This document shows positions 1 to 64,000 of a stretch of 64,000 bases of DNA, in pieces. Origin of the DNA: a virus; IMG/VR virus record IMGVR_UViG_3300031132_000002; one strand, given 5' to 3'. Position 1 is the stretch's first letter, and every line of letters begins with the position of its first letter. Position numbers and translations under genes: made by a program. Under the pieces are notes generated by a model. That model did no database searches, had not been told where the DNA came from, and was given only the letters and a program-made list of their open reading frames with translations.

Positions 1-658
1 AAGGAGCCAAGGATACAGCGTGACCGTCATAGGCTTGCATATAGCTGTCAAGAGAACGATGATGCTCATATTTAGCGTAAGGCAGAATGTTCTTAGATAT
101 ATCCATCCACTCCTGCTTCGCCACAGGCTCTGAGGCGTCTGTCTTGTAGCCACAAACGGTAAGTCTGTCGCCCAGATCAGGGAGTTCCCTCAGATCATTC
201 TTGTGCGTCTCACTACCCGCCCAAACAAAGTAGGACTTGGATTTTTTATCCTCGGATAGTGTAAACCCTTTCTCATCAAAAGGCAAGCCATTTGGAACAA
301 TAAATACGTTCTTATTGTACTGAGACAATTCTTCTGCCAGACGACTAGTGGTTGTTAGCACAACATCACTATTCTGCAAACACCAGATCAGCTCTGCACG
401 GATGCCGGAGTTAAAGACAGGCCACAGTACGTGGTCAATAGGGAGGTCAAGGCTGTCATCAAGATCCATTACAATCTTGAAACCTGCTTCTCTCAGTTTA
501 GTAATGCCTTCTCTACCGTGTGTTGGTAGACCATTAAAGACATAGATATCCGATTTAGTGGTGAAGTTATCACCTGTAAGGTAGGGCAAATAGATACGAT
601 GGTAGTCGCATACACTGAGTTCAGCAGCGCCGCGATCATCAACTAAAATCTTAGGCAT
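1..658 (-). CDS. Glycosyltransferase (GT-B/GT4-like), runs off window edge; paralog of 686..1696
   Basis: Own translation from ATG 658 (SD GAGGAG): MPKILVDD..CDYHRI..KIVMDLDD..VWAGSETHKNDL..YMQAYDGHAVSLAP, colinear with the neighbouring gene. Confidence 0.8.
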   Translation of the reverse strand, partial: MPKILVDDRGAAELSVCDYHRIYLPYLTGDNFTTKSDIYVFNGLPTHGREGITKLREAGFKIVMDLDDSLDLPIDHVLWPVFNSGIRAELIWCLQNSDVVLTTTSRLAEELSQYNKNVFIVPNGLPFDEKGFTLSEDKKSKSYFVWAGSETHKNDLRELPDLGDRLTVCGYKTDASEPVAKQEWMDISKNILPYAKYEHHRSLDSYMQAYDGHAVSLAP

Positions 659-670
659 TTTTCTCCTCTT

Positions 671-690
671 AAAGGGCCGAAGCCCTTATT
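671..690. terminator. Intrinsic terminator hairpin (CUUCGG loop on minus strand)
   Basis: AAGGGC-CGAA-GCCCTT flanked by A/T runs between two genes. Confidence 0.65.
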
Positions 691-1696
691 TTAAACTCTC
701 ATATACCTGGCGTCTAAGTTCATTAGCATCATCCAGTGAGTAATGTAATCTAACGTGCTCTGCCAATGCAGCACCACGATCTTCGCAGTAGGAAGGATTA
801 TTAAGGTAACGATTCAACTCCTGTTCCCACTCCCAAGTTTTGCTTGCGTAATCAACGAAAGGTTCATCAATGGGATTGAAATATGGTAATACTCGGGAAC
901 AAATAATTGGTAATCCTTTTGCACCTGCTTCTAAGATCTTTAAGTTAGATTTACAGCTATTAAACTTATTATCCATTAAAGGGGCAATAGCTAAGCGGTG
1001 TCCATCATAAACCTGCATATAGTTTTTGATATCCGCTACAGCATTCACTAAGTTTACTCCTTCGAAAGAAGCCTTGATCTTTAGCCACTCTTTCGCTGAG
1101 GCTTCCTTGTGAGATCCTATTGCAACTCTATTAATGTCCTCATAGCCAGCTAACGTCAGGAGATTATTATCATCTAATGCCCAAGCTACAGCCTGTAGAT
1201 CTCCTGCGTGAGAAGCTCCACCTGCCCAAACCACCGGAGTACTGGAGGTTTTGTTGAGGCTTAGAGTAAACTGACTCTTATCGAAAGGCAAGCTATTTCT
1301 AATCACAACAATGTTCTTGTGATAGGGTCTCAACTTCGATGCTAAAACCTCTGTAGTGACCGTCACAACGTCTGCAAGTTTTAGGTATGCAATCGCCTGT
1401 CCTGCAAAGTCTGTTGCTGAGAATGCGTTGTACAGATAATGCGAAGGGTCTAACTCAAAGAAGTCATCCCAATCCACAACAATTTTAACTCCTTGAGCCT
1501 TCATACGCTCCAAGAGATCCAAACCACCTGAGAAGATCCTATTGAACACCAGGATATCCGCTCTAGGACTGAACACAGCCCCGCTATCATATAGAGGCAT
1601 TGTGACACGATGATAATCACAGCTACTGTTCGGTTTCAGATCTAAGAACAGATCAAATTCCTTGGGCTTCTGCGTATGACCAGTAAACTTTTCCAT
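686..1696 (-). CDS. Glycosyltransferase, GT-B/GT4-like
   Basis: DWDD, ADVVTVTT, APLxDNxFNxCKSNLKILEAGAKGLPIICS motif; start moved to ATG 1696 (SD GGAGG). Confidence 0.85.
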   Translation of the reverse strand: MEKFTGHTQKPKEFDLFLDLKPNSSCDYHRVTMPLYDSGAVFSPRADILVFNRIFSGGLDLLERMKAQGVKIVVDWDDFFELDPSHYLYNAFSATDFAGQAIAYLKLADVVTVTTEVLASKLRPYHKNIVVIRNSLPFDKSQFTLSLNKTSSTPVVWAGGASHAGDLQAVAWALDDNNLLTLAGYEDINRVAIGSHKEASAKEWLKIKASFEGVNLVNAVADIKNYMQVYDGHRLAIAPLMDNKFNSCKSNLKILEAGAKGLPIICSRVLPYFNPIDEPFVDYASKTWEWEQELNRYLNNPSYCEDRGAALAEHVRLHYSLDDANELRRQVYESLK

Positions 1697-2333
1697 TTCT
1701 AACGTCCTCCAGCGACTTATGATATTCATCTACATTCTGACCAACACCAAACTCCTTAGCCTCTTTTGTCATATTGATATAAGGCGTAGGATTATTACCA
1801 AAAACATCGTCTGGATGAATGTAAGCCATAACACGAACTGGACAAGGGAATCCGTAGATACCTTGGTTAAGCAACCCTGCTTTCTGCAACTCTTGGATAC
1901 GGTATACATATTCAGTATCTTCGAAGCCGTAAGCATTTGTGAAGCGACGATAGAAGCCAGCCGTCTCTACGAGTTTACGTGAGTACAGTGCAAACTGGAC
2001 GAGACAACGTTCAAAGGCTAGAATTTCTCCACCATTACCGCCGACAATAGGATCTTTAAAATACTCTGGCATTCCGAAGAAGTCCCAGCCTTGCTCTGCC
2101 TGAGAGACAAAGTAATCCTGCCAACCATCCATCGCAGGATGAACATCGTCATCGAAGATAAACCAGTAATCGCAGCCTTCCTCGTAAAACTTATTCATCA
2201 GGAAGTTTCTGCCATAAGCAGCACCCTTCCGCTCTGTATCATTGAATACTTCGAACAGATCACCCTCGCGTAAACGATAATCTGGGAGTGGACGTTTGCC
2301 CACTGTAATTACTCCAATACCAATCTTAGACAT
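1653..2333 (-). CDS. Glycosyltransferase, GT-A/GT2-like
   Basis: GAAYGRN, YWFIFDDD (DxD), YGFEDTEY acceptor motif. Confidence 0.8.
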   Translation of the reverse strand: MSKIGIGVITVGKRPLPDYRLREGDLFEVFNDTERKGAAYGRNFLMNKFYEEGCDYWFIFDDDVHPAMDGWQDYFVSQAEQGWDFFGMPEYFKDPIVGGNGGEILAFERCLVQFALYSRKLVETAGFYRRFTNAYGFEDTEYVYRIQELQKAGLLNQGIYGFPCPVRVMAYIHPDDVFGNNPTPYINMTKEAKEFGVGQNVDEYHKSLEDVRNGKVYWSYAEAQGI

Positions 2334-2913
2334 TTGATTCTCCTGGTGTGTACACTTTGGAGAAGTCTTGGCAATGCATCAGATGGCTAATCGCACGTTG
2401 AGGATCTTCTGCACCTAATCGATATAGGTGGAAAATATAAATACCTCGGGCAATGCCTAGACGCTTTCCTGCCTTCTTTAACTTCTCAGACAAAATAATA
2501 TCAAACTGAATAGATTTCTCTTCAATAGGAAAATCTTTCCATAATGACTTTCTGAACAGCAGGAACATTCCAGCTAACACTTGGTCATCAGGGACTTCTT
2601 CAATTTGAAGTTTGTGTTCTTCGTAGGCTTGAACCGCAAGATCCATATGAAAGAGAATATCTGGGTTCTCGCTACGTCTACGGTCGAATAGTTGATATGT
2701 ACCGCCTAAGCGGTTTGTTGCACATCCGATAAGGTCAAACTCAGGATTTGATGCGACTAGTTGCTCAATCCAAGCTCCCTGTTGGGGATGAAGAAACATT
2801 GTATCTGTGTCTCTTAAGCAGATCCAAGAGTCATCGGGAAGGCTACTGATTGTCTCGTTGATTGCTTTGCCGATATCCCCTGTATGATAAGGGGTGATGT
2901 GATAGATGCTGAT
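2326..2913 (-). CDS. Glycosyltransferase, GT-A/GT2-like, apparent ATC start
   Basis: Frame open 38 codons upstream of ATG 2799, adding GKAINETI..WICLRDTD (DxD); LAGMFLLFRK and IFHLYR motifs; SD AGGAGG before ATC 2913. Confidence 0.7.
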   Translation of the reverse strand: MSIYHITPYHTGDIGKAINETISSLPDDSWICLRDTDTMFLHPQQGAWIEQLVASNPEFDLIGCATNRLGGTYQLFDRRRSENPDILFHMDLAVQAYEEHKLQIEEVPDDQVLAGMFLLFRKSLWKDFPIEEKSIQFDIILSEKLKKAGKRLGIARGIYIFHLYRLGAEDPQRAISHLMHCQDFSKVYTPGESNV

Positions 2914-3008
2914 AACGTCCTCCTACAAAAATGTGGAGAGGTTTTCTCTCCACTTCTTAATACTACCACCAAAAGTGTTTGATGGGAAATCGGTTTTACC
3001 TATCAATC

Positions 3009-3182
3009 TTAAGAGCGGGACTTAATCTCCGATAATACATTGATAAGTAACATCCTTTCATCTTCGAGCGCTGCTCCTAGTTCACGAACGTTATCTGTTG
3101 CAACGTCACGAAGTTTAATCAGCTTATCTGTACTGATAGTGCTGAGGTCATCCCAGCGGTCAACTACCTTACCATCCTTCAT
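3009..3182 (-). CDS. Hypothetical 57-aa protein
   Basis: Own translation MKDGKVVDRWDDL...; fits operon packing. Confidence 0.5.
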   Translation of the reverse strand: MKDGKVVDRWDDLSTISTDKLIKLRDVATDNVRELGAALEDERMLLINVLSEIKSRS

Positions 3183-3387
3183 CTTCTACAGCCCCCGCTA
3201 CTTTGATTGCACATTCTTTACACAAACCCTGAGAGCTATTCTTTTCAAAACTGATAAACGGATCATAAGGTTGTTTCCGGCTATCGTGAATAGTGTCTTT
3301 CAGGCAGTTTGCGCACAGGTATTTTTTAACTGTGAACTTTTCAATCTTCTTTTTACGATTGAAGTCTACCTTAATTACGTCACCCAT
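3169..3387 (-). CDS. Small Zn-binding protein
   Basis: CANC and CKEC pairs; TAATG coupling to upstream gene. Confidence 0.6.
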   Translation of the reverse strand: MGDVIKVDFNRKKKIEKFTVKKYLCANCLKDTIHDSRKQPYDPFISFEKNSSQGLCKECAIKVAGAVEDEGW

Positions 3388-3674
3388 TAATGTACCTCCC
3401 GATAAATAGCTGGTTGTGCGGCTGTGATGCCGGTATGCATTGCCTCTTTGTTCTCTGTGTAGAGTAACCAATACTCACGACAGACGACTAAAGACAACAT
3501 CAGATATTCTTCGTGGTCAATATATTCAATCTTCCACAGAATGTCTTCATCTTCCAGCTTTACACCGAAAACAGGAAGCATACGCTCCAGGTTACAACGA
3601 GATTGGAACACTTCTTCTTCTGTCATCCCATTAATCAGCACGTTTGCCACTACAGTAGTATTATCGCGTTCCAT
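3387..3674 (-). CDS. Hypothetical protein
   Basis: ORF with SD AGGAG. Confidence 0.6.
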   Translation of the reverse strand: MERDNTTVVANVLINGMTEEEVFQSRCNLERMLPVFGVKLEDEDILWKIEYIDHEEYLMLSLVVCREYWLLYTENKEAMHTGITAAQPAIYREVH

Positions 3675-3684
3675 TTTATATCTC

Positions 3685-4164
3685 CTATTTGTAAAATTGA
3701 TGTTCTTTGTATCTGTAGACCAACACCATATCACGTTGCCAAGCTGTTCTTACAGTTCTTTTCTTAAAGTGTGTAGCGCCTTTCGTAGGATCTGCTGCCT
3801 TTCTGACCTCGGGAAAGTTTGCATCTAAGTATAACAGCTTCTTTGCTATCACCTTAGCATCTTCCCAACTCTTTTTGTCGTAGGCTCGGAAAGAACCTGC
3901 TCCAGTATACGAGAATTGTCCTCTTTGGTACAGCACTCCTTTCACACTACTAGGGTATCCAGAATCATCGGTGCGATTGATAACCACATTACCAACAGCA
4001 ACCATTCCTTTCTTACCCTGACCTCGACTCTCAGCATACATTGCACAGGCTAATAAGTCAACCTTCGCATCATTCCTTGTACACTTATGCGAGACTGAGG
4101 TTTTTGCATCAACACTTGGAGATACTACAGCAAGAGTTAACGCAAGTAAAGGTGCAACTAACAT
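3685..4164 (-). CDS. SleB/CwlJ-type cell wall hydrolase (Hydrolase_2) with signal peptide
   Basis: LLACAMYAESRG, AVGNVVINR, VLYQRGQFS, DPTKGATHF, HQFY; hydrophobic N-terminus. Confidence 0.92.
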   Translation of the reverse strand: MLVAPLLALTLAVVSPSVDAKTSVSHKCTRNDAKVDLLACAMYAESRGQGKKGMVAVGNVVINRTDDSGYPSSVKGVLYQRGQFSYTGAGSFRAYDKKSWEDAKVIAKKLLYLDANFPEVRKAADPTKGATHFKKRTVRTAWQRDMVLVYRYKEHQFYK

Positions 4165-4250
4165 CTTTTTCTCTCCTTTCAGGGGGTTAAGTAGCAAACT
4201 TGCCTCCTCTATTTCGAGAGTGTACTTTAACACTAACGACTACATAAAGA

Positions 4251-4270
4251 AAGAGGGCCGAAGCCCTCTC
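4251..4270 (-). terminator. Intrinsic terminator after terD
   Basis: GAGGGC-UUCG-GCCCUC followed by UUUCUUU on minus strand. Confidence 0.75.
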
Positions 4271-4277
4271 TTAAATC

Positions 4278-4877
4278 TTACTCAAACCACTCTGGGTCAG
4301 CACCGAAGGCTGTGAATGCATCTAGAATGCTACCGCTCTTACCTGCGCCAACACCTACGATATCCCAGCCACCTGCATCAGAACGTTTCAGAGAGGCTAC
4401 GTGGATGATGCTACGACCAGCGTGTTCTTTCTCCAAGAAGTTGAAGTCCAGTACAGTTTCGTTGGTCTCCATATTAACCAGTTCCAGCAGACCTGATGTT
4501 GCATTACCGAAGGTCAGGCTGTCTGAGTCATCGTCGATGGTCAGAACAAATGGGATCTCAGTGACGTCTTCTGGCAGAGTTTCCAGGTTAATATCGATGG
4601 TTTCAAAGTCGCCAGTACCATCACGAACGTCACCACCGTAGAATACAGAGCGGCTCGGGTCAAAGCCATTCGTAGGGGCATAGAACACGATGTGACGAAC
4701 ATCAATAACTTCTGGATAACCTTTAGCGTCATTACGACACAGCAGCGCTGAGCAGTCCAGATCCAGTTTAACATCAGAAGTCCAGTTAAAGCGCATCAGA
4801 ATCTTTTTCAGCAGCGGAGCAACTTTACGCAGTGATACTTTCTCAGAGTTACCTTTTTTCAGTGATACCTTAGCCAT
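4278..4877 (-). CDS. terD: TerD-family stress protein
   Basis: VSLRK N-terminus, LDLDCSA, VFYxGDVRDG, ETIDINLETLP, WDIVGVG. Confidence 0.88.
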   Translation of the reverse strand: MAKVSLKKGNSEKVSLRKVAPLLKKILMRFNWTSDVKLDLDCSALLCRNDAKGYPEVIDVRHIVFYAPTNGFDPSRSVFYGGDVRDGTGDFETIDINLETLPEDVTEIPFVLTIDDDSDSLTFGNATSGLLELVNMETNETVLDFNFLEKEHAGRSIIHVASLKRSDAGGWDIVGVGAGKSGSILDAFTAFGADPEWFE

Positions 4878-4907
4878 TATATTCTCCTTTCTCTTATTCA
4901 GTTAAAA

Positions 4908-5690
4908 TTATTTAGATACAGACTGTACGTTGTGTGCATCGCACCACGACTTGAACTTACCTTTAAGGAGTTCATCATACAGCTTTTCATCCGACATATC
5001 AAGACTTTCTACAGGAATAAAGTCAACATTCGGGAAATCATTTGCCAGACCTCGCAGGCTACGGAAGCTACTATCACCAACGCCAACCATAAACCAGAAC
5101 ACCGGAGTGTTAATGTGACGTGACAGCAGGCTACGAACATAACCATCGTCTGAGTTTTCACCGTCAGTCTGGAACAGTACCATTGCTGGCATCATATTCT
5201 CAGGATCTTCATACGTAGTATGAGTTGTGGAAACTGTCACAGTTTCTTTCTTACCCAGCAGTTTACCAAAGAAACCACCTTTTGCACGTTCTTCTTGAGT
5301 GTGGACAACATTATCACGGCGGGTTTTGCCGAAGTAGCTGTTATAAATATCATCCATCACCGGAGCATATGCAGTACCACCAGAGATGCTAATACCGCGC
5401 ATACAGTTACCAACGTAGTCGTCGTATACCGCAGCAGTCGCAGAAGGCAGTTCACGGAAGCCGTGGTCAAATGCCCACATATCGATCTCTTCGTTATCGT
5501 CAAACTGAATACCAAATGGCAGCAGTTTACCAACAAACTCGCTCATTACACCATTACGGTAGTAACTGTTCATACTACCTGAGATATCCAGTGCAGCAGC
5601 AACGCGGAGCATCAGACGATCACCCAGGCCAGCTTTTTTCAGGGAAACTTTCAGAGTTTCACTACGTTTCTTAAGGGATACTTTAGACAT
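4908..5690 (-). CDS. vWA domain protein (TerF-associated type)
   Basis: MIDAS LDISGSM, GGTAYAP, FQTDGEN, FWFMVGVG. Confidence 0.88.
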   Translation of the reverse strand: MSKVSLKKRSETLKVSLKKAGLGDRLMLRVAAALDISGSMNSYYRNGVMSEFVGKLLPFGIQFDDNEEIDMWAFDHGFRELPSATAAVYDDYVGNCMRGISISGGTAYAPVMDDIYNSYFGKTRRDNVVHTQEERAKGGFFGKLLGKKETVTVSTTHTTYEDPENMMPAMVLFQTDGENSDDGYVRSLLSRHINTPVFWFMVGVGDSSFRSLRGLANDFPNVDFIPVESLDMSDEKLYDELLKGKFKSWCDAHNVQSVSK

Positions 5691-5770
5691 TTTCTACCTC
5701 CAATGTTAGTTTATTTTCTAGTAGGTATTCTAGCAAACTTATCGCTGAATTCCAAGCTGTTTTACAATAT

Positions 5771-5971
5771 TTATTTTCCATACTTTAGCGCATTTACTTT
5801 CAATTGTACTGCGTCTTGTATCTGTTCCTTCATCTTCAAACCCTTTTCAGCGCATAGAGATTTAAATTCTCGATAAAGATCAATGTCAATTTCTGCACTA
5901 ATTTTGAACAAATCCTTTTCAGCTAAACCTTTAGCTGTAATTGGATGAGTACTGTCTTTCTTCTGTGTCAC
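5771..5971 (-). CDS. Small ribbon-helix-helix-like DNA-binding protein
   Basis: Strand-helix-helix pattern ISAEID-DLYREFKSLC-MKEQIQDAV. Confidence 0.5.
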   Translation of the reverse strand: MTQKKDSTHPITAKGLAEKDLFKISAEIDIDLYREFKSLCAEKGLKMKEQIQDAVQLKVNALKYGK

Positions 5972-6654
5972 TAGTCTACCTCCAGTAGTTTCGTATCTAA
6001 TTTCAAACCTAAGTGCTCAGCACCAAGTCGTTTTGCCATTGTACTGAGCGTAGATTCTACCTCAATACGAGCATTGCTTACAAGCGATTCCATACTCTCT
6101 TCAAAGCAACCTACCGCAAAAGTGGTATCTGATCTGAATCGACCTAGTGATTGTTGCATAAGAGATCGCAGTTCGTCAAGATCTTTTTTGCCAGCTTTTC
6201 CTTTAAGGATCAACTCTTCAATCTGAGCCAATACTTTCTCCCCACGCTCCAGAGTTTCAGCAAGTTTGCGATCATATTCACGCTTAGCTTTGTTTTTAGC
6301 TGTATCTTGCTTACCAATACCAGGCAAGACCGTAAGATCTCCGTCACGGAAGTATTTGAAGGTCACAGGAGTAGGACTTCCCATACTGCTGCTAACCAAA
6401 CTAGCCCACTGAGCGTGAGTTAGTTCCACTTCTAAGATGCGACCGCGTTCGTGATACCAACTGCTACTAAGGTTACGATCTTCTTCTGCTAAACAGAAGG
6501 TTAGGCAGACACGTTCATTATGAACCAGATCACTACCAAACATCTTCAAATTACCACCAGAAGGATGTGTTACCCGCACCAGCCCGTAGGCTGGATGCGT
6601 GATTGTATAGTTTTCTGCTGTCCCTGTAATTACCGGATCAACATCATTCCGCAT
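5971..6654 (-). CDS. Hypothetical protein
   Basis: 227-aa ORF, helical C-terminus. Confidence 0.7.
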   Translation of the reverse strand: MRNDVDPVITGTAENYTITHPAYGLVRVTHPSGGNLKMFGSDLVHNERVCLTFCLAEEDRNLSSSWYHERGRILEVELTHAQWASLVSSSMGSPTPVTFKYFRDGDLTVLPGIGKQDTAKNKAKREYDRKLAETLERGEKVLAQIEELILKGKAGKKDLDELRSLMQQSLGRFRSDTTFAVGCFEESMESLVSNARIEVESTLSTMAKRLGAEHLGLKLDTKLLEVD

Positions 6655-6907
6655 CTTTCACCTCGTAATCTAAGTGAAGAATCAGTTCGCCCTTAGGCAG
6701 AATGCCAGCCGGAGTACCAGCTAATTGCTCACGACATTCCAACAAGGTTTCCACAATGTTAACCTGCATCCCAGGATTATCTAGAGGCAATGTAGAGATG
6801 GCCTTTAGCACCATAACACCTACAGGATAAACGCTCTCTTTCTCTACTGAGTATTCAATCTGAAACAGTTCTGTTTCGGGGATAGAGAAGATCTTGATGT
6901 ATTCCAT
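6644..6907 (-). CDS. Hypothetical protein
   Basis: ORF with SD, operon packing. Confidence 0.6.
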   Translation of the reverse strand: MEYIKIFSIPETELFQIEYSVEKESVYPVGVMVLKAISTLPLDNPGMQVNIVETLLECREQLAGTPAGILPKGELILHLDYEVKDAE

Positions 6908-6908
6908 A

Positions 6909-8021
6909 TTAAGCTCCTTTGTTTACAATACCAGTACGGATTGTCTGAACAATACCATCTTCAAGTTCGCCTACACGGGTAATGTATTCGATACGTTCTT
7001 GACGAGCATTGTTATTAATTTCATTAATCGCTTCCAGATCTTTAAGCAGTGTTGCCTGCTCACGTTCCAGAGTTTCGATGCTCAACACCTGACGGTTAGC
7101 CAGACGTGCTGCTTCTACGCGGTTTGCAGAAGCTAGTTCACCACCCAATGCGATAGCATTGTTGAACTCATCAATCGTGTTGTTAAGCGCTTCTGCTGCT
7201 TTTTTCTGACGCATACTGTGAACATATGCAGAGAATGCTGCGGTATATGCTGGAATAACGTTTGTCAGTACGTTATTACTTGCACGGATAAGCTGACGAC
7301 CAACTTCCTCCATACCTTTAACACGTTGACCAAACTGAATCATCAACAGACGAAGTGCTGCGAGGTCATTGATTCGAGTTTCAATCAGATCCATTGTAGC
7401 ACGTTTATCTGAACGAGCCTCAACTTCTTCCTCAGGAATACCATCAAAGGTCTCCTGCTCACGAGCAAGATTTGCAGAGAGAAGTTCAATATCACGATTC
7501 AAAGCCAGTGCATAGTGTCCTGCCTGCTCACGCAGATTACGCAGTTGATGCTGACCGTCTTTCTCGCGTTTCAGATCTTCATTAAGCTCATTCACCAGAA
7601 CGTTGATACGACCATCGATTGTATCAAACTGCTCAAAGATATCTTCTTTGATACCGAGAACACGCTTCCACAGTTTCTTGAGTCCAGTAGAATTCTTCAT
7701 ACTGTTTGGATCAAGTTGTTTAGTCTCTTTCACCAAGGCATTCAGGCGATTAGAGAGTTCATCACCGTTATTCGCACGTTGATGTTTTAATACCTGGGAT
7801 GCTACGGTTTTAATCTGCTGACCTGCGGCTGCACCAGTAGACTGAATATCATCCTCAGACATTACAGCCGGAAGCGTAGTTTGCTTAGCCGTCACTGCTG
7901 GAGCAAATACCGGACTTTCTGCTAAAGGGTTATTCAGTGCTGACTTAACTTCCTTCTCTACTGTTGCCATTGGGCTACGAGAGCGCGAAGCGGTTGATGC
8001 TTTCAGGAACGGACTAGTCAT
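6909..8021 (-). CDS. telA: TelA-like toxic anion resistance protein
   Basis: 370-aa coiled coil with LDPN, RINDL, VIP, A..NRQVLSIETL features; next to TerD/vWA. Confidence 0.8.
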   Translation of the reverse strand: MTSPFLKASTASRSRSPMATVEKEVKSALNNPLAESPVFAPAVTAKQTTLPAVMSEDDIQSTGAAAGQQIKTVASQVLKHQRANNGDELSNRLNALVKETKQLDPNSMKNSTGLKKLWKRVLGIKEDIFEQFDTIDGRINVLVNELNEDLKREKDGQHQLRNLREQAGHYALALNRDIELLSANLAREQETFDGIPEEEVEARSDKRATMDLIETRINDLAALRLLMIQFGQRVKGMEEVGRQLIRASNNVLTNVIPAYTAAFSAYVHSMRQKKAAEALNNTIDEFNNAIALGGELASANRVEAARLANRQVLSIETLEREQATLLKDLEAINEINNNARQERIEYITRVGELEDGIVQTIRTGIVNKGA

Positions 8022-8031
8022 TATGTTCTCC

Positions 8032-8616
8032 TTAATTAAAGATGTATTCGGCAGTTAAGATATCACGAGAATGCCCGTGTGTAAACTCTTTTGCTGTCTC
8101 TTCGTCGAAATAAATCACAGACGAGTAACCTGTTTTAGCATCGGATACAACAATAGCAGAAAGGCTGGAACGTTCGATGCGAACATTCTTCTGCACAACA
8201 ACATCATCGACACCGATCTGACCTTTAGCTTCCAAGGCAATAAGAACTGAGTCTTGGGTGATATGCATAGCTATAGGGTTCTTGATCACATACTTTTCAC
8301 CAAGAACATAGCGAATCTCCAGCTTAGAAACAGCTTTAGGTGTTTTCTTAGCTCCCTTTTTACGTGCAGTTTTAACCTTTTTAGGTTTATCTTCTACGAA
8401 GTATCGCTCGGCAATAGTAATACCACCGAAAGGCCAGCGCCCAGGGATCTCCCGCTGAGTACTTTCACCACCTTCATAACCAGCGATGTATTGGTATTTT
8501 TCTCCATTGCTCCATACTCGCAGTGAACTTAACATCCGATCACTTTCCAGCACTTTTGTTGCCCACTTTGGAGCGCCTTTAAACAGTTCTGGCTTTCCTG
8601 TAATAATAGATCCCAT
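8032..8616 (-). CDS. Hypothetical protein, modular paralog family
   Basis: Lys-rich linker then LEIRYVLGEKY domain shared with 14643, 15501, 61388. Confidence 0.65.
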   Translation of the reverse strand: MGSIITGKPELFKGAPKWATKVLESDRMLSSLRVWSNGEKYQYIAGYEGGESTQREIPGRWPFGGITIAERYFVEDKPKKVKTARKKGAKKTPKAVSKLEIRYVLGEKYVIKNPIAMHITQDSVLIALEAKGQIGVDDVVVQKNVRIERSSLSAIVVSDAKTGYSSVIYFDEETAKEFTHGHSRDILTAEYIFN

Positions 8617-8617
8617 A

Positions 8618-9196
8618 TTAATTCTCCTCTCTATAAGGTGATTGACCGAGTATTTGACAGATTGTAACCCATTTTTCCCAAGTATACAACCAAACTTTAC
8701 CCATACTCTCTTCTTTCTTTCCCTTCATAAACGTATCAGCCATAACTGAGTTGGGTTTATAATGAGCAGGCTTTCGATGATAGCCCTTAAGCATTTTAAC
8801 GCTACGATCACTCTCTCGATAAGCACATACAAATTTGTATTGAACCTTCACCGCACGTTTAGAAGCAGATTTAGCAATGGCTCCTAATTGTTCTGCGATT
8901 GCTTTCCATTGAGGGCCGTGGTCAGATACGCCACGTTGACAGAAATCAATAGCGTGGGCTATTTCGTGCCACATAGTATCAAGGATAGCTTCGTCTTGGC
9001 TATTCTTATGCAGAAACTTGTTGATTGCAACAATCCGCTCTTTGTGATTGCACCATCCAAAACTATTGTTTCTTCTTTCACGAACACAAGCCTTGTATCC
9101 GTGACGCTTAAGTAGTGAGTGATACTCGGGGAAGTTATCCTTTAACTCAGTCATAACTCCTGCCCATAACATCATTATTTCTTGAATAGATTTCAT
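8618..9196 (-). CDS. SprT-like zinc metalloprotease
   Basis: FGWC, DTMWHEIAHA (HExxH), HGPQWK. Confidence 0.85.
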   Translation of the reverse strand: MKSIQEIMMLWAGVMTELKDNFPEYHSLLKRHGYKACVRERRNNSFGWCNHKERIVAINKFLHKNSQDEAILDTMWHEIAHAIDFCQRGVSDHGPQWKAIAEQLGAIAKSASKRAVKVQYKFVCAYRESDRSVKMLKGYHRKPAHYKPNSVMADTFMKGKKEESMGKVWLYTWEKWVTICQILGQSPYREEN

Positions 9197-9220
9197 ACTT
9201 CCTCCGGTTTCTCTTAACAA

Positions 9221-9254
9221 GAGAGATCTTATGACCTCTCTGAGTAAAAGTCAA
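9221..9254 (-). promoter_or_regulatory. Sigma70-like promoter with -10 inside a hairpin
   Basis: TTGACT-17-TAAGAT; GAGAGGTC-ATAA-GATCTCTC. Confidence 0.7.
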
Positions 9255-9463
9255 CCTACTTCGTGAATGATTGCCAAACCGATATCTTGAGTAGTCTTAT
9301 GACATACTTGCGTCCTTGAAGTGGATACACCCTTAAAAATGTACGCTTCATTTTTAGTCCCTTTATCTTCGATATCTACCAACTCGAAAATATTTGCATT
9401 TTCTAGTAGAGCTATATCGTCAAAGATAGCCCCCATTATCTGATATTTCTTTCCTACTTTCAC
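9251..9463 (-). CDS. Hypothetical protein
   Basis: GTG start with SD AGGAG. Confidence 0.55.
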   Translation of the reverse strand: MKVGKKYQIMGAIFDDIALLENANIFELVDIEDKGTKNEAYIFKGVSTSRTQVCHKTTQDIGLAIIHEVG

Positions 9464-9475
9464 CTTTATCTCCTA

Positions 9476-10072
9476 TTAGCGACGACGAGAAGAACTGAAA
9501 CTACGTGAACTGCTGCTTCGTGAAGAGAAGCTAGACGAGCTACGGCTAGGCTTGCTATAAGAGCGGGAGCTAGATGAGCTAGAAGAACGGCTAAAGCTAC
9601 TCGGTGCGCTCTTATAAGTGCTGCTAGATTTACCGCCACCAAACCAACCGCGAGTTGTCGTAGTACGTGTGGTTGTAGTCGGAGCGTTGCGGTTATAAGA
9701 ACTGCTGCTTGAATATGAACTACCACCACGATAGTTACCACCGTTGCTGTAGCTACTGCTATTATTGTGATTATTAATCACAGTAGTATTATTGCCACGA
9801 CCAGCATTAGACAGAAGATGACCAGTAAGTGCGCCAGCGGCGAAAGTTGCCAGACCGCTATCGTGATGACCACTACCTGCAACAACTATAGTAGAAGGCT
9901 GTTGCTGAACCACAACTGGATTATCTGCATAGCCGTCTCCGTCATAATCGTATTGCTGCTGCTGCTGGGGAGCAGGGACAACCACGGTACGGGTACGATG
10001 ATCGTCACAACCTGTAAGTGCTACGGTTGCCAGAAGAACAGTTGCTGCCAGAGTGATGATTGACTTTTTCAT
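9476..10072 (-). CDS. Lipoprotein with Ser/Arg-rich disordered tail
   Basis: Lipobox LTGC, AGALTGHLLS segment, TTRGWFGG, S/R-rich C-terminus. Confidence 0.75.
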   Translation of the reverse strand: MKKSIITLAATVLLATVALTGCDDHRTRTVVVPAPQQQQQYDYDGDGYADNPVVVQQQPSTIVVAGSGHHDSGLATFAAGALTGHLLSNAGRGNNTTVINNHNNSSSYSNGGNYRGGSSYSSSSSYNRNAPTTTTRTTTTRGWFGGGKSSSTYKSAPSSFSRSSSSSSSRSYSKPSRSSSSFSSRSSSSRSFSSSRRR

Positions 10073-10263
10073 AATTTATCCTCGCTTTAAGTTATTTAGA
10101 TTGTATTACTTCACACTTGCCAAAACAATGAGACTCACCTTTATTTGTGAACTCAATCTTACCACCGTTCAGAGCACAAATCAATACCGTTGCAATAATA
10201 ATCCATCCGATTGTTGATGCTACAAAGTCTATGACTGCAAAGACATATCCGAACCACTTCATA

Positions 10264-10629
10264 CTACACCTCCGCTACAGGTACGTCAACAAATACTTCA
10301 ACATCTTTTTCTTCATCCCAGAACATCAAACCGTTATCTGTTTCTGCGGTACTAAAAGAAGAAGTCCAATACTCGTGTAAGTGGATCTCCAAGATAAGCG
10401 TATCGTCTGCGTCGGTGACTAACTTATGGTAGCTTACGCGCTTTCTGACTTCACACTCGCCTTCACCGTCTCCATCACAAGCCACAATACCGGACGGGAT
10501 GTAAAGGTTATCTACAGTAGATGCAACAATCTTGATGCCAGGATGAGCAGCCTTCAAGCCTGTTATTGCATCGGATAAATGACGACAGAATAGATAGTTT
10601 TCTAGGAAGTCTTCGTTAGAATATACCAT
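10264..10629 (-). CDS. Hypothetical protein
   Basis: ORF, TAATG coupling. Confidence 0.6.
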   Translation of the reverse strand: MVYSNEDFLENYLFCRHLSDAITGLKAAHPGIKIVASTVDNLYIPSGIVACDGDGEGECEVRKRVSYHKLVTDADDTLILEIHLHEYWTSSFSTAETDNGLMFWDEEKDVEVFVDVPVAEV

Positions 10630-10826
10630 TACTTTTCTCCTTGTGGAATGCAATCACTGAATTCAATAACATATCCGTGCTTCTGACCGTCTCGGTTCTC
10701 TGCTTGCATAGCAAACTTAGCTATTTCAGTTTGACACGTTTGATAGGACAGGTCAGGAACAACTACCTGATTCCAACCACCGTTACTATTATAAAGCATA
10801 CTCGTTATCAGCACTAAAGTAAACAT
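10629..10826 (-). CDS. Small exported protein
   Basis: Hydrophobic N-terminus, two Cys. Confidence 0.55.
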   Translation of the reverse strand: MFTLVLITSMLYNSNGGWNQVVVPDLSYQTCQTEIAKFAMQAENRDGQKHGYVIEFSDCIPQGEK

Positions 10827-11040
10827 ATTATCTCCCCTCTCTTATTGATAATGCCATTAGCGCGATTGCTGCCGATGGCAGGAATATAAACACTGTACAG
10901 CATAGAAATAAAATAATCAAGCTCTTGTCCTATAAAAGTTTTTTGATAATTGACACTATGAAACATATTGCCAACACCGGAAGAACCAAGAGTACGATAC
11001 CTAAGGCAAACATTGCAAACATTATTTTCTCCTTTAACGA

Positions 11041-11062
11041 AAAAGCCTCCCGAAGGAGGCTC
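11041..11062 (-). terminator. Intrinsic terminator
   Basis: GCCUCC-UUCG-GGAGGC followed by U run. Confidence 0.75.
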
Positions 11063-11067
11063 TATTT

Positions 11068-12132
11068 TTATTCAGTTGCTTCTTCTAAAGCTTCTTTCTT
11101 GTTGAGTACGTGGCTGTGGTAAACCGCTGCACCCAGGAAAGCTACGCCAATCAGACCAGTTACTACTTCCGGCACTTCGAACACAAAGTTCAGAAGCATA
11201 ATCACTGCCAGGCACAGGATAGCGAAGAAAGCTCCGTTCTCCATATAGCGGTATTCACCCATATGTCCAGACTCAAGTACGTGGAGAGTCATAGAACGTA
11301 CAAACAGTGCGCCAATGCCCAGACCAATCATAATCACCAAGAAGTACTGTGTGATAGCGAATGCTGCAATCAGTCCATCAAAACTCATAGATGCATCCAG
11401 AATCTCCAGGTAGATAAAGCCAGCCAGACCTGATTTAACCGCCATTCCTGTAACTTTAGCCATTGCTTCATCTTTCGCTTCAAGCCACTCAGACAGTAAG
11501 TGGATACCCAGGAACAGCAGGACACCTACTGCACCAGAAGCTAGGAACGGTACACGTTCTGCTTGTTCTGCACCAAAACTTGCTGCAATCAGTGCTACTA
11601 AAGTAATACCAACCTGTACTGTAAGACTACCGCCCATCTTAGCTAAAGGTTTTTCAATCCAACCCAACCAGTGATTATCTTTCTCATCATCCAGGAAGAA
11701 GCCCAGAGCCACCATTAACAGGAATGCACCACCAAAACTCGCTACCAGATGATGACTAGACTGTAACACCTCTGCATACTGCTTAGGGTCATTGAAGCCT
11801 AACCATACTGCGTGCCAAGGTGTCATTTCACCCAGACCAGCCACAATCAGAATCGGAAGCACCAGCCGCATACCAAATACCGCAATCAACATACCCCAGG
11901 TAAGAAAACGCTTTTTCCAAACCTCATCCATATCTGCCAGTTTCTTTGCGTTCAGTACTGCATTATCTGCTGAGAGAGAAACCTCAAGAACAGACAGAAT
12001 CATCACCGCCACCAAACCTTCAATCAATCCGGTAATAGTACCCGTCTCTGCGAATCCGATGTAACCGCCGAGTGCGATACCGATACCCCAAAGGATTGTT
12101 GGGATCTTATAGTATTTCATAAATGTGTTCAT
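11068..12132 (-). CDS. TerC-like integral membrane protein (DUF475/YkoY type)
   Basis: LEVSLSADNAVLNA, FLTWGMLIAVFGMRL, LEILDASMSFDG, IGALFVRSMT; about 9 TM segments. Confidence 0.9.
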   Translation of the reverse strand: MNTFMKYYKIPTILWGIGIALGGYIGFAETGTITGLIEGLVAVMILSVLEVSLSADNAVLNAKKLADMDEVWKKRFLTWGMLIAVFGMRLVLPILIVAGLGEMTPWHAVWLGFNDPKQYAEVLQSSHHLVASFGGAFLLMVALGFFLDDEKDNHWLGWIEKPLAKMGGSLTVQVGITLVALIAASFGAEQAERVPFLASGAVGVLLFLGIHLLSEWLEAKDEAMAKVTGMAVKSGLAGFIYLEILDASMSFDGLIAAFAITQYFLVIMIGLGIGALFVRSMTLHVLESGHMGEYRYMENGAFFAILCLAVIMLLNFVFEVPEVVTGLIGVAFLGAAVYHSHVLNKKEALEEATE

Positions 12133-12229
12133 TTGTTTCTCCTCTAATTAGCTAGCAACCTATTTGCTAACTCTCTCGTCTTGATGTGATACATCTTACC
12201 AGAATCTTTTTACTCGTCAATCTTTATTT

Positions 12230-12463
12230 TCAATCTTTATCAAAGTTTTGCACTTGGCTTGCTGGTAGACATTGGGAGGTGATGTTACTACCTCCATCGA
12301 ACACCCAACACATTACACCGTGTGTTTTATCTTTTACAACTAAAACATCAGCCTTTGTAAAACCGCCGCTGTAAACCTTTTCTTGCTGAATATCAGCAGC
12401 GTGTGCAATAGCGCCTAAGCCACACAGGAAAACAAACAATGCTACTTTAAGTATAATCTTCAT
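12230..12463 (-). CDS. Small secreted protein
   Basis: Signal peptide ending AHA; two Cys. Confidence 0.6.
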   Translation of the reverse strand: MKIILKVALFVFLCGLGAIAHAADIQQEKVYSGGFTKADVLVVKDKTHGVMCWVFDGGSNITSQCLPASQVQNFDKD

Positions 12464-12533
12464 AAAATACCCTCCAGAAAGAGGACGGCGAACAGGAATA
12501 CTATAACAATCAGCACCATACGCCGTTCCTTAT

Positions 12534-12890
12534 TTAAAGTGTTTCGATCTTATAGAAGTTGAAAACCGAATCTTCTACTTCTTGGAAGTGAAGTCGCATA
12601 ATGCCTTTGTTATTGGCACATTCAACATCATAGAAACCGTCACCGACATTTACACATTGCATAGCTTGGGCAACCATACCTTCACTGAGGATACGATTCA
12701 GAGCGTCAATGGTGTCTTCGTGAGTGACACCCTCCTGACCTTCGTAGAAGTATGCACGGTTATCCTCTCGGATAATACTAAGGATGGTTTTTCCACCGAC
12801 AGTGAAGTGTCCAACATAGTCAAACTTAATCTGTTTGTCACCGACTTCCACCATAAGCTGATAGTCTGCGTTAGGTACTAATTGTTCCAT
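12534..12890 (-). CDS. Hypothetical protein
   Basis: ORF with SD AGGAGG and own promoter. Confidence 0.65.
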   Translation of the reverse strand: MEQLVPNADYQLMVEVGDKQIKFDYVGHFTVGGKTILSIIREDNRAYFYEGQEGVTHEDTIDALNRILSEGMVAQAMQCVNVGDGFYDVECANNKGIMRLHFQEVEDSVFNFYKIETL

Positions 12891-12912
12891 ACTTCCTCCT
12901 TGTTTCTTTGAT

Positions 12913-12946
12913 GAGGGAAGGATAACACATCCTCCCTCTTTGTCAA
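12913..12946 (-). promoter_or_regulatory. Sigma70-like promoter with -10 inside a hairpin
   Basis: TTGACA-16-TATCCT; GAGGGAGGAT...ATCCTTCCCTC. Confidence 0.6.
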
Positions 12947-13153
12947 TCAGTTTTTCTTGAAGATGCTACGTGCAATTACCATAAGAATAGCAACACAGAT
13001 GACGTTACCCCAACTCAGAGCAAGTACGTGCCAATCAAACTGAACTGCGACATAATCATACGCCCAAATCAGCAGGAAGCTGGGGATCAGCATAATCAAG
13101 AATGAAATAAAAATAAATACCAAGAATACAAAGATAGCCACAATAGCTTCCAT
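12947..13153 (-). CDS. Small membrane protein (2 TM)
   Basis: Hydrophobic ORF with SD. Confidence 0.6.
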   Translation of the reverse strand: MEAIVAIFVFLVFIFISFLIMLIPSFLLIWAYDYVAVQFDWHVLALSWGNVICVAILMVIARSIFKKN

Positions 13154-13163
13154 TTATATCTCC

Positions 13164-13418
13164 TTATGTTGTAATTGGGATGGTGAACTCACCGATCATA
13201 TTGCCAGGAGGTGTATCTTTAAACAGAGGGCTGTTGAACAGTTTAAGCTGGTCTTCTTTCCACTCAGATACATCTACTGCTTTCAGGAAGGCGTCTAAAC
13301 TAATAACGCCAGCTTCTTCCGTTTCTCCGACATAAAATCCTGTCTGGTTTTCACCATCACTCACCAGGACTGTTACATCATCATACGGGAACTTTGTCAC
13401 TGTAAATACTTTTGCCAC
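13164..13418 (-). CDS. Hypothetical protein
   Basis: GTG start with SD GGAGG. Confidence 0.6.
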   Translation of the reverse strand: MAKVFTVTKFPYDDVTVLVSDGENQTGFYVGETEEAGVISLDAFLKAVDVSEWKEDQLKLFNSPLFKDTPPGNMIGEFTIPITT

Positions 13419-13419
13419 A

Positions 13420-13953
13420 TTACCTCCGTAATAGTGCGTCTTGCGCTTCTTTCGATAGGGAGAATACTACTACACGGTTATCCGTAAGGCAAACAGTTTC
13501 TTCGATCATTGCCTCAATGATTCTCCATTTGGCTCCAGCCAACCCACAACCTAGAGCGGGTAGTCCTATGTTTAGGTCTTCTGCTCCCCAATCAACTAGC
13601 TTAAAGGCCATTCCCTCTAGTGCGTTGTAGATCGCATCATAGTCCAGGTCACGTTGTCCTAGCTGACGTTTGGTGAAGCCATATTGACCGTATAGATTGA
13701 AAACATCAGGACAATTATATCCTAAAAGATCGTAATCTTCTGGTTCAGCGATACCTAAGCTGAAAGTACCTAGCTTTTCCCTGTCACCTCGGACTGTTTG
13801 CTTATCTGCTTCTGCTGCATAAGGGAATGCCTTCACGATTTGAGGGGCAATACCCGATTTCATAGTATTCATACAGTTAGCACAATGTGCGATCACTTGG
13901 ACGTTGCCTTTCTTACCTTGATCAATCAGATTTCCAATTTGATAATCAATCAT
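13420..13953 (-). CDS. Macrodomain (ADP-ribose processing) protein
   Basis: GNLI, IAHCANCMNTMKSGIA, NLYGQ, LPALGCGLAGAKW. Confidence 0.9.
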   Translation of the reverse strand: MIDYQIGNLIDQGKKGNVQVIAHCANCMNTMKSGIAPQIVKAFPYAAEADKQTVRGDREKLGTFSLGIAEPEDYDLLGYNCPDVFNLYGQYGFTKRQLGQRDLDYDAIYNALEGMAFKLVDWGAEDLNIGLPALGCGLAGAKWRIIEAMIEETVCLTDNRVVVFSLSKEAQDALLRR

Positions 13954-14131
13954 ACCAGCCCGTCCTGTTGTCCAAGAAACGCTCATACGGCATACTAGAT
14001 CGGTACATACTGAAACCTTTTATACGCCTACGCATATTGAAGTCCAGTTTATGTTTGCTAGGGCCATTCCCCAACATAACGCGAAAGGCTAAGCGGTTTA
14101 TACGCCTATTCTCTATTGCTCTTAATCTCAT
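13946..14131 (-). CDS. Small basic hypothetical protein
   Basis: Arg-rich ORF, operon packing. Confidence 0.5.
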   Translation of the reverse strand: MRLRAIENRRINRLAFRVMLGNGPSKHKLDFNMRRRIKGFSMYRSSMPYERFLDNRTGWYD

Positions 14132-14326
14132 TTACCCTCCTGTTGACACAGTTATGGGGCCATAATGAATTCCTACCCATATCATTAAAAGTCCCAAGCA
14201 CATTGGCAGAACAAATACAAAACCTACGTGTTGTAATTTACTGACAAAATATGCTACGAAAGTAGACCAAAGAAATATCACTAGGCCCAGAGCCACAAGT
14301 ATAATCTCACCAAAGACTGCCATCAT
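14132..14326 (-). CDS. Small membrane protein (2 TM)
   Basis: Hydrophobic ORF. Confidence 0.55.
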   Translation of the reverse strand: MMAVFGEIILVALGLVIFLWSTFVAYFVSKLQHVGFVFVLPMCLGLLMIWVGIHYGPITVSTGG

Positions 14327-14643
14327 TTACCTGCCCACTTTTCGCACTTTTTATCGATAGTTTCTTCCAGCATAACTGAGAGAATATTTGCCAAACTTTG
14401 GTCGTCAAGTTCTGAGTAGGTATGTTGTGTCTTAAGATACTGGAACGCCAGATCAACTACACAAATGATTACATCCGAGCACTCTCCGAGTAATCCCTCT
14501 TTCCGCTTCTGAGGGTTAAGCAGCCAATCGGCTACTTCCCCTGATTCAGAACTTAGGTAAAGGGCAATATCTTTCAGAGAGCGTCCGTCTTTTTTCTCAA
14601 CACTTGTTTCAATAATGCTAGATAAGTCCAGACGCATAAACAT
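14323..14643 (-). CDS. MazG-like nucleotide pyrophosphohydrolase
   Basis: SESGEVA...ECSDVI motif, K..KW end. Confidence 0.75.
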   Translation of the reverse strand: MFMRLDLSSIIETSVEKKDGRSLKDIALYLSSESGEVADWLLNPQKRKEGLLGECSDVIICVVDLAFQYLKTQHTYSELDDQSLANILSVMLEETIDKKCEKWAGK

Positions 14644-15203
14644 TAAGCCTCCCAGATGTACTTAGTTGCAGATACAGAAGTTTTATTGGTTTTGACTTCC
14701 CAATGCTTTTCCTGATTTTGGATATGGATACGGTCATTAGGAGTAACCAATTCCAGATGAATCACACCTTCCAGTTTGGTAGTCTTAACGGTCTCAAATC
14801 CTTCGCCAGAAGCCACAGGCTGAGAGATAAACACTGTGTCCATACCTATGACAGCTACGGAAGCAACGTTCGTCAGTTCGTACTGAGCGCCGTTCTCGTA
14901 GGTAATCAAGATATCAGTCTTTTTACGGACAGGTGGCTTCTGCTTAGGACGACGAACATTTTTAGTTTTCTTAGCATAGTGCGCACGGGCAAAGGTAGGG
15001 ATGTGCTTACCTTCTGGTGTTGTAGAGGTGTCTAGGATAAAGCGATCCCTCTTAGCCCCACCCACATAACCCTCATCAGTCATTACGTAAAACAGGCTAT
15101 CACACTGTTCAACGATAGTGTACGACTTACCTTCGGTCAGCCACTGCTCCATACCACTAACCATAACAGCCACTACATTCTTACCACGCATATCATTTTT
15201 CAT
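14643..15203 (-). CDS. Hypothetical protein, modular paralog family
   Basis: LTEGKSY N-domain, basic linker, ILITYENGAQY C-domain. Confidence 0.65.
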   Translation of the reverse strand: MKNDMRGKNVVAVMVSGMEQWLTEGKSYTIVEQCDSLFYVMTDEGYVGGAKRDRFILDTSTTPEGKHIPTFARAHYAKKTKNVRRPKQKPPVRKKTDILITYENGAQYELTNVASVAVIGMDTVFISQPVASGEGFETVKTTKLEGVIHLELVTPNDRIHIQNQEKHWEVKTNKTSVSATKYIWEA

Positions 15204-15465
15204 CTTTTATCTCCCATCGTTTTTTATAGATATCTTCAATCTCGAAATAATACCCTAAGTGAGTATCAATGTCAATATCAGATCCGGTATTTTTACAACT
15301 ATCCAACAGCATCTTATAAACCGCCAACATCTGAAATCCTCCCGTTAAGAGGAATTCTTCGTGCTTAAAGTCTGGATTCTCCAGCAACTGCTTATAGTTA
15401 CTGCCAACCATACGTATGATGCAACCTATATCTTGGTGCATCCATCGCAAATATTGTTCGTGCAT
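15193..15465 (-). CDS. Hypothetical protein
   Basis: ORF with SD GAGGAG. Confidence 0.6.
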   Translation of the reverse strand: MHEQYLRWMHQDIGCIIRMVGSNYKQLLENPDFKHEEFLLTGGFQMLAVYKMLLDSCKNTGSDIDIDTHLGYYFEIEDIYKKRWEIKDEK

Positions 15466-15475
15466 TACTCCCTCA

Positions 15476-15495
15476 AAAGGGGCCGAAGCCCCTTA
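15476..15495 (-). terminator. Intrinsic terminator
   Basis: AAGGGGC-UUCG-GCCCCUUUU. Confidence 0.75.
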
Positions 15496-15500
15496 TTGTA

Positions 15501-16358
15501 TTAGAAACGTAGTTCGAACATCTTACTGTTCATAATGGTGCGGTCTTGGGCATACACCATCCACTGACCATCCAGGAAATAATCCTGATACACTTCTTCA
15601 ACTCCTTTCGGAGATTCTAGCATAACACTGCGTACCAGCTTAGCATCGATCTTATTCAGTACTCGCTGAGAGATACCTTTTTCGACTTTCTTCTCTGTGA
15701 TGATAGAGAAAATACCATCCACTAGAGATACATTCTTAACACTACGGAAGGTGAAAGAGTCACCATTCTTGTAGCGCAGCGTAGCCGATGTAGTGGTTTT
15801 CTTAGGAGGTGCCTTACGTTTCCGACGAACACGAGGAACTCGTGGTTTCTCTTCTTTTGCTACAGATGCGATTGGATCTTGATCTACGCCTACTTTATCC
15901 AAGAATGCAGCCAAGAAATCCGCACCAGACACTTCAAAAAGATCGGTATTTGGTTTATGCATCTGGACATTACCACTATCCACACCGTTCATACCTTCAC
16001 GCTCATCAAAGAATATTGCGTGTTTGTGTTCCAGTGAAGGGTTAATAAGAGCAGTATACTCTTGAGCACTTTCCCAAGATTTGTAGCCAGCAATAATACC
16101 TGCTTGGATCAGCGGGGCCACAACACTTTTATTCTCTTTGTAGTTGAAGAACATTTGTTCAATGTCGATCTCCAGCATAACAAATTGCCAAACAATTCCG
16201 TTCAATGGAACTTCAATATTATGTCCAATCTCTGAGGCTACCAGGTACGTGTTACAGTTGAGGCGGATGTTAAACTGACCTGCACCTAATACACGATATA
16301 TTCTACCTTCGATAAAAGAAGATGGTGAACCGGTAGCAGTACATTTTAAGAATTTCAT
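15501..16358 (-). CDS. Hypothetical protein, modular paralog family
   Basis: FIEGRIY N-domain, RVPRVRRKRK linker, ATLRYKNGDSF C-domain; start re-called at MKFLKC. Confidence 0.7.
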   Translation of the reverse strand: MKFLKCTATGSPSSFIEGRIYRVLGAGQFNIRLNCNTYLVASEIGHNIEVPLNGIVWQFVMLEIDIEQMFFNYKENKSVVAPLIQAGIIAGYKSWESAQEYTALINPSLEHKHAIFFDEREGMNGVDSGNVQMHKPNTDLFEVSGADFLAAFLDKVGVDQDPIASVAKEEKPRVPRVRRKRKAPPKKTTTSATLRYKNGDSFTFRSVKNVSLVDGIFSIITEKKVEKGISQRVLNKIDAKLVRSVMLESPKGVEEVYQDYFLDGQWMVYAQDRTIMNSKMFELRF

Positions 16359-16368
16359 ATTTCTCTCC

Positions 16369-16806
16369 TTATTTGAGGGAAGCTGTAGCCAGAGATGAAG
16401 CAAGTTTACCATCGAAAGCACCGACATAGTTTTCACGAAGATGTTTCATAAAGTCAGGCATCTTTTTACCTTCTGCCTTAAACTCAGCAATCATCTCCAC
16501 GAGATCTTCTTCTGTTAACTGTTCCGGCATATAGCCTTCCAGAATGCGCACATCGCGTTCTGATGCCTCTCGGCGCTTAGCGTCATCAAGTTTACGGTAG
16601 GTTTCTGCTGCACCCTTAGCATCGCTTAGAGCAGCCTTGAGGACGGGCAGAAGAATATCGTTATCCGTCTTAGCCAGGTTTGCTTTATTGGACTTAGCCA
16701 GGTCAAATGCACCTAACAGGTTTGTCAGTGTTGCGAAACGTGCGTGGTCTTTGTCAAAACGCGCACAAATACGATCTGCTTTGATAATGCTTACTGTGTC
16801 TTTCAT
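16369..16806 (-). CDS. GatB/YqeY domain protein
   Basis: ILEGYMPEQLTEEDL..., FDGKLAS; 145 aa. Confidence 0.8.
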   Translation of the reverse strand: MKDTVSIIKADRICARFDKDHARFATLTNLLGAFDLAKSNKANLAKTDNDILLPVLKAALSDAKGAAETYRKLDDAKRREASERDVRILEGYMPEQLTEEDLVEMIAEFKAEGKKMPDFMKHLRENYVGAFDGKLASSLATASLK

Positions 16807-16855
16807 ATGATCTCCTCTTTATTTTTGTTAATCTTGCCTGTTATGGTTTAACAAG

Positions 16856-17308
16856 TCAAGCGTTAATTTGTGTTTCCAGATAACGAATATAGCGGGATGC
16901 TTTTTCCATCAGGTCATATTCTTCCCCGTCACAGCCTTCCTGAGCGGCTAATGCAGACAATGCATAAGCAATATCTACTTCCCGCCCTTGGAAGTGTCCC
17001 ATATGGACTTTCCCCAGAGGTTCCTCTTTTAATGGTCGCTCTTTCAGGGGCTTAAGCGATAGTTCTCCTGCTTCATCTAATGCAACGAGACACCAGAACC
17101 AAGATTCGCCGCCATCGTGAAGAGGATATTCAACGTCAAAAATCTTATCCGTTGACAGGCAGCGGAGGCGAGTCACGCCTGGATATAGGCCATCACGATT
17201 TTCTACCTTTAGGATCTGAAACGCAAAGCCTGTCTTAATCTCAGGCCATTGTGCAATAGTTTCTTCATCGTCGTTTAAAACCGTATAGCATTTTCCAATA
17301 TAGCTCAT
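16856..17308 (-). CDS. Hypothetical protein
   Basis: ORF with SD and own promoter. Confidence 0.65.
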   Translation of the reverse strand: MSYIGKCYTVLNDDEETIAQWPEIKTGFAFQILKVENRDGLYPGVTRLRCLSTDKIFDVEYPLHDGGESWFWCLVALDEAGELSLKPLKERPLKEEPLGKVHMGHFQGREVDIAYALSALAAQEGCDGEEYDLMEKASRYIRYLETQINA

Positions 17309-17327
17309 AGTCCCTCCTCGTTAAGTT

Positions 17328-17362
17328 AGGAGCATCTTACGACACTCCTTAGATAACGTCAA
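17328..17362 (-). promoter_or_regulatory. Sigma70-like promoter with -10 inside a hairpin
   Basis: TTGACG-17-TAAGAT; AGGAGTGTC-GTAA-GATGCTCCT. Confidence 0.7.
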
Positions 17363-17520
17363 TCTTTCTTTTTCAATGAAGCGAGGATCTTTTCAACCTC
17401 GTGTTCTGCCCAAGTGAAGCCTTTCTCAGATAACCAGTTAACAGCTTTCTGAATAGCTTCTTGGGTGTGGGGATCGTGAAGTTCTTTCTCTGCCCAAGCA
17501 ATAAGTGCGCTCTTATCCAT
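17359..17520 (-). CDS. Hypothetical 53-aa protein
   Basis: Own translation MDKSALIAWAEKEL...; TAATG coupling. Confidence 0.55.
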   Translation of the reverse strand: MDKSALIAWAEKELHDPHTQEAIQKAVNWLSEKGFTWAEHEVEKILASLKKKD

Positions 17521-17777
17521 TATCGTGCTCCTACTGGATAAACCATATTAGGTCTGCCAGTATATTTATCGAACATAGAAGGTGCCACCACCTCCTCAAT
17601 ATACCTTACACCATACAGGGTAAGGGTGCGTTTACCCTTCAAATGTTCGGGTTCAGGTTCCTGCGTCTGTGATGCAGTCCATTGAATGTTCTCACTTGCT
17701 GCCTTTACAAGCAATTGAAAGGCTACAGCAGGAAGATAAATCTCTCGGACTTCATATTTACCTGTTGAAATGTACAA
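17520..17777 (-). CDS. Hypothetical protein
   Basis: TTG start with SD GGAGG. Confidence 0.55.
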   Translation of the reverse strand: MYISTGKYEVREIYLPAVAFQLLVKAASENIQWTASQTQEPEPEHLKGKRTLTLYGVRYIEEVVAPSMFDKYTGRPNMVYPVGAR

Positions 17778-19355
17778 TTATACCTCCACATCATTCATTA
17801 ATGAGTTAACTTGATTCTTGATCAAGTGGTTAAACTCTGCGTTTGTATCCTCACGCATCACTTCGCGTTGCATATCGAGGATTTCTTGGACTGTTTCGTT
17901 CCACTGTAGCACTTTAATGGCACGAGTAACAGCTACATACAGTAAATTACGCTCTGCGTCTTCTAAACCTACCCACTGACCTTCTTTGTTGTAGTTAGAA
18001 GGGAAGTCTGCGCCGAGAATAACTTGGTCAAACTCCAGTCCTTTGCACTTATGACCTGTTACCAGGGTCACTTTAGCATTCTTGGACGGACGATAGTTAC
18101 GCAAAGTCTGTGCAATCATACCTGCTTTACCGGAAACGATGATGTTTAGCAGCCGCTTAGCGTCAGGGTCTGACTCTGCACCCTCAACAAATTCTTCCCA
18201 GCTTGCATATGGTAGGATGCTTTCGTGCTTAACCTTGTTTGTTTCACCACGGCGAAGGGCATTTACACTATCTACCATAGAAACAAAGTCTCGGGTATCA
18301 ACGTGCATATTAATTTCAATACCATCTGCAATCAAATCCATCGCTGCTAAGAGCATTGTCATATTCTTGCGGAAGATAATAGTGTATGGCTTATTTGTAT
18401 CCACAAAAGAGCTATGTCCACTACCTACTTCGGTATCAAAACCACGACCTTCGACTTCTACGTCACCCTGTGCAGTAACTTTTAATACGTCCTCTGCTAG
18501 TTTACCTACCTTAGGCCCGAAGCGGAAGGAGGCAGATAAGTGAAGCTCAGCGCCCATTGTAGCAGTCTCCGTCATCATATTCACGCTTCCTCGGAACTGA
18601 TAGATACTCTGGTATTCGTCACCAACTACCACGATACGTTTAGCACTTACGGCATTTTTCAGAATGGACAAGAAGGCTGAGTTAACATCCTGGAACTCAT
18701 CACCAAAGATAATGTCGTAACCCAGGTCTTTACCAGAAAGCTGATAGAGTTTCACGTATGTATCGTGAGTCATCATAACCGGAGACTTAGTATCAGTACG
18801 CTCACGCCATAGCTGTTTAGCATAACGGATTGTGTCTGTGACCAGTTGAGGGATGTTTACACCCTTCTTCTTAAAATCTTCAACTAATGTGCCAGGGAAA
18901 TGATCTCGGGTGATATGTTCTGCATCAGAGAACTCATACTTAGCCAGGGTCTGTTTTACCAGCAGTCCAAGCATAGCTTCTGTGATTAATACTTTGCCAC
19001 GTTTATCAGCCCAAGGTTTGATCTTGAAGTACTTAGCAATCTCGCTGCCTGTACCTGCAACGTTAACATACTTGCCCTCTGGACGAGTAAGTTTATGACG
19101 CATAGACGCTGGAAGTTCTTGGTAGCACACAGAGTGGAGTGTACGACACTGGACGTTATACGGCATTTTCTTCTTAGCTTCTTCTGCCATTGTTTTATTA
19201 AAAGCCAAATACAGAATGCTATCCGAAGTAGTACTAGCCAGCAGTTTAAGCGTAGAAGTCTTACCTGTACCGGCGCGGGCTTGAATTGTTGTGAATCGGT
19301 TTAACTTAAAGGACTCCAAGCAAGCTACTTGTTGTGCCGTAGGTGTAAATTCCAT
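17778..19355 (-). CDS. SF1 UvrD/Rep-like DNA helicase
   Basis: ARAGTGKT, DEFQD, VGDEYQSIYQFRG, SFRFG, HKCKGLEFD, LLYVAVTRA. Confidence 0.93.
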   Translation of the reverse strand: MEFTPTAQQVACLESFKLNRFTTIQARAGTGKTSTLKLLASTTSDSILYLAFNKTMAEEAKKKMPYNVQCRTLHSVCYQELPASMRHKLTRPEGKYVNVAGTGSEIAKYFKIKPWADKRGKVLITEAMLGLLVKQTLAKYEFSDAEHITRDHFPGTLVEDFKKKGVNIPQLVTDTIRYAKQLWRERTDTKSPVMMTHDTYVKLYQLSGKDLGYDIIFGDEFQDVNSAFLSILKNAVSAKRIVVVGDEYQSIYQFRGSVNMMTETATMGAELHLSASFRFGPKVGKLAEDVLKVTAQGDVEVEGRGFDTEVGSGHSSFVDTNKPYTIIFRKNMTMLLAAMDLIADGIEINMHVDTRDFVSMVDSVNALRRGETNKVKHESILPYASWEEFVEGAESDPDAKRLLNIIVSGKAGMIAQTLRNYRPSKNAKVTLVTGHKCKGLEFDQVILGADFPSNYNKEGQWVGLEDAERNLLYVAVTRAIKVLQWNETVQEILDMQREVMREDTNAEFNHLIKNQVNSLMNDVEV

Positions 19356-19428
19356 TGTTCCTCCATTACTCTAAAAAGATAACACCAGAAAGCTGATGTT
19401 ATCATAGTATGATTACCAGATGCAACCT

Positions 19429-20442
19429 TTATTTTGGGCCGTACACACTGAGAATCTCGTCCAAATACACTTCACGGATGAACTTGTCCCAGAAAGTAGG
19501 ATCAGCCTTTTCCTGCATACCATTCTTTTTGGCTTGCACTGATAGCTTTTCTACTTCACTAACAATATCCTCAAGAGCAACCTGAATCTCTTTGAAGGGG
19601 ATCTCTCCGGCTTTAACTTTGATCAGGTACTCTCGATCCTTAAGAGGATACACCAGATCACCCGTCGAGTAAATCTCTTTCAACTGCAAACCACCGCGCA
19701 GAGCGTGACTGAGTGCTTTGAAGTCGATACCTTCATTCAGTTCTGCCTGACGCGCCCTGTGTCCGTAGTCGTCCCACGTCTTCTGTAAAGAGTTCTGCAT
19801 TTCTTCCACAGATACACTGGTCTGGAACTTACGTGCCAAGACAACATAGAAATCCTGGAAGCCTGAACGTTGGTTTTCATCAACAGTCCACTCACAGAAT
19901 TCGTTCAGAGGTAGTGTATGTGCAATATCACCAACACGGGTTTTACGCAGGCGCTTACCCTCGTGTTTAGGGTCTGGTGAATGAGAAGGCGCTGCTGCTA
20001 ATGCCTCCATAACCTGACGAAGACAAGCCATACGACTACCTTTAACGCCATACTTACCAGCTTGCTTACGCACATAACCTAGGTAGGATTTCATATCCGT
20101 AGAATAGAAGTGCGAACGGTTAGCTTGGAGTTCTGCCCATACTGCCGGAAGATCTGAGTGTACCACTCGGTTAGCTGGTGCGTGGATCATATCAAGAGCT
20201 AAGGTTTCGCCTTCGATGCCTAAGTTAATGAAGTAACGCAGACTGAAACTTTCGTAATCCACGTCCTCAGCCGTATTTTTCACATCGTCGCTACTTGTGT
20301 TGTAACTCATATGATTCTTTACTGTTCCTAGCAGGATGCTCTCTGCGTCTGGAACAAAGATCTCTTTATAATCCGTATCTGATTCTGGTGTATCTGTGCC
20401 ATAAAGTTTACTTCCGAATAAAACCTTAGCGATTGTTTTCAT
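19429..20442 (-). CDS. Pol-beta superfamily nucleotidyltransferase
   Basis: FGSKLYGTDTPESDTDYK, KALSHALR, LIKVKAGE. Confidence 0.88.
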   Translation of the reverse strand: MKTIAKVLFGSKLYGTDTPESDTDYKEIFVPDAESILLGTVKNHMSYNTSSDDVKNTAEDVDYESFSLRYFINLGIEGETLALDMIHAPANRVVHSDLPAVWAELQANRSHFYSTDMKSYLGYVRKQAGKYGVKGSRMACLRQVMEALAAAPSHSPDPKHEGKRLRKTRVGDIAHTLPLNEFCEWTVDENQRSGFQDFYVVLARKFQTSVSVEEMQNSLQKTWDDYGHRARQAELNEGIDFKALSHALRGGLQLKEIYSTGDLVYPLKDREYLIKVKAGEIPFKEIQVALEDIVSEVEKLSVQAKKNGMQEKADPTFWDKFIREVYLDEILSVYGPK

Positions 20443-20537
20443 TTTTCCTCCTGTCAATATTTGTGGTCATACTATACTAGCTTGGAAGCTGTGTCAATAA
20501 AAAATCCCCAACTCCGAAGAGAAGGGGATTATATCAA

Positions 20538-22352
20538 TTACAGGAACAGAGGAACAAAGTACGGAGTACCGTTCACAACTACCTGCATATGTGTTGAAGC
20601 TGTGCCTGGGGTTGTTGGTGTACCTGTTGCAGTACTAACCGCCAGTAAGTTGCCCTGAGCACCTACACCAGCGCTACCGTTATGTAAAGACATACGCGGA
20701 ACGACAGCGTTTAAACCAGGAGAAGCAGACTGTGTAGCACCACTTACAGTGAACAGCGCACACTGACCTTGATCAAAACGTGTAGGAGACGTGCTCTTAA
20801 CGTTAATGACGTATTCACCAGTATAAGGCCCAAACTGTACCCAGAGAGCAGGTAGTGTTTCGTTATACTGCTGGTTTGCGTATTGAGCCGCAGTAACACC
20901 TGTAGCACCGAAGTGATACATAGTCACGATAGGAATGTTACCCGCACCACGTTGGATGTTGATAATAGTCTTACCAGGAGATCTGTCTGATTGTACTGGA
21001 TAGTTTGCGCTACCTACTGAGTTGTAGCTCAGACGAGAGATGATTTCAATCTCCCAGATACCACCGTTGTTCGGTGTATAGAAGCTACCAAGGTTCAACC
21101 AAATGTTTGCATTGGCATTGTTAGTTCCACGTAGAGCACCAGTATACCATTTAGCTTTCATTGTACCGTTGATAACGCTACCAAAAGCCTCGTCCTGACG
21201 GTTTCCTTGGTCATATCCAGAAGCCCACTGACTAACAGTTGTGTTAGTTCTGTTGAAACTGGCGTTGATTAGGTTGATACCACGCATTGATGCACGGCAG
21301 TAAGTCAGGTCAAATGGAGTATCAATGTTCTCAAGGTCGAGTCCGTCAATCAACCACTGTCCGTTAGAAAGGTCTCCGGCGTGTTCGGTGTGCTCGATCC
21401 ATCCGTTGTAGATGAAACACTGAGTAGCACGAGGCGCATAGATCGAAGCGTTTGTACCAAAACCGTGTTGCAGGTTGAAGTTGCTCAGTTCTAGTGCCGT
21501 CGAGTGATCCCAGCTTCCTACTGTGGCATTGTCGTAAGTCACGTCCAGGACGCTATCATACGTATTGCTACTGTAGAACTGATCAATCTTCGTGTCTAGT
21601 GTATCGATCAAGCTAAGGCTCTTACCACCCATATAGGAGAAGCGAACACACTTGATACGAGCGTACTGACCAGCAGAACAGATGTTACGGAAGAAGCCCA
21701 TTGTGTTGACTTTCTTATCGTACTGTCCATATACCAAGATACCAGTAATCTCTGTGTAACGAGCCTGAACTTTAAATGCGTAGTCTGCGCTACCATCAAG
21801 GATCAGAGTTGTTAGTGCCATATAACCTAGTTCTACATCTGGGCCAGCCATTTTGAACTTAGATACATATGTCGCAGAGTAATCCCATCCAGATACAAGG
21901 AAGCTACCAGCAGGGAAACGGATTCCGAGGGTAGACAGGTATGTATTTGCAAAGGTATTCATTCGCTGGATAGCAGGTTGAGCATCAACAGTTCCACCCG
22001 GCATAGCACCGAAGTCGGTAACGTCTAATTTGTCATATTCTTTCTCACGTAGCCAGAAATAAGTTTTACCGCTATCGGCAGCGTGAACACCACCATCATC
22101 TGCAATCTTACCAGCTAAGTTACCAGTAAACCAACCGCTACCGTGGAAACTACCGTCAGATACTGCATTATAAGAAGAAAGAAAGACTCGTTCACCCGTA
22201 GCCGTTGGTTTAGCAGCTTTAAGTTCTGCCCAAGACTTGAATGTACGATAAAAAGGATGTGCAGCAATGTACGCAGCAATTTGATCGCTAACGTCTGGCG
22301 GGGTTACAGTGCCGCCTCCACCACTACCATAGGGTTGTCCGAAAATTACCAT
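20538..22352 (-). CDS. AmsF/WceF-like tailspike-fold exopolysaccharide depolymerase
   Basis: ELKAAKP..GERVFL..G.GWF N-domain, VTDFGA..D..PAIQ..RFPAG beta-helix start; own promoter and terminator; family assignment from recall. Confidence 0.7.
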   Translation of the reverse strand: MVIFGQPYGSGGGGTVTPPDVSDQIAAYIAAHPFYRTFKSWAELKAAKPTATGERVFLSSYNAVSDGSFHGSGWFTGNLAGKIADDGGVHAADSGKTYFWLREKEYDKLDVTDFGAMPGGTVDAQPAIQRMNTFANTYLSTLGIRFPAGSFLVSGWDYSATYVSKFKMAGPDVELGYMALTTLILDGSADYAFKVQARYTEITGILVYGQYDKKVNTMGFFRNICSAGQYARIKCVRFSYMGGKSLSLIDTLDTKIDQFYSSNTYDSVLDVTYDNATVGSWDHSTALELSNFNLQHGFGTNASIYAPRATQCFIYNGWIEHTEHAGDLSNGQWLIDGLDLENIDTPFDLTYCRASMRGINLINASFNRTNTTVSQWASGYDQGNRQDEAFGSVINGTMKAKWYTGALRGTNNANANIWLNLGSFYTPNNGGIWEIEIISRLSYNSVGSANYPVQSDRSPGKTIINIQRGAGNIPIVTMYHFGATGVTAAQYANQQYNETLPALWVQFGPYTGEYVINVKSTSPTRFDQGQCALFTVSGATQSASPGLNAVVPRMSLHNGSAGVGAQGNLLAVSTATGTPTTPGTASTHMQVVVNGTPYFVPLFL

Positions 22353-22388
22353 TAAGATATTCCTTATATAAGGTAAGATCCCATTAAA

Positions 22389-22430
22389 GGGGTATTCCTT
22401 CATTATACCCCAATCATAGGATTTAGTCAA
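22389..22430 (-). promoter_or_regulatory. Near-consensus sigma70 promoter of the depolymerase gene
   Basis: TTGACT-17-TATAAT; -10 overlaps GGGGTAT...ATACCCC repeat. Confidence 0.75.
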
Positions 22431-22457
22431 TGGCTGATTATCGTATTAAGAAAATGC

Positions 22458-22784
22458 TTAGCCTCGTCTAGCCCTCATACGTGCTAAGGCTTCAGAGGCA
22501 GGCATACTACGACCTTGCCGGATATCTTCCTTAGACAGTTCTACAAGAGCAACCAGAGAATCAACTTGAGCATCATAATACTTGTTGACCAGATCCCGAT
22601 ACGCATAATCAGCGTTCTTGTTGGGATAAGTATGGTATTTATCCTCTACCCACTGGCACTTGTTCTCACAACACCACACACCATCTTTCTCGCAACGGTT
22701 AATATGTGCAAGAACAGATCGACGTAATGCGCCAAGGCGTTTAACATCCATTTTAGATAAAACTGATTCAGATAAATATTTCAT
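22458..22784 (-). CDS. Hypothetical protein
   Basis: ORF with SD; C-terminal EDIRQGRSMPASEA. Confidence 0.6.
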   Translation of the reverse strand: MKYLSESVLSKMDVKRLGALRRSVLAHINRCEKDGVWCCENKCQWVEDKYHTYPNKNADYAYRDLVNKYYDAQVDSLVALVELSKEDIRQGRSMPASEALARMRARRG

Positions 22785-22922
22785 ACTTTCCCCTTACTCT
22801 AAATTAACACCAGCGACGAGTAGCGGCGCGTTGATAATCGCCACCCTCGTTGTCATTTGCGGCCTTAGACTTGTTCAGAATCTTAATATAAGCCTTAGCT
22901 AATACCAATTCTTGTTTAGTCA

Positions 22923-23282
22923 TCAGATGATACCTACCGATACACCGACTGAGTAGTATCCATTACTGGAGCCGTAGAAACGAATAGTCACACGACCTTT
23001 AGCAGTTGCAAACTTGTAGAAAGTCCACATACCGCATTCAGCTTCTTCATTGTCCTCGGTAACTTCCTCAGCTTGAAGGATAGGAGAGCCAACCAGATCT
23101 TCAAGATCTCCTTCAATATCCTCAATATACACACTTTCGCAACAAGACTGATGGTGCATAAAACGAACTGTACCGCCGATCTCGCGCTCTAATAGGAGGG
23201 CTTCATTTTCATCTGTATCTGAAACATAAGCCTTGGTTAAAACTGTACCAATCAGGCTATCAAAAATCGTTACTTCACTCAT
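22923..23282 (-). CDS. Hypothetical acidic protein
   Basis: HHQSCCESVYIEDIEGDL, WTFYKFAT, SNGYYS. Confidence 0.7.
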   Translation of the reverse strand: MSEVTIFDSLIGTVLTKAYVSDTDENEALLLEREIGGTVRFMHHQSCCESVYIEDIEGDLEDLVGSPILQAEEVTEDNEEAECGMWTFYKFATAKGRVTIRFYGSSNGYYSVGVSVGII

Positions 23283-23291
23283 ATTTTCTCC

Positions 23292-23633
23292 TTACCAATC
23301 CCAATGACCGTGAATGCTATCATACTTCTGTCTTGCCCATTTAACCGCTGCCACAACAACGTCTCCGTGACAAGGGGCGGGAGCACAAAAGCAAACAACG
23401 TCTTTATTTTCCAACTCAAGTAAGTCTTCTAAGGTAATCTTACCAGACCTTATCTGTTCCCACAACCACTTTTTATACTTCTCAACAACAATCTCTCTTG
23501 TATCAGTATCTGTGATCTTAAAGGGATTTGCAAACTTGGAGTGAGGAAGCCCCAAGTGGGGCTGTCCTCTTGCGATATATACCGCATTTTCTGGTATCGC
23601 CTTACCACACTTGTAGTAATTCAATACTTGCAC
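23292..23633 (-). CDS. DUF4326-like protein
   Basis: VYIAR, SKFANPF, CFCAPAPCHGD. Confidence 0.8.
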   Translation of the reverse strand: MQVLNYYKCGKAIPENAVYIARGQPHLGLPHSKFANPFKITDTDTREIVVEKYKKWLWEQIRSGKITLEDLLELENKDVVCFCAPAPCHGDVVVAAVKWARQKYDSIHGHWDW

Positions 23634-23635
23634 AG

Positions 23636-24325
23636 TTATACCTTCTCAAAAGCCCAAACATTGCCCTCTAAAGGAATGAAGCGGTTTTGCTCTTCGGTAA
23701 TAGTTCCTTCTAAGGTAAAGTTACCCTCAACGTCAACACGGGCTACGGTATAAACGCTACCTACTTCGTAGAAAAGATCACCCAAATGCTCAGAACGAAC
23801 ACATTTCACGGTATCGCCTGGTTTGATCTCATCCGAATCCGCGCTCAAGAGAATCTCCAGCAGTTTACTTGCAAAATGTGCCTGAGCCTGAGCCATTGTC
23901 ATACCTTTTACGGCAAGAACAGTTTCATCGTGAAGTTGTTGGATCTCAACGTCACCGGATGCAGCCACAATCTCACCTACGACTTTCATCATAGCTGAGA
24001 CAGCATCTTCACTTTCGACTTGGGCCTTACCGTCTTCTGAGGTAATAATCTCACCAGTATCAACATTACGCATAATCCAAGTAGATTTGCCATCAGTGAG
24101 ATCGATACAAACAATTTCCTGTTTGTCATTGTAGAATTCTACGCCATAGGAATCTACTATTACTCCAGTGATAGAGGTATTCATACCTGGTACAAGGAAG
24201 CGTTCCACCTTATATTCACTGTGTACAGTGACGTTACGAAGACTAGGCTTACTGCCTGTGTCAGTGAAACGAATAAGTGTGGTACTAAGAGTAGTAGCCA
24301 AGAGTGCAGACAGTTCGATATTCAT
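23636..24325 (-). CDS. Hypothetical protein
   Basis: C-terminal KCV..FYEVGSVY..PLEGNVWAF module like N-terminus of 15501. Confidence 0.65.
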   Translation of the reverse strand: MNIELSALLATTLSTTLIRFTDTGSKPSLRNVTVHSEYKVERFLVPGMNTSITGVIVDSYGVEFYNDKQEIVCIDLTDGKSTWIMRNVDTGEIITSEDGKAQVESEDAVSAMMKVVGEIVAASGDVEIQQLHDETVLAVKGMTMAQAQAHFASKLLEILLSADSDEIKPGDTVKCVRSEHLGDLFYEVGSVYTVARVDVEGNFTLEGTITEEQNRFIPLEGNVWAFEKV

Positions 24326-24335
24326 AATAATCTCC

Positions 24336-24581
24336 TTAACATTTAGGTTGATTGTGTTTTCTTACTGCATACTTTACGAGAGTAAGGTACTTAGAGCAAG
24401 AGGTTTTTTCACGAAAGTGTCTTTTTCTTCCAAAGACAGTTTCAGTTTTAGCTTGCATCACGAAATTATCACCCTCCACCCAAGAAAGATCTGTTCCATC
24501 TTCCAACAGTACGATCCATAGTGGCTTGTGATTCAGATCAAATCCTGCCTGGCGGCAGGATACAGGTTTAATAATCGTCAT
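24336..24581 (-). CDS. Hypothetical protein
   Basis: Operon packing. Confidence 0.5.
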   Translation of the reverse strand: MTIIKPVSCRQAGFDLNHKPLWIVLLEDGTDLSWVEGDNFVMQAKTETVFGRKRHFREKTSCSKYLTLVKYAVRKHNQPKC

Positions 24582-25089
24582 CCAATGTATCCTTTCTGTT
24601 CTTCACAGAGAAGAGAACATAATATTCGTCACCACAACCATTGTCAACATAGTATTTGTGGTAATTTTCATCAGAATCTACAAGACTTGCACGATCATAA
24701 GAGTAAATCTCACCATCTTCAATGTAGAATAGGTCAACGTTACCTTGCAAACACCAGTCAGCGTCTGTTTTATCAACAAACTCCATACTATCCTCTACTT
24801 GAGCAAAGGCGCAAGCATCTGCAAAGCGTTGTTGCAGGATTGCTGCGTAGCTTAGCAGGCTACCTTCCCAGACAATATGATGAGAGTCTTCATCGATAGC
24901 CAAAAACTCTATTTCGCATCCACGGTATGTGCCTTCGATGTGCTTGAACCGCAAGCGTCCCAGGTCATCTACGCCCACAACAAGGAATAAGTCCTCAGTA
25001 CCTGGGATAGAATCAGCACCCTCTCTGGGGTTCATAATACGGATTACACGACCAATATCTTTGTGAGTTACTTCTGTTACTTTAATCAT
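24568..25089 (-). CDS. Hypothetical protein
   Basis: 173-aa ORF with SD. Confidence 0.65.
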   Translation of the reverse strand: MIKVTEVTHKDIGRVIRIMNPREGADSIPGTEDLFLVVGVDDLGRLRFKHIEGTYRGCEIEFLAIDEDSHHIVWEGSLLSYAAILQQRFADACAFAQVEDSMEFVDKTDADWCLQGNVDLFYIEDGEIYSYDRASLVDSDENYHKYYVDNGCGDEYYVLFSVKNRKDTLDDDY

Positions 25090-25271
25090 AGTGCCTCCAA
25101 ATCGGTTTCAGGAACAAATAGCCAACCAAACTTATCTACACTGTAATACCACGTAGGGTTAGGCTCATTATCAACGTCTGTTTCAGATAGATTGACCGCA
25201 GTTACACGCCCAGATTTACCTGAGTACGTGTCCATCACCCAATCTCCAATTTTAAACTTTTGGTTTGGCAT
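25086..25271 (-). CDS. Small SH3/KOW-like protein
   Basis: KFKIGDWV..GRVTAV..YSV..VPETDL pattern. Confidence 0.55.
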   Translation of the reverse strand: MPNQKFKIGDWVMDTYSGKSGRVTAVNLSETDVDNEPNPTWYYSVDKFGWLFVPETDLEAL

Positions 25272-25563
25272 ACTTGCCTCCATATTCAAAGTTGATCTCA
25301 CCGTTCAGCTTTTCGATCTCCTCGAAAGTTACGTCAACGGCTTGCCACTCTTTCTCGTGCATACGAAAAGAGAGATACTTGCCAAACTGCTCCTCACCTT
25401 CGTCATCAATATAACGAAAGATACGCACATAAATGTCACGGATCGTTGCCTGGATGCCCCTGCACAACACAATCTCATAGATCTTGTACATACCAATCTG
25501 TTCATCGGTATAGCGTGGAGTTGTCACAGGTACATACTTACGGCGTTCGCTTGAATCTAACAT
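25252..25563 (-). CDS. Hypothetical protein
   Basis: ORF with SD GAGGAG and promoter TTGACA-16-TAAGAT. Confidence 0.6.
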   Translation of the reverse strand: MLDSSERRKYVPVTTPRYTDEQIGMYKIYEIVLCRGIQATIRDIYVRIFRYIDDEGEEQFGKYLSFRMHEKEWQAVDVTFEEIEKLNGEINFEYGGKYAKPKV

Positions 25564-25618
25564 ATATCTCTCCTCGTTTTCAGTACACATATCTTAGCAC
25601 ATCCTTGTGCCGTGTCAA

Positions 25619-26041
25619 TCAGTTTAATCGACGTTTTAGTTGCAGGGCCATACGGGTTAAGTCTGAGGCCAAGTCTAAAGCATCGTCCACATCCAGCTTA
25701 AGAAGATGAGCACTAGTAGACTTACCAGAATCAATATTCTCTGTGATCAGTAGTACTTGGTCATATTCTTTAGAGTCCATAGCAAATAGACGAACCTCGG
25801 TGTTAAGGGAGCGTTGATCCCGATACATAACCTCGTTGATCTCAGGTAACGCTGGCTCAGCCACACGAAGGGTAAATCGATCCCGGAACATCTCATATGT
25901 TACTCGGGTTTCAAACTGTTCGTCACCATCTTCGCCATTCCAGCGATAAGTTACACCACCAAAGCCTATCTTGATGACTGTAACGCTATCCTCTCCTGTG
26001 TTGGATTCCCAAACAGACCCTACTTCTGGAAGTTCTACCAT
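25619..26041 (-). CDS. Hypothetical protein, C-domain shared with 29731..30159
   Basis: ALPEI..Y.D and ALDLASDLTRMAL; start re-called at MVELPEV. Confidence 0.65.
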   Translation of the reverse strand: MVELPEVGSVWESNTGEDSVTVIKIGFGGVTYRWNGEDGDEQFETRVTYEMFRDRFTLRVAEPALPEINEVMYRDQRSLNTEVRLFAMDSKEYDQVLLITENIDSGKSTSAHLLKLDVDDALDLASDLTRMALQLKRRLN

Positions 26042-26045
26042 TTTA

Positions 26046-26327
26046 TTACTCCTTAATTTCGATTTCATCAGCAGACATAAGATCACTACCAAAATGATCT
26101 TCGTATCGGAAAGTAACAGGTACTGTGAATGTACCTTCTTTGTTGGTTCTCTGCATACGATCAACGCCTTTAACCAAGTACACTGGTCGCATTGTACGTG
26201 TTTGCTTGACCAGACCGCCTGGCTCCAAGAAGTAGATAGTAGCGAGAGCAGGCACTTCGGCAACAACCTCAACCACCTTACCTTCATTACCTAAGTTCAT
26301 ACGATCCAGAATCACAGTAGCTTGCAT
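26046..26327 (-). CDS. Hypothetical protein
   Basis: ORF with SD AAGGAG. Confidence 0.6.
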   Translation of the reverse strand: MQATVILDRMNLGNEGKVVEVVAEVPALATIYFLEPGGLVKQTRTMRPVYLVKGVDRMQRTNKEGTFTVPVTFRYEDHFGSDLMSADEIEIKE

Positions 26328-26336
26328 ATTTTCTCC

Positions 26337-26681
26337 TTACTTTTTAGAGGTATCTTTAACAGCATCGCCAACTTCTTTGTTGATTTGCTGGGTATAGTAC
26401 GGTACGTATCCATCTGTTGGTGCGTAGCAGATACCACGGATCATAACATACTCTTGGTGAGTGTTACAAGCCTGAACTCCAGCGTGGTAACGCATATAGT
26501 TGGTGCTGCACATTAGAGGGTAGATAATCATAACCCAGATGATAATGTTTAGCAAGATCATACCAGACTTCTTCTTACGTTTACGAGAGAAGATTAGACC
26601 AGAGATCACACCTACAGCTAACATAGCGTAGAACTGTGAAGAGTGCCATACAAACGCATACTGCATAAATTCAAAGAACAT
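26337..26681 (-). CDS. Membrane protein (2 TM)
   Basis: Two hydrophobic segments separated by RKRKKK. Confidence 0.65.
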   Translation of the reverse strand: MFFEFMQYAFVWHSSQFYAMLAVGVISGLIFSRKRKKKSGMILLNIIIWVMIIYPLMCSTNYMRYHAGVQACNTHQEYVMIRGICYAPTDGYVPYYTQQINKEVGDAVKDTSKK

Positions 26682-26744
26682 TATTACTCCTTAGTGGTTG
26701 TTTAAGTATGATTAGAGAGTATATCAATAAGATCAGAGTGTCAA

Positions 26745-26904
26745 TAGAGGTATGTAAGAATAATAGAAGAGATATGTAATAGAGAGGAGTATAGAAGAGA
26801 TGTTACATATCGTCGTATCTCCCTTCGGGATCTACTCCTTATGTAACATATGGAATAAGGATAACGAATAGAGGTAATCCCTACTCGCTATCGCTCGCAA
26901 CTTA
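26745..26904 (-). ncRNA. Candidate structured non-coding RNA
   Basis: Promoter TTGACA-17-TAAGCT (26939-26911), no ORF, ATGTTACATA...TATGTAACAT stem enclosing a CCC-GAA-GGG hairpin. Confidence 0.35.
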
Positions 26905-26946
26905 GTGTTTAGCTTAGCATATATTTTTCAATCTGTCAATGATATT

Positions 26947-27186
26947 CTAAGATTTAATTGTGAGGTGTTTTCTTGGACTAACTTCTTCTTGGAACTTGGC
27001 TACAACACGGATGTTTTGGAAGTTCATACCGCCTACCAGGATCGCGTAACCATTAAGGTAAGGTTCAACTAGCCATTCATAACCATCGTCTCCAACCACG
27101 GTTACTTCTTTACCTTCTACTTTAGCCTCATACTTCTGGCCTTCGGTGAACGGTACGTTTACTACTTTGGTGCAAGTCAGTTTCAT
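26947..27186 (-). CDS. Hypothetical protein (FTEGxxY module)
   Basis: MKLTC..PFTEGQKY. Confidence 0.6.
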   Translation of the reverse strand: MKLTCTKVVNVPFTEGQKYEAKVEGKEVTVVGDDGYEWLVEPYLNGYAILVGGMNFQNIRVVAKFQEEVSPRKHLTIKS

Positions 27187-27292
27187 TGTGTATCTCCTTA
27201 TTGATTGAAGTATCATTCTACACTAAATCACCTCTTGCAGTCAACCTCTATTACTGCTAGTATGCAGGTTCACTTAATGAGGAGGACGTATA

Positions 27293-27676
27293 ATGCAACC
27301 AATTATCACTGTCGAGTTTCTTTGCTGCGGAACTACAGAGTCATTCAAGAAGCAATCCAATACAGTAGCTGGATGTTCGTGTGGATCTTTCGTTGATTGG
27401 ACACCATACTACTACCGTACAACGACAAACATACGCATCACTTCCAGCTTCCACCAGGATTGTCGTGACTACTTTGATCAACGAAGCATCAAACATTACA
27501 CAGACACTGCCGGAGATGTTATTGGCTTGCCTTTCGATGCTCTCTACAAAATCATTTGTAAAAAGGATGGTCTGATTCTTCTTGACAATAATCAACCACG
27601 TAAGATATCCTTTTCAACAGTTAAGAGTGCTCTGAAACGAGCTAATAAATTACACAAAGAGGAGAACAAACAATGA
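27293..27676 (+). CDS. Cys-rich hypothetical protein, first gene of plus arm
   Basis: CCG, CSCG; SD GAGGAGG. Confidence 0.6.
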   Translation: MQPIITVEFLCCGTTESFKKQSNTVAGCSCGSFVDWTPYYYRTTTNIRITSSFHQDCRDYFDQRSIKHYTDTAGDVIGLPFDALYKIICKKDGLILLDNNQPRKISFSTVKSALKRANKLHKEENKQ

Positions 27677-28023
27677 AGATGATTAAAGGTGTGGTGTTAT
27701 CGGCAATGATGTTGTTAGCGGGTCAGGCAGTTGCAGGTACAACACATTGGGTGTGCGATGTTACTGTCTCAGGAAACACGCCTAAAACCTTCTCTGAGAA
27801 GGGTTCAGAAATTACGGACTACGGTAACTCCTTTAAGGTGAACGTTGACGGGAAGGAGCTACAGACGCCCTCAATGAATCGTTGGGATCAAACGACAAAC
27901 GTTTTCTCGGTTAGTCAAAATGGTGTTGTAATGAAAATGCGCCCTCTGTACGATATGCGCTACTATATTGAAGACCAAAACCGAGGTGTGTTCTTCAAGT
28001 TTACAGATTGCGTGGAGGAATAA
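27673..28023 (+). CDS. Secreted protein
   Basis: Signal peptide ending AVA; two Cys. Confidence 0.65.
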   Translation: MKMIKGVVLSAMMLLAGQAVAGTTHWVCDVTVSGNTPKTFSEKGSEITDYGNSFKVNVDGKELQTPSMNRWDQTTNVFSVSQNGVVMKMRPLYDMRYYIEDQNRGVFFKFTDCVEE

Positions 28024-28316
28024 TGTTAGACTTAAAAGTAGGAATGAAGGTAACTTGTCCAACAAAAGAAGATATGATTTTTGCGTTGGAATTACTGGAA
28101 GATGAAGGTTTCACTTGGATCAATGGAGGCGAGAAGCCTACACAGTGGACGCCTTGGACAAAAGTTCCAAACCATTCTTTCCCTGATAGCATCAACTTCC
28201 ATAGTGATGAGAAGGGTAAGTTGAAAATCTGTCGCGGTAGTTATCCGTCTGGAGTAGAATGGACAATCCCAATAAGCGAACTATTTCTTAATTTTAATCC
28301 TGAGGAGGGAAAATGA
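28023..28316 (+). CDS. Hypothetical protein
   Basis: TAATG coupling. Confidence 0.6.
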   Translation: MLDLKVGMKVTCPTKEDMIFALELLEDEGFTWINGGEKPTQWTPWTKVPNHSFPDSINFHSDEKGKLKICRGSYPSGVEWTIPISELFLNFNPEEGK

Positions 28317-28741
28317 ATATCTCTAAAAATTCTTGGCATTATCGTACTATCCGCAATATGAATCGTACCCCATCTAAAAGCCTATGCGTATACTTCTGGC
28401 AAGTGGTGATGTGTACCTTCTTCCTATATATTTTCACCCCTATTATCTTTCTGCTAATGGGTATTGCAGTTGCTGGGGCTATTCCTATGCTTATCGGAGC
28501 CATTATGACAAGCACTGCTGATGCAGAGTTACATAACTGGATTGTCGTCGTGAAGTGTTGGAGCATTGGCTTGGGCTTTATTGTAGCATTGGCGGCAGTG
28601 GTATGGTTTATTGTCTCCATCTGGAGTTATGTAGGTAGTAAACTATCTAACTTCTCTGTTGACAGTGAGAAGGGTTTGCTGGTATCTTACGTTAAAGCAA
28701 AGAAGCAGAAAGTCTGCCCGATTATCGAATTTAAGGATTAA
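28313..28741 (+). CDS. Membrane protein
   Basis: SWHY..SLCVYFW, 2 TM, KxKVCPIIEF end. Confidence 0.7.
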   Translation: MNISKNSWHYRTIRNMNRTPSKSLCVYFWQVVMCTFFLYIFTPIIFLLMGIAVAGAIPMLIGAIMTSTADAELHNWIVVVKCWSIGLGFIVALAAVVWFIVSIWSYVGSKLSNFSVDSEKGLLVSYVKAKKQKVCPIIEFKD

Positions 28742-28743
28742 GA

Positions 28744-29034
28744 ATGAAAGTACTGACTTCCACAAAGAACATCACACAGACGCAGTACGGTAATGGTGTC
28801 ATTATCCGTGTAAACGGTGAGGATGAGTCTTGGCTGGCGTCTTATGAGGAGACTGACGAAGGTAACATTCTTCTGGACAATCCTATTAAGGTGTTGCGGA
28901 TCTTCGGGGATCAGAAGCAAACGTGGAAGTCGTATAAAGAGTTCAACCTTACTGACGAGATCGTAAGAATGCTTGACAAAGTGATTCAGTTATTTACTGA
29001 CGCACCTGATGAAACTAAGAAAGTGCTCCTATAG
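28744..29034 (+). CDS. Hypothetical protein
   Basis: Operon packing. Confidence 0.6.
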   Translation: MKVLTSTKNITQTQYGNGVIIRVNGEDESWLASYEETDEGNILLDNPIKVLRIFGDQKQTWKSYKEFNLTDEIVRMLDKVIQLFTDAPDETKKVLL

Positions 29035-29052
29035 GGGCGCTTTGGAGGCACT

Positions 29053-29292
29053 ATGACTGATACCACATACTTAGAGCAACTAAACCAGATGACAGTGGCA
29101 TATAATGCTGAGGTGAAGAAAGGCCAGGTATTGCTGAAACAACGTGATTTAGCCATTGGCGAGGCACAAGGGTATGCCTCTTACTGTGACTCTCTACTGA
29201 TGGATCTCACAGGTAACGTTGAAACAGATAACATTACTGAATGTAGTACTAAGGTGCTGGAGATTCTTAAACTCTCGGAGGTATCTCTATGA
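29053..29292 (+). CDS. Hypothetical protein
   Basis: SD GGAGG. Confidence 0.6.
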   Translation: MTDTTYLEQLNQMTVAYNAEVKKGQVLLKQRDLAIGEAQGYASYCDSLLMDLTGNVETDNITECSTKVLEILKLSEVSL

Positions 29293-29492
29293 AAGGAATA
29301 TTCACAGGAACAATCCAGGTGGAAGTAGATAAAGGTGTAGATCTACTTACTGCCGTTAAGGGAGCAAAGTCATTGCTTTATACCACAAAAGCAGATAAGA
29401 TCCTTTTCGATTTTAATGGTGTCTGGTTAGAAGTTGACCAAAACCATACTTTGGAAGATGTTATCAAAGAGTACTACAGTAATTTTGAATAA
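29289..29492 (+). CDS. Hypothetical protein
   Basis: ATGA coupling. Confidence 0.55.
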   Translation: MKGIFTGTIQVEVDKGVDLLTAVKGAKSLLYTTKADKILFDFNGVWLEVDQNHTLEDVIKEYYSNFE

Positions 29493-29502
29493 GGAGGACT
29501 AA

Positions 29503-29721
29503 ATGAGTTTTGATTTCTCTGTCTCCTTCTCTACTAAGGCCGCAGCCGTAAGAGGAGAAACAGAACTTAAACATTTAGACATTCGCATTAAGAACAAGAT
29601 GGCATATCCTGGAAGTATCCAGTATTATATGCTCTCTGCACCTTCGGAAGCAGTGTTTAATATCTTTGTCGATAAGATCGGCGCACGTAAAACAGGGCCA
29701 AAGGCTCTACTCGTTAAGTAA
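29503..29721 (+). CDS. Hypothetical protein
   Basis: SD AAGGAGG. Confidence 0.6.
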   Translation: MSFDFSVSFSTKAAAVRGETELKHLDIRIKNKMAYPGSIQYYMLSAPSEAVFNIFVDKIGARKTGPKALLVK

Positions 29722-29730
29722 GGAGAATAT

Positions 29731-30159
29731 ATGACTATCCAGACTATCCCTCAAGGTTCTGTTATTGAGTATGTTGGCAATACTTTGGGAAGATATCAGA
29801 ATGAAGATATGATCGGGAGGCTGGCGACAGTGCTCGAAGACCATTCAGGTAAGGAGGATATCACTATAAAAGTTACATTTGGTAATGGTGAAGTAGGTGT
29901 GATGCCTCGCAACATTAAGGTGATCAGCACTCCTGAGGAAGATGCTCTGCCAGAGGTGCCGAACGAAGAGTTGTATACTGATAAGTATGGGGATACTATT
30001 CTTGTTGAAAGGTCTAATGAGAGCGGGGAAGACCTGCTGTGGCTTACAGCAAAAGATAAGCACGGAGAAGCTATTTTGGAGTTTACTGATCGTAACGCTG
30101 TGTTGGATTTGGCTTCTCATTTAATGCGTATTGGCTTACATATGAATAAGGAGTGTTAA
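29731..30159 (+). CDS. Hypothetical protein, C-domain shared with 25619..26041
   Basis: ALPEV..YTD and VLDLASHLMRIGL. Confidence 0.65.
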   Translation: MTIQTIPQGSVIEYVGNTLGRYQNEDMIGRLATVLEDHSGKEDITIKVTFGNGEVGVMPRNIKVISTPEEDALPEVPNEELYTDKYGDTILVERSNESGEDLLWLTAKDKHGEAILEFTDRNAVLDLASHLMRIGLHMNKEC

Positions 30160-30806
30160 TGGTATACACTCACTTAAAAATGAAGGTTGATTGGTGTAGT
30201 GGTACTCCAGGCCCAAGGAAGGGTGATATCGTCAAGATTCTTGCTGACTATGAAGAAGATGGATTTTGGGTTGTAATACACGGCGAAAGAGATTACACTG
30301 TGTACATTGAAGAAGCCGAATACTATGATCAGGAGAAAGAACAAATGAAACTAACACCAAACCAACAATTAGCATTAGCGATCAAACTGGCAGCAGAAGG
30401 TCATATCGATCAAGTAGATAAAGGAGGCAAGCCATACATCCTGCACCCTATTAAGGTTATGCATTACCTGAAAACAGACGATATGGAGCTTATGTCTATT
30501 GGTGTGCTACACGATGTGGTTGAAGATACGCCACTAAGTCTAACTGATCTGCGTGATATGGGCTTCTCTGACCGTGTAGTTGAAGGTGTTCGACTGCTCA
30601 CAAAAGTATCAGGAATCTCTGATGACCAGTATATTTCAGCAATCAAGATGAATGTGGACGCTACTCGCGTTAAACTGGCAGACTTACGCCATAACTCTGA
30701 TGTTCGTCGCCTTAAGGGGATGACAGATAAAGACCTTCTGCGTATGCGCAAGTACCACGGAATGTATCTGGAGCTAGAGAAAGCACTAAAAATTCACGTT
30801 AGCTAG
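30159..30806 (+). CDS. HD-domain (p)ppGpp-hydrolase-like protein (Mesh1/SAH type); second in-frame start at 30345
   Basis: H..Q.DKGGKPYILHP, LHDVVEDT, LLTK, VKLADLRHN. Confidence 0.85.
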   Translation: MVYTHLKMKVDWCSGTPGPRKGDIVKILADYEEDGFWVVIHGERDYTVYIEEAEYYDQEKEQMKLTPNQQLALAIKLAAEGHIDQVDKGGKPYILHPIKVMHYLKTDDMELMSIGVLHDVVEDTPLSLTDLRDMGFSDRVVEGVRLLTKVSGISDDQYISAIKMNVDATRVKLADLRHNSDVRRLKGMTDKDLLRMRKYHGMYLELEKALKIHVS

Positions 30807-30816
30807 GAGATTAGCA

Positions 30817-31317
30817 ATGAAACTCTACGAGGCAAGAAGGATTATCCGTGATCGGAAATCCGATATCGCAAAGAAAGCAAATGAACATCTACACCAGTTT
30901 GGGTTGATGATGGATCTTGTTATTACGAACCACGTTGCGGATCGTATCTTTGACAGATCCTTGCGCGTAGATGTGGATATTGATAAGATAATGGTGATGT
31001 TGCAGGAGATGGTGGATTTTCACCTTGGCAGACTAATGCATAAAGCATTCTTCGCTGATGATGGTGGATTGATCCTCTATCGCCTGTACCGTGGAAACCT
31101 AGTAGAGTGTTTTGCACTTGCAATTGAGTGTAAGATGGTAGACAATGGTGTTTTCCAGGTGATTGTAAGAACATTTATGCCAGCAGCCAGCTTGACATAT
31201 GTTCGACAAAGAGATAACCTTCTCTTCGCACCAAAGAGAAAAATGAGGCTTGTAAGTAATCTTCAGAAGATGCTATACTCCTCTCACTGTCCAGAAGCAC
31301 TTAAAATCTTACGATAA
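30817..31317 (+). CDS. Hypothetical protein
   Basis: 166-aa ORF with SD. Confidence 0.65.
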   Translation: MKLYEARRIIRDRKSDIAKKANEHLHQFGLMMDLVITNHVADRIFDRSLRVDVDIDKIMVMLQEMVDFHLGRLMHKAFFADDGGLILYRLYRGNLVECFALAIECKMVDNGVFQVIVRTFMPAASLTYVRQRDNLLFAPKRKMRLVSNLQKMLYSSHCPEALKILR

Positions 31318-31328
31318 GGAACTAAAAA

Positions 31329-31604
31329 ATGAAAAAGACTGTACTGAGTTTTGGCGTAGCACTGATGTTATCTATGGGCGCAGCCCACGCTGGTAATGCC
31401 CCTACTGTGACCGAAGTTAAGGGTAATATCCCTCAGTGTCTGGAGTTGTTCCGTAGTCGTGATCAAGAGAAAGCTATTTTGGATTGTGGCGCTTACTTGC
31501 TTCGTATCGATTTATCCTCGGACTACCTGAACAAGCGATACATTACCTGCGAAAAGAATGGTAATGGTAGCATTGGTACTTGCAAAGATGTGTGGGAGGA
31601 CTAA
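31329..31604 (+). CDS. Secreted Cys-containing protein
   Basis: Signal peptide ending AHA; four Cys. Confidence 0.65.
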   Translation: MKKTVLSFGVALMLSMGAAHAGNAPTVTEVKGNIPQCLELFRSRDQEKAILDCGAYLLRIDLSSDYLNKRYITCEKNGNGSIGTCKDVWED

Positions 31605-31605
31605 G

Positions 31606-32019
31606 ATGAACTATGGTTTGTTTTTACGTGCAGCGGTTGATCTGGATAATTGGCCTGATGGTTATCCTTACGTGGCTATGACGGGTGCTAACATCCATTT
31701 CTATAAGCACAAACCCAACTTAGTTAAAGAAAGAGTCAAAGTAACCAGCACATATGGATACAGTACTTATCATTGGGAAGGGGATCGGTCTGGATTGTAT
31801 CAGGAGTGCGAATCAACTCATCCTATGGCTTCTGAGGTAGTTATGACCAAAGAAGAGTTGATGACTTTTTGCCCAGAGAAAGCACGGGTAGCTTTCCAGG
31901 CTCTAACTAAACAAGAAGCAGAAGAGGAGAACTATGATAATGCACAAGCCATAATCACGGCTATGTCTATTATGCTGTTAATCCCCTCCGTCATACTTTG
32001 CTGCTACTTGTGGGGTTGA
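31606..32019 (+). CDS. Hypothetical protein with C-terminal TM
   Basis: SD GGAGG; hydrophobic tail. Confidence 0.6.
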   Translation: MNYGLFLRAAVDLDNWPDGYPYVAMTGANIHFYKHKPNLVKERVKVTSTYGYSTYHWEGDRSGLYQECESTHPMASEVVMTKEELMTFCPEKARVAFQALTKQEAEEENYDNAQAIITAMSIMLLIPSVILCCYLWG

Positions 32020-32021
32020 GG

Positions 32022-32201
32022 ATGAGGACGGATTACTTAGGACGTCCAATAGCAGAAATGACTGTGCCGGATAAAAATGTCTTGTGTGTTCGCTGTCTTC
32101 GCTGTTACAATCTAGCCACGGCACCAAGGTCTGCTCCAGAAAAGCTGGATGTAAAAGAACCGAAGTGTCCGAACTGCAACTGTAAAGTTTATTACTCATA
32201 G
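32022..32201 (+). CDS. Small Zn-ribbon protein
   Basis: CLRC and CPNC. Confidence 0.55.
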   Translation: MRTDYLGRPIAEMTVPDKNVLCVRCLRCYNLATAPRSAPEKLDVKEPKCPNCNCKVYYS

Positions 32202-32211
32202 GAGAAACACA

Positions 32212-32691
32212 ATGGCTATTCCTGATTACTGTGATGACCGCGCTAAGAAGCACTATAAAAACTATTTTGTAGGTAGTGACCACGGTGATAATGGAAGTAT
32301 GTATGGGTATCGTTACGATAGCGCTTCGGGTGGTAAGGCGACTAAAATGATTCACCTGTCACGTTATCGCTGCGTTTGTGCATACTGTGGTGAAGTTGGA
32401 TTGCCATTACAGCCATTTTTCAAGGGTAGCTTTAACCAAGACTCAGATACCACTGTAACGGGCTATATGTGTGTCTGTAAAGATGCTATGGATCAGTTGG
32501 AGATTGAAGAGTCTATCCGGCAGTTACGAGCTAAACAGGCAAACGATATGAAGGAGCTAGAAAGCACTCTCCCTAAGCCTGCCTCTGAGGTACTCGCAAA
32601 AGTTATGGCTAATCGTATTAAAACCTTGACCGAAGAAATAGAGTCAGGTAACTTTACAGAGCTGGACAGGCTCGGGATTAATGTAAGATAA
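32212..32691 (+). CDS. Hypothetical Cys-containing protein
   Basis: CAYCG, CVC, coiled-coil tail. Confidence 0.65.
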   Translation: MAIPDYCDDRAKKHYKNYFVGSDHGDNGSMYGYRYDSASGGKATKMIHLSRYRCVCAYCGEVGLPLQPFFKGSFNQDSDTTVTGYMCVCKDAMDQLEIEESIRQLRAKQANDMKELESTLPKPASEVLAKVMANRIKTLTEEIESGNFTELDRLGINVR

Positions 32692-33167
32692 TGTCGCAGA
32701 AAACTAAAACACCAACCTTTGATAAGATCCGAGACGAGTATCACGGACTGATCTATTGTTCTGTTATTGGTACTTGGGTTGAGATAGTCATTTTTGAGCA
32801 AGAAGGTATCTGGTATGTCAATTACGAAAACAAAGATCCTTCTGAACGGATGTACACCACCGCTTCACTTGCAGACGCTATCGCTTGGGCTGTTGTTCAT
32901 CACAAACAATCTGTAAGAAAAACTTTCATAGGAGAACCAAAGATGGTAAACGTAAAACTGAATAAGATTGCAATTCTGGAAGGTCTGAACAGCGAAGAAG
33001 ATCTGTCTGAAATGTCAGCTATGGAGGCTATCTACGATATCCGGTCTCTAAAAGCTTTGATTGCCTATGGTCACGAAACCTTCCAGGTGGATAAAGATTC
33101 TATTAGCCCTGAGGGTAAGGTATATGTCGAGGGATTTGAGATGTGGTTGCCAGTGGTGGAGGTATAA
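32691..33167 (+). CDS. Hypothetical protein
   Basis: TAATG coupling. Confidence 0.65.
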   Translation: MSQKTKTPTFDKIRDEYHGLIYCSVIGTWVEIVIFEQEGIWYVNYENKDPSERMYTTASLADAIAWAVVHHKQSVRKTFIGEPKMVNVKLNKIAILEGLNSEEDLSEMSAMEAIYDIRSLKALIAYGHETFQVDKDSISPEGKVYVEGFEMWLPVVEV

Positions 33168-33661
33168 TGTCCAAGCGCTATGGTCGTAACCAAAGGAGAA
33201 AGGCAAGGGAGCAAATTGCAGATCTGTCTCGTAGACACACTCAATCTGAGTTGCATAATGAAGATCTACAGAACAGAATGAGAAATCTTCTGGAGATGGC
33301 TGATGTTATGGATGAGGTGCTGGGTAAAAACTTCATTGGTAACGAAAATAGTTATCACGTAGAGCCAGGGCAAGATTTTATCCGTGTGCCAGAGGTTCCT
33401 AACTTCGGTTATCCTTATGGTAAGGTTACAGATGCACGAGAGATAGCCTACAAACTTCATAGCTTACAGGTGATGGAGACTAGTGTTGAGCTAGACGCAC
33501 TGCGGGAGGCAATGTGTGTAAGAGTTTACATTGGCGGCGAAGCAGGTATGGCGCTTAATATGACTACGCGCGTGTGGGATCACTTCCCTCGTGAATATTT
33601 GATTAAAGATCTCAGTCGTAAGTTTGCAGAAATGCTCGTAAACAGGATTCAGAATAAATAA
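33167..33661 (+). CDS. Hypothetical protein
   Basis: MSKRYGRNQRRKAR start, TAATG coupling. Confidence 0.65.
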   Translation: MSKRYGRNQRRKAREQIADLSRRHTQSELHNEDLQNRMRNLLEMADVMDEVLGKNFIGNENSYHVEPGQDFIRVPEVPNFGYPYGKVTDAREIAYKLHSLQVMETSVELDALREAMCVRVYIGGEAGMALNMTTRVWDHFPREYLIKDLSRKFAEMLVNRIQNK

Positions 33662-33670
33662 GGAGAATAT

Positions 33671-33904
33671 ATGAAAAAGATTTTTGCTGTATTGATGATT
33701 GCTTTTGCTTTAGTTGGGTGTAAGGCAGAAACTAACGATATCTCAGCAGACTTTGTACTGCCGAGTGATATCTCAAACTGTAAAGTGTATGCACTTCACG
33801 ATACCAACGGTGGCGTGTTAAAGGCTCTTATCTGCCCTAACGCTACAACTGCTACAGAGTGGAAGGAAGGCAAGTATACACGTCAGATGGTGGCTAAAGG
33901 CTAA
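33671..33904 (+). CDS. Small lipoprotein
   Basis: Lipobox LVGC. Confidence 0.7.
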   Translation: MKKIFAVLMIAFALVGCKAETNDISADFVLPSDISNCKVYALHDTNGGVLKALICPNATTATEWKEGKYTRQMVAKG

Positions 33905-34079
33905 GGAGAACTCCTATGAAGAAAGCATTGATTGTTAGTACTAGTCGGGTTACTGCTATCACACCTAAACTCCGTACAGAAAGTGAGGTATTATGCTTCA
34001 CAGATATAGATCACGGTTTAAAGTGGATTGCCTCCAATAAAGACAAAGTATTAAATTATCATTTTGCCAAAATTATTGA

Positions 34080-34108
34080 TTGACAGCCTACGGGCTGTCT
34101 TGTAGTAT
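34080..34108 (+). promoter_or_regulatory. Sigma70-like promoter with hairpin over -35 and spacer
   Basis: TTGACA-17-TAGTAT; GACAGCC-TACG-GGCTGTC. Confidence 0.7.
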
Positions 34109-34143
34109 GTGTCCTATCGAAGCAGAGAACGGAGTTATCAAAA

Positions 34144-34419
34144 ATGTTGGAACCAATCACAAAGCGTCAACGTAAGAAGGGTATGGTGAGTGCAGATCGT
34201 GCAGACTTCATCTGGAAGTGTGGCAAGGTTTGGAAATCTTACGTTGCAGAGAAGCGTATTGTTGTAATCACTGATCATAAGATCGCAGCAGAGGATTTGT
34301 TTCAGGAATATTTTGATAAGATTGTTCCAGGCATTAAGCGTGGCCTTGTCATTCTTAAAACATTGGATGAAGTGACTTTAGAGGATATGGCAGATGAAAA
34401 AGGTTTCGTCGAGTTTTAA
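34144..34419 (+). CDS. Hypothetical protein
   Basis: ORF with SD and promoter. Confidence 0.6.
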   Translation: MLEPITKRQRKKGMVSADRADFIWKCGKVWKSYVAEKRIVVITDHKIAAEDLFQEYFDKIVPGIKRGLVILKTLDEVTLEDMADEKGFVEF

Positions 34420-34525
34420 CTGGAAACAGGAAGAAATTATGTTGACCTCTGCTCCGGCTGAGGTTAGAATCTTCCCTAAGCAAGTAATAAATACCCTTTT
34501 AACTCAGATTAATGGAGACTCAATA

Positions 34526-34915
34526 ATGAATGGTCACAAAAAAGATACCTTAGTTGTCCTGACTGCCTCTACGCCAGAAGGTAAGTCACGTCTTACTCCA
34601 GGTGAGTTATACCGTAGTGCTGATCGAGTTATCGGTATTGAAAAGGCGAAGCCGGAAGATTTCCCAGAAGAGATCACTCTGCATAACTCTCTGACAGGCA
34701 AGAGTCGCACAATGCGTCTAAAAGGTCGTCCAGAGTTGCAGAACGTCCCTATGGAAACTACAATGCGTCAAGTGGAGGTGTTCCACGTTCAAGATTTCTC
34801 TGAGTTGGAAAAACGAGCATCACTGTTTATGGACAAACCAGAAGTTCAGGAAGCCTTGAAACTCCCTAAAAACCATCCAGCACGATTTGCTACATTGTAC
34901 GGTGGTTTCGTATGA
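34526..34915 (+). CDS. Small protein carrying compressed family-A DNA polymerase motifs
   Basis: LTGK..RPELQNVP, DFSELEKR, RFATLYG; SD GGAG before ATG 34526 (frame open from 34394). Confidence 0.55.
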   Translation: MNGHKKDTLVVLTASTPEGKSRLTPGELYRSADRVIGIEKAKPEDFPEEITLHNSLTGKSRTMRLKGRPELQNVPMETTMRQVEVFHVQDFSELEKRASLFMDKPEVQEALKLPKNHPARFATLYGGFV

Positions 34916-35118
34916 TGCTCTTTCTTCTTTGGTGGCTTAGCGTTGGTTTCGTTGCAGCAACAATGATATACTATGTAGATTGTCTGGGGGCAAGTTATGT
35001 GAATAGTCCTTGGATGATTATTCCAAGCACGATTCTCTGGCCCGTCTTGTATATTCCGGCAATCTTAGGTACAATCAGCCTTTATAAATATCGCAAAGAA
35101 AAAGGAGATGTGATCTAA
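34912..35118 (+). CDS. Small membrane protein
   Basis: Hydrophobic, ILWP motif. Confidence 0.55.
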   Translation: MMLFLLWWLSVGFVAATMIYYVDCLGASYVNSPWMIIPSTILWPVLYIPAILGTISLYKYRKEKGDVI

Positions 35119-35306
35119 TGACTATCAAAGTAGTAGAACAACAAAAAGAAATGCAATGTACTTGCAGACAGTGCGGTAGCGTATTAGCATACGTTTTCAC
35201 CGATATTCAGACTGTTACATACAAAGATATCAGTCAGTGTACCGGAACAGACCACTATATTGATTGCCCTGTGTGTAGAAAAAGAATCATACTCAAATCT
35301 TTCTAA
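35118..35306 (+). CDS. Small Zn-ribbon protein
   Basis: CRQCG and CPVC. Confidence 0.65.
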   Translation: MTIKVVEQQKEMQCTCRQCGSVLAYVFTDIQTVTYKDISQCTGTDHYIDCPVCRKRIILKSF

Positions 35307-35315
35307 GGAGGAACA

Positions 35316-35711
35316 ATGGCAACTACAGAACAACTGAAAGACAAGGCATCTGACGTACTGCTCAGTATGATTGACGTTACAGTTAAAAGTATGAGTGATG
35401 TTATTGAATTTGGTAAGCAGCAAATCCCAGAGGTCATTCATCAGCTACTTTTATGGCAACTTACATCTTCTGTTCTCTGGATTGTTGTGGGTGTTGTACT
35501 GGCTATCCTGGGTATTTGGTGGTGTCGCCTCGTTAATAAATGGGTGAAAAAGGATGCTGAGAATATTCCTGCACATATTGGAACCGTATTGTTGTTTGCA
35601 ATTAGTGCTTGGATCATCATAGCCAACAGCTTAGATGCTCTCCAGATTTGGGTTGCGCCTAAGGTTTATCTTATTCAATATGCAGCCAGCTTAGCTCGTG
35701 GAGGTAACTAA
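35316..35711 (+). CDS. Membrane protein
   Basis: QIPEVIHQLLLW, 2 TM, WVAPKVYLI. Confidence 0.7.
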   Translation: MATTEQLKDKASDVLLSMIDVTVKSMSDVIEFGKQQIPEVIHQLLLWQLTSSVLWIVVGVVLAILGIWWCRLVNKWVKKDAENIPAHIGTVLLFAISAWIIIANSLDALQIWVAPKVYLIQYAASLARGGN

Positions 35712-36058
35712 TGTTTTTAGATGATTTTAATTGTGTGGCAGATGTTGGTCGTGAGTTTGAACTGTCAGATCAGGAGCTATCAGATCTTTATCGAGCAAAG
35801 ATCATTATTGCCTGGTATACTTACGAATGTTACGAGGGCGAAGCTTATGTTTTGTACGAATTGGATGGCGTTCTCTATGAAGTGGAAGGCTACCATTGCT
35901 CTTGCTACGGCTTGGAAGGTCAGTGGAACCCTACAGAGACAAATGTAGAAACCGTCAAGCATATCTTAGAGAAAGGTACTCGTTATAATGGCGAGGGGCA
36001 TAAACGAACGTTTATAGATGCTTTTGAAGCATATTTAGCAAACAAGGAGGGAGAATGA
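35711..36058 (+). CDS. Hypothetical protein
   Basis: YEGEAYV..LYEVEGYHCSCYGLEGQW. Confidence 0.7.
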   Translation: MFLDDFNCVADVGREFELSDQELSDLYRAKIIIAWYTYECYEGEAYVLYELDGVLYEVEGYHCSCYGLEGQWNPTETNVETVKHILEKGTRYNGEGHKRTFIDAFEAYLANKEGE

Positions 36059-36459
36059 GTACAACAATTAGAAAAACATCGTATGTTACCGCACTAAAAG
36101 CAATGAACAAGATCCGTCAAACAAAAATTGACTCTCTTCATTCATTGAAAGGTAACAGAGGATTAACGCGGAGTATGCCTCCTTCTGTATTCTCTAAGGC
36201 TGTCAGTGGGATCAAAGCAGCTATTGCAGAGGATGATAAAATCATTGCAGATTTTAAGGCCAACTACAAAAAAGAACGTATCAATCCTGCTGAGCAGAAG
36301 ATGATTAACCTTTTCGAAGAGATTCGAGATGTTATTCTTGGTAGTCGTCCTTATGTTGAACGAGCAACCTACGGGCCACACGCCACTACTGTCGCCTCTG
36401 ATCTCTATGCCAGACAGCGTAAAGTGCTAGAAGAGGTAGAGCGTTTAATAAGACGATGA
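36055..36459 (+). CDS. Hypothetical protein
   Basis: ATGA coupling. Confidence 0.6.
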   Translation: MSTTIRKTSYVTALKAMNKIRQTKIDSLHSLKGNRGLTRSMPPSVFSKAVSGIKAAIAEDDKIIADFKANYKKERINPAEQKMINLFEEIRDVILGSRPYVERATYGPHATTVASDLYARQRKVLEEVERLIRR

Positions 36460-36595
36460 GAGACAAAGAATCGAAAGAAATGATTGATCGGTGGCTAGAA
36501 CAAGCGCTACACAAGATCGATACTATGCCAAGGGAAGAACTCTTGGCTTCATTGGAAGAATACGGCTTAGTTGCCCCAAAAGAGGAGAATGAATA

Positions 36596-37726
36596 ATGTC
36601 TACTTATACCCGTTACGGTGAACTGATTACAATTAACAAGCGTATGGGCATCCCAATGGATAGCCTGCCTGTAGGGACGTATGCACTGTCCTATAATGAT
36701 AACATTGGTTATCATCTGGCTCTGGTTCCAGATATGGACATCCCGTCAAAACTCTACGGTGAAACAGACAGTCGAGCAAACCACGTAATCAAAACCTATC
36801 TGCGCCGTGCGGAAAAAGGTGATAACACTGGCGTACTCCTTTCTGGTACAAAAGGTAGTGGTAAAACAATGCTGGCAAAAGTGGTTGCTAAGAAACTGGC
36901 AACACTAGGCATCAGTACCATTCTGATCTCCGAGCCGTACACAGACGCAGGCTTTATTGAGTTTATGTCCAAGATTCAAGAGAAAGCTATGGTGATGATC
37001 GATGAGTTTGATAAACTCTACGATGAAAAGAAGAAACAGGAATCTCTTCTGACTGTCTTAGACGGCACAGGTACAGGTAATAAAATGTTTATGCTGACAA
37101 AGAACAATGGCTTCTTGTCTGAGTTCTTTAAAAACCGCCCTAGCCGTATTTTCTACAGCTTTGATTATGATAAGATCAGCGATGCAACAATGACTGACTA
37201 CTTAGAACATCAACTGGATAACAAACAACACATTGCAGGCTTCAATCGTTTGCACGAAGTGAGCTTTGAACTGTCCTTCGATGTTATCCAAGGGTTAGTT
37301 GAGGAGCTAAACGCCTATCCCGAGATGCATTTTAAGGATGCTCTGGATATGATGGGTATCACGTTCGGCGCTGGCAAGGGTGAGTGGAAGCTGTCAGAGA
37401 TGACAATCAACGGTGAAGTGATTCAGACAGGTCACGTATCAGGTATCTACGGATTCGATCTGATTAAGTTCCTGGACAACAACATTCAGTTGACCGTTTA
37501 CCTGAAAGAGAAAGCCACTCAGAAGGCATTACTGAAAAGTGTACCCCTGATTAAAGTAGGTGAAGATGACGATGATACATCAGAACTCACCTTTAGCGCT
37601 AACACAATGGCTATGGCTATCACAGACGGCGGTAAGCTGGTGTTCGAGGACAATACAGGGTCAGCACTGCGACTCGTACTTGAGCAGCCAATCACTGCTA
37701 CAGGTGGATTCAGTCGGATTTTCTAA
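36596..37726 (+). CDS. AAA+ ATPase
   Basis: Walker A GTKGSGKT, Walker B MIDEFDK, LDG, NRPSRI Arg finger. Confidence 0.9.
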   Translation: MSTYTRYGELITINKRMGIPMDSLPVGTYALSYNDNIGYHLALVPDMDIPSKLYGETDSRANHVIKTYLRRAEKGDNTGVLLSGTKGSGKTMLAKVVAKKLATLGISTILISEPYTDAGFIEFMSKIQEKAMVMIDEFDKLYDEKKKQESLLTVLDGTGTGNKMFMLTKNNGFLSEFFKNRPSRIFYSFDYDKISDATMTDYLEHQLDNKQHIAGFNRLHEVSFELSFDVIQGLVEELNAYPEMHFKDALDMMGITFGAGKGEWKLSEMTINGEVIQTGHVSGIYGFDLIKFLDNNIQLTVYLKEKATQKALLKSVPLIKVGEDDDDTSELTFSANTMAMAITDGGKLVFEDNTGSALRLVLEQPITATGGFSRIF

Positions 37727-37728
37727 AA

Positions 37729-37752
37729 TAAGGGGCTTCGGCCCCTTTTTCT
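37729..37752 (+). terminator. Intrinsic terminator
   Basis: AAGGGGC-TTCG-GCCCCTTTTT. Confidence 0.8.
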
Positions 37753-37764
37753 TATGGAGGGTGT

Positions 37765-38082
37765 ATGGAAGTAGAGATTGCAGTAACACATTACATTAAA
37801 GTATCCGTTCTGGAAGCACTGGAACGTGGTAGGATTCGTTGGGATTATAATGTAGTGAGCGGTATTTGGGCAGAGAGATACTATTTAGCTGAACGTGATG
37901 ATGTTTTCTTGGAAGTGTCTCAAGAAATCCTCTGCTCAGATGGTAGTCTGCACAATCACACACTATTCTATTTAGAGTGTTCAGACGTTTCCGCAGGTAA
38001 CAACAAGGATATTGTGTTAAAGTACATCCTAGAGAATGTAGATAGAATTATTCCTTATGAGGAGGTATGTGATTATGAGTAG
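37765..38082 (+). CDS. Hypothetical protein
   Basis: SD GGAGG. Confidence 0.6.
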   Translation: MEVEIAVTHYIKVSVLEALERGRIRWDYNVVSGIWAERYYLAERDDVFLEVSQEILCSDGSLHNHTLFYLECSDVSAGNNKDIVLKYILENVDRIIPYEEVCDYE

Positions 38083-38386
38083 ATATTACAACCATATGCG
38101 AACCCTGTTGAACATTGCAGGTATTCCCATTCCGGCAAGTAAGATTGAGTATGAGGCAGGTGTGGTTAGTTTTGTTGCTGACATATCAGAGAACAGTACA
38201 GCTATGCTTGTGCAACACTTAGGAACTACAGTACCATTCACTCTGCAATATGCAGAAAACAACTGTGATGCTCTTAAGGTTCTTTTCTCGGCCCTTACCG
38301 TGGCAAAGCCAGAGGGAGTTCTCAAGCTGCACTCTTTCAGCTTGGAAGAATCAGACGATTGTTCAGTAATTTTCTCTATTGAGTGA
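38075..38386 (+). CDS. Hypothetical protein
   Basis: SD GAGG, overlap with upstream stop. Confidence 0.55.
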   Translation: MSRYYNHMRTLLNIAGIPIPASKIEYEAGVVSFVADISENSTAMLVQHLGTTVPFTLQYAENNCDALKVLFSALTVAKPEGVLKLHSFSLEESDDCSVIFSIE

Positions 38387-38595
38387 TTGATATTTGCTGT
38401 GATATTTGAAACGGAAAAGGGATTTGAAGTGACGTGCCGATCCCTGGAAATGGGAGAACTAATCCCTCTCCTGCTTCCTGTACAGCGTTGTGGCAAACTC
38501 TCTCACCTAACCCATAAACTCACCTAGATAAGTTTAAAAACCTCTCAGGATTGTTCTCAGTAGTTCTTAAAGATACCTATAAAACTTAATCCAAG

Positions 38596-38816
38596 AAATC
38601 GGCAAAAGGTCGTAGGATTTTTTCGAGTTTTCAGAAACCAGATTTAGAAATCCCGAAATTATATTAAGAATCGATCCCGAACAAATCTCACCTGTATCAG
38701 AAAAAATCAGAAAAACCTTGACAAAATTATTTTTAAAAAATCGGGCCAGGGTCGTAGGATTTTTTTGACTTTTTGAAAAACAGAATTTCATTTTCCAGAA
38801 TTATATTAAAAAATCG
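38596..38816. repeat. Two ~78-bp imperfect direct repeats with A/T tracts
   Basis: AAATCGG..GGTCGTAGGATTTTTT..AATTATATTAA..AATCG at about 38596-38673 and 38738-38816. Confidence 0.75.
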
Positions 38817-38845
38817 CATTTTCGGCAGGTATTATGCGCCTGATC

Positions 38846-38920
38846 ATAGTTTCGGGGGTGATAGTTTGCAGGCTAATGGTTTCGGGCGTGATAGTTTCAG
38901 ACGTGACTATTTCGTTAGGA
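38846..38920. repeat. Degenerate 15-bp tandem array, five units
   Basis: ATAGTTTCGGGGGTG / ATAGTTTGCAGGCTA / ATGGTTTCGGGCGTG / ATAGTTTCAGACGTG / ACTATTTCGTTAGGA. Confidence 0.7.
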
Positions 38921-39064
38921 AACTATTAATCACCGGACGTTACTATCTGAATGACGGGCAGGGGCGGTTCTCTCTTCACTTAAGCAGCGTCTTACTCTGG
39001 GAATATAATATCATACTGACTGAATAGATCAACGATTATTTCAATCTTTACAAAACTTATTTTA

Positions 39065-39148
39065 GACAGCTTACCGGCGATTCACCTTGCAGCCCCTTCG
39101 GGCCTGCTAGCCAAGTTTAGCGCCGTTGGTAGGCGTTGCCTTACTGTG
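39065..39148 (-). ncRNA. Candidate structured small RNA
   Basis: Promoter TTGACG-17-TATACT (39182-39154), no ORF, nested stems CGGCG...CGCCG and GCAG-GCCC-GAA-GGG-GCTGC. Confidence 0.45.
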
Positions 39149-39185
39149 AAAACAGTATAACCAGGCTTGCGCCTGGCGTCAATAC

Positions 39186-39344
39186 TTAATCATAATTTTT
39201 GTCACGTCCAATAATACAAACAAAAGTCCAGCCGTCATCCTCTACGCTTTCCTTTATTTCCTCTACCGTACCGCAACGGCTTAAAGTTGTTGTAGAATTA
39301 GAATCCGCATCGAAAACTTTTACCAGGTAGTATTGATCGATCAT
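39186..39344 (-). CDS. Hypothetical 52-aa protein
   Basis: Own translation MIDQYYLVKVFD...; promoter TTGACT-17-TATGCT. Confidence 0.55.
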   Translation of the reverse strand: MIDQYYLVKVFDADSNSTTTLSRCGTVEEIKESVEDDGWTFVCIIGRDKNYD

Positions 39345-39403
39345 AGCGTAACCCTTGTTTGTTTCAGTTCGATTAGCATAGCCTGGCGGGGCCAGGTAGT
39401 CAA

Positions 39404-39580
39404 TTAATATTCCAGTGAATCCGCAATTATTTCCCCGTTCTCCGCTACTACCTTCACACGATAAAAACCCGCGTCTAACATCCTCATAGCGTGAGGCAAT
39501 GGAACCCGGCGAGATCCGCAGTGCAGCGCACTTGTTTCCCAGGTAAAGAGAGTAACCATTGTATCTGAGGAAGTAATCAT
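39404..39580 (-). CDS. Hypothetical 58-aa protein
   Basis: Own translation MITSSDTMVTLF...; promoter TTGATT-17-CATAAT. Confidence 0.5.
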   Translation of the reverse strand: MITSSDTMVTLFTWETSALHCGSRRVPLPHAMRMLDAGFYRVKVVAENGEIIADSLEY

Positions 39581-39643
39581 TTTCTTGTCCTATTTGTTGG
39601 AGTCAGAACATTATGCCCGAAATGAATCGGGCAATCAATAGTT

Positions 39644-39871
39644 TTATTCGACAATATCAAAGAAAGTCGCTAGGTCTGCGCGGCTCAGACAATAGCCTGA
39701 ATTGATCATCGCTTTTGTTTTACGGTCGATCATAACCTGACTAGCGTTTGTATGTGCCGGAGAGGTAACAAGGAACAGATCGCCTGGCTTTACATTAACA
39801 GGACGGCCCCGCCCATTCAGGGACTTAATCTGGAAAGGGCTTTTTGCTGATACCATAGTAAACTGTTTCAT
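39644..39871 (-). CDS. Hypothetical protein
   Basis: ORF with SD AAGGA, divergent from 40006. Confidence 0.6.
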   Translation of the reverse strand: MKQFTMVSAKSPFQIKSLNGRGRPVNVKPGDLFLVTSPAHTNASQVMIDRKTKAMINSGYCLSRADLATFFDIVE

Positions 39872-40005
39872 CTCTGTTTTCCTTTATATATCACGGCTTC
39901 CCGTGTTTAGTGTGGCTATAATACACTAAACAAAAGTAAAAACAATACTTGATTTAAAATCATTTATCTGTAGAATACGAAGCCTAATCAACAGAGAGGG
40001 CAAAA

Positions 40006-40266
40006 ATGTTTCCATTCAAGACAGGCGGTGAACTTTACGTTTTCAACTCAGAGAAACCGCAAAGACTGTTAGCTAGTGTTGTGAAGAATCCACATAGCGC
40101 AACGGTTGCACCTGGCTTTATTATGGTGAATTGTGTGTTAACCTTTGCACAGGTGTTGATTCACAAATACGCTAACGGCGTAACGTTAGACGGTTACTAT
40201 TCAAAAGACGCGGAGATCTTATATAATGCAATCATCAAAGTTAAACAGCAGCGGAGGATCTTTTAA
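40006..40266 (+). CDS. Hypothetical early protein
   Basis: Promoter TTGATT-16-TAGAAT, SD GAGG. Confidence 0.6.
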   Translation: MFPFKTGGELYVFNSEKPQRLLASVVKNPHSATVAPGFIMVNCVLTFAQVLIHKYANGVTLDGYYSKDAEILYNAIIKVKQQRRIF

Positions 40267-40799
40267 TGGGGCGTGAGTATGTGATCCAATCCTGGGTAAA
40301 GCACGATCCTGATGATTGGCGGGTTATTCCTGACGAGCTTCTAGATCATTCTGTAGGGTATAGCGGGGAGCAAGTAGGCAACCGTCTGGCACGGTCTAAC
40401 GGTAACGTAAGGACTCGAACGATCCCAGGCTGGAATCCTGACGGCACGGCAGACATTGCCGGAGCAGCAGAACCAGAAAGAGCGGCGCGGCGCGTTAATC
40501 CTTTGTATGCTGTAGATCCAGCGTTTAAGATTCTGGAAGAGTACGAGCCGAAAGCAGCAGCACTAACGGCAGACCTAGAAGCCAGGAGAATTACACAAGG
40601 GACTTTTGATCTAGCTATGAGGGTGTTAGATAACAAACTTAAGAAGGCAGAAGCGAAGATCCACAAGTTAGCAGAGCCAGACGACGAAGAAGAGCAGGAA
40701 GAAGATAGCGAACCGGTATTATTCGCAGAAGTAGCAGACAGCGAAGGCTTTACAGAAGAAGAATTGAAAAAAGCATTAAATAAACGATTCTTTGATTGA
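40266..40799 (+). CDS. Hypothetical protein with acidic C-terminal stretch
   Basis: EPDDEEEQEEDSE; TAATG coupling. Confidence 0.65.
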   Translation: MGREYVIQSWVKHDPDDWRVIPDELLDHSVGYSGEQVGNRLARSNGNVRTRTIPGWNPDGTADIAGAAEPERAARRVNPLYAVDPAFKILEEYEPKAAALTADLEARRITQGTFDLAMRVLDNKLKKAEAKIHKLAEPDDEEEQEEDSEPVLFAEVADSEGFTEEELKKALNKRFFD

Positions 40800-40829
40800 C
40801 AGACAAAACGAGATCCCTTAGTATTACCA

Positions 40830-40895
40830 CATCAACGAGGCAGGGAGCCACCCGCAAGGGCAGTAGCGCCAGAGCATACGAAGTCTGGATAAGTT
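40830..40895 (+). ncRNA. Candidate structured small RNA
   Basis: Promoter TTGACA-17-TAGTAT (40796-40824), no ORF before next promoter, hairpins GGC-AGGGA-GCC, CCC-GCAA-GGG, CCAGA...TCTGG. Confidence 0.45.
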
Positions 40896-40994
40896 GAAAA
40901 AGAAACGAAATAGTAGTTGAAATAAAGAATCAGTATGATACACTAGCTTCACAGTAACAAGACAACTTAAACAAACAACCAAGGAAAACGAATT

Positions 40995-41153
40995 ATGAAC
41001 AAGCCAACTAACTTCAAGCAAGCCGATTTCATCACTATGCAAAACGATAACGAAGACCGCGCAAATCGTGGAGTTCGTAAAGAAGGCTGGATCATCGCTG
41101 GTTTGTTTTCCTTGCTTGTCTGGATTCCAGTACTATCTAAAATCTTTTTCTAA
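40995..41153 (+). CDS. 52-aa single-TM protein, weakly YmiA-like
   Basis: Own translation ..RGVRKEGWIIAGLFSLLVWIPVLSKIFF; SD AAGGA. Confidence 0.55.
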   Translation: MNKPTNFKQADFITMQNDNEDRANRGVRKEGWIIAGLFSLLVWIPVLSKIFF

Positions 41154-41222
41154 AATAGTGTTGACCTAGAAAACAAAAATCTGTAGTATTCTTATCACTG
41201 AGACGAAAACGGAAACAAAGCA

Positions 41223-41369
41223 ATGAAACAATATGTAATGGCTATTCACTTTAAATCAGGCGCAACGGTATGCACACCGGATCTATATGCGATTCGTCAA
41301 CGTTGTAAGCGTCTTAAATCGGAGTTGAATAAAAATAAAGATTGTGGTTTTCGTCGCTGGGGTTTATAA
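41223..41369 (+). CDS. Hypothetical 48-aa protein
   Basis: Own translation MKQYVMAIHFK...; promoter TTGACC-17-TAGTAT. Confidence 0.55.
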   Translation: MKQYVMAIHFKSGATVCTPDLYAIRQRCKRLKSELNKNKDCGFRRWGL

Positions 41370-41374
41370 ATCGT

Positions 41375-41414
41375 TTGACTTTGATTTAGTGGGGCTTTAA
41401 GATAGCCTCACTAG
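41375..41414 (+). promoter_or_regulatory. Sigma70 promoter with -10 in the loop of a 10-bp stem
   Basis: TTGACT-17-TAAGAT; TAGTGGGGCT-TTAAGAT-AGCCTCACTA. Confidence 0.75.
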
Positions 41415-41446
41415 GTAAGAGAAAACAATCAACCAAGGAAAATAAA

Positions 41447-41713
41447 ATGGCTTCTTTCAGCGCAACAATGTTTAAACTTTCAGCTATGGGTGACAAAGTG
41501 ATCGCCGGATCTGGTAGCTTTGCGAATATTTCTATTGATGGGCGTTTAAGCCTGGCGGCGGCTATCGAAGTGGCGCGGGAAAACTTAAAGAAAGAAGCAG
41601 GCGCGGCGTATATCGGATTTGCAATCGAAAAAACATCCCGATTTGTTGACTATAAAAACCCTGTGATTGTTGATTCACAGTTAAAAGCAAAAGAAGTGAT
41701 GTTTTTACTGTAA
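41447..41713 (+). CDS. Hypothetical early protein
   Basis: Own promoter and SD. Confidence 0.65.
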   Translation: MASFSATMFKLSAMGDKVIAGSGSFANISIDGRLSLAAAIEVARENLKKEAGAAYIGFAIEKTSRFVDYKNPVIVDSQLKAKEVMFLL

Positions 41714-41813
41714 AAGATTCAAAAATAAGTTTGACAGAAGCAAAGCAATAAACGATAATACTTACATCAAGCGGGGAAATGGTTTCCCGCCTAACAAAAG
41801 AGAAGAGAAAACT

Positions 41814-41984
41814 ATGAAAACTTTCACCACTCGCAACGAAGCCCGCGCAATCCGTAAAGCAGTAAACGAGAAAGTAAAAGCGTCTGGTAGCAAAGCAACC
41901 TTGCGCGACCCTGTGAAAAACGATGATGGGCGCTGGTCATTCCCTGGTATCTCACACGGTAAGAAACTAACTCTGAAAAAGTAA
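41814..41984 (+). CDS. Basic 56-aa protein
   Basis: Own translation MKTFTTRNEARAIRK...; promoter TTGACA-17-GATAAT. Confidence 0.6.
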   Translation: MKTFTTRNEARAIRKAVNEKVKASGSKATLRDPVKNDDGRWSFPGISHGKKLTLKK

Positions 41985-42068
41985 GATTATTTTACAAAGG
42001 GCTTTTGCAAATAATAATAGCCCTTGATAGAATACTCTCACACTAACAAAGCAACCAAGGACAAGAAA

Positions 42069-42401
42069 ATGACTACCACTTACACTGAAATCCTGGCAAA
42101 TGCAATCGTCGCTTTTAACGAGCGTATCCAGTGCGATAACTTAACGATTGTAAGCGATTCAAGCGATGCATTGCACGAAGTGGCGGATCATTATGTTCCC
42201 CATTACTACAAAGAAATTTTTGAGGTAATGGCGTCAGAAGGTATTGATCACGAATTCGAAGACAGCGGATTGATTCCTGAGACAAAAGATGTTACGCGGA
42301 TTTTGCAGGCTCGCATCTACGAACAACTTTACATTGACATTCAGAACTCAAATGATTTAGTATGGTGTGAATCAGATTTCGGAGAAGAAGAAACAGAATA
42401 A
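42069..42401 (+). CDS. ocr: Ocr (T7 gp0.3-like) DNA-mimic anti-restriction protein
   Basis: VPHYY.EIF.VMASEGID.EFEDSGL.P.TKDV.RILQARIYEQL.ID matches the T7 Ocr core as recalled; promoter TTGCAA-17-TAGAAT. Confidence 0.93.
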   Translation: MTTTYTEILANAIVAFNERIQCDNLTIVSDSSDALHEVADHYVPHYYKEIFEVMASEGIDHEFEDSGLIPETKDVTRILQARIYEQLYIDIQNSNDLVWCESDFGEEETE

Positions 42402-42550
42402 CGATTTTTCGTGTTGCCTCCTGGTTAGGGGGCAATGAGAAAGAAAGTTAAAAGATTTAGAAAACAGTTGTTGACTCTGAATCAAAAAAGCGTAGAATGT
42501 TTCATATCAGGACAACAAAGGGTTGTCCCTAACAGAGAAGAGAAAATATT

Positions 42551-42901
42551 ATGACTATCGCAACCATCAAAGCAAACATCGAAGCTAAAAAATTAGAAAT
42601 CAAAGAAAAGCAAGCTGAAATGGATAATTTTGAAATCACCGTTAGCGAAAGAGAATATGATGATTTTCTGAATGATTGTTACGAAGAAGTAGAAATTTGT
42701 GGTCAAACTTATGCGCCAGCTTATGCTCTTAAGATGGTTGATGAAATATCTTACAATACGGGAAAGAGTGACTACGAAGGATCACAAGAGAAGGAAGAAA
42801 ACGAAGATTACAAAGAGCTAATGGAAGATCTGGAGACATTAGAATCTGAACTAGAAGATCTCGAAAGTGAGTTAGAAGAGGCAGAAGAAAACGAAGAATA
42901 A
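42551..42901 (+). CDS. Highly acidic protein, candidate DNA mimic
   Basis: About one third Asp/Glu; promoter TTGACT-16-TAGAAT. Confidence 0.7.
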   Translation: MTIATIKANIEAKKLEIKEKQAEMDNFEITVSEREYDDFLNDCYEEVEICGQTYAPAYALKMVDEISYNTGKSDYEGSQEKEENEDYKELMEDLETLESELEDLESELEEAEENEE

Positions 42902-42988
42902 TCTAAAATAGTTGTTGACCTTTAATTCAGAATAACAGATAATACTTATCAGACGGCGGGAAAGTCTCTCGCCATAAGCGAGAATAAA

Positions 42989-43144
42989 ATGCAAAAGTAT
43001 ACAATCCAATGTGAACAGGCAGACGGCACAATCTGGAGTCCTGACTGGCGTTTATCTTTCCAGGACGCGCAAGAGATGAAACAGCAGTATAAAGAAGTGT
43101 TTACTTTATGCAAGAGTTGGAAAGTTATAAAAATAAGTAAATAA
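42989..43144 (+). CDS. Hypothetical 51-aa protein
   Basis: Own translation MQKYTIQCEQADG...; promoter TTGACC-17-GATAAT. Confidence 0.55.
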   Translation: MQKYTIQCEQADGTIWSPDWRLSFQDAQEMKQQYKEVFTLCKSWKVIKISK

Positions 43145-43218
43145 TTGTTGACTGTAAACAAGAGACATTATAATATAGTGTCTCTGATTTAGAGAAACAA
43201 CCACCACTAACTAGGAAA

Positions 43219-43785
43219 ATGAAAATGACTATCATCGAAATCACAGACAACACAACTAAACGCCAGTTAGTGAAGGGCTTGAAAAAGTTGGGTAAAGGAT
43301 TGTTCACTGAGTGTTTCGAATTGAGTGATAGTGAAGTACTGTTAGTAAGTGAAGATCCGTTGAAAGAAGTCTACTCAATGGGCTGGCTGTGTGATACACT
43401 GTTTCCAGTAACTGAGAGAATAGATTGCTTAGCAAGCGGCGAGAATATTTTCAAAATGAAACAGTATACAAAAGTTTCAAGCCTGAAAAATAGTTTAGAA
43501 GCAGATCAATACGAAATTTATAAAACTTTGCGAAAGGCTCAGGATGTGTTAAAGTGTCCTAGCAACCTTTATGACAGTTACAACGCGGTACACGATGCAT
43601 TTTCAACGATTGAAAATGACGAGTTACGCACGACAATGATTGAAGCGCTGGATGATGTAGCGAATTACGGATCTGATGTAATGTTTGAGATTTCACCGCG
43701 AAATGTTGCAGTAGACAACGGCAAGCTGATTCTGCTAGACTGCTTCTTTATGCGCAGTAAAGCAAACGAAATGCGTAACAAATAA
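43219..43785 (+). CDS. Protein-kinase-like fold protein (T7 gp0.7-like motifs, degenerate)
   Basis: LGKGLFTECF Gly-loop; FEISPRNVAVDNGKLILLD catalytic and Mg-binding loops. Confidence 0.55.
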   Translation: MKMTIIEITDNTTKRQLVKGLKKLGKGLFTECFELSDSEVLLVSEDPLKEVYSMGWLCDTLFPVTERIDCLASGENIFKMKQYTKVSSLKNSLEADQYEIYKTLRKAQDVLKCPSNLYDSYNAVHDAFSTIENDELRTTMIEALDDVANYGSDVMFEISPRNVAVDNGKLILLDCFFMRSKANEMRNK

Positions 43786-43813
43786 TCTAACTAAACTTAA
43801 AGAGGGTATAAAG

Positions 43814-43948
43814 ATGCAATACACAAACAAAGCTGAAAAAATGAAGTCGGGCAAACGTGCGGCATTCGGTGAAGTTGTGATCAAGAAGGGCGCAAAGCTG
43901 AATAAGACAACGCGAGGAGTCAGCAATAAACGCAACTGGCAAGAGTAA
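43814..43948 (+). CDS. Basic 44-aa peptide resembling T7 gp1.1
   Basis: Own translation MQYTNKAEKMKSGKR..KGAKLNKTTRGVSNKRNWQE. Confidence 0.55.
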   Translation: MQYTNKAEKMKSGKRAAFGEVVIKKGAKLNKTTRGVSNKRNWQE

Positions 43949-43950
43949 CA

Positions 43951-43977
43951 AGAGGGGGCGCAAATAGCGCCCCTTTC
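43951..43977 (+). terminator. Intrinsic terminator
   Basis: GGGGCGC-AAATA-GCGCCCC-TTT. Confidence 0.65.
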
Positions 43978-44058
43978 GACGTTTAAGAGACTGCAAACAT
44001 AAGCCATAGAATCACACTAACCAAGCAATAAAACCTCTTACAATGGATTACAGAAACA

Positions 44059-44268
44059 ATGAGACACGATACACCAGCTAACAACCTCCCCGCCCTTATC
44101 AAACAATGGAATCAATCTAACAGGATGATAGCACGTTACTATGATCAACACGGCTTCCCTGTGTGGGGCATTGTCCTGGACATTAACGAAAAAGAATCAC
44201 AAATAACTATTGATCATAGGTCTAACTGTGTTAGTATGTCTGCATTGATTGAGACAAAACAGGTATAG
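44059..44268 (+). CDS. Hypothetical protein
   Basis: ORF, weak SD. Confidence 0.45.
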   Translation: MRHDTPANNLPALIKQWNQSNRMIARYYDQHGFPVWGIVLDINEKESQITIDHRSNCVSMSALIETKQV

Positions 44269-44277
44269 GATTTAAAA

Positions 44278-44547
44278 ATGATTGCTGCAAACTCCCTAGC
44301 TTTTTTCTCTGATATCGTGCCAGGCGTGATCCTGGAACATAAAGAGATCTATGCGACAGAGAAGACTTTTAAATTCTCTTTCCACAACAGAAAAGTAGCA
44401 ATCGCGGTATCTGTTGAAAATAACTATTGTGTTTTAACGTATGTGTGCGATAATGGTTTTCGTCAGGTGAGCGATAGCGCAGAGCTAGCCACCCAAGACA
44501 TTCCAGCAACTATCGTTGCTATCGTTAATGATTATATGACAGCTTAA
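44278..44547 (+). CDS. Hypothetical protein
   Basis: SD AGGA. Confidence 0.6.
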   Translation: MIAANSLAFFSDIVPGVILEHKEIYATEKTFKFSFHNRKVAIAVSVENNYCVLTYVCDNGFRQVSDSAELATQDIPATIVAIVNDYMTA

Positions 44548-44557
44548 GGATCTAAAA

Positions 44558-44872
44558 ATGTTTGCTTCTATCGTTCTCATCGCTTCACTGTGTAACGTAT
44601 CAACTCAGACTAACGACAAGTGCGGCGCAGACTTTGAAAAAACCTGGGTAAGCAACTCTGTTACCGAGTTAAAGAAAGATGCGAATAATTGTTTTGACAT
44701 TCTGGACTTTATGCCGGACGTTGAAACGGTAGACGCAGATCACATCATTACGCGGGGATGTTACATTGTTTCAGACTCGCAAGATGATAACAGCGGGAAA
44801 GTGATTTTAGAAAATATGTTACATCCTGAAATCAAATTCCAATTCAATAAATCAGACTTAGAGGTAAACTAA
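44558..44872 (+). CDS. Exported Cys-containing protein
   Basis: Hydrophobic N-terminus, four Cys. Confidence 0.6.
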   Translation: MFASIVLIASLCNVSTQTNDKCGADFEKTWVSNSVTELKKDANNCFDILDFMPDVETVDADHIITRGCYIVSDSQDDNSGKVILENMLHPEIKFQFNKSDLEVN

Positions 44873-45075
44873 ACCCATATGGAAAGCGACAGTATAGACT
44901 ATAAAGAAGAATCATTTTTAGCAGAAAACAAAACAAAGCTGTTAATCAGCGGCGGTTTGTGGGCTATCGTCTTTTTAGTCTTGTGTTTCCAATAATAAAC
45001 ATTGCGCGGGGGATTTACTCCCGCCTCTGTTAGTGTATAATGGTTTTCATCGGTTAAGCAACTAAGGCAAACATA

Positions 45076-45381
45076 ATGCAACCTTTACAACTTCTAACCC
45101 TATTACGTTCAATTTCCAATGATACCCTGATCGCTACAAAGCGCCAGGAGTACACGCCGGAGGCAATCTATCGCATTCATAATCAGAAAGTGCAAGCGAT
45201 TATGAATACTGTTGCAAATGACTCAGGATGTAATAAGAAAGTAAAGGCAAAATATTTTGCTGAAATTAGAAAGATTTCCCTTGCACCTATGCGCGTTAAA
45301 ACCTACAATAGCATTTCGTTAGCTATTGAAAGCAGAACTCGATCCCTCACTAGCGCTGTTGATTTTATGAAAAGGGCTTAA
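45076..45381 (+). CDS. Hypothetical protein
   Basis: Promoter TTTACT-16-TATAAT. Confidence 0.55.
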   Translation: MQPLQLLTLLRSISNDTLIATKRQEYTPEAIYRIHNQKVQAIMNTVANDSGCNKKVKAKYFAEIRKISLAPMRVKTYNSISLAIESRTRSLTSAVDFMKRA

Positions 45382-45384
45382 CCA

Positions 45385-45861
45385 ATGAACATTACAAAGT
45401 TTTTCTATTATGACGAATTGAGCGAAGAAGCAAAAGCCCAAGCGCGGATCAATGTATTAGTGCCAGAGTATGAGGCAAGAAGCCGCGACATTAAAAAGGC
45501 TCTTTCAGTCTGGTGTGAAGATTCAAACAAAGCAATCAATGATCCTTACCATATCCGCAAGTTGTTTAACGGTAGTGAAGCACTAAGAAAAGTAAAGCAG
45601 TTTGGGAATGATTATCTGATCCGCTATATTCGAGACAACCGGACGATCTTTACTGACAATGGCGATTATGTCTACTACATAAAAGAATGCGTAGAAGTAG
45701 TAACGCACGGTAAACGTTTAAAGCTGAATAGTGACGAAGTGAAACAGTTAGCTATCGAAGCATATTGTGATGTTAATGATCGCGGCCCTAACTATCATAA
45801 CAACCTTTACCGCACCTGGCACCGCATCAAACATTTTATGATCGTTAATAACAAAGGGTAA
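45385..45861 (+). CDS. Hypothetical protein
   Basis: YDELSEEAKAQA N-terminus, FTDNG motif. Confidence 0.65.
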   Translation: MNITKFFYYDELSEEAKAQARINVLVPEYEARSRDIKKALSVWCEDSNKAINDPYHIRKLFNGSEALRKVKQFGNDYLIRYIRDNRTIFTDNGDYVYYIKECVEVVTHGKRLKLNSDEVKQLAIEAYCDVNDRGPNYHNNLYRTWHRIKHFMIVNNKG

Positions 45862-46216
45862 TTACTATGCGTGACTTTATCATTGATCTACTACTTTTCG
45901 CTCTTATTGTTAATTTATTTGGCTGGACAACTGCTTTAGTTGCCGCGTTAATAGTGATCTTACTTAACGATTAAAAGCAATAGCCAATACAACTTTATTT
46001 CATTTTTGCGATATGCAAAAAAGTGAATTTAAAGAGATCTCCGCGAGGCAATACGATGATAGCACTTTCGGAGATCGACGCTTAGAGAGCGTTACAGGAG
46101 GTTTTAAGATGGGGTTATTTGTTATGAACTCCTGAGAATGGCTTAAATTTAGTTGTCATCTGTTACTATCTGCATAAACAGCGTTATTTATGCATAATCA
46201 CTGAATAGAGGATTTT

Positions 46217-46405
46217 ATGAGCAAAGTTGTTACTTTAAACTTGACTATTGAAAAAATGCGCACACTGTCGGAAATCGTTCAGCGCGAGATAACCGAAACA
46301 GAGCATTTATTATCACCGTCTCCCACACTTGACGAACTACTAAAAGATCGTCGTAACATCCTGGCGGGGATTGAATGCGCCATTATTCACGCTGAAATGC
46401 AATAG
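46217..46405 (+). CDS. Hypothetical protein
   Basis: SD GAGGA. Confidence 0.55.
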   Translation: MSKVVTLNLTIEKMRTLSEIVQREITETEHLLSPSPTLDELLKDRRNILAGIECAIIHAEMQ

Positions 46406-46493
46406 CACAAAAAGATAAAACAAAATAACTCAGTTTGCTATTATGTATCACAGAAGGCGCGGCAATGGTGCGGCGCTAACTGAGACAAACAAA

Positions 46494-46970
46494 ATGAAAA
46501 ACTTCTTCTGTGTGGGCCAAAAAGTCATTGTTCTGGAAACTCGCAAAATTGCAACTGTTGAAACTCTCTCTGAAAATGGGTTAGGGCTTGATAACGGTCA
46601 ACTATTTTTCTTAGACGAAGTGCAGCCGCTGGAAGAGTATCAAGATCCAACCAACTATTTTTATCATCATTCCCGTTTTGCTACTGGTCAAGAAATGGCA
46701 AATAATGGTTTTCGTGATTTGATGTTCGTCCTAGAAGAAAGAGACGCGCTAGCAGAATTTGAAAAAGAAAACAATAAGTCATTACCGAGATTTCACGACT
46801 TTTTGAACAAAAGAGAAAAAGAAGCAGCAGACAAGATCCAGCGCGGTTTAGTGATTCAGCGAACGGCAGAATATAACCTTAATCAGTGGGGAAGCGGCAG
46901 ATATGGTAAAGTTATGGCGCAACATATGCCATTCTTAAACCCAGAAGATTGCAAAGACTATATTAAATAG
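46494..46970 (+). CDS. Hypothetical protein
   Basis: Start re-called at MKNFFC after hairpin leader. Confidence 0.6.
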   Translation: MKNFFCVGQKVIVLETRKIATVETLSENGLGLDNGQLFFLDEVQPLEEYQDPTNYFYHHSRFATGQEMANNGFRDLMFVLEERDALAEFEKENNKSLPRFHDFLNKREKEAADKIQRGLVIQRTAEYNLNQWGSGRYGKVMAQHMPFLNPEDCKDYIK

Positions 46971-47131
46971 CACAAATTGATAAAACAGCCCTGCGAAAGT
47001 GGGGCATAATAGCCTTACTGAAACAGACAACGGAAAGAAACAAAAATGAACAACTTACACGGCGTTATGATTTTAGGTATTATCGGCTTTATGTTTTCAA
47101 TCGCTGCAATCGTTGCTTAAGGATAAATAAA

Positions 47132-47479
47132 ATGATTCGTTTTAAACTGAAAGATGCAAAAGATAAAGCCCGTGAAGATATGGCAAATATCCGTGACTAT
47201 GGTCATCCGTCTTACTCTCATTTTAATTCTGTGTTGTCTGTTTGTAAACGTTATGAGTTGTGCTACACTATTGCACCAGGCCCGATGAATCTGCGAAGCG
47301 GCAAGAGTGCTTATCGTGTTGAAGATTTAACGCTGGTTCACTTTCCCGAAGGTGTAGACCCTGAGACTGACGAGGGATCACAGATGGGGGATGTAGTCGC
47401 CTCTGAAGAGTATAGAATCTGTCATACAAAGGCAGATGTTTGGGAAGTTATTACAGAGATTTACAAGGATTACGAATAA
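47132..47479 (+). CDS. Hypothetical protein
   Basis: SD AAGGA. Confidence 0.6.
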   Translation: MIRFKLKDAKDKAREDMANIRDYGHPSYSHFNSVLSVCKRYELCYTIAPGPMNLRSGKSAYRVEDLTLVHFPEGVDPETDEGSQMGDVVASEEYRICHTKADVWEVITEIYKDYE

Positions 47480-47525
47480 TAGTAGAAAGGGCTGGCAATC
47501 GCTGGCCTTTTTTGTTATCTTACTT

Positions 47526-47600
47526 ACAGCGGCAACGATGGACACCGGAGGAAACACACTGGAGATACCTGTTATTCTGGTAATGAGAATAGTTCCACAA
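47526..47600 (+). ncRNA. Candidate GGA-rich small RNA
   Basis: Promoter TGGCAA-17-TATCTT overlapping upstream terminator; four GGA motifs in about 30 nt; 3' hairpin TATTCT...AGAATA. Confidence 0.3.
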
Positions 47601-47846
47601 TCTTTACAAAACAATAGTGGATCTTAAAGCTGGTTATGCTATTATATACGGACTGAGGCAATAGAGCCTAAACAAAGACAGGAATCAGAAAATGCGCTTT
47701 TCATTCATCATCGCTATTATTGCTTTCGTCTGCTCAATGATTTTTAAAGATCCTTTGACCGAAAACGCTGGTAGTTTGGTGCTGTTTATGGTATCGTTGC
47801 TTTCTGGTTTTATTGGTCTGATTAATTCGTGTGCGGAGTGTGATTA

Positions 47847-48107
47847 ATGTTAGCTTATACCTTTGAAGAAGCAAAGAAAGTTAAAGCACAATTAGAAGAA
47901 GATTGCAAGTTGCTAGGATCTGCCTTTGATAAATATCCACGCGGTGCAATGGGATTAACGCCGGATCACATCAAAGTAACGCCGGAGTATCAGACAGAGA
48001 AAAAGCTATATAACATCGCTTTCACTCAGTTGCAGAACTTTAATAAAGTGTATGTTAAGCAGTTCAAAAAAGAAATAGCAAAAGAAAGAGCAAATAGATT
48101 TAAATAA
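47847..48107 (+). CDS. Hypothetical protein
   Basis: GAMGLTPDHIK..LQNFN. Confidence 0.65.
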   Translation: MLAYTFEEAKKVKAQLEEDCKLLGSAFDKYPRGAMGLTPDHIKVTPEYQTEKKLYNIAFTQLQNFNKVYVKQFKKEIAKERANRFK

Positions 48108-48186
48108 GTGTTGATCGTGTCGCTCACTATGATATGATGTTTATCAGAAGGGCGGCAATACTGCTAACCACTAAGGAAAAAGCAAA

Positions 48187-48375
48187 ATGCGTAAACTAGG
48201 AATCCTCCGCGCAATGTCTATTAAAGCTGGCGACTTAATCAAGATTCACGGCTATTGCACTGTAGTTAAAGAGGCTAAAACCCTTCCTTGTGGTTACATC
48301 TGGCTTGAAACAGAAATGTTTACGGGTGGCGAGTACTTCCCTACTGATCCAATCGGTATCTATAGCCGTTATTGA
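48187..48375 (+). CDS. Small beta protein, paralog of 48453
   Basis: RAMSIKAGDLI; leader ACCACTAAGGAAAA. Confidence 0.6.
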   Translation: MRKLGILRAMSIKAGDLIKIHGYCTVVKEAKTLPCGYIWLETEMFTGGEYFPTDPIGIYSRY

Positions 48376-48452
48376 TAATGTTTAGTGTTACCGCTTGCAA
48401 TCGCTAGGCGGTAATGATAAGCTGTTATCTTTCTACCACTAAGGAAAACAAA

Positions 48453-48659
48453 ATGAAAGCACGTATGATTAAGGCTGAATGTATCCAAGCGGGTGATCGC
48501 CTGGCGCGTGAAAACTGTTTCGGTGAGCAATATTCATTGCTGATCACAGAAGTTGATCACGGCGATTATATGTCAATTCATTACATTACTGATGAAGGTT
48601 GTGAGATGGTAACGCATCATTTCAGCGATGAAATAATTTTGATTGAAGATGATCGTTAA
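48453..48659 (+). CDS. Small beta protein, paralog of 48187
   Basis: KAECIQAGDRL; leader ACCACTAAGGAAAA. Confidence 0.6.
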   Translation: MKARMIKAECIQAGDRLARENCFGEQYSLLITEVDHGDYMSIHYITDEGCEMVTHHFSDEIILIEDDR

Positions 48660-48901
48660 TGGGCGCTAATCGTCACAATGCGTTTAACCCTCTTAAAGGC
48701 TATCCAATATCCCGCCGTTTCGGTATTTGCAATAAACTGGTAAATGATAACGATTTCGATTATCTTTGTCTACTGGCTCGATATCATCTAACTAAGAAGC
48801 ATTGCCAGAAAGGAAAGGTAGAGCATTTGGCGCATATGTCAAGCCTCAAAGCAATAAAAGATCATTTAGATGTAGCTCAAAAGAATTTCAAACATTCTTG
48901 A
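48659..48901 (+). CDS. Hypothetical protein
   Basis: TAATG coupling. Confidence 0.5.
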   Translation: MGANRHNAFNPLKGYPISRRFGICNKLVNDNDFDYLCLLARYHLTKKHCQKGKVEHLAHMSSLKAIKDHLDVAQKNFKHS

Positions 48902-48990
48902 TCAAAGTGTTGCCTTTAATCCTCGTTATGTTATTATATCTGTGTTGGGCGGCAATGGTGCCAGCCCTCACAAGATTAAGGCAATCGACA

Positions 48991-49344
48991 ATGAAAACTA
49001 TCAACGTAAACGCTACTGTAAAAACTCCTGGTGATGTGGATCACGTTTGGGGTTTAGTTGTTGAGCGCGAGGATTTGATCGCGTGTATGACGCCAGAAGG
49101 CCCGAGCGATGATTTTTCTTGTTCGATTCACTTGCATAATTGGTTCACTGGTGAGCATTATGTTTTAAACTCTCTTATCATCGGCAAGATTCATTGTGAA
49201 GATTTTGAGGATAAAGCTACAGGCTATTGCGACACAGTGACTTATTATAAAAATTCTTTCAACACTGCAAGCGACTTGATCGAGAAGATGAAAGCAAAAG
49301 GCGTTATTAATCTGACTCACTGGAAAGAAGCAAAGAAAGATTAA
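48991..49344 (+). CDS. Hypothetical early protein
   Basis: Start re-called at MKTINV; own promoter. Confidence 0.65.
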   Translation: MKTINVNATVKTPGDVDHVWGLVVEREDLIACMTPEGPSDDFSCSIHLHNWFTGEHYVLNSLIIGKIHCEDFEDKATGYCDTVTYYKNSFNTASDLIEKMKAKGVINLTHWKEAKKD

Positions 49345-49410
49345 ATAATGCTTGCCCTCGAAAGGGGGCAATGTTACTATCTTATTTCACCCATCAAAGA
49401 GTAAAACAAA

Positions 49411-49605
49411 ATGCAAGAATCTATCTCAATCTCTCACACTGGCTTAGAAATCGTATCAGGTAAGTATTACGCCTATCATAATCTCGGACAATTCGAAATA
49501 ACTCACGCACAAAAGCTGAATCTTGATTGGGATCTCCGCACAGGTTCGATCACTATGTCAATGAAAGATCATAACGCTATGACCTGCGAGAAAATCATTT
49601 ATTGA
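49411..49605 (+). CDS. Hypothetical protein
   Basis: Promoter TTGCCC-17-TACTAT. Confidence 0.55.
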   Translation: MQESISISHTGLEIVSGKYYAYHNLGQFEITHAQKLNLDWDLRTGSITMSMKDHNAMTCEKIIY

Positions 49606-49667
49606 TAATGCTTGCCCCGAAAGGGGCAATAGTGCATAATAGGTTTTTGGCTCAAATGGTGTAACAA

Positions 49668-49931
49668 ATGAAAGCAATTATTAAGACATTATCAAAGACT
49701 AGCCTTATCAAGGCTTGTTTGTTCTCTGTAGTTTGTGCTTACGTGTCAAACGTTGCATTCAACGTAACAGGCGAAATGATGTTTAATAGTGAAAGCGTGA
49801 ACATCACAAACAACGTGATCGACGCTTTACAGTTGCTTTCCTTTGTGATCATTCAGTGGATGCGGTACAAGCGTTTCACCCGCTATGATCTTCCTTTCAT
49901 CATTGGCGGTTCTTTTGCTCTTCTTTCATAG
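49668..49931 (+). CDS. Small membrane protein
   Basis: Promoter TTGCCC-17-CATAAT; hydrophobic segments. Confidence 0.55.
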   Translation: MKAIIKTLSKTSLIKACLFSVVCAYVSNVAFNVTGEMMFNSESVNITNNVIDALQLLSFVIIQWMRYKRFTRYDLPFIIGGSFALLS

Positions 49932-49939
49932 GTGATAAA

Positions 49940-50137
49940 ATGAATAACACTGTTAGCGGTTTTACTTGGCACGGTAAACTAACCCTGAAAAGGAAAAAAG
50001 AGCAATTAGCATATGATAAGAAGCGTTATCAAGCATTGCAGGATCAAGATACCTGGACGCCTAAGCAGGTTAATGTAATGTTAGCGCTAAAAGTTAGCAT
50101 TCCTAAGCTAGAAAGATCAATTAAAGCGTGGAAATAA
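49940..50137 (+). CDS. Hypothetical protein
   Basis: SD AGGTG. Confidence 0.5.
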   Translation: MNNTVSGFTWHGKLTLKRKKEQLAYDKKRYQALQDQDTWTPKQVNVMLALKVSIPKLERSIKAWK

Positions 50138-50297
50138 TGAGAGTAAAAATAATCACTAATCGTTATCGTCGCAAAGTTGATTACACTCTGAAAATAATGT
50201 CAGGTTATCGGGTGAATCAGGCTGTAGAGAATTGCAGATTTGACACGAAAGAGCAAGCGCTTTCCTGGTGTGAAACAATCGGCTATGAGGTGATAGA

Positions 50298-50483
50298 ATG
50301 AAACAAGGAAACTACCCGAATTCACATATCTTGCACAAAGCATTAAGAGACCTTGAAACAGCTATAGCAATGGAAGGCAATATAGAGTATTTGCGCGATC
50401 TCCCTTGCAAGCGGTCTGGCGCTTTAGGTTTTACGATGGATGTTAGCGCGTTTATTGATGCAATAGAAGGCGAAAGAAAATGA
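50298..50483 (+). CDS. Hypothetical protein
   Basis: SD GAGGTG. Confidence 0.5.
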   Translation: MKQGNYPNSHILHKALRDLETAIAMEGNIEYLRDLPCKRSGALGFTMDVSAFIDAIEGERK

Positions 50484-50773
50484 TCCGTTTTTGTCACGTA
50501 TTAAAAACAAAAGTTTTCCAGGTTAGCACTTTTCAGGTGTTTTTCTCTAAGCGCGGTTATTGGTCTGCAAATGCATCAGCAGGCAATATGCCAGGGCGTG
50601 ACAATGGCACTGTATACGCACAAGGCGAGACAGTAGCGCAAGCCCTATCACAGCTAGATGATAAGCTACAAGCCCGCCGGGATTTCTTTCAACAGAAGAT
50701 AAACGAGATTGACAACGCCTTGTTTGATGTTCGCACATTGGGCTATAAGGCTGGAGCACTCGAAAAAGAATAA
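50480..50773 (+). CDS. Hypothetical protein
   Basis: ATGA coupling. Confidence 0.55.
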   Translation: MIRFCHVLKTKVFQVSTFQVFFSKRGYWSANASAGNMPGRDNGTVYAQGETVAQALSQLDDKLQARRDFFQQKINEIDNALFDVRTLGYKAGALEKE

Positions 50774-50873
50774 CGATTAGTTGATCAAAACACTTGCCCC
50801 GAAAGGGGCTTTTGTCGTATAATCTTTTCATCGGGGAGCAATACAGCAACCCACAAACAAAAAGGGTTTTATT

Positions 50874-51275
50874 ATGTTCGCTATTACCACCTTTAACGAT
50901 GTTATCACTATCGCGGAAACTTTTGGTGCGGCTGCTCTGACTCACGCAATCAGCAACAGAACATTAACCCAAGATCAAACAACCCTGATTCACGATTGTT
51001 ACGCCTGGGCTGTTCGCACTGACATTATGATCGAAAGTGTGAATGATGGAAACATAGAGTATGAAGTAAACGCGCTTTTCTTGTCTGAGAACGTTGCAGG
51101 AGTAATGATCACCCCACTGGATAACATCCTAATTATTCGTGAAGGGTTCGGCGCTTATCGCGTCAATGTTCGGGAAGCAATGGATCGCAACTACATCACA
51201 AAGCAGAATTTAGAAGCAATCCTAAAAGTGATTGAACGCAGAAATAAGGCTTGTAAAGCGTTTGGCTTTATGTAA
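50874..51275 (+). CDS. Hypothetical protein, last gene of the island
   Basis: Promoter TTGCCC-18-TATAAT. Confidence 0.65.
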   Translation: MFAITTFNDVITIAETFGAAALTHAISNRTLTQDQTTLIHDCYAWAVRTDIMIESVNDGNIEYEVNALFLSENVAGVMITPLDNILIIREGFGAYRVNVREAMDRNYITKQNLEAILKVIERRNKACKAFGFM

Positions 51276-51291
51276 GCAAACCAAAAAACAC

Positions 51292-51318
51292 AAAGGGGCT
51301 GAAAAGCCCTTTTATTTT
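51292..51318 (+). terminator. Intrinsic terminator
   Basis: AAAGGGGCT-GAAA-AGCCCTTTTATTTT. Confidence 0.8.
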
Positions 51319-51319
51319 G

Positions 51320-52770
51320 TCTGCGAGTTTCCAATAGATTTTACCTATCAATAACCGTCATAGTGTATTTATGCAAAAACTGCTTAAACGGTGAATCTCT
51401 CTCAATCCATATCAACACACAGCTAACAGTAAAAGCCTCTTAGAATGCGTTACAAGAAGCCTAGCAGGTGCAATGATCTATCATTTCCCACATATCCAAC
51501 GAGATAACAAACATTAATGCATCTTAACGACTAATTATGCATAATAGTGAATAAGTGATAATAACTATCAACTAACAACACTAACAGAAGGATAATCACA
51601 ATGTGAGATAGTAACACAATACAACAATAACCAACATAATGATAATCTATCTTATTGATAACTAAGTAATAATAACTACACGTTACTATGTGCATTGACA
51701 CTATTCAAAGTGAGATAATAACTTTCGGGAATGATTACACTAGTTTACAATCAATCAACAACCTAAACACACTAGAAAATGTGTTATGTCGTTAATGTTT
51801 CATAACGAAATCATTTCGGGAAGAATCATTGCGAAGCGTTATCATTTTCGGGAAAGATAATTTCACAGTGTCATTATTGGGCGTGAGGCTTCCACCTTAC
51901 GCACAATATAATAACGGAACTAAACCACTCTCAAAAAGCTCTCGCTTTCTTCGGTGTCTTCGTGGGAACCGGAAAACGTTCCTACCGAAACGTTATCGTT
52001 TCTTTCCGTTATTATATTGTTGTGTTTACACAGCCTCATTGACAATCATCATAACATCAATCATCACTCAAAGAGACAATAACACAACGTTATTATTGTT
52101 TATTTAATAATCAACACAGTTACTTTTGCGGACGAAAACAACGTTAGTTGTTGAGCGTCTACAAGAGACTTGTAGAATGATCTTGCGGCGAGAAGCATAC
52201 CCCGATTAGGGGTAAATGCTGAGCGTCTATCTGTAAAAGTGTGCGTTTTTTGAGATCCCGAATAAATTGCACTTTTCAGCGGTTTGTGGTAGTGAACGCT
52301 GCGCTGTTGTCAGGTGAATACTGGTTGATTAGTGAACGATTCGAGCTTGAAAGTGGTATATGGTATTCTCCACTCTCTAAGTTATTGATTAATAAAGAAA
52401 TGATAGTATTTTCGGGAAGATGGGACGATAGCACAAAATGATCATATACTTCTTCCTGATATTGTGATATAATTTCTAAGCTATTGAATCTATTGTGATA
52501 TTTGAACGGCTTGAAATCTGAAAATGAGGCGGGGGCAAAATTCCGCGTTAGGCAGTCTGTCTGTTTTCTCGATACTTTTCGGGGCAATTTATAGGCAATG
52601 AGGGCGTCAAAATTTTCGGGGTAGGGGCGGGAAATATTATGGCTAAATACTGGTTTATTAATAGGGAAAATCTATTGAAATACCCCTTGATATTTTCTTC
52701 GGGAAGTATACCATAGGGGCCACGTCAAAATATTCGGGACTGTACGGAAAATTGTACACATACAGATCTA
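51320..52770. other. 1.45-kb non-coding repeat and palindrome block
   Basis: No credible gene; 17-bp perfect IR 51903-51919/52004-52020; about eight TTCGGG; CGTCAAAATWTTCGGG twice; TGAGCGTCTA twice. Confidence 0.7.
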
Positions 52771-52822
52771 ACGGATGCAACAAGAGAGGCACAAAGTGCC
52801 GAACGTTAAGAGGAGCGAAGCG

Positions 52823-53089
52823 ATGGTAGGATATGAACACATTCGAAAATTACTTCCAGCAGAAAGAGAAGCACTGGAGAAAGAGAAGTCTGATATGGTG
52901 GAGAGACGCCAAGTAGCAATCAACCACTGTAACAACCTAGATAAACATCCAGATCCTTGTTGGTGTTGGGAAGCAGAGGTGACAGCTTATGACCACGATA
53001 TCTGGGTGGTAGAGAAAGCTTTGGAATGGAACATTTCAGAGCAAGACGCTTACAACCTCATTCTGATAAACTTTCGGGAAAAAGAGTGA
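52823..53089 (+). CDS. Hypothetical protein
   Basis: SD GAGGAG. Confidence 0.55.
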   Translation: MVGYEHIRKLLPAEREALEKEKSDMVERRQVAINHCNNLDKHPDPCWCWEAEVTAYDHDIWVVEKALEWNISEQDAYNLILINFREKE

Positions 53090-53178
53090 AGGTAGTATTA
53101 AACGGATGCAACAAGCGTAGCGGGAAGAGGCAAAGCCTCCCGCAAAGCGTTACTAAGGCGAAGCCTTGAGGAGGAACG

Positions 53179-53424
53179 ATGACTAACACAGTAACAAGTG
53201 ATAACAATTTGGTAAAGAAAGGTGAGGTGTTGATCTGCGATGGAGCAGTGTTCTTTGGCTTCACCGAAGGTAAGGAGTATACAGTTCTAGCCGGAGGCGG
53301 TGATCAGGATTTCGTCTGCGGAGGTGAAGTGTATTCAGATGGATTTATTGTCAAAGATGATGAGGGCGATGCTGTCTACTTGGTGTATCCTTACTGTACT
53401 GATTTTGTTTGGAGAAAGAAATGA
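53179..53424 (+). CDS. Hypothetical protein (FTEGxxY module)
   Basis: GFTEGKEYTV; SD GAGGAGG. Confidence 0.6.
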   Translation: MTNTVTSDNNLVKKGEVLICDGAVFFGFTEGKEYTVLAGGGDQDFVCGGEVYSDGFIVKDDEGDAVYLVYPYCTDFVWRKK

Positions 53425-53669
53425 AACATTATTTTCTGTGTGTTATTGAATGGCAGAGCGGTACTGAATCTCGTTGGGTGGAAATCCTAGATAATGACCA
53501 GAGTCCTGTTGAGGCACTGGTTTGTATGGAATCCAGGATGAAAGCGCAGTATAAATTCCAGACGGGAAAATTGATCGTACTACCTATTACCAAAGACGGA
53601 GCGGAGTTTGTCGAAGAGAAGCCGTCACACTACGTCCCTTGCGTAGGACGGAGGATTTGCAAATGTTGA
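53421..53669 (+). CDS. Hypothetical protein
   Basis: ATGA coupling. Confidence 0.55.
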   Translation: MKHYFLCVIEWQSGTESRWVEILDNDQSPVEALVCMESRMKAQYKFQTGKLIVLPITKDGAEFVEEKPSHYVPCVGRRICKC

Positions 53670-53872
53670 CAAAAGAGGAGATGTTTGATTTCATCGTCAA
53701 CAACCAGGTGAGCATTTCTCGTGAGAAAATGGCTTGGACAAAGCACGATGATGATGGTAATATCATTGACAGATTCATCGTTGATACGTATGTTTGCATT
53801 AACGGCTGGAGTTTGGGTGGTATGGGATTAGCTGAGGCCATTCAATACTACGTTGACAATAAAGAGTTTTAG
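53663..53872 (+). CDS. Hypothetical protein
   Basis: SD GGAGG. Confidence 0.55.
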   Translation: MLTKEEMFDFIVNNQVSISREKMAWTKHDDDGNIIDRFIVDTYVCINGWSLGGMGLAEAIQYYVDNKEF

Positions 53873-53880
53873 GAGGATAT

Positions 53881-54516
53881 GTGATTAATTTCTTAAAAGG
53901 GTTGAACGATAGTACCACTAAGCCTATCCCTGCCGAGGATAAATCTCAGTTTGACTCTGAGATGTTGTCCAGGATCAAGGAAGGTATTGTGAATGGTTCG
54001 GTAGAGGTAGCAAGAGTACGCACGGACTCTGTATTGGACAGCCGAAGAATTTGTTATGGTCTGATTATTGGTGATGTTAAGCTAGAAATAGTTCGTACTC
54101 AGTATTCGATCTATGATCGGGAGAGTGACGCTCGTTATTCTAGTTCTCCATCCTCTCTTACTGCCACAGAGTGTGCTAATCTCTTCTCTTTCATCTTTAA
54201 AGTGGAAGAACAAAAACGAGAGCGAGAGTCAATTATTGCCAAAGCAGCCTCAGAGTCTGCCTATCAACGTGACAGAGATAAGCTGATTTCTCAGGTTTAT
54301 GCTTTACCTTGTCGATCAACTGGTGTAGAGTGTACTCCAGAAGCAGCAGAGATATTTAAAAAGCGGTTTTCTGTATTGGTTGATGCTGTTAAAAACGATG
54401 ACTTATCTCAAGCATCCTTCCCTCTACTTGGATCAGAGGCTAGGTTACAACTACAGACACAATGTAATACCCTCCAGTGGGTGTTAGAGATGCTAAACAT
54501 TAAAGAGGAGGATTGA
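53881..54516 (+). CDS. Hypothetical protein
   Basis: GTG start with SD AGGAGG, 211 aa. Confidence 0.65.
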   Translation: MINFLKGLNDSTTKPIPAEDKSQFDSEMLSRIKEGIVNGSVEVARVRTDSVLDSRRICYGLIIGDVKLEIVRTQYSIYDRESDARYSSSPSSLTATECANLFSFIFKVEEQKRERESIIAKAASESAYQRDRDKLISQVYALPCRSTGVECTPEAAEIFKKRFSVLVDAVKNDDLSQASFPLLGSEARLQLQTQCNTLQWVLEMLNIKEED

Positions 54517-54517
54517 G

Positions 54518-54799
54518 ATGAAAACTAAAGCTGTTATGGTGGCTGCGGAGTATGGGGATGTGTTCAAAGTGGTTAATCCCATTGGCTGCTACACCGAGAA
54601 CACTCTTCTGGTTATTGGAGAGAGTGTACCTGACAATTACGGTGTTTGCTCTACTCGATACAACCTAATCCCTCAGTCTAACGGTATTGACTCTGTGGTT
54701 ACACTTTCTTTCTTGAAATCCAATCTCGAAGATGGTAACTTACTCTATATTGGAAGTCTGGATGGCGATCCGGTAAAAGGAGAAGAAGATGAAGTATGA
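54518..54799 (+). CDS. Hypothetical protein, paralog of 55204
   Basis: YGDVF..GC..GNLLYIGSLDG. Confidence 0.65.
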   Translation: MKTKAVMVAAEYGDVFKVVNPIGCYTENTLLVIGESVPDNYGVCSTRYNLIPQSNGIDSVVTLSFLKSNLEDGNLLYIGSLDGDPVKGEEDEV

Positions 54800-55193
54800 G
54801 ATCCGTATTGATTACACCACTGGTGATTCCTTTGGTAACGAAGATCGTGACAACGAAGACTTAGGTTTGGTCTTTGATAGCATTGATTTGGTAGAAAAAG
54901 CTTTGGTAGAAATCGAAGAGCACTACCGCTACGCGGAGGAATATGATCGAGCTTGGAATGATCGTATTCATCCTACTGTCACTACAGGACGCCGCTTTAA
55001 ATCTGAGGTTATGAAGGATATTGTAGATAAGCCTTGGCTGTCTGATAAGGATTACTGGCAGTTTTCTATTAAGCTGGAAACGTCCGAAGGTGAACGAACT
55101 CAGATCCATCTGTGCTACATCGGATACTTTGAATCCCTGCGTTGTGCTCGTGCAGTACCTGTTGGCACAAACAAACTTGAAATCCACTTCTAA
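54789..55193 (+). CDS. Hypothetical protein
   Basis: I.YTTGDSFG..GYFESL. Confidence 0.65.
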   Translation: MKYEIRIDYTTGDSFGNEDRDNEDLGLVFDSIDLVEKALVEIEEHYRYAEEYDRAWNDRIHPTVTTGRRFKSEVMKDIVDKPWLSDKDYWQFSIKLETSEGERTQIHLCYIGYFESLRCARAVPVGTNKLEIHF

Positions 55194-55203
55194 GGAGAAA
55201 TAA

Positions 55204-55479
55204 ATGAAGAAGACTGAGACTGTTGTTACCACTACTACTGTTCATATTACCGAAGTACGTTTCGGAGATGTGTTCCAATTCACCAAGCAGAGTGGTTGCC
55301 GTATCCCTGGAGAGATGTTGGTTTTACAGGAAGGTAGCTCAGATGTAGAGGCAACTTTCTTGGCTTGCCTGAGTAAGAACGGTAGCCAATCTAACTTTAC
55401 AAGCCTCCGGCACCTGAATGAAGAAATGAATGCAGGTAATATGATCTACCTGGGTAACATCGACGGGAAGGAGGAGTAA
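55204..55479 (+). CDS. Hypothetical protein, paralog of 54518
   Basis: FGDVF..GC..GNMIYLGNIDG. Confidence 0.65.
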   Translation: MKKTETVVTTTTVHITEVRFGDVFQFTKQSGCRIPGEMLVLQEGSSDVEATFLACLSKNGSQSNFTSLRHLNEEMNAGNMIYLGNIDGKEE

Positions 55480-55712
55480 TGAAATATCAAATCGTTTGCT
55501 TCACTTGGGGCGATGAACGTCAGACGTTTCAGGTAAAATACAAGCGATTCTTCTTTTGGCATACGCTGCAAGAGCACTGCTACAGTGATTCTTACGACCG
55601 AACGTTTGATACTTTCGATGATGCAATGAAAGCACTGAAAGAAAAACAAGGTCGGGACTTGTCAGGTACATTGAAGAATGTTAGAGTAGTATTCGAACAA
55701 GAGGTGGAGTGA
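55479..55712 (+). CDS. Hypothetical protein
   Basis: KRFFFW motif, TAATG coupling. Confidence 0.6.
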   Translation: MKYQIVCFTWGDERQTFQVKYKRFFFWHTLQEHCYSDSYDRTFDTFDDAMKALKEKQGRDLSGTLKNVRVVFEQEVE

Positions 55713-55750
55713 TGTGGGTCACTCCTTTTTAGAGTAGAACGGAGGAAAGA

Positions 55751-56212
55751 ATGGCTAAACGTTTACGTGATCGTATTTCAGAAGTTATGATGCAGGTTTC
55801 TCGCGGAGAAGAGATTGGTGAGGGCAGCAGCCGTGTTGCTTACGATAGTCTTTCAGGTTTCACCTGCGTTAAGTTTGCTAAGGATTGGCGCGGTGTAGCG
55901 CAGAATGAAGCAGAAGTTGTCTTATATGAAAAGATGAACAAGCGTGAACGTCTGCGTTATGCTAAGATCATTAACCATCACCCTGATTTCCTCTGGGTTG
56001 AAATGGAAAAGCTGGAGAAGGTGAGTAGTTTTCAAGCTGCTGCCTTCCATAAGTTTGAAGGGCGTATCGAAGTTGTGGATGACAAGTATGGATATCTGAA
56101 TGCATCTGATATCGGTATGCACGACTACCCAACAAACTGCGGCGTGAACTCGCGTGGAACCATTATGCTGTATGACTACGGATTCTCTGACGAAGTGGCA
56201 GAACTCTACTAA
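55751..56212 (+). CDS. Minimal protein-kinase-like enzyme
   Basis: IGEGSSRVAY, VKFAK, QNEAE, MEKL, HDYPTN, LYDYG. Confidence 0.7.
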   Translation: MAKRLRDRISEVMMQVSRGEEIGEGSSRVAYDSLSGFTCVKFAKDWRGVAQNEAEVVLYEKMNKRERLRYAKIINHHPDFLWVEMEKLEKVSSFQAAAFHKFEGRIEVVDDKYGYLNASDIGMHDYPTNCGVNSRGTIMLYDYGFSDEVAELY

Positions 56213-56221
56213 GGAGGATTT

Positions 56222-56443
56222 ATGATTAGACTGATACATAACATCAGTGTAGTGGTGGCTTTTGGTTTGGCGTTTGTTATTGGGCTGCTTGCACTAGCCT
56301 TTGTTGTTCTCTTTGGTATCAGCTTTGTTAATTGGGATTGGAATATGTTTATCCAAGGTTTCTTTAACATTGACTGGAAAAATGTCAGGTTTGCTTTCAT
56401 TCTTGGGTGTTTTGTTGGTGTTCTTGTTTGGATTTTCGAATAA
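56222..56443 (+). CDS. Small membrane protein
   Basis: Two hydrophobic segments. Confidence 0.6.
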   Translation: MIRLIHNISVVVAFGLAFVIGLLALAFVVLFGISFVNWDWNMFIQGFFNIDWKNVRFAFILGCFVGVLVWIFE

Positions 56444-56445
56444 CT

Positions 56446-56688
56446 ATGCTACGATACAAACTACTACAAAGAGGGGAGATCTTCCGAGAGGAAGATGTTT
56501 CCCTGATTAATGGTGTCGCTAAGATCTTCAATCCTAATACAGGAGTGACGACAGAGTTTACATCAGAAAGGTGTCCCGACCATTTCTACAGGTTTGAACT
56601 GTTCTTTAATAAAGGGCAGTACAGTATGGCCTTCGAGGTGGCAATGGGTGTTGAAGTAACGGATAAATGGGGGATGGAATTTTGGTAA
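56446..56688 (+). CDS. Hypothetical protein
   Basis: Operon packing. Confidence 0.5.
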   Translation: MLRYKLLQRGEIFREEDVSLINGVAKIFNPNTGVTTEFTSERCPDHFYRFELFFNKGQYSMAFEVAMGVEVTDKWGMEFW

Positions 56689-56969
56689 ATGCAGAAGAAG
56701 TACGTCAGCGGTCTGTCCAGGCTAACAAAGATAAAATCAATGCTGATATTATTGGTGCTATAGAGTCAGCGGCTGGCTGTGGACGATTCGAAGTCTACCT
56801 GTCTCCAGAAGATCACTTTCAAGTTGATCCTCCTTATTACGCTAGATACCGCCAGAAATCAGAGTTAGAGCCGTATAAACGTATGCTGGAGGTAGCTGGT
56901 TTTGAAGTTGTGTATCTGTACTCTCGTAGCGAGTCGGATGTTATCGAAAATGTTATTGTTAAGTGGTAG
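56667..56969 (+). CDS. Hypothetical protein
   Basis: Operon packing; start uncertain. Confidence 0.55.
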   Translation: MGDGILVNAEEVRQRSVQANKDKINADIIGAIESAAGCGRFEVYLSPEDHFQVDPPYYARYRQKSELEPYKRMLEVAGFEVVYLYSRSESDVIENVIVKW

Positions 56970-56977
56970 GAGGTGTT

Positions 56978-57295
56978 ATGAAAATGGCAATGTTCTATCC
57001 GTTCTCTGATTATAAGGACGGACAGTTGTTAACAGGCTACGGTGAAACCGAGTTTGCTTTTGATGCAGCAAAAGATGGTGATCACGTACACACTTCTCAG
57101 ATGTGCTTTCTGAACAAAGCTTGGGAGGAAGGTTACGTTATCTTTATCATCAACGAAATGGGATTACCCGTGTACATTCACAACGGTATGAAAGGCGTTG
57201 ACAAAGAGTTACGAAAAGAGCACAATCTTTTCCGGTTGTGGGTTGCTGGTGCATTGGGTAATAATTTACTTCCTATCGTGGAGCGAGTAGACTAA
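56978..57295 (+). CDS. Hypothetical protein
   Basis: SD AGGAGG; KELRKEHNL. Confidence 0.6.
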   Translation: MKMAMFYPFSDYKDGQLLTGYGETEFAFDAAKDGDHVHTSQMCFLNKAWEEGYVIFIINEMGLPVYIHNGMKGVDKELRKEHNLFRLWVAGALGNNLLPIVERVD

Positions 57296-57498
57296 TGGAA
57301 AAATATCATCTGTTTGCCTTTGACAATTATTATCCTAGCGGCGGTGCTAAGGACTACGTGGAATCTTTTGACTCAGTGGAAGAGGCTGTCAGCTTTGCTA
57401 TTAACCATCTCACCAATGATATTTATCAGATAACCACTTCTACAATGGAAATCGTGGAGCAGGGGTATATTGATGAAAGACTTTGGAAGAAGTGCTGA
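57295..57498 (+). CDS. Hypothetical protein
   Basis: LFAFDNYYPSGG..D. Confidence 0.65.
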   Translation: MEKYHLFAFDNYYPSGGAKDYVESFDSVEEAVSFAINHLTNDIYQITTSTMEIVEQGYIDERLWKKC

Positions 57499-57593
57499 TG
57501 CAAGAGAGTCCTCCACTATTCACAAACGCAGAGCTTGAGCAATTGATAAAAGCTTACGTTCAAAAACACATTAACTGATAGGAGAAACCTATT

Positions 57594-57872
57594 ATGGAAA
57601 TTTATATTGCTTGGTGGGATTGGAGCGATGGTTGGGAACATAGTGAAGGTGTTCTCGGTATGTATGATAAAGAGGATGCAGCGGTTGCTGTAGCTAAAGC
57701 CTATGCTGAGTCTCAAAATGATTCTTATTCCGGTAGCCGTGTAACTTGTGCCACCTTAAATGAGAAATCAGGCGGGTACTTTGATAATGTTCTGCACTCC
57801 TTTGAGTCTGTGGATAAAACTTACGAGGAAGAGGAGGATGGTATTGATGAAATCTGTTCCGAAGATGACTAA
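57594..57872 (+). CDS. Acidic hypothetical protein
   Basis: SD AGGAG. Confidence 0.6.
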   Translation: MEIYIAWWDWSDGWEHSEGVLGMYDKEDAAVAVAKAYAESQNDSYSGSRVTCATLNEKSGGYFDNVLHSFESVDKTYEEEEDGIDEICSEDD

Positions 57873-58101
57873 AATTATTGGTGCTGCTTTACTGGCAGTT
57901 ATTCTGTCAGGATGTGGGCCTAACCCAACTCAAGGCCCAGCCGGAAGCAAAACGCTAGCTTGTACTGACACCAACTACGTTTATAGTTTCCACTACAAGG
58001 GAGAGATTTCTTGGGACAATGGCAGGGCTACTTTCCTGGATGCAGATACAAATCGGGTGAGGAATATTTATAATTTCTCTTGCTATGAGGTTCAAGAGTA
58101 A
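57865..58101 (+). CDS. Small lipoprotein
   Basis: MTKIIGAALLAVILSGC lipobox. Confidence 0.65.
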   Translation: MTKIIGAALLAVILSGCGPNPTQGPAGSKTLACTDTNYVYSFHYKGEISWDNGRATFLDADTNRVRNIYNFSCYEVQE

Positions 58102-58137
58102 GTATATTACTTACATCAACTTGAAAGGAGAATCAAA

Positions 58138-58719
58138 ATGGGTAAAGCTGTAGCGTCACTCAAATCTATAACAGATGTTAAGAAGGTAGCGAAGATCCTC
58201 AAGGATAATCGTGCAACCAATCTGTTCTACGGTTTGTGGGTTATGCAGTACGAAACAGCCTTGCGATTCTCCGATGCTGTGTCTTTGAAGTGGAGTGACT
58301 TTTCCTTATCAGCAACACACGTCCACCTTAAGCAACAAAAGACAGGCAAGAACTTGAAGGTGTTGATTACAGACACGATGCGTCAGATTGTTTCAGAGCG
58401 TCTTGAAGAGGCTTCTGGACGAGAGATGTTCGGAGAATATGTATTCTCATTATCCGATAAGAGATCCAAGGGCGCTCCTATTAGTCATAATCCAGTACTG
58501 GAAGCTTATGGCAAAGCAGGACGTAGAAGCGGTTTACTAGAAGTGGGAACTCATACTCCACGCAAGAGCAAAGGAAGAATTCTGTTTGAGAACGGTGTAC
58601 CTATCGAAAGGATCACTAAACTATTAGGTCAGACTTCTCCGGCTGCAACGCTCTACTATATCGGCTTTACTCAGGAAATGAGTGATGACTTGTCCGAAGA
58701 TTTCTCATTAAGTTTATAA
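58138..58719 (+). CDS. Tyrosine recombinase, catalytic domain only
   Basis: TALRFSD, QQKTGK, GTHTPRK, LLGQ, TLYYIG. Confidence 0.9.
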   Translation: MGKAVASLKSITDVKKVAKILKDNRATNLFYGLWVMQYETALRFSDAVSLKWSDFSLSATHVHLKQQKTGKNLKVLITDTMRQIVSERLEEASGREMFGEYVFSLSDKRSKGAPISHNPVLEAYGKAGRRSGLLEVGTHTPRKSKGRILFENGVPIERITKLLGQTSPAATLYYIGFTQEMSDDLSEDFSLSL

Positions 58720-58782
58720 ATAATGCTTGCATCTCATCTCTCGGTTAGGTAAGATGCTTTTGTCTAAACAAGAGAGGTGATT

Positions 58783-58977
58783 ATGAGTAGCTTAAAGCAG
58801 ATTACAACAACAGATGCATCTGGACTCGGTAATCGGTTATATGTGGTTGAGATCCCTATGGGGAAACGTTCATCTAAGGATGATGATCGTGGACTCTACT
58901 ACAAGGATAGTGGAAAGGATTATGGTAGCAATTACTCTCGTAATCTTGCAGAGCGTAAGCGCGGGTTCCGTCGATAA
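58783..58977 (+). CDS. Hypothetical protein
   Basis: Promoter TTGCAT-17-TAAGAT, SD GAGGTG. Confidence 0.55.
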   Translation: MSSLKQITTTDASGLGNRLYVVEIPMGKRSSKDDDRGLYYKDSGKDYGSNYSRNLAERKRGFRR

Positions 58978-59177
58978 TGGTTGGTCGCTGGATGACATAT
59001 CACAAGTGGCTGAGCATCTATTGTAACCGTGCTGATGCAAACACTATTGGATACTCTGTCAGCACAGATGATATTCTGGATGAAATGGTTGAATACTTCG
59101 GTGAGAGAAGATCAGTTCTGAAAGATGTTATAGGCGCTTGGGATGGAAGTGCAGAAAGTATTGGGGAGGTAGAATGA
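58977..59177 (+). CDS. Hypothetical protein
   Basis: TAATG coupling. Confidence 0.5.
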   Translation: MVGRWMTYHKWLSIYCNRADANTIGYSVSTDDILDEMVEYFGERRSVLKDVIGAWDGSAESIGEVE

Positions 59178-59362
59178 TTCTTTGGCAGAAGGATGGATAT
59201 CAGGTTATTCAACACGAACGCTTGCAATATTTCTACGTGAAGAAATGGATGGAAGGGGATAACCCTCGTTCATACGGCAGGCATTGGGACTACTTTACAG
59301 TCAAAACTTTTAACTGTATTGAAAAAGTAAAAGATTTCTTACGAGGGGAGGGTTTCAAATGA
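59174..59362 (+). CDS. Hypothetical protein
   Basis: ATGA coupling. Confidence 0.5.
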   Translation: MILWQKDGYQVIQHERLQYFYVKKWMEGDNPRSYGRHWDYFTVKTFNCIEKVKDFLRGEGFK

Positions 59363-59616
59363 AAAAGATTATTATGGGTATTGCTTTACTGTGTATCACT
59401 GCTTGTTCTGATGCAGATAGCGGTGGAGCAACATCAATTGATCCACTACAGAACGGTAGTTTCCAAGCAGGACGTATGGAACAGCAGCGGGTGTCTGGTT
59501 GGGTGGACTACGTTATTACCGATCACAAGACAGGTTGCCAGTATGCCCTAATTACCAGCCAAGGCGGTATGACGTTGCTTGGATGCTTTGACGAGTATAA
59601 AACAGGAGGAAAATAA
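59359..59616 (+). CDS. Small lipoprotein
   Basis: Lipobox ITAC; VITDHKTGCQY..GGMTLL. Confidence 0.7.
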   Translation: MKKIIMGIALLCITACSDADSGGATSIDPLQNGSFQAGRMEQQRVSGWVDYVITDHKTGCQYALITSQGGMTLLGCFDEYKTGGK

Positions 59617-59825
59617 TGGAAGAATTCTTTGGTTGCATCCTTATTTGGGCCTTGATTGTACTGGTTCCTCCTTACTTTCTTTGGTTTATGGGTTGTATTA
59701 TCCAGGGAGAGTGGCTATCATTAAGTCTCTTCCAGTGGGAAGATGGATGTAGAATCCTAGTGGCTATCTGGTTTCTTTTGGGTTCTCTTATTTCGTTTGC
59801 TTGTATTGCGGAGACAATTCGATGA
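59616..59825 (+). CDS. Small membrane protein
   Basis: Hydrophobic. Confidence 0.55.
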   Translation: MEEFFGCILIWALIVLVPPYFLWFMGCIIQGEWLSLSLFQWEDGCRILVAIWFLLGSLISFACIAETIR

Positions 59826-60103
59826 TTATTTATTTTGCAAGAGACGGTCAACTGTGTTACCTTGAATCTGAGTCCGGTAACTTCGAAGATAACCATCAAT
59901 CATTTATGGAAGCTATGAAACACTCAGAGCTGGCTTTCGTGGAAAAAGGTAATCATTTTAAAGTGATTCGATCTCGATTCGTGCAGGATATGACGGATAA
60001 GATTTATTTTGACATTAAGTACTTGTTCTTGGATGCAGAATGTGGCATCATTGGAAAAGTAAGAGCAACACCTTACACTCTTGGAACTTTCACTAATAAC
60101 TAA
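59822..60103 (+). CDS. Hypothetical protein
   Basis: ATGA coupling. Confidence 0.55.
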   Translation: MIIYFARDGQLCYLESESGNFEDNHQSFMEAMKHSELAFVEKGNHFKVIRSRFVQDMTDKIYFDIKYLFLDAECGIIGKVRATPYTLGTFTNN

Positions 60104-60113
60104 GGAGTAGCAA

Positions 60114-60311
60114 ATGAAAAAAGAAACTAAAGGCTTTCTGTGGGGAATGGCAGTATGGGTAGCAATGGCGCTGCTTGCTCAGTATCTTTTCTTCCCTAAT
60201 GTAGAAAACTCTACGTTTATCTGGATTTTCTTTTGTGGTGCTATTACCAGCGATGTTGTGCGTACTGTTCGTGCGGCTGTTGTAGAATCGGAGAATAAAG
60301 ATGAACGATAA
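60114..60311 (+). CDS. Small membrane protein
   Basis: SD AAGGAG, hydrophobic. Confidence 0.55.
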   Translation: MKKETKGFLWGMAVWVAMALLAQYLFFPNVENSTFIWIFFCGAITSDVVRTVRAAVVESENKDER

Positions 60312-60483
60312 GACTCAGTACCTGTGCCTGCACTGCGGAAAAGAGCACGGTGAGCATCAAGCCAAGGTATTTCACTGCCCTAAGGCATCGCGTACAGCGT
60401 TTAATGCTTATGACAAGCTACACACCTTTAGCCCAAACTACGATAAGCCTCTGGCTTCTAAACTCAAAATTTAAGGAGAACAT

Positions 60484-60846
60484 ATGACTCAGTTTAAAGA
60501 TTACTGCAAAGATAATGGTTTCGATCCAAATGGAAACTTCATTCTTCGAGATCAGGAAGATGGCCTGATTCGAGGGGATATTGTTAAACTTGAAGATGAC
60601 GATAATAGCGATTGCCCTTCTTTCCGTATCGTAGCAACAAATGGCGATCATATGTCCAATGGGGATGTGATGTATGTTTATTATGAAAACCTTTATCAGG
60701 AGCTTGTCAAAGTAGAAGCTGATCCTAGTTGGAGATTAGAGACAGCAAACACCTACCGCGAAGCAGCCCTGGAGAGTATCAAGAAGTACAACGAATACCT
60801 AGCCTCTCGTCCTAAGGATGATCACGCTCCACTGGTAGTACGATGA
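60484..60846 (+). CDS. Hypothetical protein
   Basis: SD AAGGAG; DDNSDCPSF. Confidence 0.65.
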   Translation: MTQFKDYCKDNGFDPNGNFILRDQEDGLIRGDIVKLEDDDNSDCPSFRIVATNGDHMSNGDVMYVYYENLYQELVKVEADPSWRLETANTYREAALESIKKYNEYLASRPKDDHAPLVVR

Positions 60847-61112
60847 TTATTTTTGATTGGGTGGTTTTCCACCCCTTCTTCACCTACGTCATTCTGATTC
60901 CATTTTTTATGATTGTATTTTATATGATGGATCTGTATGATGAGCAGAAGAACTCAGATAATGATGTGGATACTGATAAGTGTGTTGATTTAGCAAGTAA
61001 TAACTTCTGGCCTGCTGTATTTTGGTTGCCGATGGTGATTATTCTCTTGCTGATCTACATTGTCTTTAGACCTCTAACCCGATTAACTATCTATTTAGCA
61101 CGGAGGAAATAA
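60843..61112 (+). CDS. Small membrane protein
   Basis: Two TM segments. Confidence 0.6.
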   Translation: MIIFDWVVFHPFFTYVILIPFFMIVFYMMDLYDEQKNSDNDVDTDKCVDLASNNFWPAVFWLPMVIILLLIYIVFRPLTRLTIYLARRK

Positions 61113-61381
61113 TGGAATTAGTACAAGAGATTATGAATGCTGGTTTTGATTGGCCTGAGGGTGCATTGTGTGCAATGCGGGATCGTGATGGAGAGATTAA
61201 GTTCTCCACTAAAACCAAGGGTACTATTGTCAAAACTCCAACTGGCATCTATATGCGAGGCGAAGATTGTCTCATCAACAACCGTATGATGCCGGAACCT
61301 CCGTTCCTGGCAGGTACTATTGGTGCTCCTGAGATTGTAACTCGGGATCAGTTTGAAAACTTTTATCAACTAAGTAAGTGA
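61112..61381 (+). CDS. Hypothetical protein
   Basis: WPEGA..DRDG..IVTRDQF. Confidence 0.65.
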   Translation: MELVQEIMNAGFDWPEGALCAMRDRDGEIKFSTKTKGTIVKTPTGIYMRGEDCLINNRMMPEPPFLAGTIGAPEIVTRDQFENFYQLSK

Positions 61382-61387
61382 GGTAAT

Positions 61388-61921
61388 ATGTTTAAGAAAG
61401 GTGATCGTGTAGTGATTGCAGTAGGTTCGCAGTATCACGGGAATAAAAATACTGACTCTAACAACCCAATGTGCCAAGGCACAATCAGGGAGGTATTTGA
61501 GAGTCATTATCAAACTCATCCGATAAAGGTAGATTGGGATAATGGCGAATATAACGCATACAGAGAAGATGATCTGTCTCGGGTAGGAATTGTTGAGGAG
61601 GTTAAAGTGGAAAAAGTAAATGAAAACTCAAATCGTAAGATTACTCTGATCTATAACGATGGTAAGACTTATCACTTCACACGAGTAAAAGGTTTGATTA
61701 TTGATACTCGTAGTGATGAAGTTAAGATTGATAACACTAAGACTATCGATCTAATCACTATCAACAACAATACTATCATCCCTTTCTCATACCTGGATGC
61801 AGTCCTTTACGAAGATCTGGCAACTGAAAAACGCTTTGCTTATTTCTTCAAAGATGGTAAAGTAGTTTCTAAGCAGGAATCGTTCGCTAAAGGAGAGATT
61901 CTCTCCGTACAGCAGCATTAA
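61388..61921 (+). CDS. Hypothetical protein, modular paralog family
   Basis: FKKGDRV..VDWDNG..Y SH3-like N-domain plus ITLIYNDGKTY C-domain. Confidence 0.7.
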   Translation: MFKKGDRVVIAVGSQYHGNKNTDSNNPMCQGTIREVFESHYQTHPIKVDWDNGEYNAYREDDLSRVGIVEEVKVEKVNENSNRKITLIYNDGKTYHFTRVKGLIIDTRSDEVKIDNTKTIDLITINNNTIIPFSYLDAVLYEDLATEKRFAYFFKDGKVVSKQESFAKGEILSVQQH

Positions 61922-61924
61922 TAT

Positions 61925-61946
61925 AATCCCGCTTCGGCGGGATTTC
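61925..61946 (+). terminator. Hairpin terminator
   Basis: AATCCCGC-TTCG-GCGGGATTT. Confidence 0.7.
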
Positions 61947-61967
61947 TCATTTCTACAGGAGGACAAT

Positions 61968-62894
61968 ATGGTTATCATTGGCAGTCAGGCACTACTAGAA
62001 TACGTTCCAGAGGGCATCAAACTCCGTAAAACTATGCTAGATATCGACTATATCTGCTCAGAACGTGAATGGGCCAACGTATCTTATCGATCAGAGTGTG
62101 CTGGATATAATGTGACTCGCTCGGGAAACAAGGGGCTAATCCGAAAGGATGGTCAGTTGATCGAAGAATATGAAATTGCTCAGGAAGGCAGTAGTGGTCA
62201 CGATATTCTTGTTTGGAGTTATGCAAACCATAGTGAGCTAAAGATTCAGACAGATGGTTTAGGTATGTGTGTTCCTCTGAACATCCTCTACCTCCTTAAA
62301 ATGTCTCATCGTTATAAGAAAAATTCTGTTCACTTTGTGAAAACAATGAAAGATATTCTCTTTATGCGTAGCTTAGGTGCTGAGATTCCAGAGGATCTCC
62401 AAGATATCTACCAGAAGCGTATGAAAGAAACCTACAACTACTCTCACCCTAAGTTGAATGTATCCAGCGGAGAGTTTTTCTCAGGTGATGGTATAAACTA
62501 CATCTACGAGCACGATGATATCCACGATGCAATTGCTCTTTACGACAAACCCGCATTCCGGTACTATATGGTGGAAGGTGCTGAGGTGATGACCTCTATG
62601 GATAAATTCTTTGAGGTTGAAGAAGAATATCGTCTATTGGGTGTTTACGAAGAGGCTTGTGTGCTGGCTTTAGAACGTTCTCAGATTCCTAATGATTTTG
62701 AGATTGACCCCGAGAAGAGTTTTATGATAGCATTAATGAAAATCTGTACCTCGATCACATCGGGACGTTTTAGAGAATATGCCTGGGAGAATTACTTCAA
62801 AGTAGTCAACCTGTATCATTCTTTGGGAAAAACAGATTACATAGAGCGATTCAAAAAGAATCAGCATAATTGCAGACCATACAAAGGAGAGTAA
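61968..62894 (+). CDS. Nucleotidyltransferase-like phage protein
   Basis: IIGSQAL..LDIDYI (GS plus DxD); KMSH, HDDIH, EEACVLALER. Confidence 0.6.
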   Translation: MVIIGSQALLEYVPEGIKLRKTMLDIDYICSEREWANVSYRSECAGYNVTRSGNKGLIRKDGQLIEEYEIAQEGSSGHDILVWSYANHSELKIQTDGLGMCVPLNILYLLKMSHRYKKNSVHFVKTMKDILFMRSLGAEIPEDLQDIYQKRMKETYNYSHPKLNVSSGEFFSGDGINYIYEHDDIHDAIALYDKPAFRYYMVEGAEVMTSMDKFFEVEEEYRLLGVYEEACVLALERSQIPNDFEIDPEKSFMIALMKICTSITSGRFREYAWENYFKVVNLYHSLGKTDYIERFKKNQHNCRPYKGE

Positions 62895-62895
62895 T

Positions 62896-63078
62896 GTGAA
62901 ATACTTCGTTTCTACTGGTAAGATTGGTGCGGCTGGTCGCAAGTATCGCTTGAACAAAACAACTGGAGTTGAGGCAGAGGATCAATCAGGTGGTTGGTAT
63001 AAGTCTCACCATACAAAGAAAAGCCTGGAGAAGTTTGTGGGCTGGGGATTTCTTGAGGAGATTAAATGCAAAAAGTAA
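62896..63078 (+). CDS. Hypothetical protein
   Basis: GTG start with SD. Confidence 0.5.
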   Translation: MKYFVSTGKIGAAGRKYRLNKTTGVEAEDQSGGWYKSHHTKKSLEKFVGWGFLEEIKCKK

Positions 63079-63257
63079 AATGTAACTGGATTCATTGTGA
63101 TATCTGTGCTGCTGCGGATACAACTATCACCACTTCTTCTGTCAAAAAGGATTGGTTTTACGATGGAGATTTCCTCGTATGCAATAACTGCCAAGCCATA
63201 GGCGAAGTTAGTGTTGAGGATGGTATTGCCTTTGGTTTGTGGGAGACTGCTGAATGA
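63066..63257 (+). CDS. Small Zn-ribbon protein
   Basis: CDIC and CNNC. Confidence 0.6.
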   Translation: MQKVKCNWIHCDICAAADTTITTSSVKKDWFYDGDFLVCNNCQAIGEVSVEDGIAFGLWETAE

Positions 63258-63919
63258 TTGTATTCTCCCTGTTCGATGGTAGTGGAATTGCAGGGTATGA
63301 TTATGCAAAGGCAGGTCACACTGTCTATTGCTTCAATGCAGACGAGGGGAACCACGGAGAATACTTCGTTAAGATGCAGCACCCTAACCTTCACTACGTT
63401 AATCTCTGGATTGACAAATCTTTCGATGAAAAACGTGTGGAAATGGGTTTACCTGTACCAGATATTATGTTTGCATATCCTGATTGTACTTTCTTTGCTC
63501 AATCTGGAGATCAGCACGTCAGGACAGAGCAAGAGATGCAGTTGGCGAGAAGTAACGTAGATTTGATTCCTTATTTGGGCGATCTATACGATTGTCCTTG
63601 GTATCTGGAGAATCCTGTTGGGAAATTATCAACAGAATGGCGTAAACCTGACTACTACTTCCATCCTTATGAGTATGGTGGCTATCTGAGTCCAGAAGAA
63701 GGTAGTTTTCATCCTAAGATGCCTGTATGTGATGGATACACCAAGAAAACGTGTATCTGGGCTGGCAATGGCTTCAAGATGCCTGCTAAAAAGCCTGTAG
63801 ACCACTGCGGATTCTTCTGGGGATGGAAGTACTTGGGAGGTAAGTCTGCTCGTACTAAACAGCTAAGATCTCTTACTCCTCGTGGCTTTGCTCGGGCTGT
63901 GTTTTTGGAGAACAGCTAG
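63254..63919 (+). CDS. Short C5-cytosine DNA methyltransferase-like protein
   Basis: SLFDGSG (motif I), YPDCT (IV), LENPV (VI), YTKKTCIW, RSLTPRGFA. Confidence 0.8.
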   Translation: MIVFSLFDGSGIAGYDYAKAGHTVYCFNADEGNHGEYFVKMQHPNLHYVNLWIDKSFDEKRVEMGLPVPDIMFAYPDCTFFAQSGDQHVRTEQEMQLARSNVDLIPYLGDLYDCPWYLENPVGKLSTEWRKPDYYFHPYEYGGYLSPEEGSFHPKMPVCDGYTKKTCIWAGNGFKMPAKKPVDHCGFFWGWKYLGGKSARTKQLRSLTPRGFARAVFLENS

Positions 63920-64000
63920 TGGAAGGTGAAATCTTTGAACTTATTGGGCAACTGCTTGCTTTCATCTTTGAGCTTGTGATAGAGTGCCCAAACTTACTGG

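Follow-up and report, generated by a model that had tools for sequence, protein, structure and literature searches.

A phAPEC8-type myovirus combines an Ocr homologue and a minimal kinase-like protein in a probably mosaic early region

Introduction

Genes resembling those of the T7 host-takeover region occur together in a large viral genome of another type, and the locus raises the question of whether they arrived as one preformed cassette or were acquired gene by gene. In T7, the early genes follow the order 0.3, 0.7, 1.1. A first-pass annotation of the window (the whole stretch of DNA analysed, 64 kb in length) had recognised a myovirus-type genome with four ORFs of interest, encoding an Ocr homologue, a very acidic 116-aa protein, a kinase-fold protein likened to T7 gp0.7 and a basic peptide likened to T7 gp1.1. 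From these it had proposed a colinear cassette shared between unrelated phage lineages. All four ORFs are present on the + strand, as listed below. The analysis reported here examines each gene for its family membership, weighs the T7 comparison for the locus as a whole and develops a proposal for the kinase-fold protein.

Results

Genome setting and features of the early region

The backbone is assigned by sequence comparison to a phAPEC8-type myovirus, of a phage of ~148 kb related to the Stephanstirmvirinae. The helicase, used for the backbone comparison, is 69% identical to its phAPEC8-type counterpart, so that the earlier reading of a myovirus-type genome is borne out. No near-identical isolate was found when the module and a 20-kb part of the window were compared by megablast with 50,697 phage records. 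The features relevant to the argument are as follows.

41223..41369, + strand: T7 gp0.6A homologue, 48 aa (BLASTP, phrog_8393), absent from the first-pass annotation
41447..41713, + strand: 88-aa resident early gene (phrog_8099, E=6e-32)
41814..41984, + strand: 56-aa basic resident early gene (phrog_13689; pI 10.8), left border of variable slot A
41991..42033, + strand: overlapping sigma-70-like promoter matches 5' of ocr, TTTACA-16-AATAAT (10/12) and TTGCAA-17-TAGAAT with extended TG
42069..42401, + strand: Ocr (gp0.3-type DNA mimic), 110 aa (PF08684, phrog_2568, similarity to T7 Ocr)
42471..42498, + strand: promoter-like site of the acidic gene, TTGACT-16-TAGAAT (10/12)
42551..42901, + strand: very acidic protein, 116 aa (phrog_9294, E=1e-14), helical hairpin with conserved LESELEDLESELEE tail
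42915..42943, + strand: promoter-like site of the 51-aa gene, TTGACC-17-GATAAT (10/12)
42989..43144, + strand: 51-aa ORF, 71% conserved in the relative L003
43148..43176, + strand: promoter-like site of the kinase and gp1.1 gene pair, TTGACT-17-TAATAT (9/12)
43219..43785, + strand: minimal protein-kinase-like protein, 188 aa (phrog_11084, E=2e-46)
43814..43948, + strand: gp1.1-like basic peptide, 44 aa (PF08200, similarity to T7 gp1.1)
43952..43976, + strand: GC-rich hairpin with a 10-bp stem, then a tail that is U-rich in part (-19.1 kcal/mol and z=-4.6; equalled in 0 of 200 shuffles)

Between positions 40000 and 46500, promoter-like sites number 32, compared to 14.9 +/- 4.1 in shuffled sequence. 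They precede four of the five genes from ocr onwards, the gp1.1-like gene being the one without, and this agrees with the earlier remark that most of the genes have a sigma-70 promoter of their own. An extended promoter word, GTTGTTGAC, was dropped as a signature, its 21 matches in the window representing no enrichment over the 16.3 +/- 4.4 expected. The stop codon of the kinase gene and the start of the gp1.1-like gene are separated by a gap of 28 nt that holds no promoter match; the two genes are probably co-transcribed, and the hairpin at 43952-43976 is the probable terminator of their unit. The early region would, as we read it, constitute a row of small genes, mostly under individual sigma-70-type promoters, that is transcribed by the host RNA polymerase.

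Ocr and the T7-like peptides

The Ocr start codon, an ATG, sits within a TTG-started frame (42024-42401). The protein matches Pfam PF08684 with E=1e-31 (109.8 bits at a cut-off of 25; profile positions 4-97 of 101) and phrog_2568 with E=1.4e-42; with T7 gp0.3 it shares 56% identity across 96 aa (E=9e-36), while its closest relatives are the Ocr proteins of Kayfunavirus and K1F-type phages (66-69% identity). Its net charge is -20 at a pI of 4.09. The identification as an Ocr homologue thus holds on profile match and T7 identity alike. Judged from this close homology, the most likely function of the protein is, as for T7 Ocr, to inhibit type I restriction and BREX through DNA mimicry. Matches to Ocr were obtained from 572 isolate records, and an even sample of 40 of them consisted entirely of T7-like podovirus records of 8.8-45 kb; an Ocr in a ~148-kb myovirus is unusual among sequenced isolates.

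The basic peptide, described at first pass as gp1.1-like, retains that assignment through a match to Pfam PF08200 (Phage_1_1; E=8.3e-12, 45.8 bits at a cut-off of 21). It has 63% identity to T7 gp1.1 over 19 aa (E=6e-7), both peptides belong to phrog_2490, and genes of phAPEC8-type phages are 51-53% identical to it over the full length. The product of 41223-41369 is, on similar comparisons, a true T7 gp0.6 homologue: it is 62% identical to T7 gp0.6A over 39 aa (BLASTP, E=1e-17), the two have phrog_8393 as common family (E=1.7e-17 for the protein of the window and 3.3e-35 for T7 gp0.6A), and its orthologue in L003 carries PF26851 (Phage_T7_0_6). T7 gp0.6 reportedly inhibits MreB. Both the gp1.1-like and the gp0.6-like gene are widespread in Stephanstirmvirinae isolates of ~145-155 kb (phAPEC8/phi92-type).

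Resident small genes

Three further genes, those for the 88-aa, 56-aa and acidic proteins, represent families of rV5/phi92/phAPEC8-type phages. The 88-aa protein is 60-63% identical to proteins of phi92, phAPEC8 and related myoviruses, and the 56-aa protein is 42-54% identical to those encoded in ~143-155 kb Klebsiella/Escherichia myoviruses, phAPEC8 types among them. Relatives of the acidic protein are encoded by rV5-type phages and on large metagenomic contigs. With 39 Asp/Glu against 10 Lys/Arg (net charge -29, pI 4.05), it is indeed as acidic as had been noted. Its AlphaFold2 model is of high confidence (pLDDT 95.4), and fold searches returned generic coiled-coil matches alone; matches in the protein atlas were to unnamed viral clusters only. 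The 51-aa ORF gave no family match among Pfam, NCBIfam and phrog profiles.

A minimal kinase-like fold with Glu at the catalytic-base position

The predicted structure of the 188-aa protein (AlphaFold2, pLDDT 94.8) shows a bilobal protein-kinase-like fold. In a search of representative PDB chains, all neighbours among the matches listed are kinases or aminoglycoside phosphotransferases, with SAICAR synthetase at rank 48 as the sole exception; they include a 169-residue chain of OspG and, among the top Foldseek matches, APH(4)-Ia and APH(2''). The kinase fold that had been suggested for this ORF is therefore supported. Viral structural neighbours are the protein's own family, one protein of Acinetobacter phage Presley and then others including T7K-type kinases (E 6e-7 to 1e-5), one of which, A0A7L7SMK1, has been named a T7K homologue (PMC13645617). 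Searches of Pfam and NCBIfam, the Pfam set used being one that lacks PF27024 and PF26851, returned no match for the 188-aa protein or for the acidic 116-aa protein.

The family, phrog_11084, comprises 806 clusters at 50% identity, and its proteins are about 160-190 aa long; among the best 150 representatives, 142 measure 156-209 aa, seven measure 235-297 aa and one is a 133-aa fragment. Podoviruses, siphoviruses and large myoviruses carry genes for members in their early regions. Our literature search found no paper on these mini-kinases, and the paper on phage SH4 enters the SH4 member without a function. Across 46 sequences, G25, G27, F29, K49, N162 and D174 are invariant and E157 is nearly so, which provides the Gly-rich loop, the Lys, the catalytic-loop Asn and the Mg-binding Asp of a kinase; K49 is inferred to be the ATP-anchoring Lys. 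The catalytic-base Asp of the HRD type is replaced: Glu occupies the position in 238 of 260 members (E157 in the window) and Asp in one. The pattern F-E-[ILVM]-[ST]-P-x-N is found in 238 of 260, and the Mg-binding Asp opens the motif D-[CV]-F (DCF in 172 members, DVF in 49; D174-C-F in the window). The protein ends 14 residues past D174.

These features bear on what the protein could do. Our proposal is an active phosphotransferase, deployed early to modify proteins of the host and thereby probably to counter a defence; its enzymatic activity, its protein substrates and its anti-defence role all form part of that proposal. A rather unlikely alternative is that it is no protein kinase at all, and represents either an APH-type small-molecule kinase, acting for example on a signalling nucleotide or metabolite, or a catalytically silent, ATP-binding pseudokinase that binds a host protein. 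The prevalence of Glu for the catalytic Asp would fit such a function, as would the APH structures among the top PDB matches and the loss of the whole substrate-binding C-lobe past the Mg-binding Asp. A dead scaffold is, however, difficult to reconcile with nucleotide- and Mg-binding positions that are all invariant, and the phage protein kinases found among the viral structural neighbours after the protein's own family also argue against the alternative. As a separate consideration on the proposed activity, Glu in place of the catalytic Asp could signify a different chemistry or the lack of catalysis.

The 188-aa protein is distinct from T7 gp0.7

The motifs quoted from T7 in the first-pass comparison (LGNGHF, FDMHSGN and ITD) are all truly present in gp0.7, and the resemblance extends beyond them. 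Local motifs are similar at the G-loop, the catalytic loop and the Mg-binding Asp, the spacing is comparable in T7K and the 188-aa protein (121 and 132 residues from G to D/E, 18 and 17 from D/E to D) and T7K-type kinases are among the nearest viral structural neighbours. One might consequently understand the protein as a shortened, fast-evolving gp0.7 orthologue from which the C-terminal shut-off domain is gone. Profile comparison argues against this. The kinase PHROGs (2828, 15752, 18305) did not match the 188-aa protein at E up to 1; hhalign of its family with gp0.7 aligned only the 17-residue G-loop, at a probability of 4%; hmmsearch remained below 10 bits in both directions, with the qualification that the gp0.7 profile is narrow (at least 57% identity to T7) and a broader one might see more; and pairwise BLASTP gave weak colinear pieces only (E=0.026). 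In a precomputed table, PF27024 is found on all listed gp0.7 relatives and on none of the listed phrog_11084 members.

Distinguishing marks of gp0.7 are also missing. The DPV motif that in gp0.7 takes the place of DFG (PMC13645617) is DCF or DVF in phrog_11084, and the protein stops too shortly after D174 to contain a C-terminal shut-off/DNA-binding domain. Orthology would further imply one gp0.7 gene per genome, located just 5' of the phage RNA polymerase gene. The T7-like Dickeya phage Luksen has both genes, a mini-kinase at 1102-1635 and, at 2194-3252, a T7K homologue with 33% identity to T7K (E=1.6e-37), which adjoins the RNA polymerase gene. On this evidence, the 188-aa protein is not a member of the gp0.7 family, a gp0.7 profile match as implied by the first-pass likeness was not found, and descent as a truncated orthologue appears highly improbable.

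Mosaic region or transferred cassette

The idea of a T7-style cassette that would have passed en bloc between podoviruses and myoviruses, with 0.3, 0.7 and 1.1 keeping their T7 order, draws on gene arrangement. The genes for Ocr, the kinase-fold protein and the gp1.1-like peptide lie within 1.9 kb in the relative order of T7, all T7 homologues found in the 64-kb window fall within 2.7 kb, and the kinase and gp1.1-like genes stay linked in diverged relatives, being kept in L007 and L009, which are without ocr. The same arrangement contains what speaks against it. A gp0.6 homologue is positioned upstream of ocr and the T7 order is thereby broken; one particular order of three genes has, in any case, a one-in-six chance of occurring. 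The kinase-fold protein belongs outside the gp0.7 family and in Luksen occurs beside a genuine gp0.7 homologue, whereas the gp1.1-like and gp0.6-like genes are Stephanstirmvirinae residents. The acidic gene that separates ocr from the kinase gene is likewise resident and is kept elsewhere without ocr or kinase. When the whole T7 genome was compared with the 64-kb window by tblastx, 0.3 and 0.6 were found and nothing else.

Comparison of relatives completes the argument. The whole arrangement is kept in the close relative L003. L012 and L013 keep the acidic and gp1.1-like genes with different cargo between them and lack ocr, and in ZCKP1 other genes separate the 56-aa gene from the gp1.1-like gene. 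The suggestion of a colinear cassette common to unrelated lineages is not sustained by these data; it is largely refuted and we regard it as very unlikely. In the reading that we favour, the early region is mosaic and contains variable slots. Its conserved scaffold, resident in the phage group, would run from the gp0.6-like, 88-aa and 56-aa genes through slot A to the acidic 116-aa gene, and through slot B to the gp1.1-like gene. The cargo of the slots would be exchangeable, here ocr in slot A and the 51-aa gene with the 188-aa kinase-fold gene in slot B. Likeness to T7 would then reflect a pool of early genes that enterobacterial phages have in common and from which the genes were acquired one by one. 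Three T7 homologues and the kinase are found within eight consecutive genes, and a combinatorial estimate gives ~0.01 for their random placement among ~40 early genes; some local clustering force therefore exists, an observation that counts against the gene-by-gene reading.

Exchange of ocr and mini-kinase in Kayfunavirus

Kayfunavirus provides a natural exchange of the two genes at a single locus. Between flanks of 85-90% identical DNA, phage GA2A has a mini-kinase (1138-1662) where K1F has ocr (1114-1623), and SH4, also a Kayfunavirus, again has the mini-kinase at the place of ocr. The counter-defence role is proposed from this swap together with the location of the genes in early regions and their retention beside T7K in Luksen; being kept next to a true T7-type kinase points to a separate, non-redundant role of the mini-kinase. 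The slot argument is one of guilt by position, and T7-like phages have genes without a link to defence in their early regions as well.

Discussion

Taken together, the locus is best understood, with a probability of roughly 0.6, as the early region of a phAPEC8-like phage that is read by the host RNA polymerase and combines a conserved scaffold with two exchangeable slots, in which Ocr would be active as in T7, the mini-kinase would serve as an early counter-defence phosphotransferase and the sharing with other phages would have occurred gene by gene. A bolder generalisation, speculative at present and more probably wrong than right, would regard phrog_11084 as a widespread, unrecognised class of minimal kinases of phages whose catalytic loop is Glu-based, functioning as early counter-defence enzymes that are interchangeable with Ocr at the Kayfunavirus anti-restriction locus, occur alongside T7K elsewhere and are maybe completed or regulated by the linked gp1.1-like peptide.

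Our study has importance in view of the finding that T7K disarms many bacterial defences through promiscuous mass phosphorylation (PMC13645617). The homologue search of that work employed the PHROG 2828 profile, by which phrog_11084 goes undetected. A second, much smaller kinase-fold family of ~800 clusters would widen the view of phosphorylation as a phage weapon against the host. The mini-kinase is worth testing, and the natural swap with ocr in Kayfunavirus constitutes a ready-made experiment. The variable slots additionally point to a compact set of candidate early genes, namely those for the 116-aa acidic and 51-aa products together with the cargo carried by relatives.

Regarding known systems, Ocr of the window is like that of T7 in being a clear sequence homologue, strongly acidic and encoded in the early region behind a host-type promoter of its own. 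It differs in having a shorter acidic tail and in its genomic host, a phAPEC8-like myovirus of ~148 kb as compared to the 40-kb podovirus T7. The gp0.6 and gp1.1 peptides, small, basic and early in both settings, are direct sequence homologues of their T7 counterparts; here and in phAPEC8/phi92-type myoviruses the host polymerase transcribes the early region in which their genes lie, and the gp0.6-like gene is placed before ocr. With T7K (gp0.7; PHROG 2828, PF27024), the mini-kinase has in common the kinase-like fold, an LGxGxF-type G-loop, the [D/E]-x4-N pattern of the catalytic loop, an Mg-binding Asp 17-18 residues past the catalytic D/E and the early-region location, and by Foldseek the two are structural neighbours. 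T7K is a protein of 359 aa, whereas phrog_11084 members, at about 160-190 aa, have no shut-off or DNA-binding domain, use Glu for the catalytic Asp and DCF/DVF for DPV, and show no detectable membership in its sequence family.

OspG of Shigella (PDB 4q5h) is a minimal effector kinase that is switched on through E2-ubiquitin binding in eukaryotic cells. It is not related in sequence to the 188-aa protein, and it retains the catalytic Asp where the latter has Glu. Lastly, the 0.3 locus of T7-like phages harbours Ocr in T7 and a SAM hydrolase in T3/SH1 (PMC4925675), an alternation that is paralleled by that of ocr and mini-kinase in Kayfunavirus. Ocr and SAM hydrolase at this locus are both anti-restriction proteins, whereas the mini-kinase would be a candidate for such a role by its position; and the phage of the window, in a further difference, carries both ocr and the mini-kinase, two genes apart.

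Results

The early region of this phAPEC8-like myovirus had been read in the first-pass annotation as a T7-style colinear cassette (Ocr, acidic mimic, gp0.7-like kinase and gp1.1-like peptide, 42005-43977). As to observation (ORFs, homologies, fold, promoter-like sites), that account was borne out; of its interpretation, Ocr, gp1.1 and the kinase fold were retained, whereas the gp0.7 identity and the cassette were not.

Features of the window (coordinates, strand, description)
41.2-44.0 kb, +, row of short ORFs (ORF listing)
41223-41369, +, gp0.6-like protein, 48 aa; 62% over 39 aa to T7 gp0.6A, E=1e-17
42069-42401, +, Ocr, 110 aa; ATG preceded by AAGGA
42551-42901, +, acidic protein; 39 acidic and 10 basic residues, pI 4.05
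43219-43785, +, kinase-fold protein, 188 aa (mini-kinase)
43814-43948, +, gp1.1-like protein, 44 aa, pI 10.6; passes the threshold of Pfam PF08200 ('Bacteriophage 1.1 protein')
43952-43976, +, strong GC hairpin, 10-bp stem, directly 3' of the gp1.1-like gene; -19.1 kcal/mol, z=-4.6
686-1729, -, glycosyltransferase (phrog_7162)
6909-8021, -, tellurite-resistance-type protein (phrog_5890)
20538-22430, -, EPS-depolymerase-type tail protein (phrog_4250)

Judged by its sequence, 42069-42401 unambiguously encodes Ocr: the product scores 109.8 bits against Pfam PF08684 (cut-off 25), matches phrog_2568 ('ocr-like anti-restriction', E=1.4e-42) and is 56% identical to gp0.3 from the T7 record. The longer frame around it, 42024-42401 (+), begins at TTG, and the ATG at 42069 gives the 110-aa protein, which would act as in T7. 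Its nearest relatives are of Kayfunavirus/K1F type (66-69%), and an even sample from the 572 Ocr-bearing isolate records consisted wholly of T7-like podoviruses (40/40 records, 8.8-45 kb); one point of interest is that a large myovirus carries Ocr. The gp1.1-like assignment was likewise upheld, by PF08200 and by 63% to T7 gp1.1 across the stretch originally quoted. A gp0.6A homologue at 41223-41369, missing from the first reading, shares phrog_8393 with T7 gp0.6A, and its orthologue in L003, a close metagenomic relative, matches Pfam PF26851 (Phage_T7_0_6). Comparison of the whole T7 genome with the 64-kb window by tblastx matched 0.3 and 0.6 only, the short gp1.1 being visible by profile search and missed by tblastx. 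Thus three T7 early genes have true homologues in the window, where they run 0.6, 0.3, 1.1; with the gp0.6 homologue upstream of ocr, the T7 gene order is broken.

The protein of 42551-42901, present on contigs of up to 147.6 kb, is indeed very acidic. It is confidently predicted as a helical hairpin and has a conserved acidic heptad tail; fold searches returned no informative structural relative, and calling it a DNA mimic would be a guess. A basic 39-aa ORF (42435-42554, +) overlaps the promoter and leader of this gene; of its codons, just the final 24 are kept in L003, which has no gene call there, and it is probably not a gene.

Promoter-like sites, twice as numerous in the early region as in shuffled sequence, precede ocr, the acidic gene, a 51-aa ORF and the 188-aa ORF. 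No such site precedes the gp1.1-like gene, which starts 28 nt past the end of the 188-aa ORF. Given the short gap, the lack of an own promoter and the hairpin following the gp1.1-like gene, the two ORFs look like a single transcription unit, of which 43952-43976 is probably the terminator. Early transcription would be performed by the host polymerase.

The 188-aa protein has no match in Pfam or NCBIfam and belongs to phrog_11084 ('unknown function', E=2e-46). Its AlphaFold2 model, built from an alignment with 45 relatives, is very confident (pLDDT 94.8, pTM 0.87), and Foldseek against the PDB retrieved almost uniformly protein kinases and aminoglycoside phosphotransferases (probability 1.0, E from 3e-4, middling scores). 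Among predicted viral structures, its own family ranked first, ahead of an uncharacterised protein from an Acinetobacter phage; T7-type protein kinases from phages of Enterobacter, Klebsiella, Yersinia and Pectobacterium are among the neighbours ranked after these (E 6e-7 to 1e-5, TM about 0.5). One viral neighbour, A0A7L7SMK1, is named as a homologue of the T7 protein kinase gp0.7 (T7K) in PMC13645617. Invariant in the family alignment are G25, G27 and F29 of the Gly-rich loop, K49, N162 (F-E-I-S-P-R-N) and D174 (L-L-D-C-F), the residues that a kinase requires. Model, neighbours and residues together support the proposed kinase fold. The gp0.7 motifs quoted in the first-pass annotation are present in the T7 sequence, and the three motif pairs occupy structurally equivalent sites.

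Profile searches did not place the 188-aa protein in the gp0.7 family. None of the kinase PHROGs that T7 gp0.7 matches (2828, 15752, 18305) hit it at E up to 1; when the two families were compared by hhalign of their alignments, only the 17-residue G-loop was paired (probability 4%), and hmmsearch stayed below 10 bits in both directions. In the precomputed table, PF27024 is on all listed gp0.7 relatives and on none of the listed 188-aa relatives. T7K has DPV as its hallmark (PMC13645617), and the mini-kinase family has D-[CV]-F instead, while 238 of 260 members carry Glu where the catalytic base is expected; the mini-kinase ends 14 residues past the Mg-binding Asp and lacks a shut-off domain. 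Dickeya phage Luksen, a T7-like Aarhusvirus, carries both a mini-kinase (1102-1635) and, adjoining the RNA polymerase gene, a 352-aa T7K homologue (2194-3252; 33% identity, E=1.6e-37). On the failed profile matches, motifs, length and this coexistence, the 188-aa protein is not gp0.7: mini-kinase and T7K are different genes, presumably with different jobs. In the same early region of Luksen, a gp0.6-like gene (1632-1793) directly follows the mini-kinase gene.

An exhaustive profile search placed 806 clusters (50% identity) in the mini-kinase family, 142 of the 150 best representatives being stand-alone proteins of 156-209 aa. Isolates carrying it comprise Kayfunavirus and other T7-like phages, Seuratvirus, Klebsiella podoviruses, ~98-kb Pseudomonas phages and a Cellulophaga phage; known rV5/phAPEC8-type phages account for 0 of 40 listed match records.

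Discussion

The neighbours of these genes are understood as residents of a phAPEC8-like backbone (helicase 69% identical). The gp1.1-like genes (51-53% full-length identity) recur in dozens of phAPEC8-type isolates, gp0.6-like genes (57-68%) in phi92-type (Justusliebigvirus) and other ~142-150 kb isolates, the family of an 88-aa gene in phi92 and phAPEC8-type phages, that of a 56-aa gene in ~143-155 kb Klebsiella and Escherichia myoviruses, and relatives of the acidic gene in rV5-type phages. The 56-aa and gp1.1-like genes of Klebsiella phage ZCKP1 have two unrelated genes between them. The arrangement is preserved in full in L003, whose proteins are 85-90% identical. Two further metagenomic relatives, L012 and L013, lack ocr and keep the acidic and gp1.1-like genes, the interval holding either DUF7222 and a 104-aa gene or just one 95-aa gene; in L007 and L009, where no ocr was detected, the kinase and gp1.1-like genes persist together with one additional gene, and L007 has a gp0.6-like gene as well. 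Read most simply, this is a resident scaffold in which a variable slot flanks the acidic gene on each side, the two being filled in this lineage by ocr and by the 51-aa and mini-kinase genes. Movement of one colinear block out of a T7-like phage is unsupported, since the scaffold is resident in relatives and the slot cargo varies. What the lineages share is a pool of early genes, and the region is a mosaic early host-takeover region, ordinary in kind.

Other slot genes, namely those for a Cys-rich 98-aa protein (phrog_18452, labelled DNA ligase) and an acidic 130-aa protein (phrog_25535, unknown function) in L007 (3119-3415, 3513-3905) and for the DUF7222 protein in L012 (4465-4899), are likewise candidate early-function genes. 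An extra 189-aa gene in L003 (11055-11624), flanked by counterparts of ORFs 44059-44268 and 44278-44547 and absent from the window, marks another variable spot of the early region.

The Kayfunavirus phages GA2A and K1F have colinear early regions (85-97% DNA identity) that differ in a single place with conserved flanks, the mini-kinase gene in GA2A (1138-1662) versus ocr in K1F (1114-1623); T7K homologues are absent from both. Here the anti-restriction slot shows a natural gene swap, at the locus where Ocr and SAM hydrolase alternate in T7-like phages (PMC4925675, where the SH4 member of the mini-kinase family is given without function). We tentatively favour, at a probability of roughly 0.45, an active phosphotransferase that would modify host proteins in a counter-defence role, the role being suggested mainly by this purely positional argument. 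A small-molecule kinase or pseudokinase is less likely, but is kept in play by Glu at the catalytic position, a missing C-lobe and fold matches to aminoglycoside kinases. The genes for the mini-kinase and the gp1.1-like peptide are linked across diverged relatives, which makes a functional pair possible. The larger interest lies in an abundant, unstudied family of minimal proteins with a kinase fold, which is separate from T7K and alternates with ocr in Kayfunavirus.
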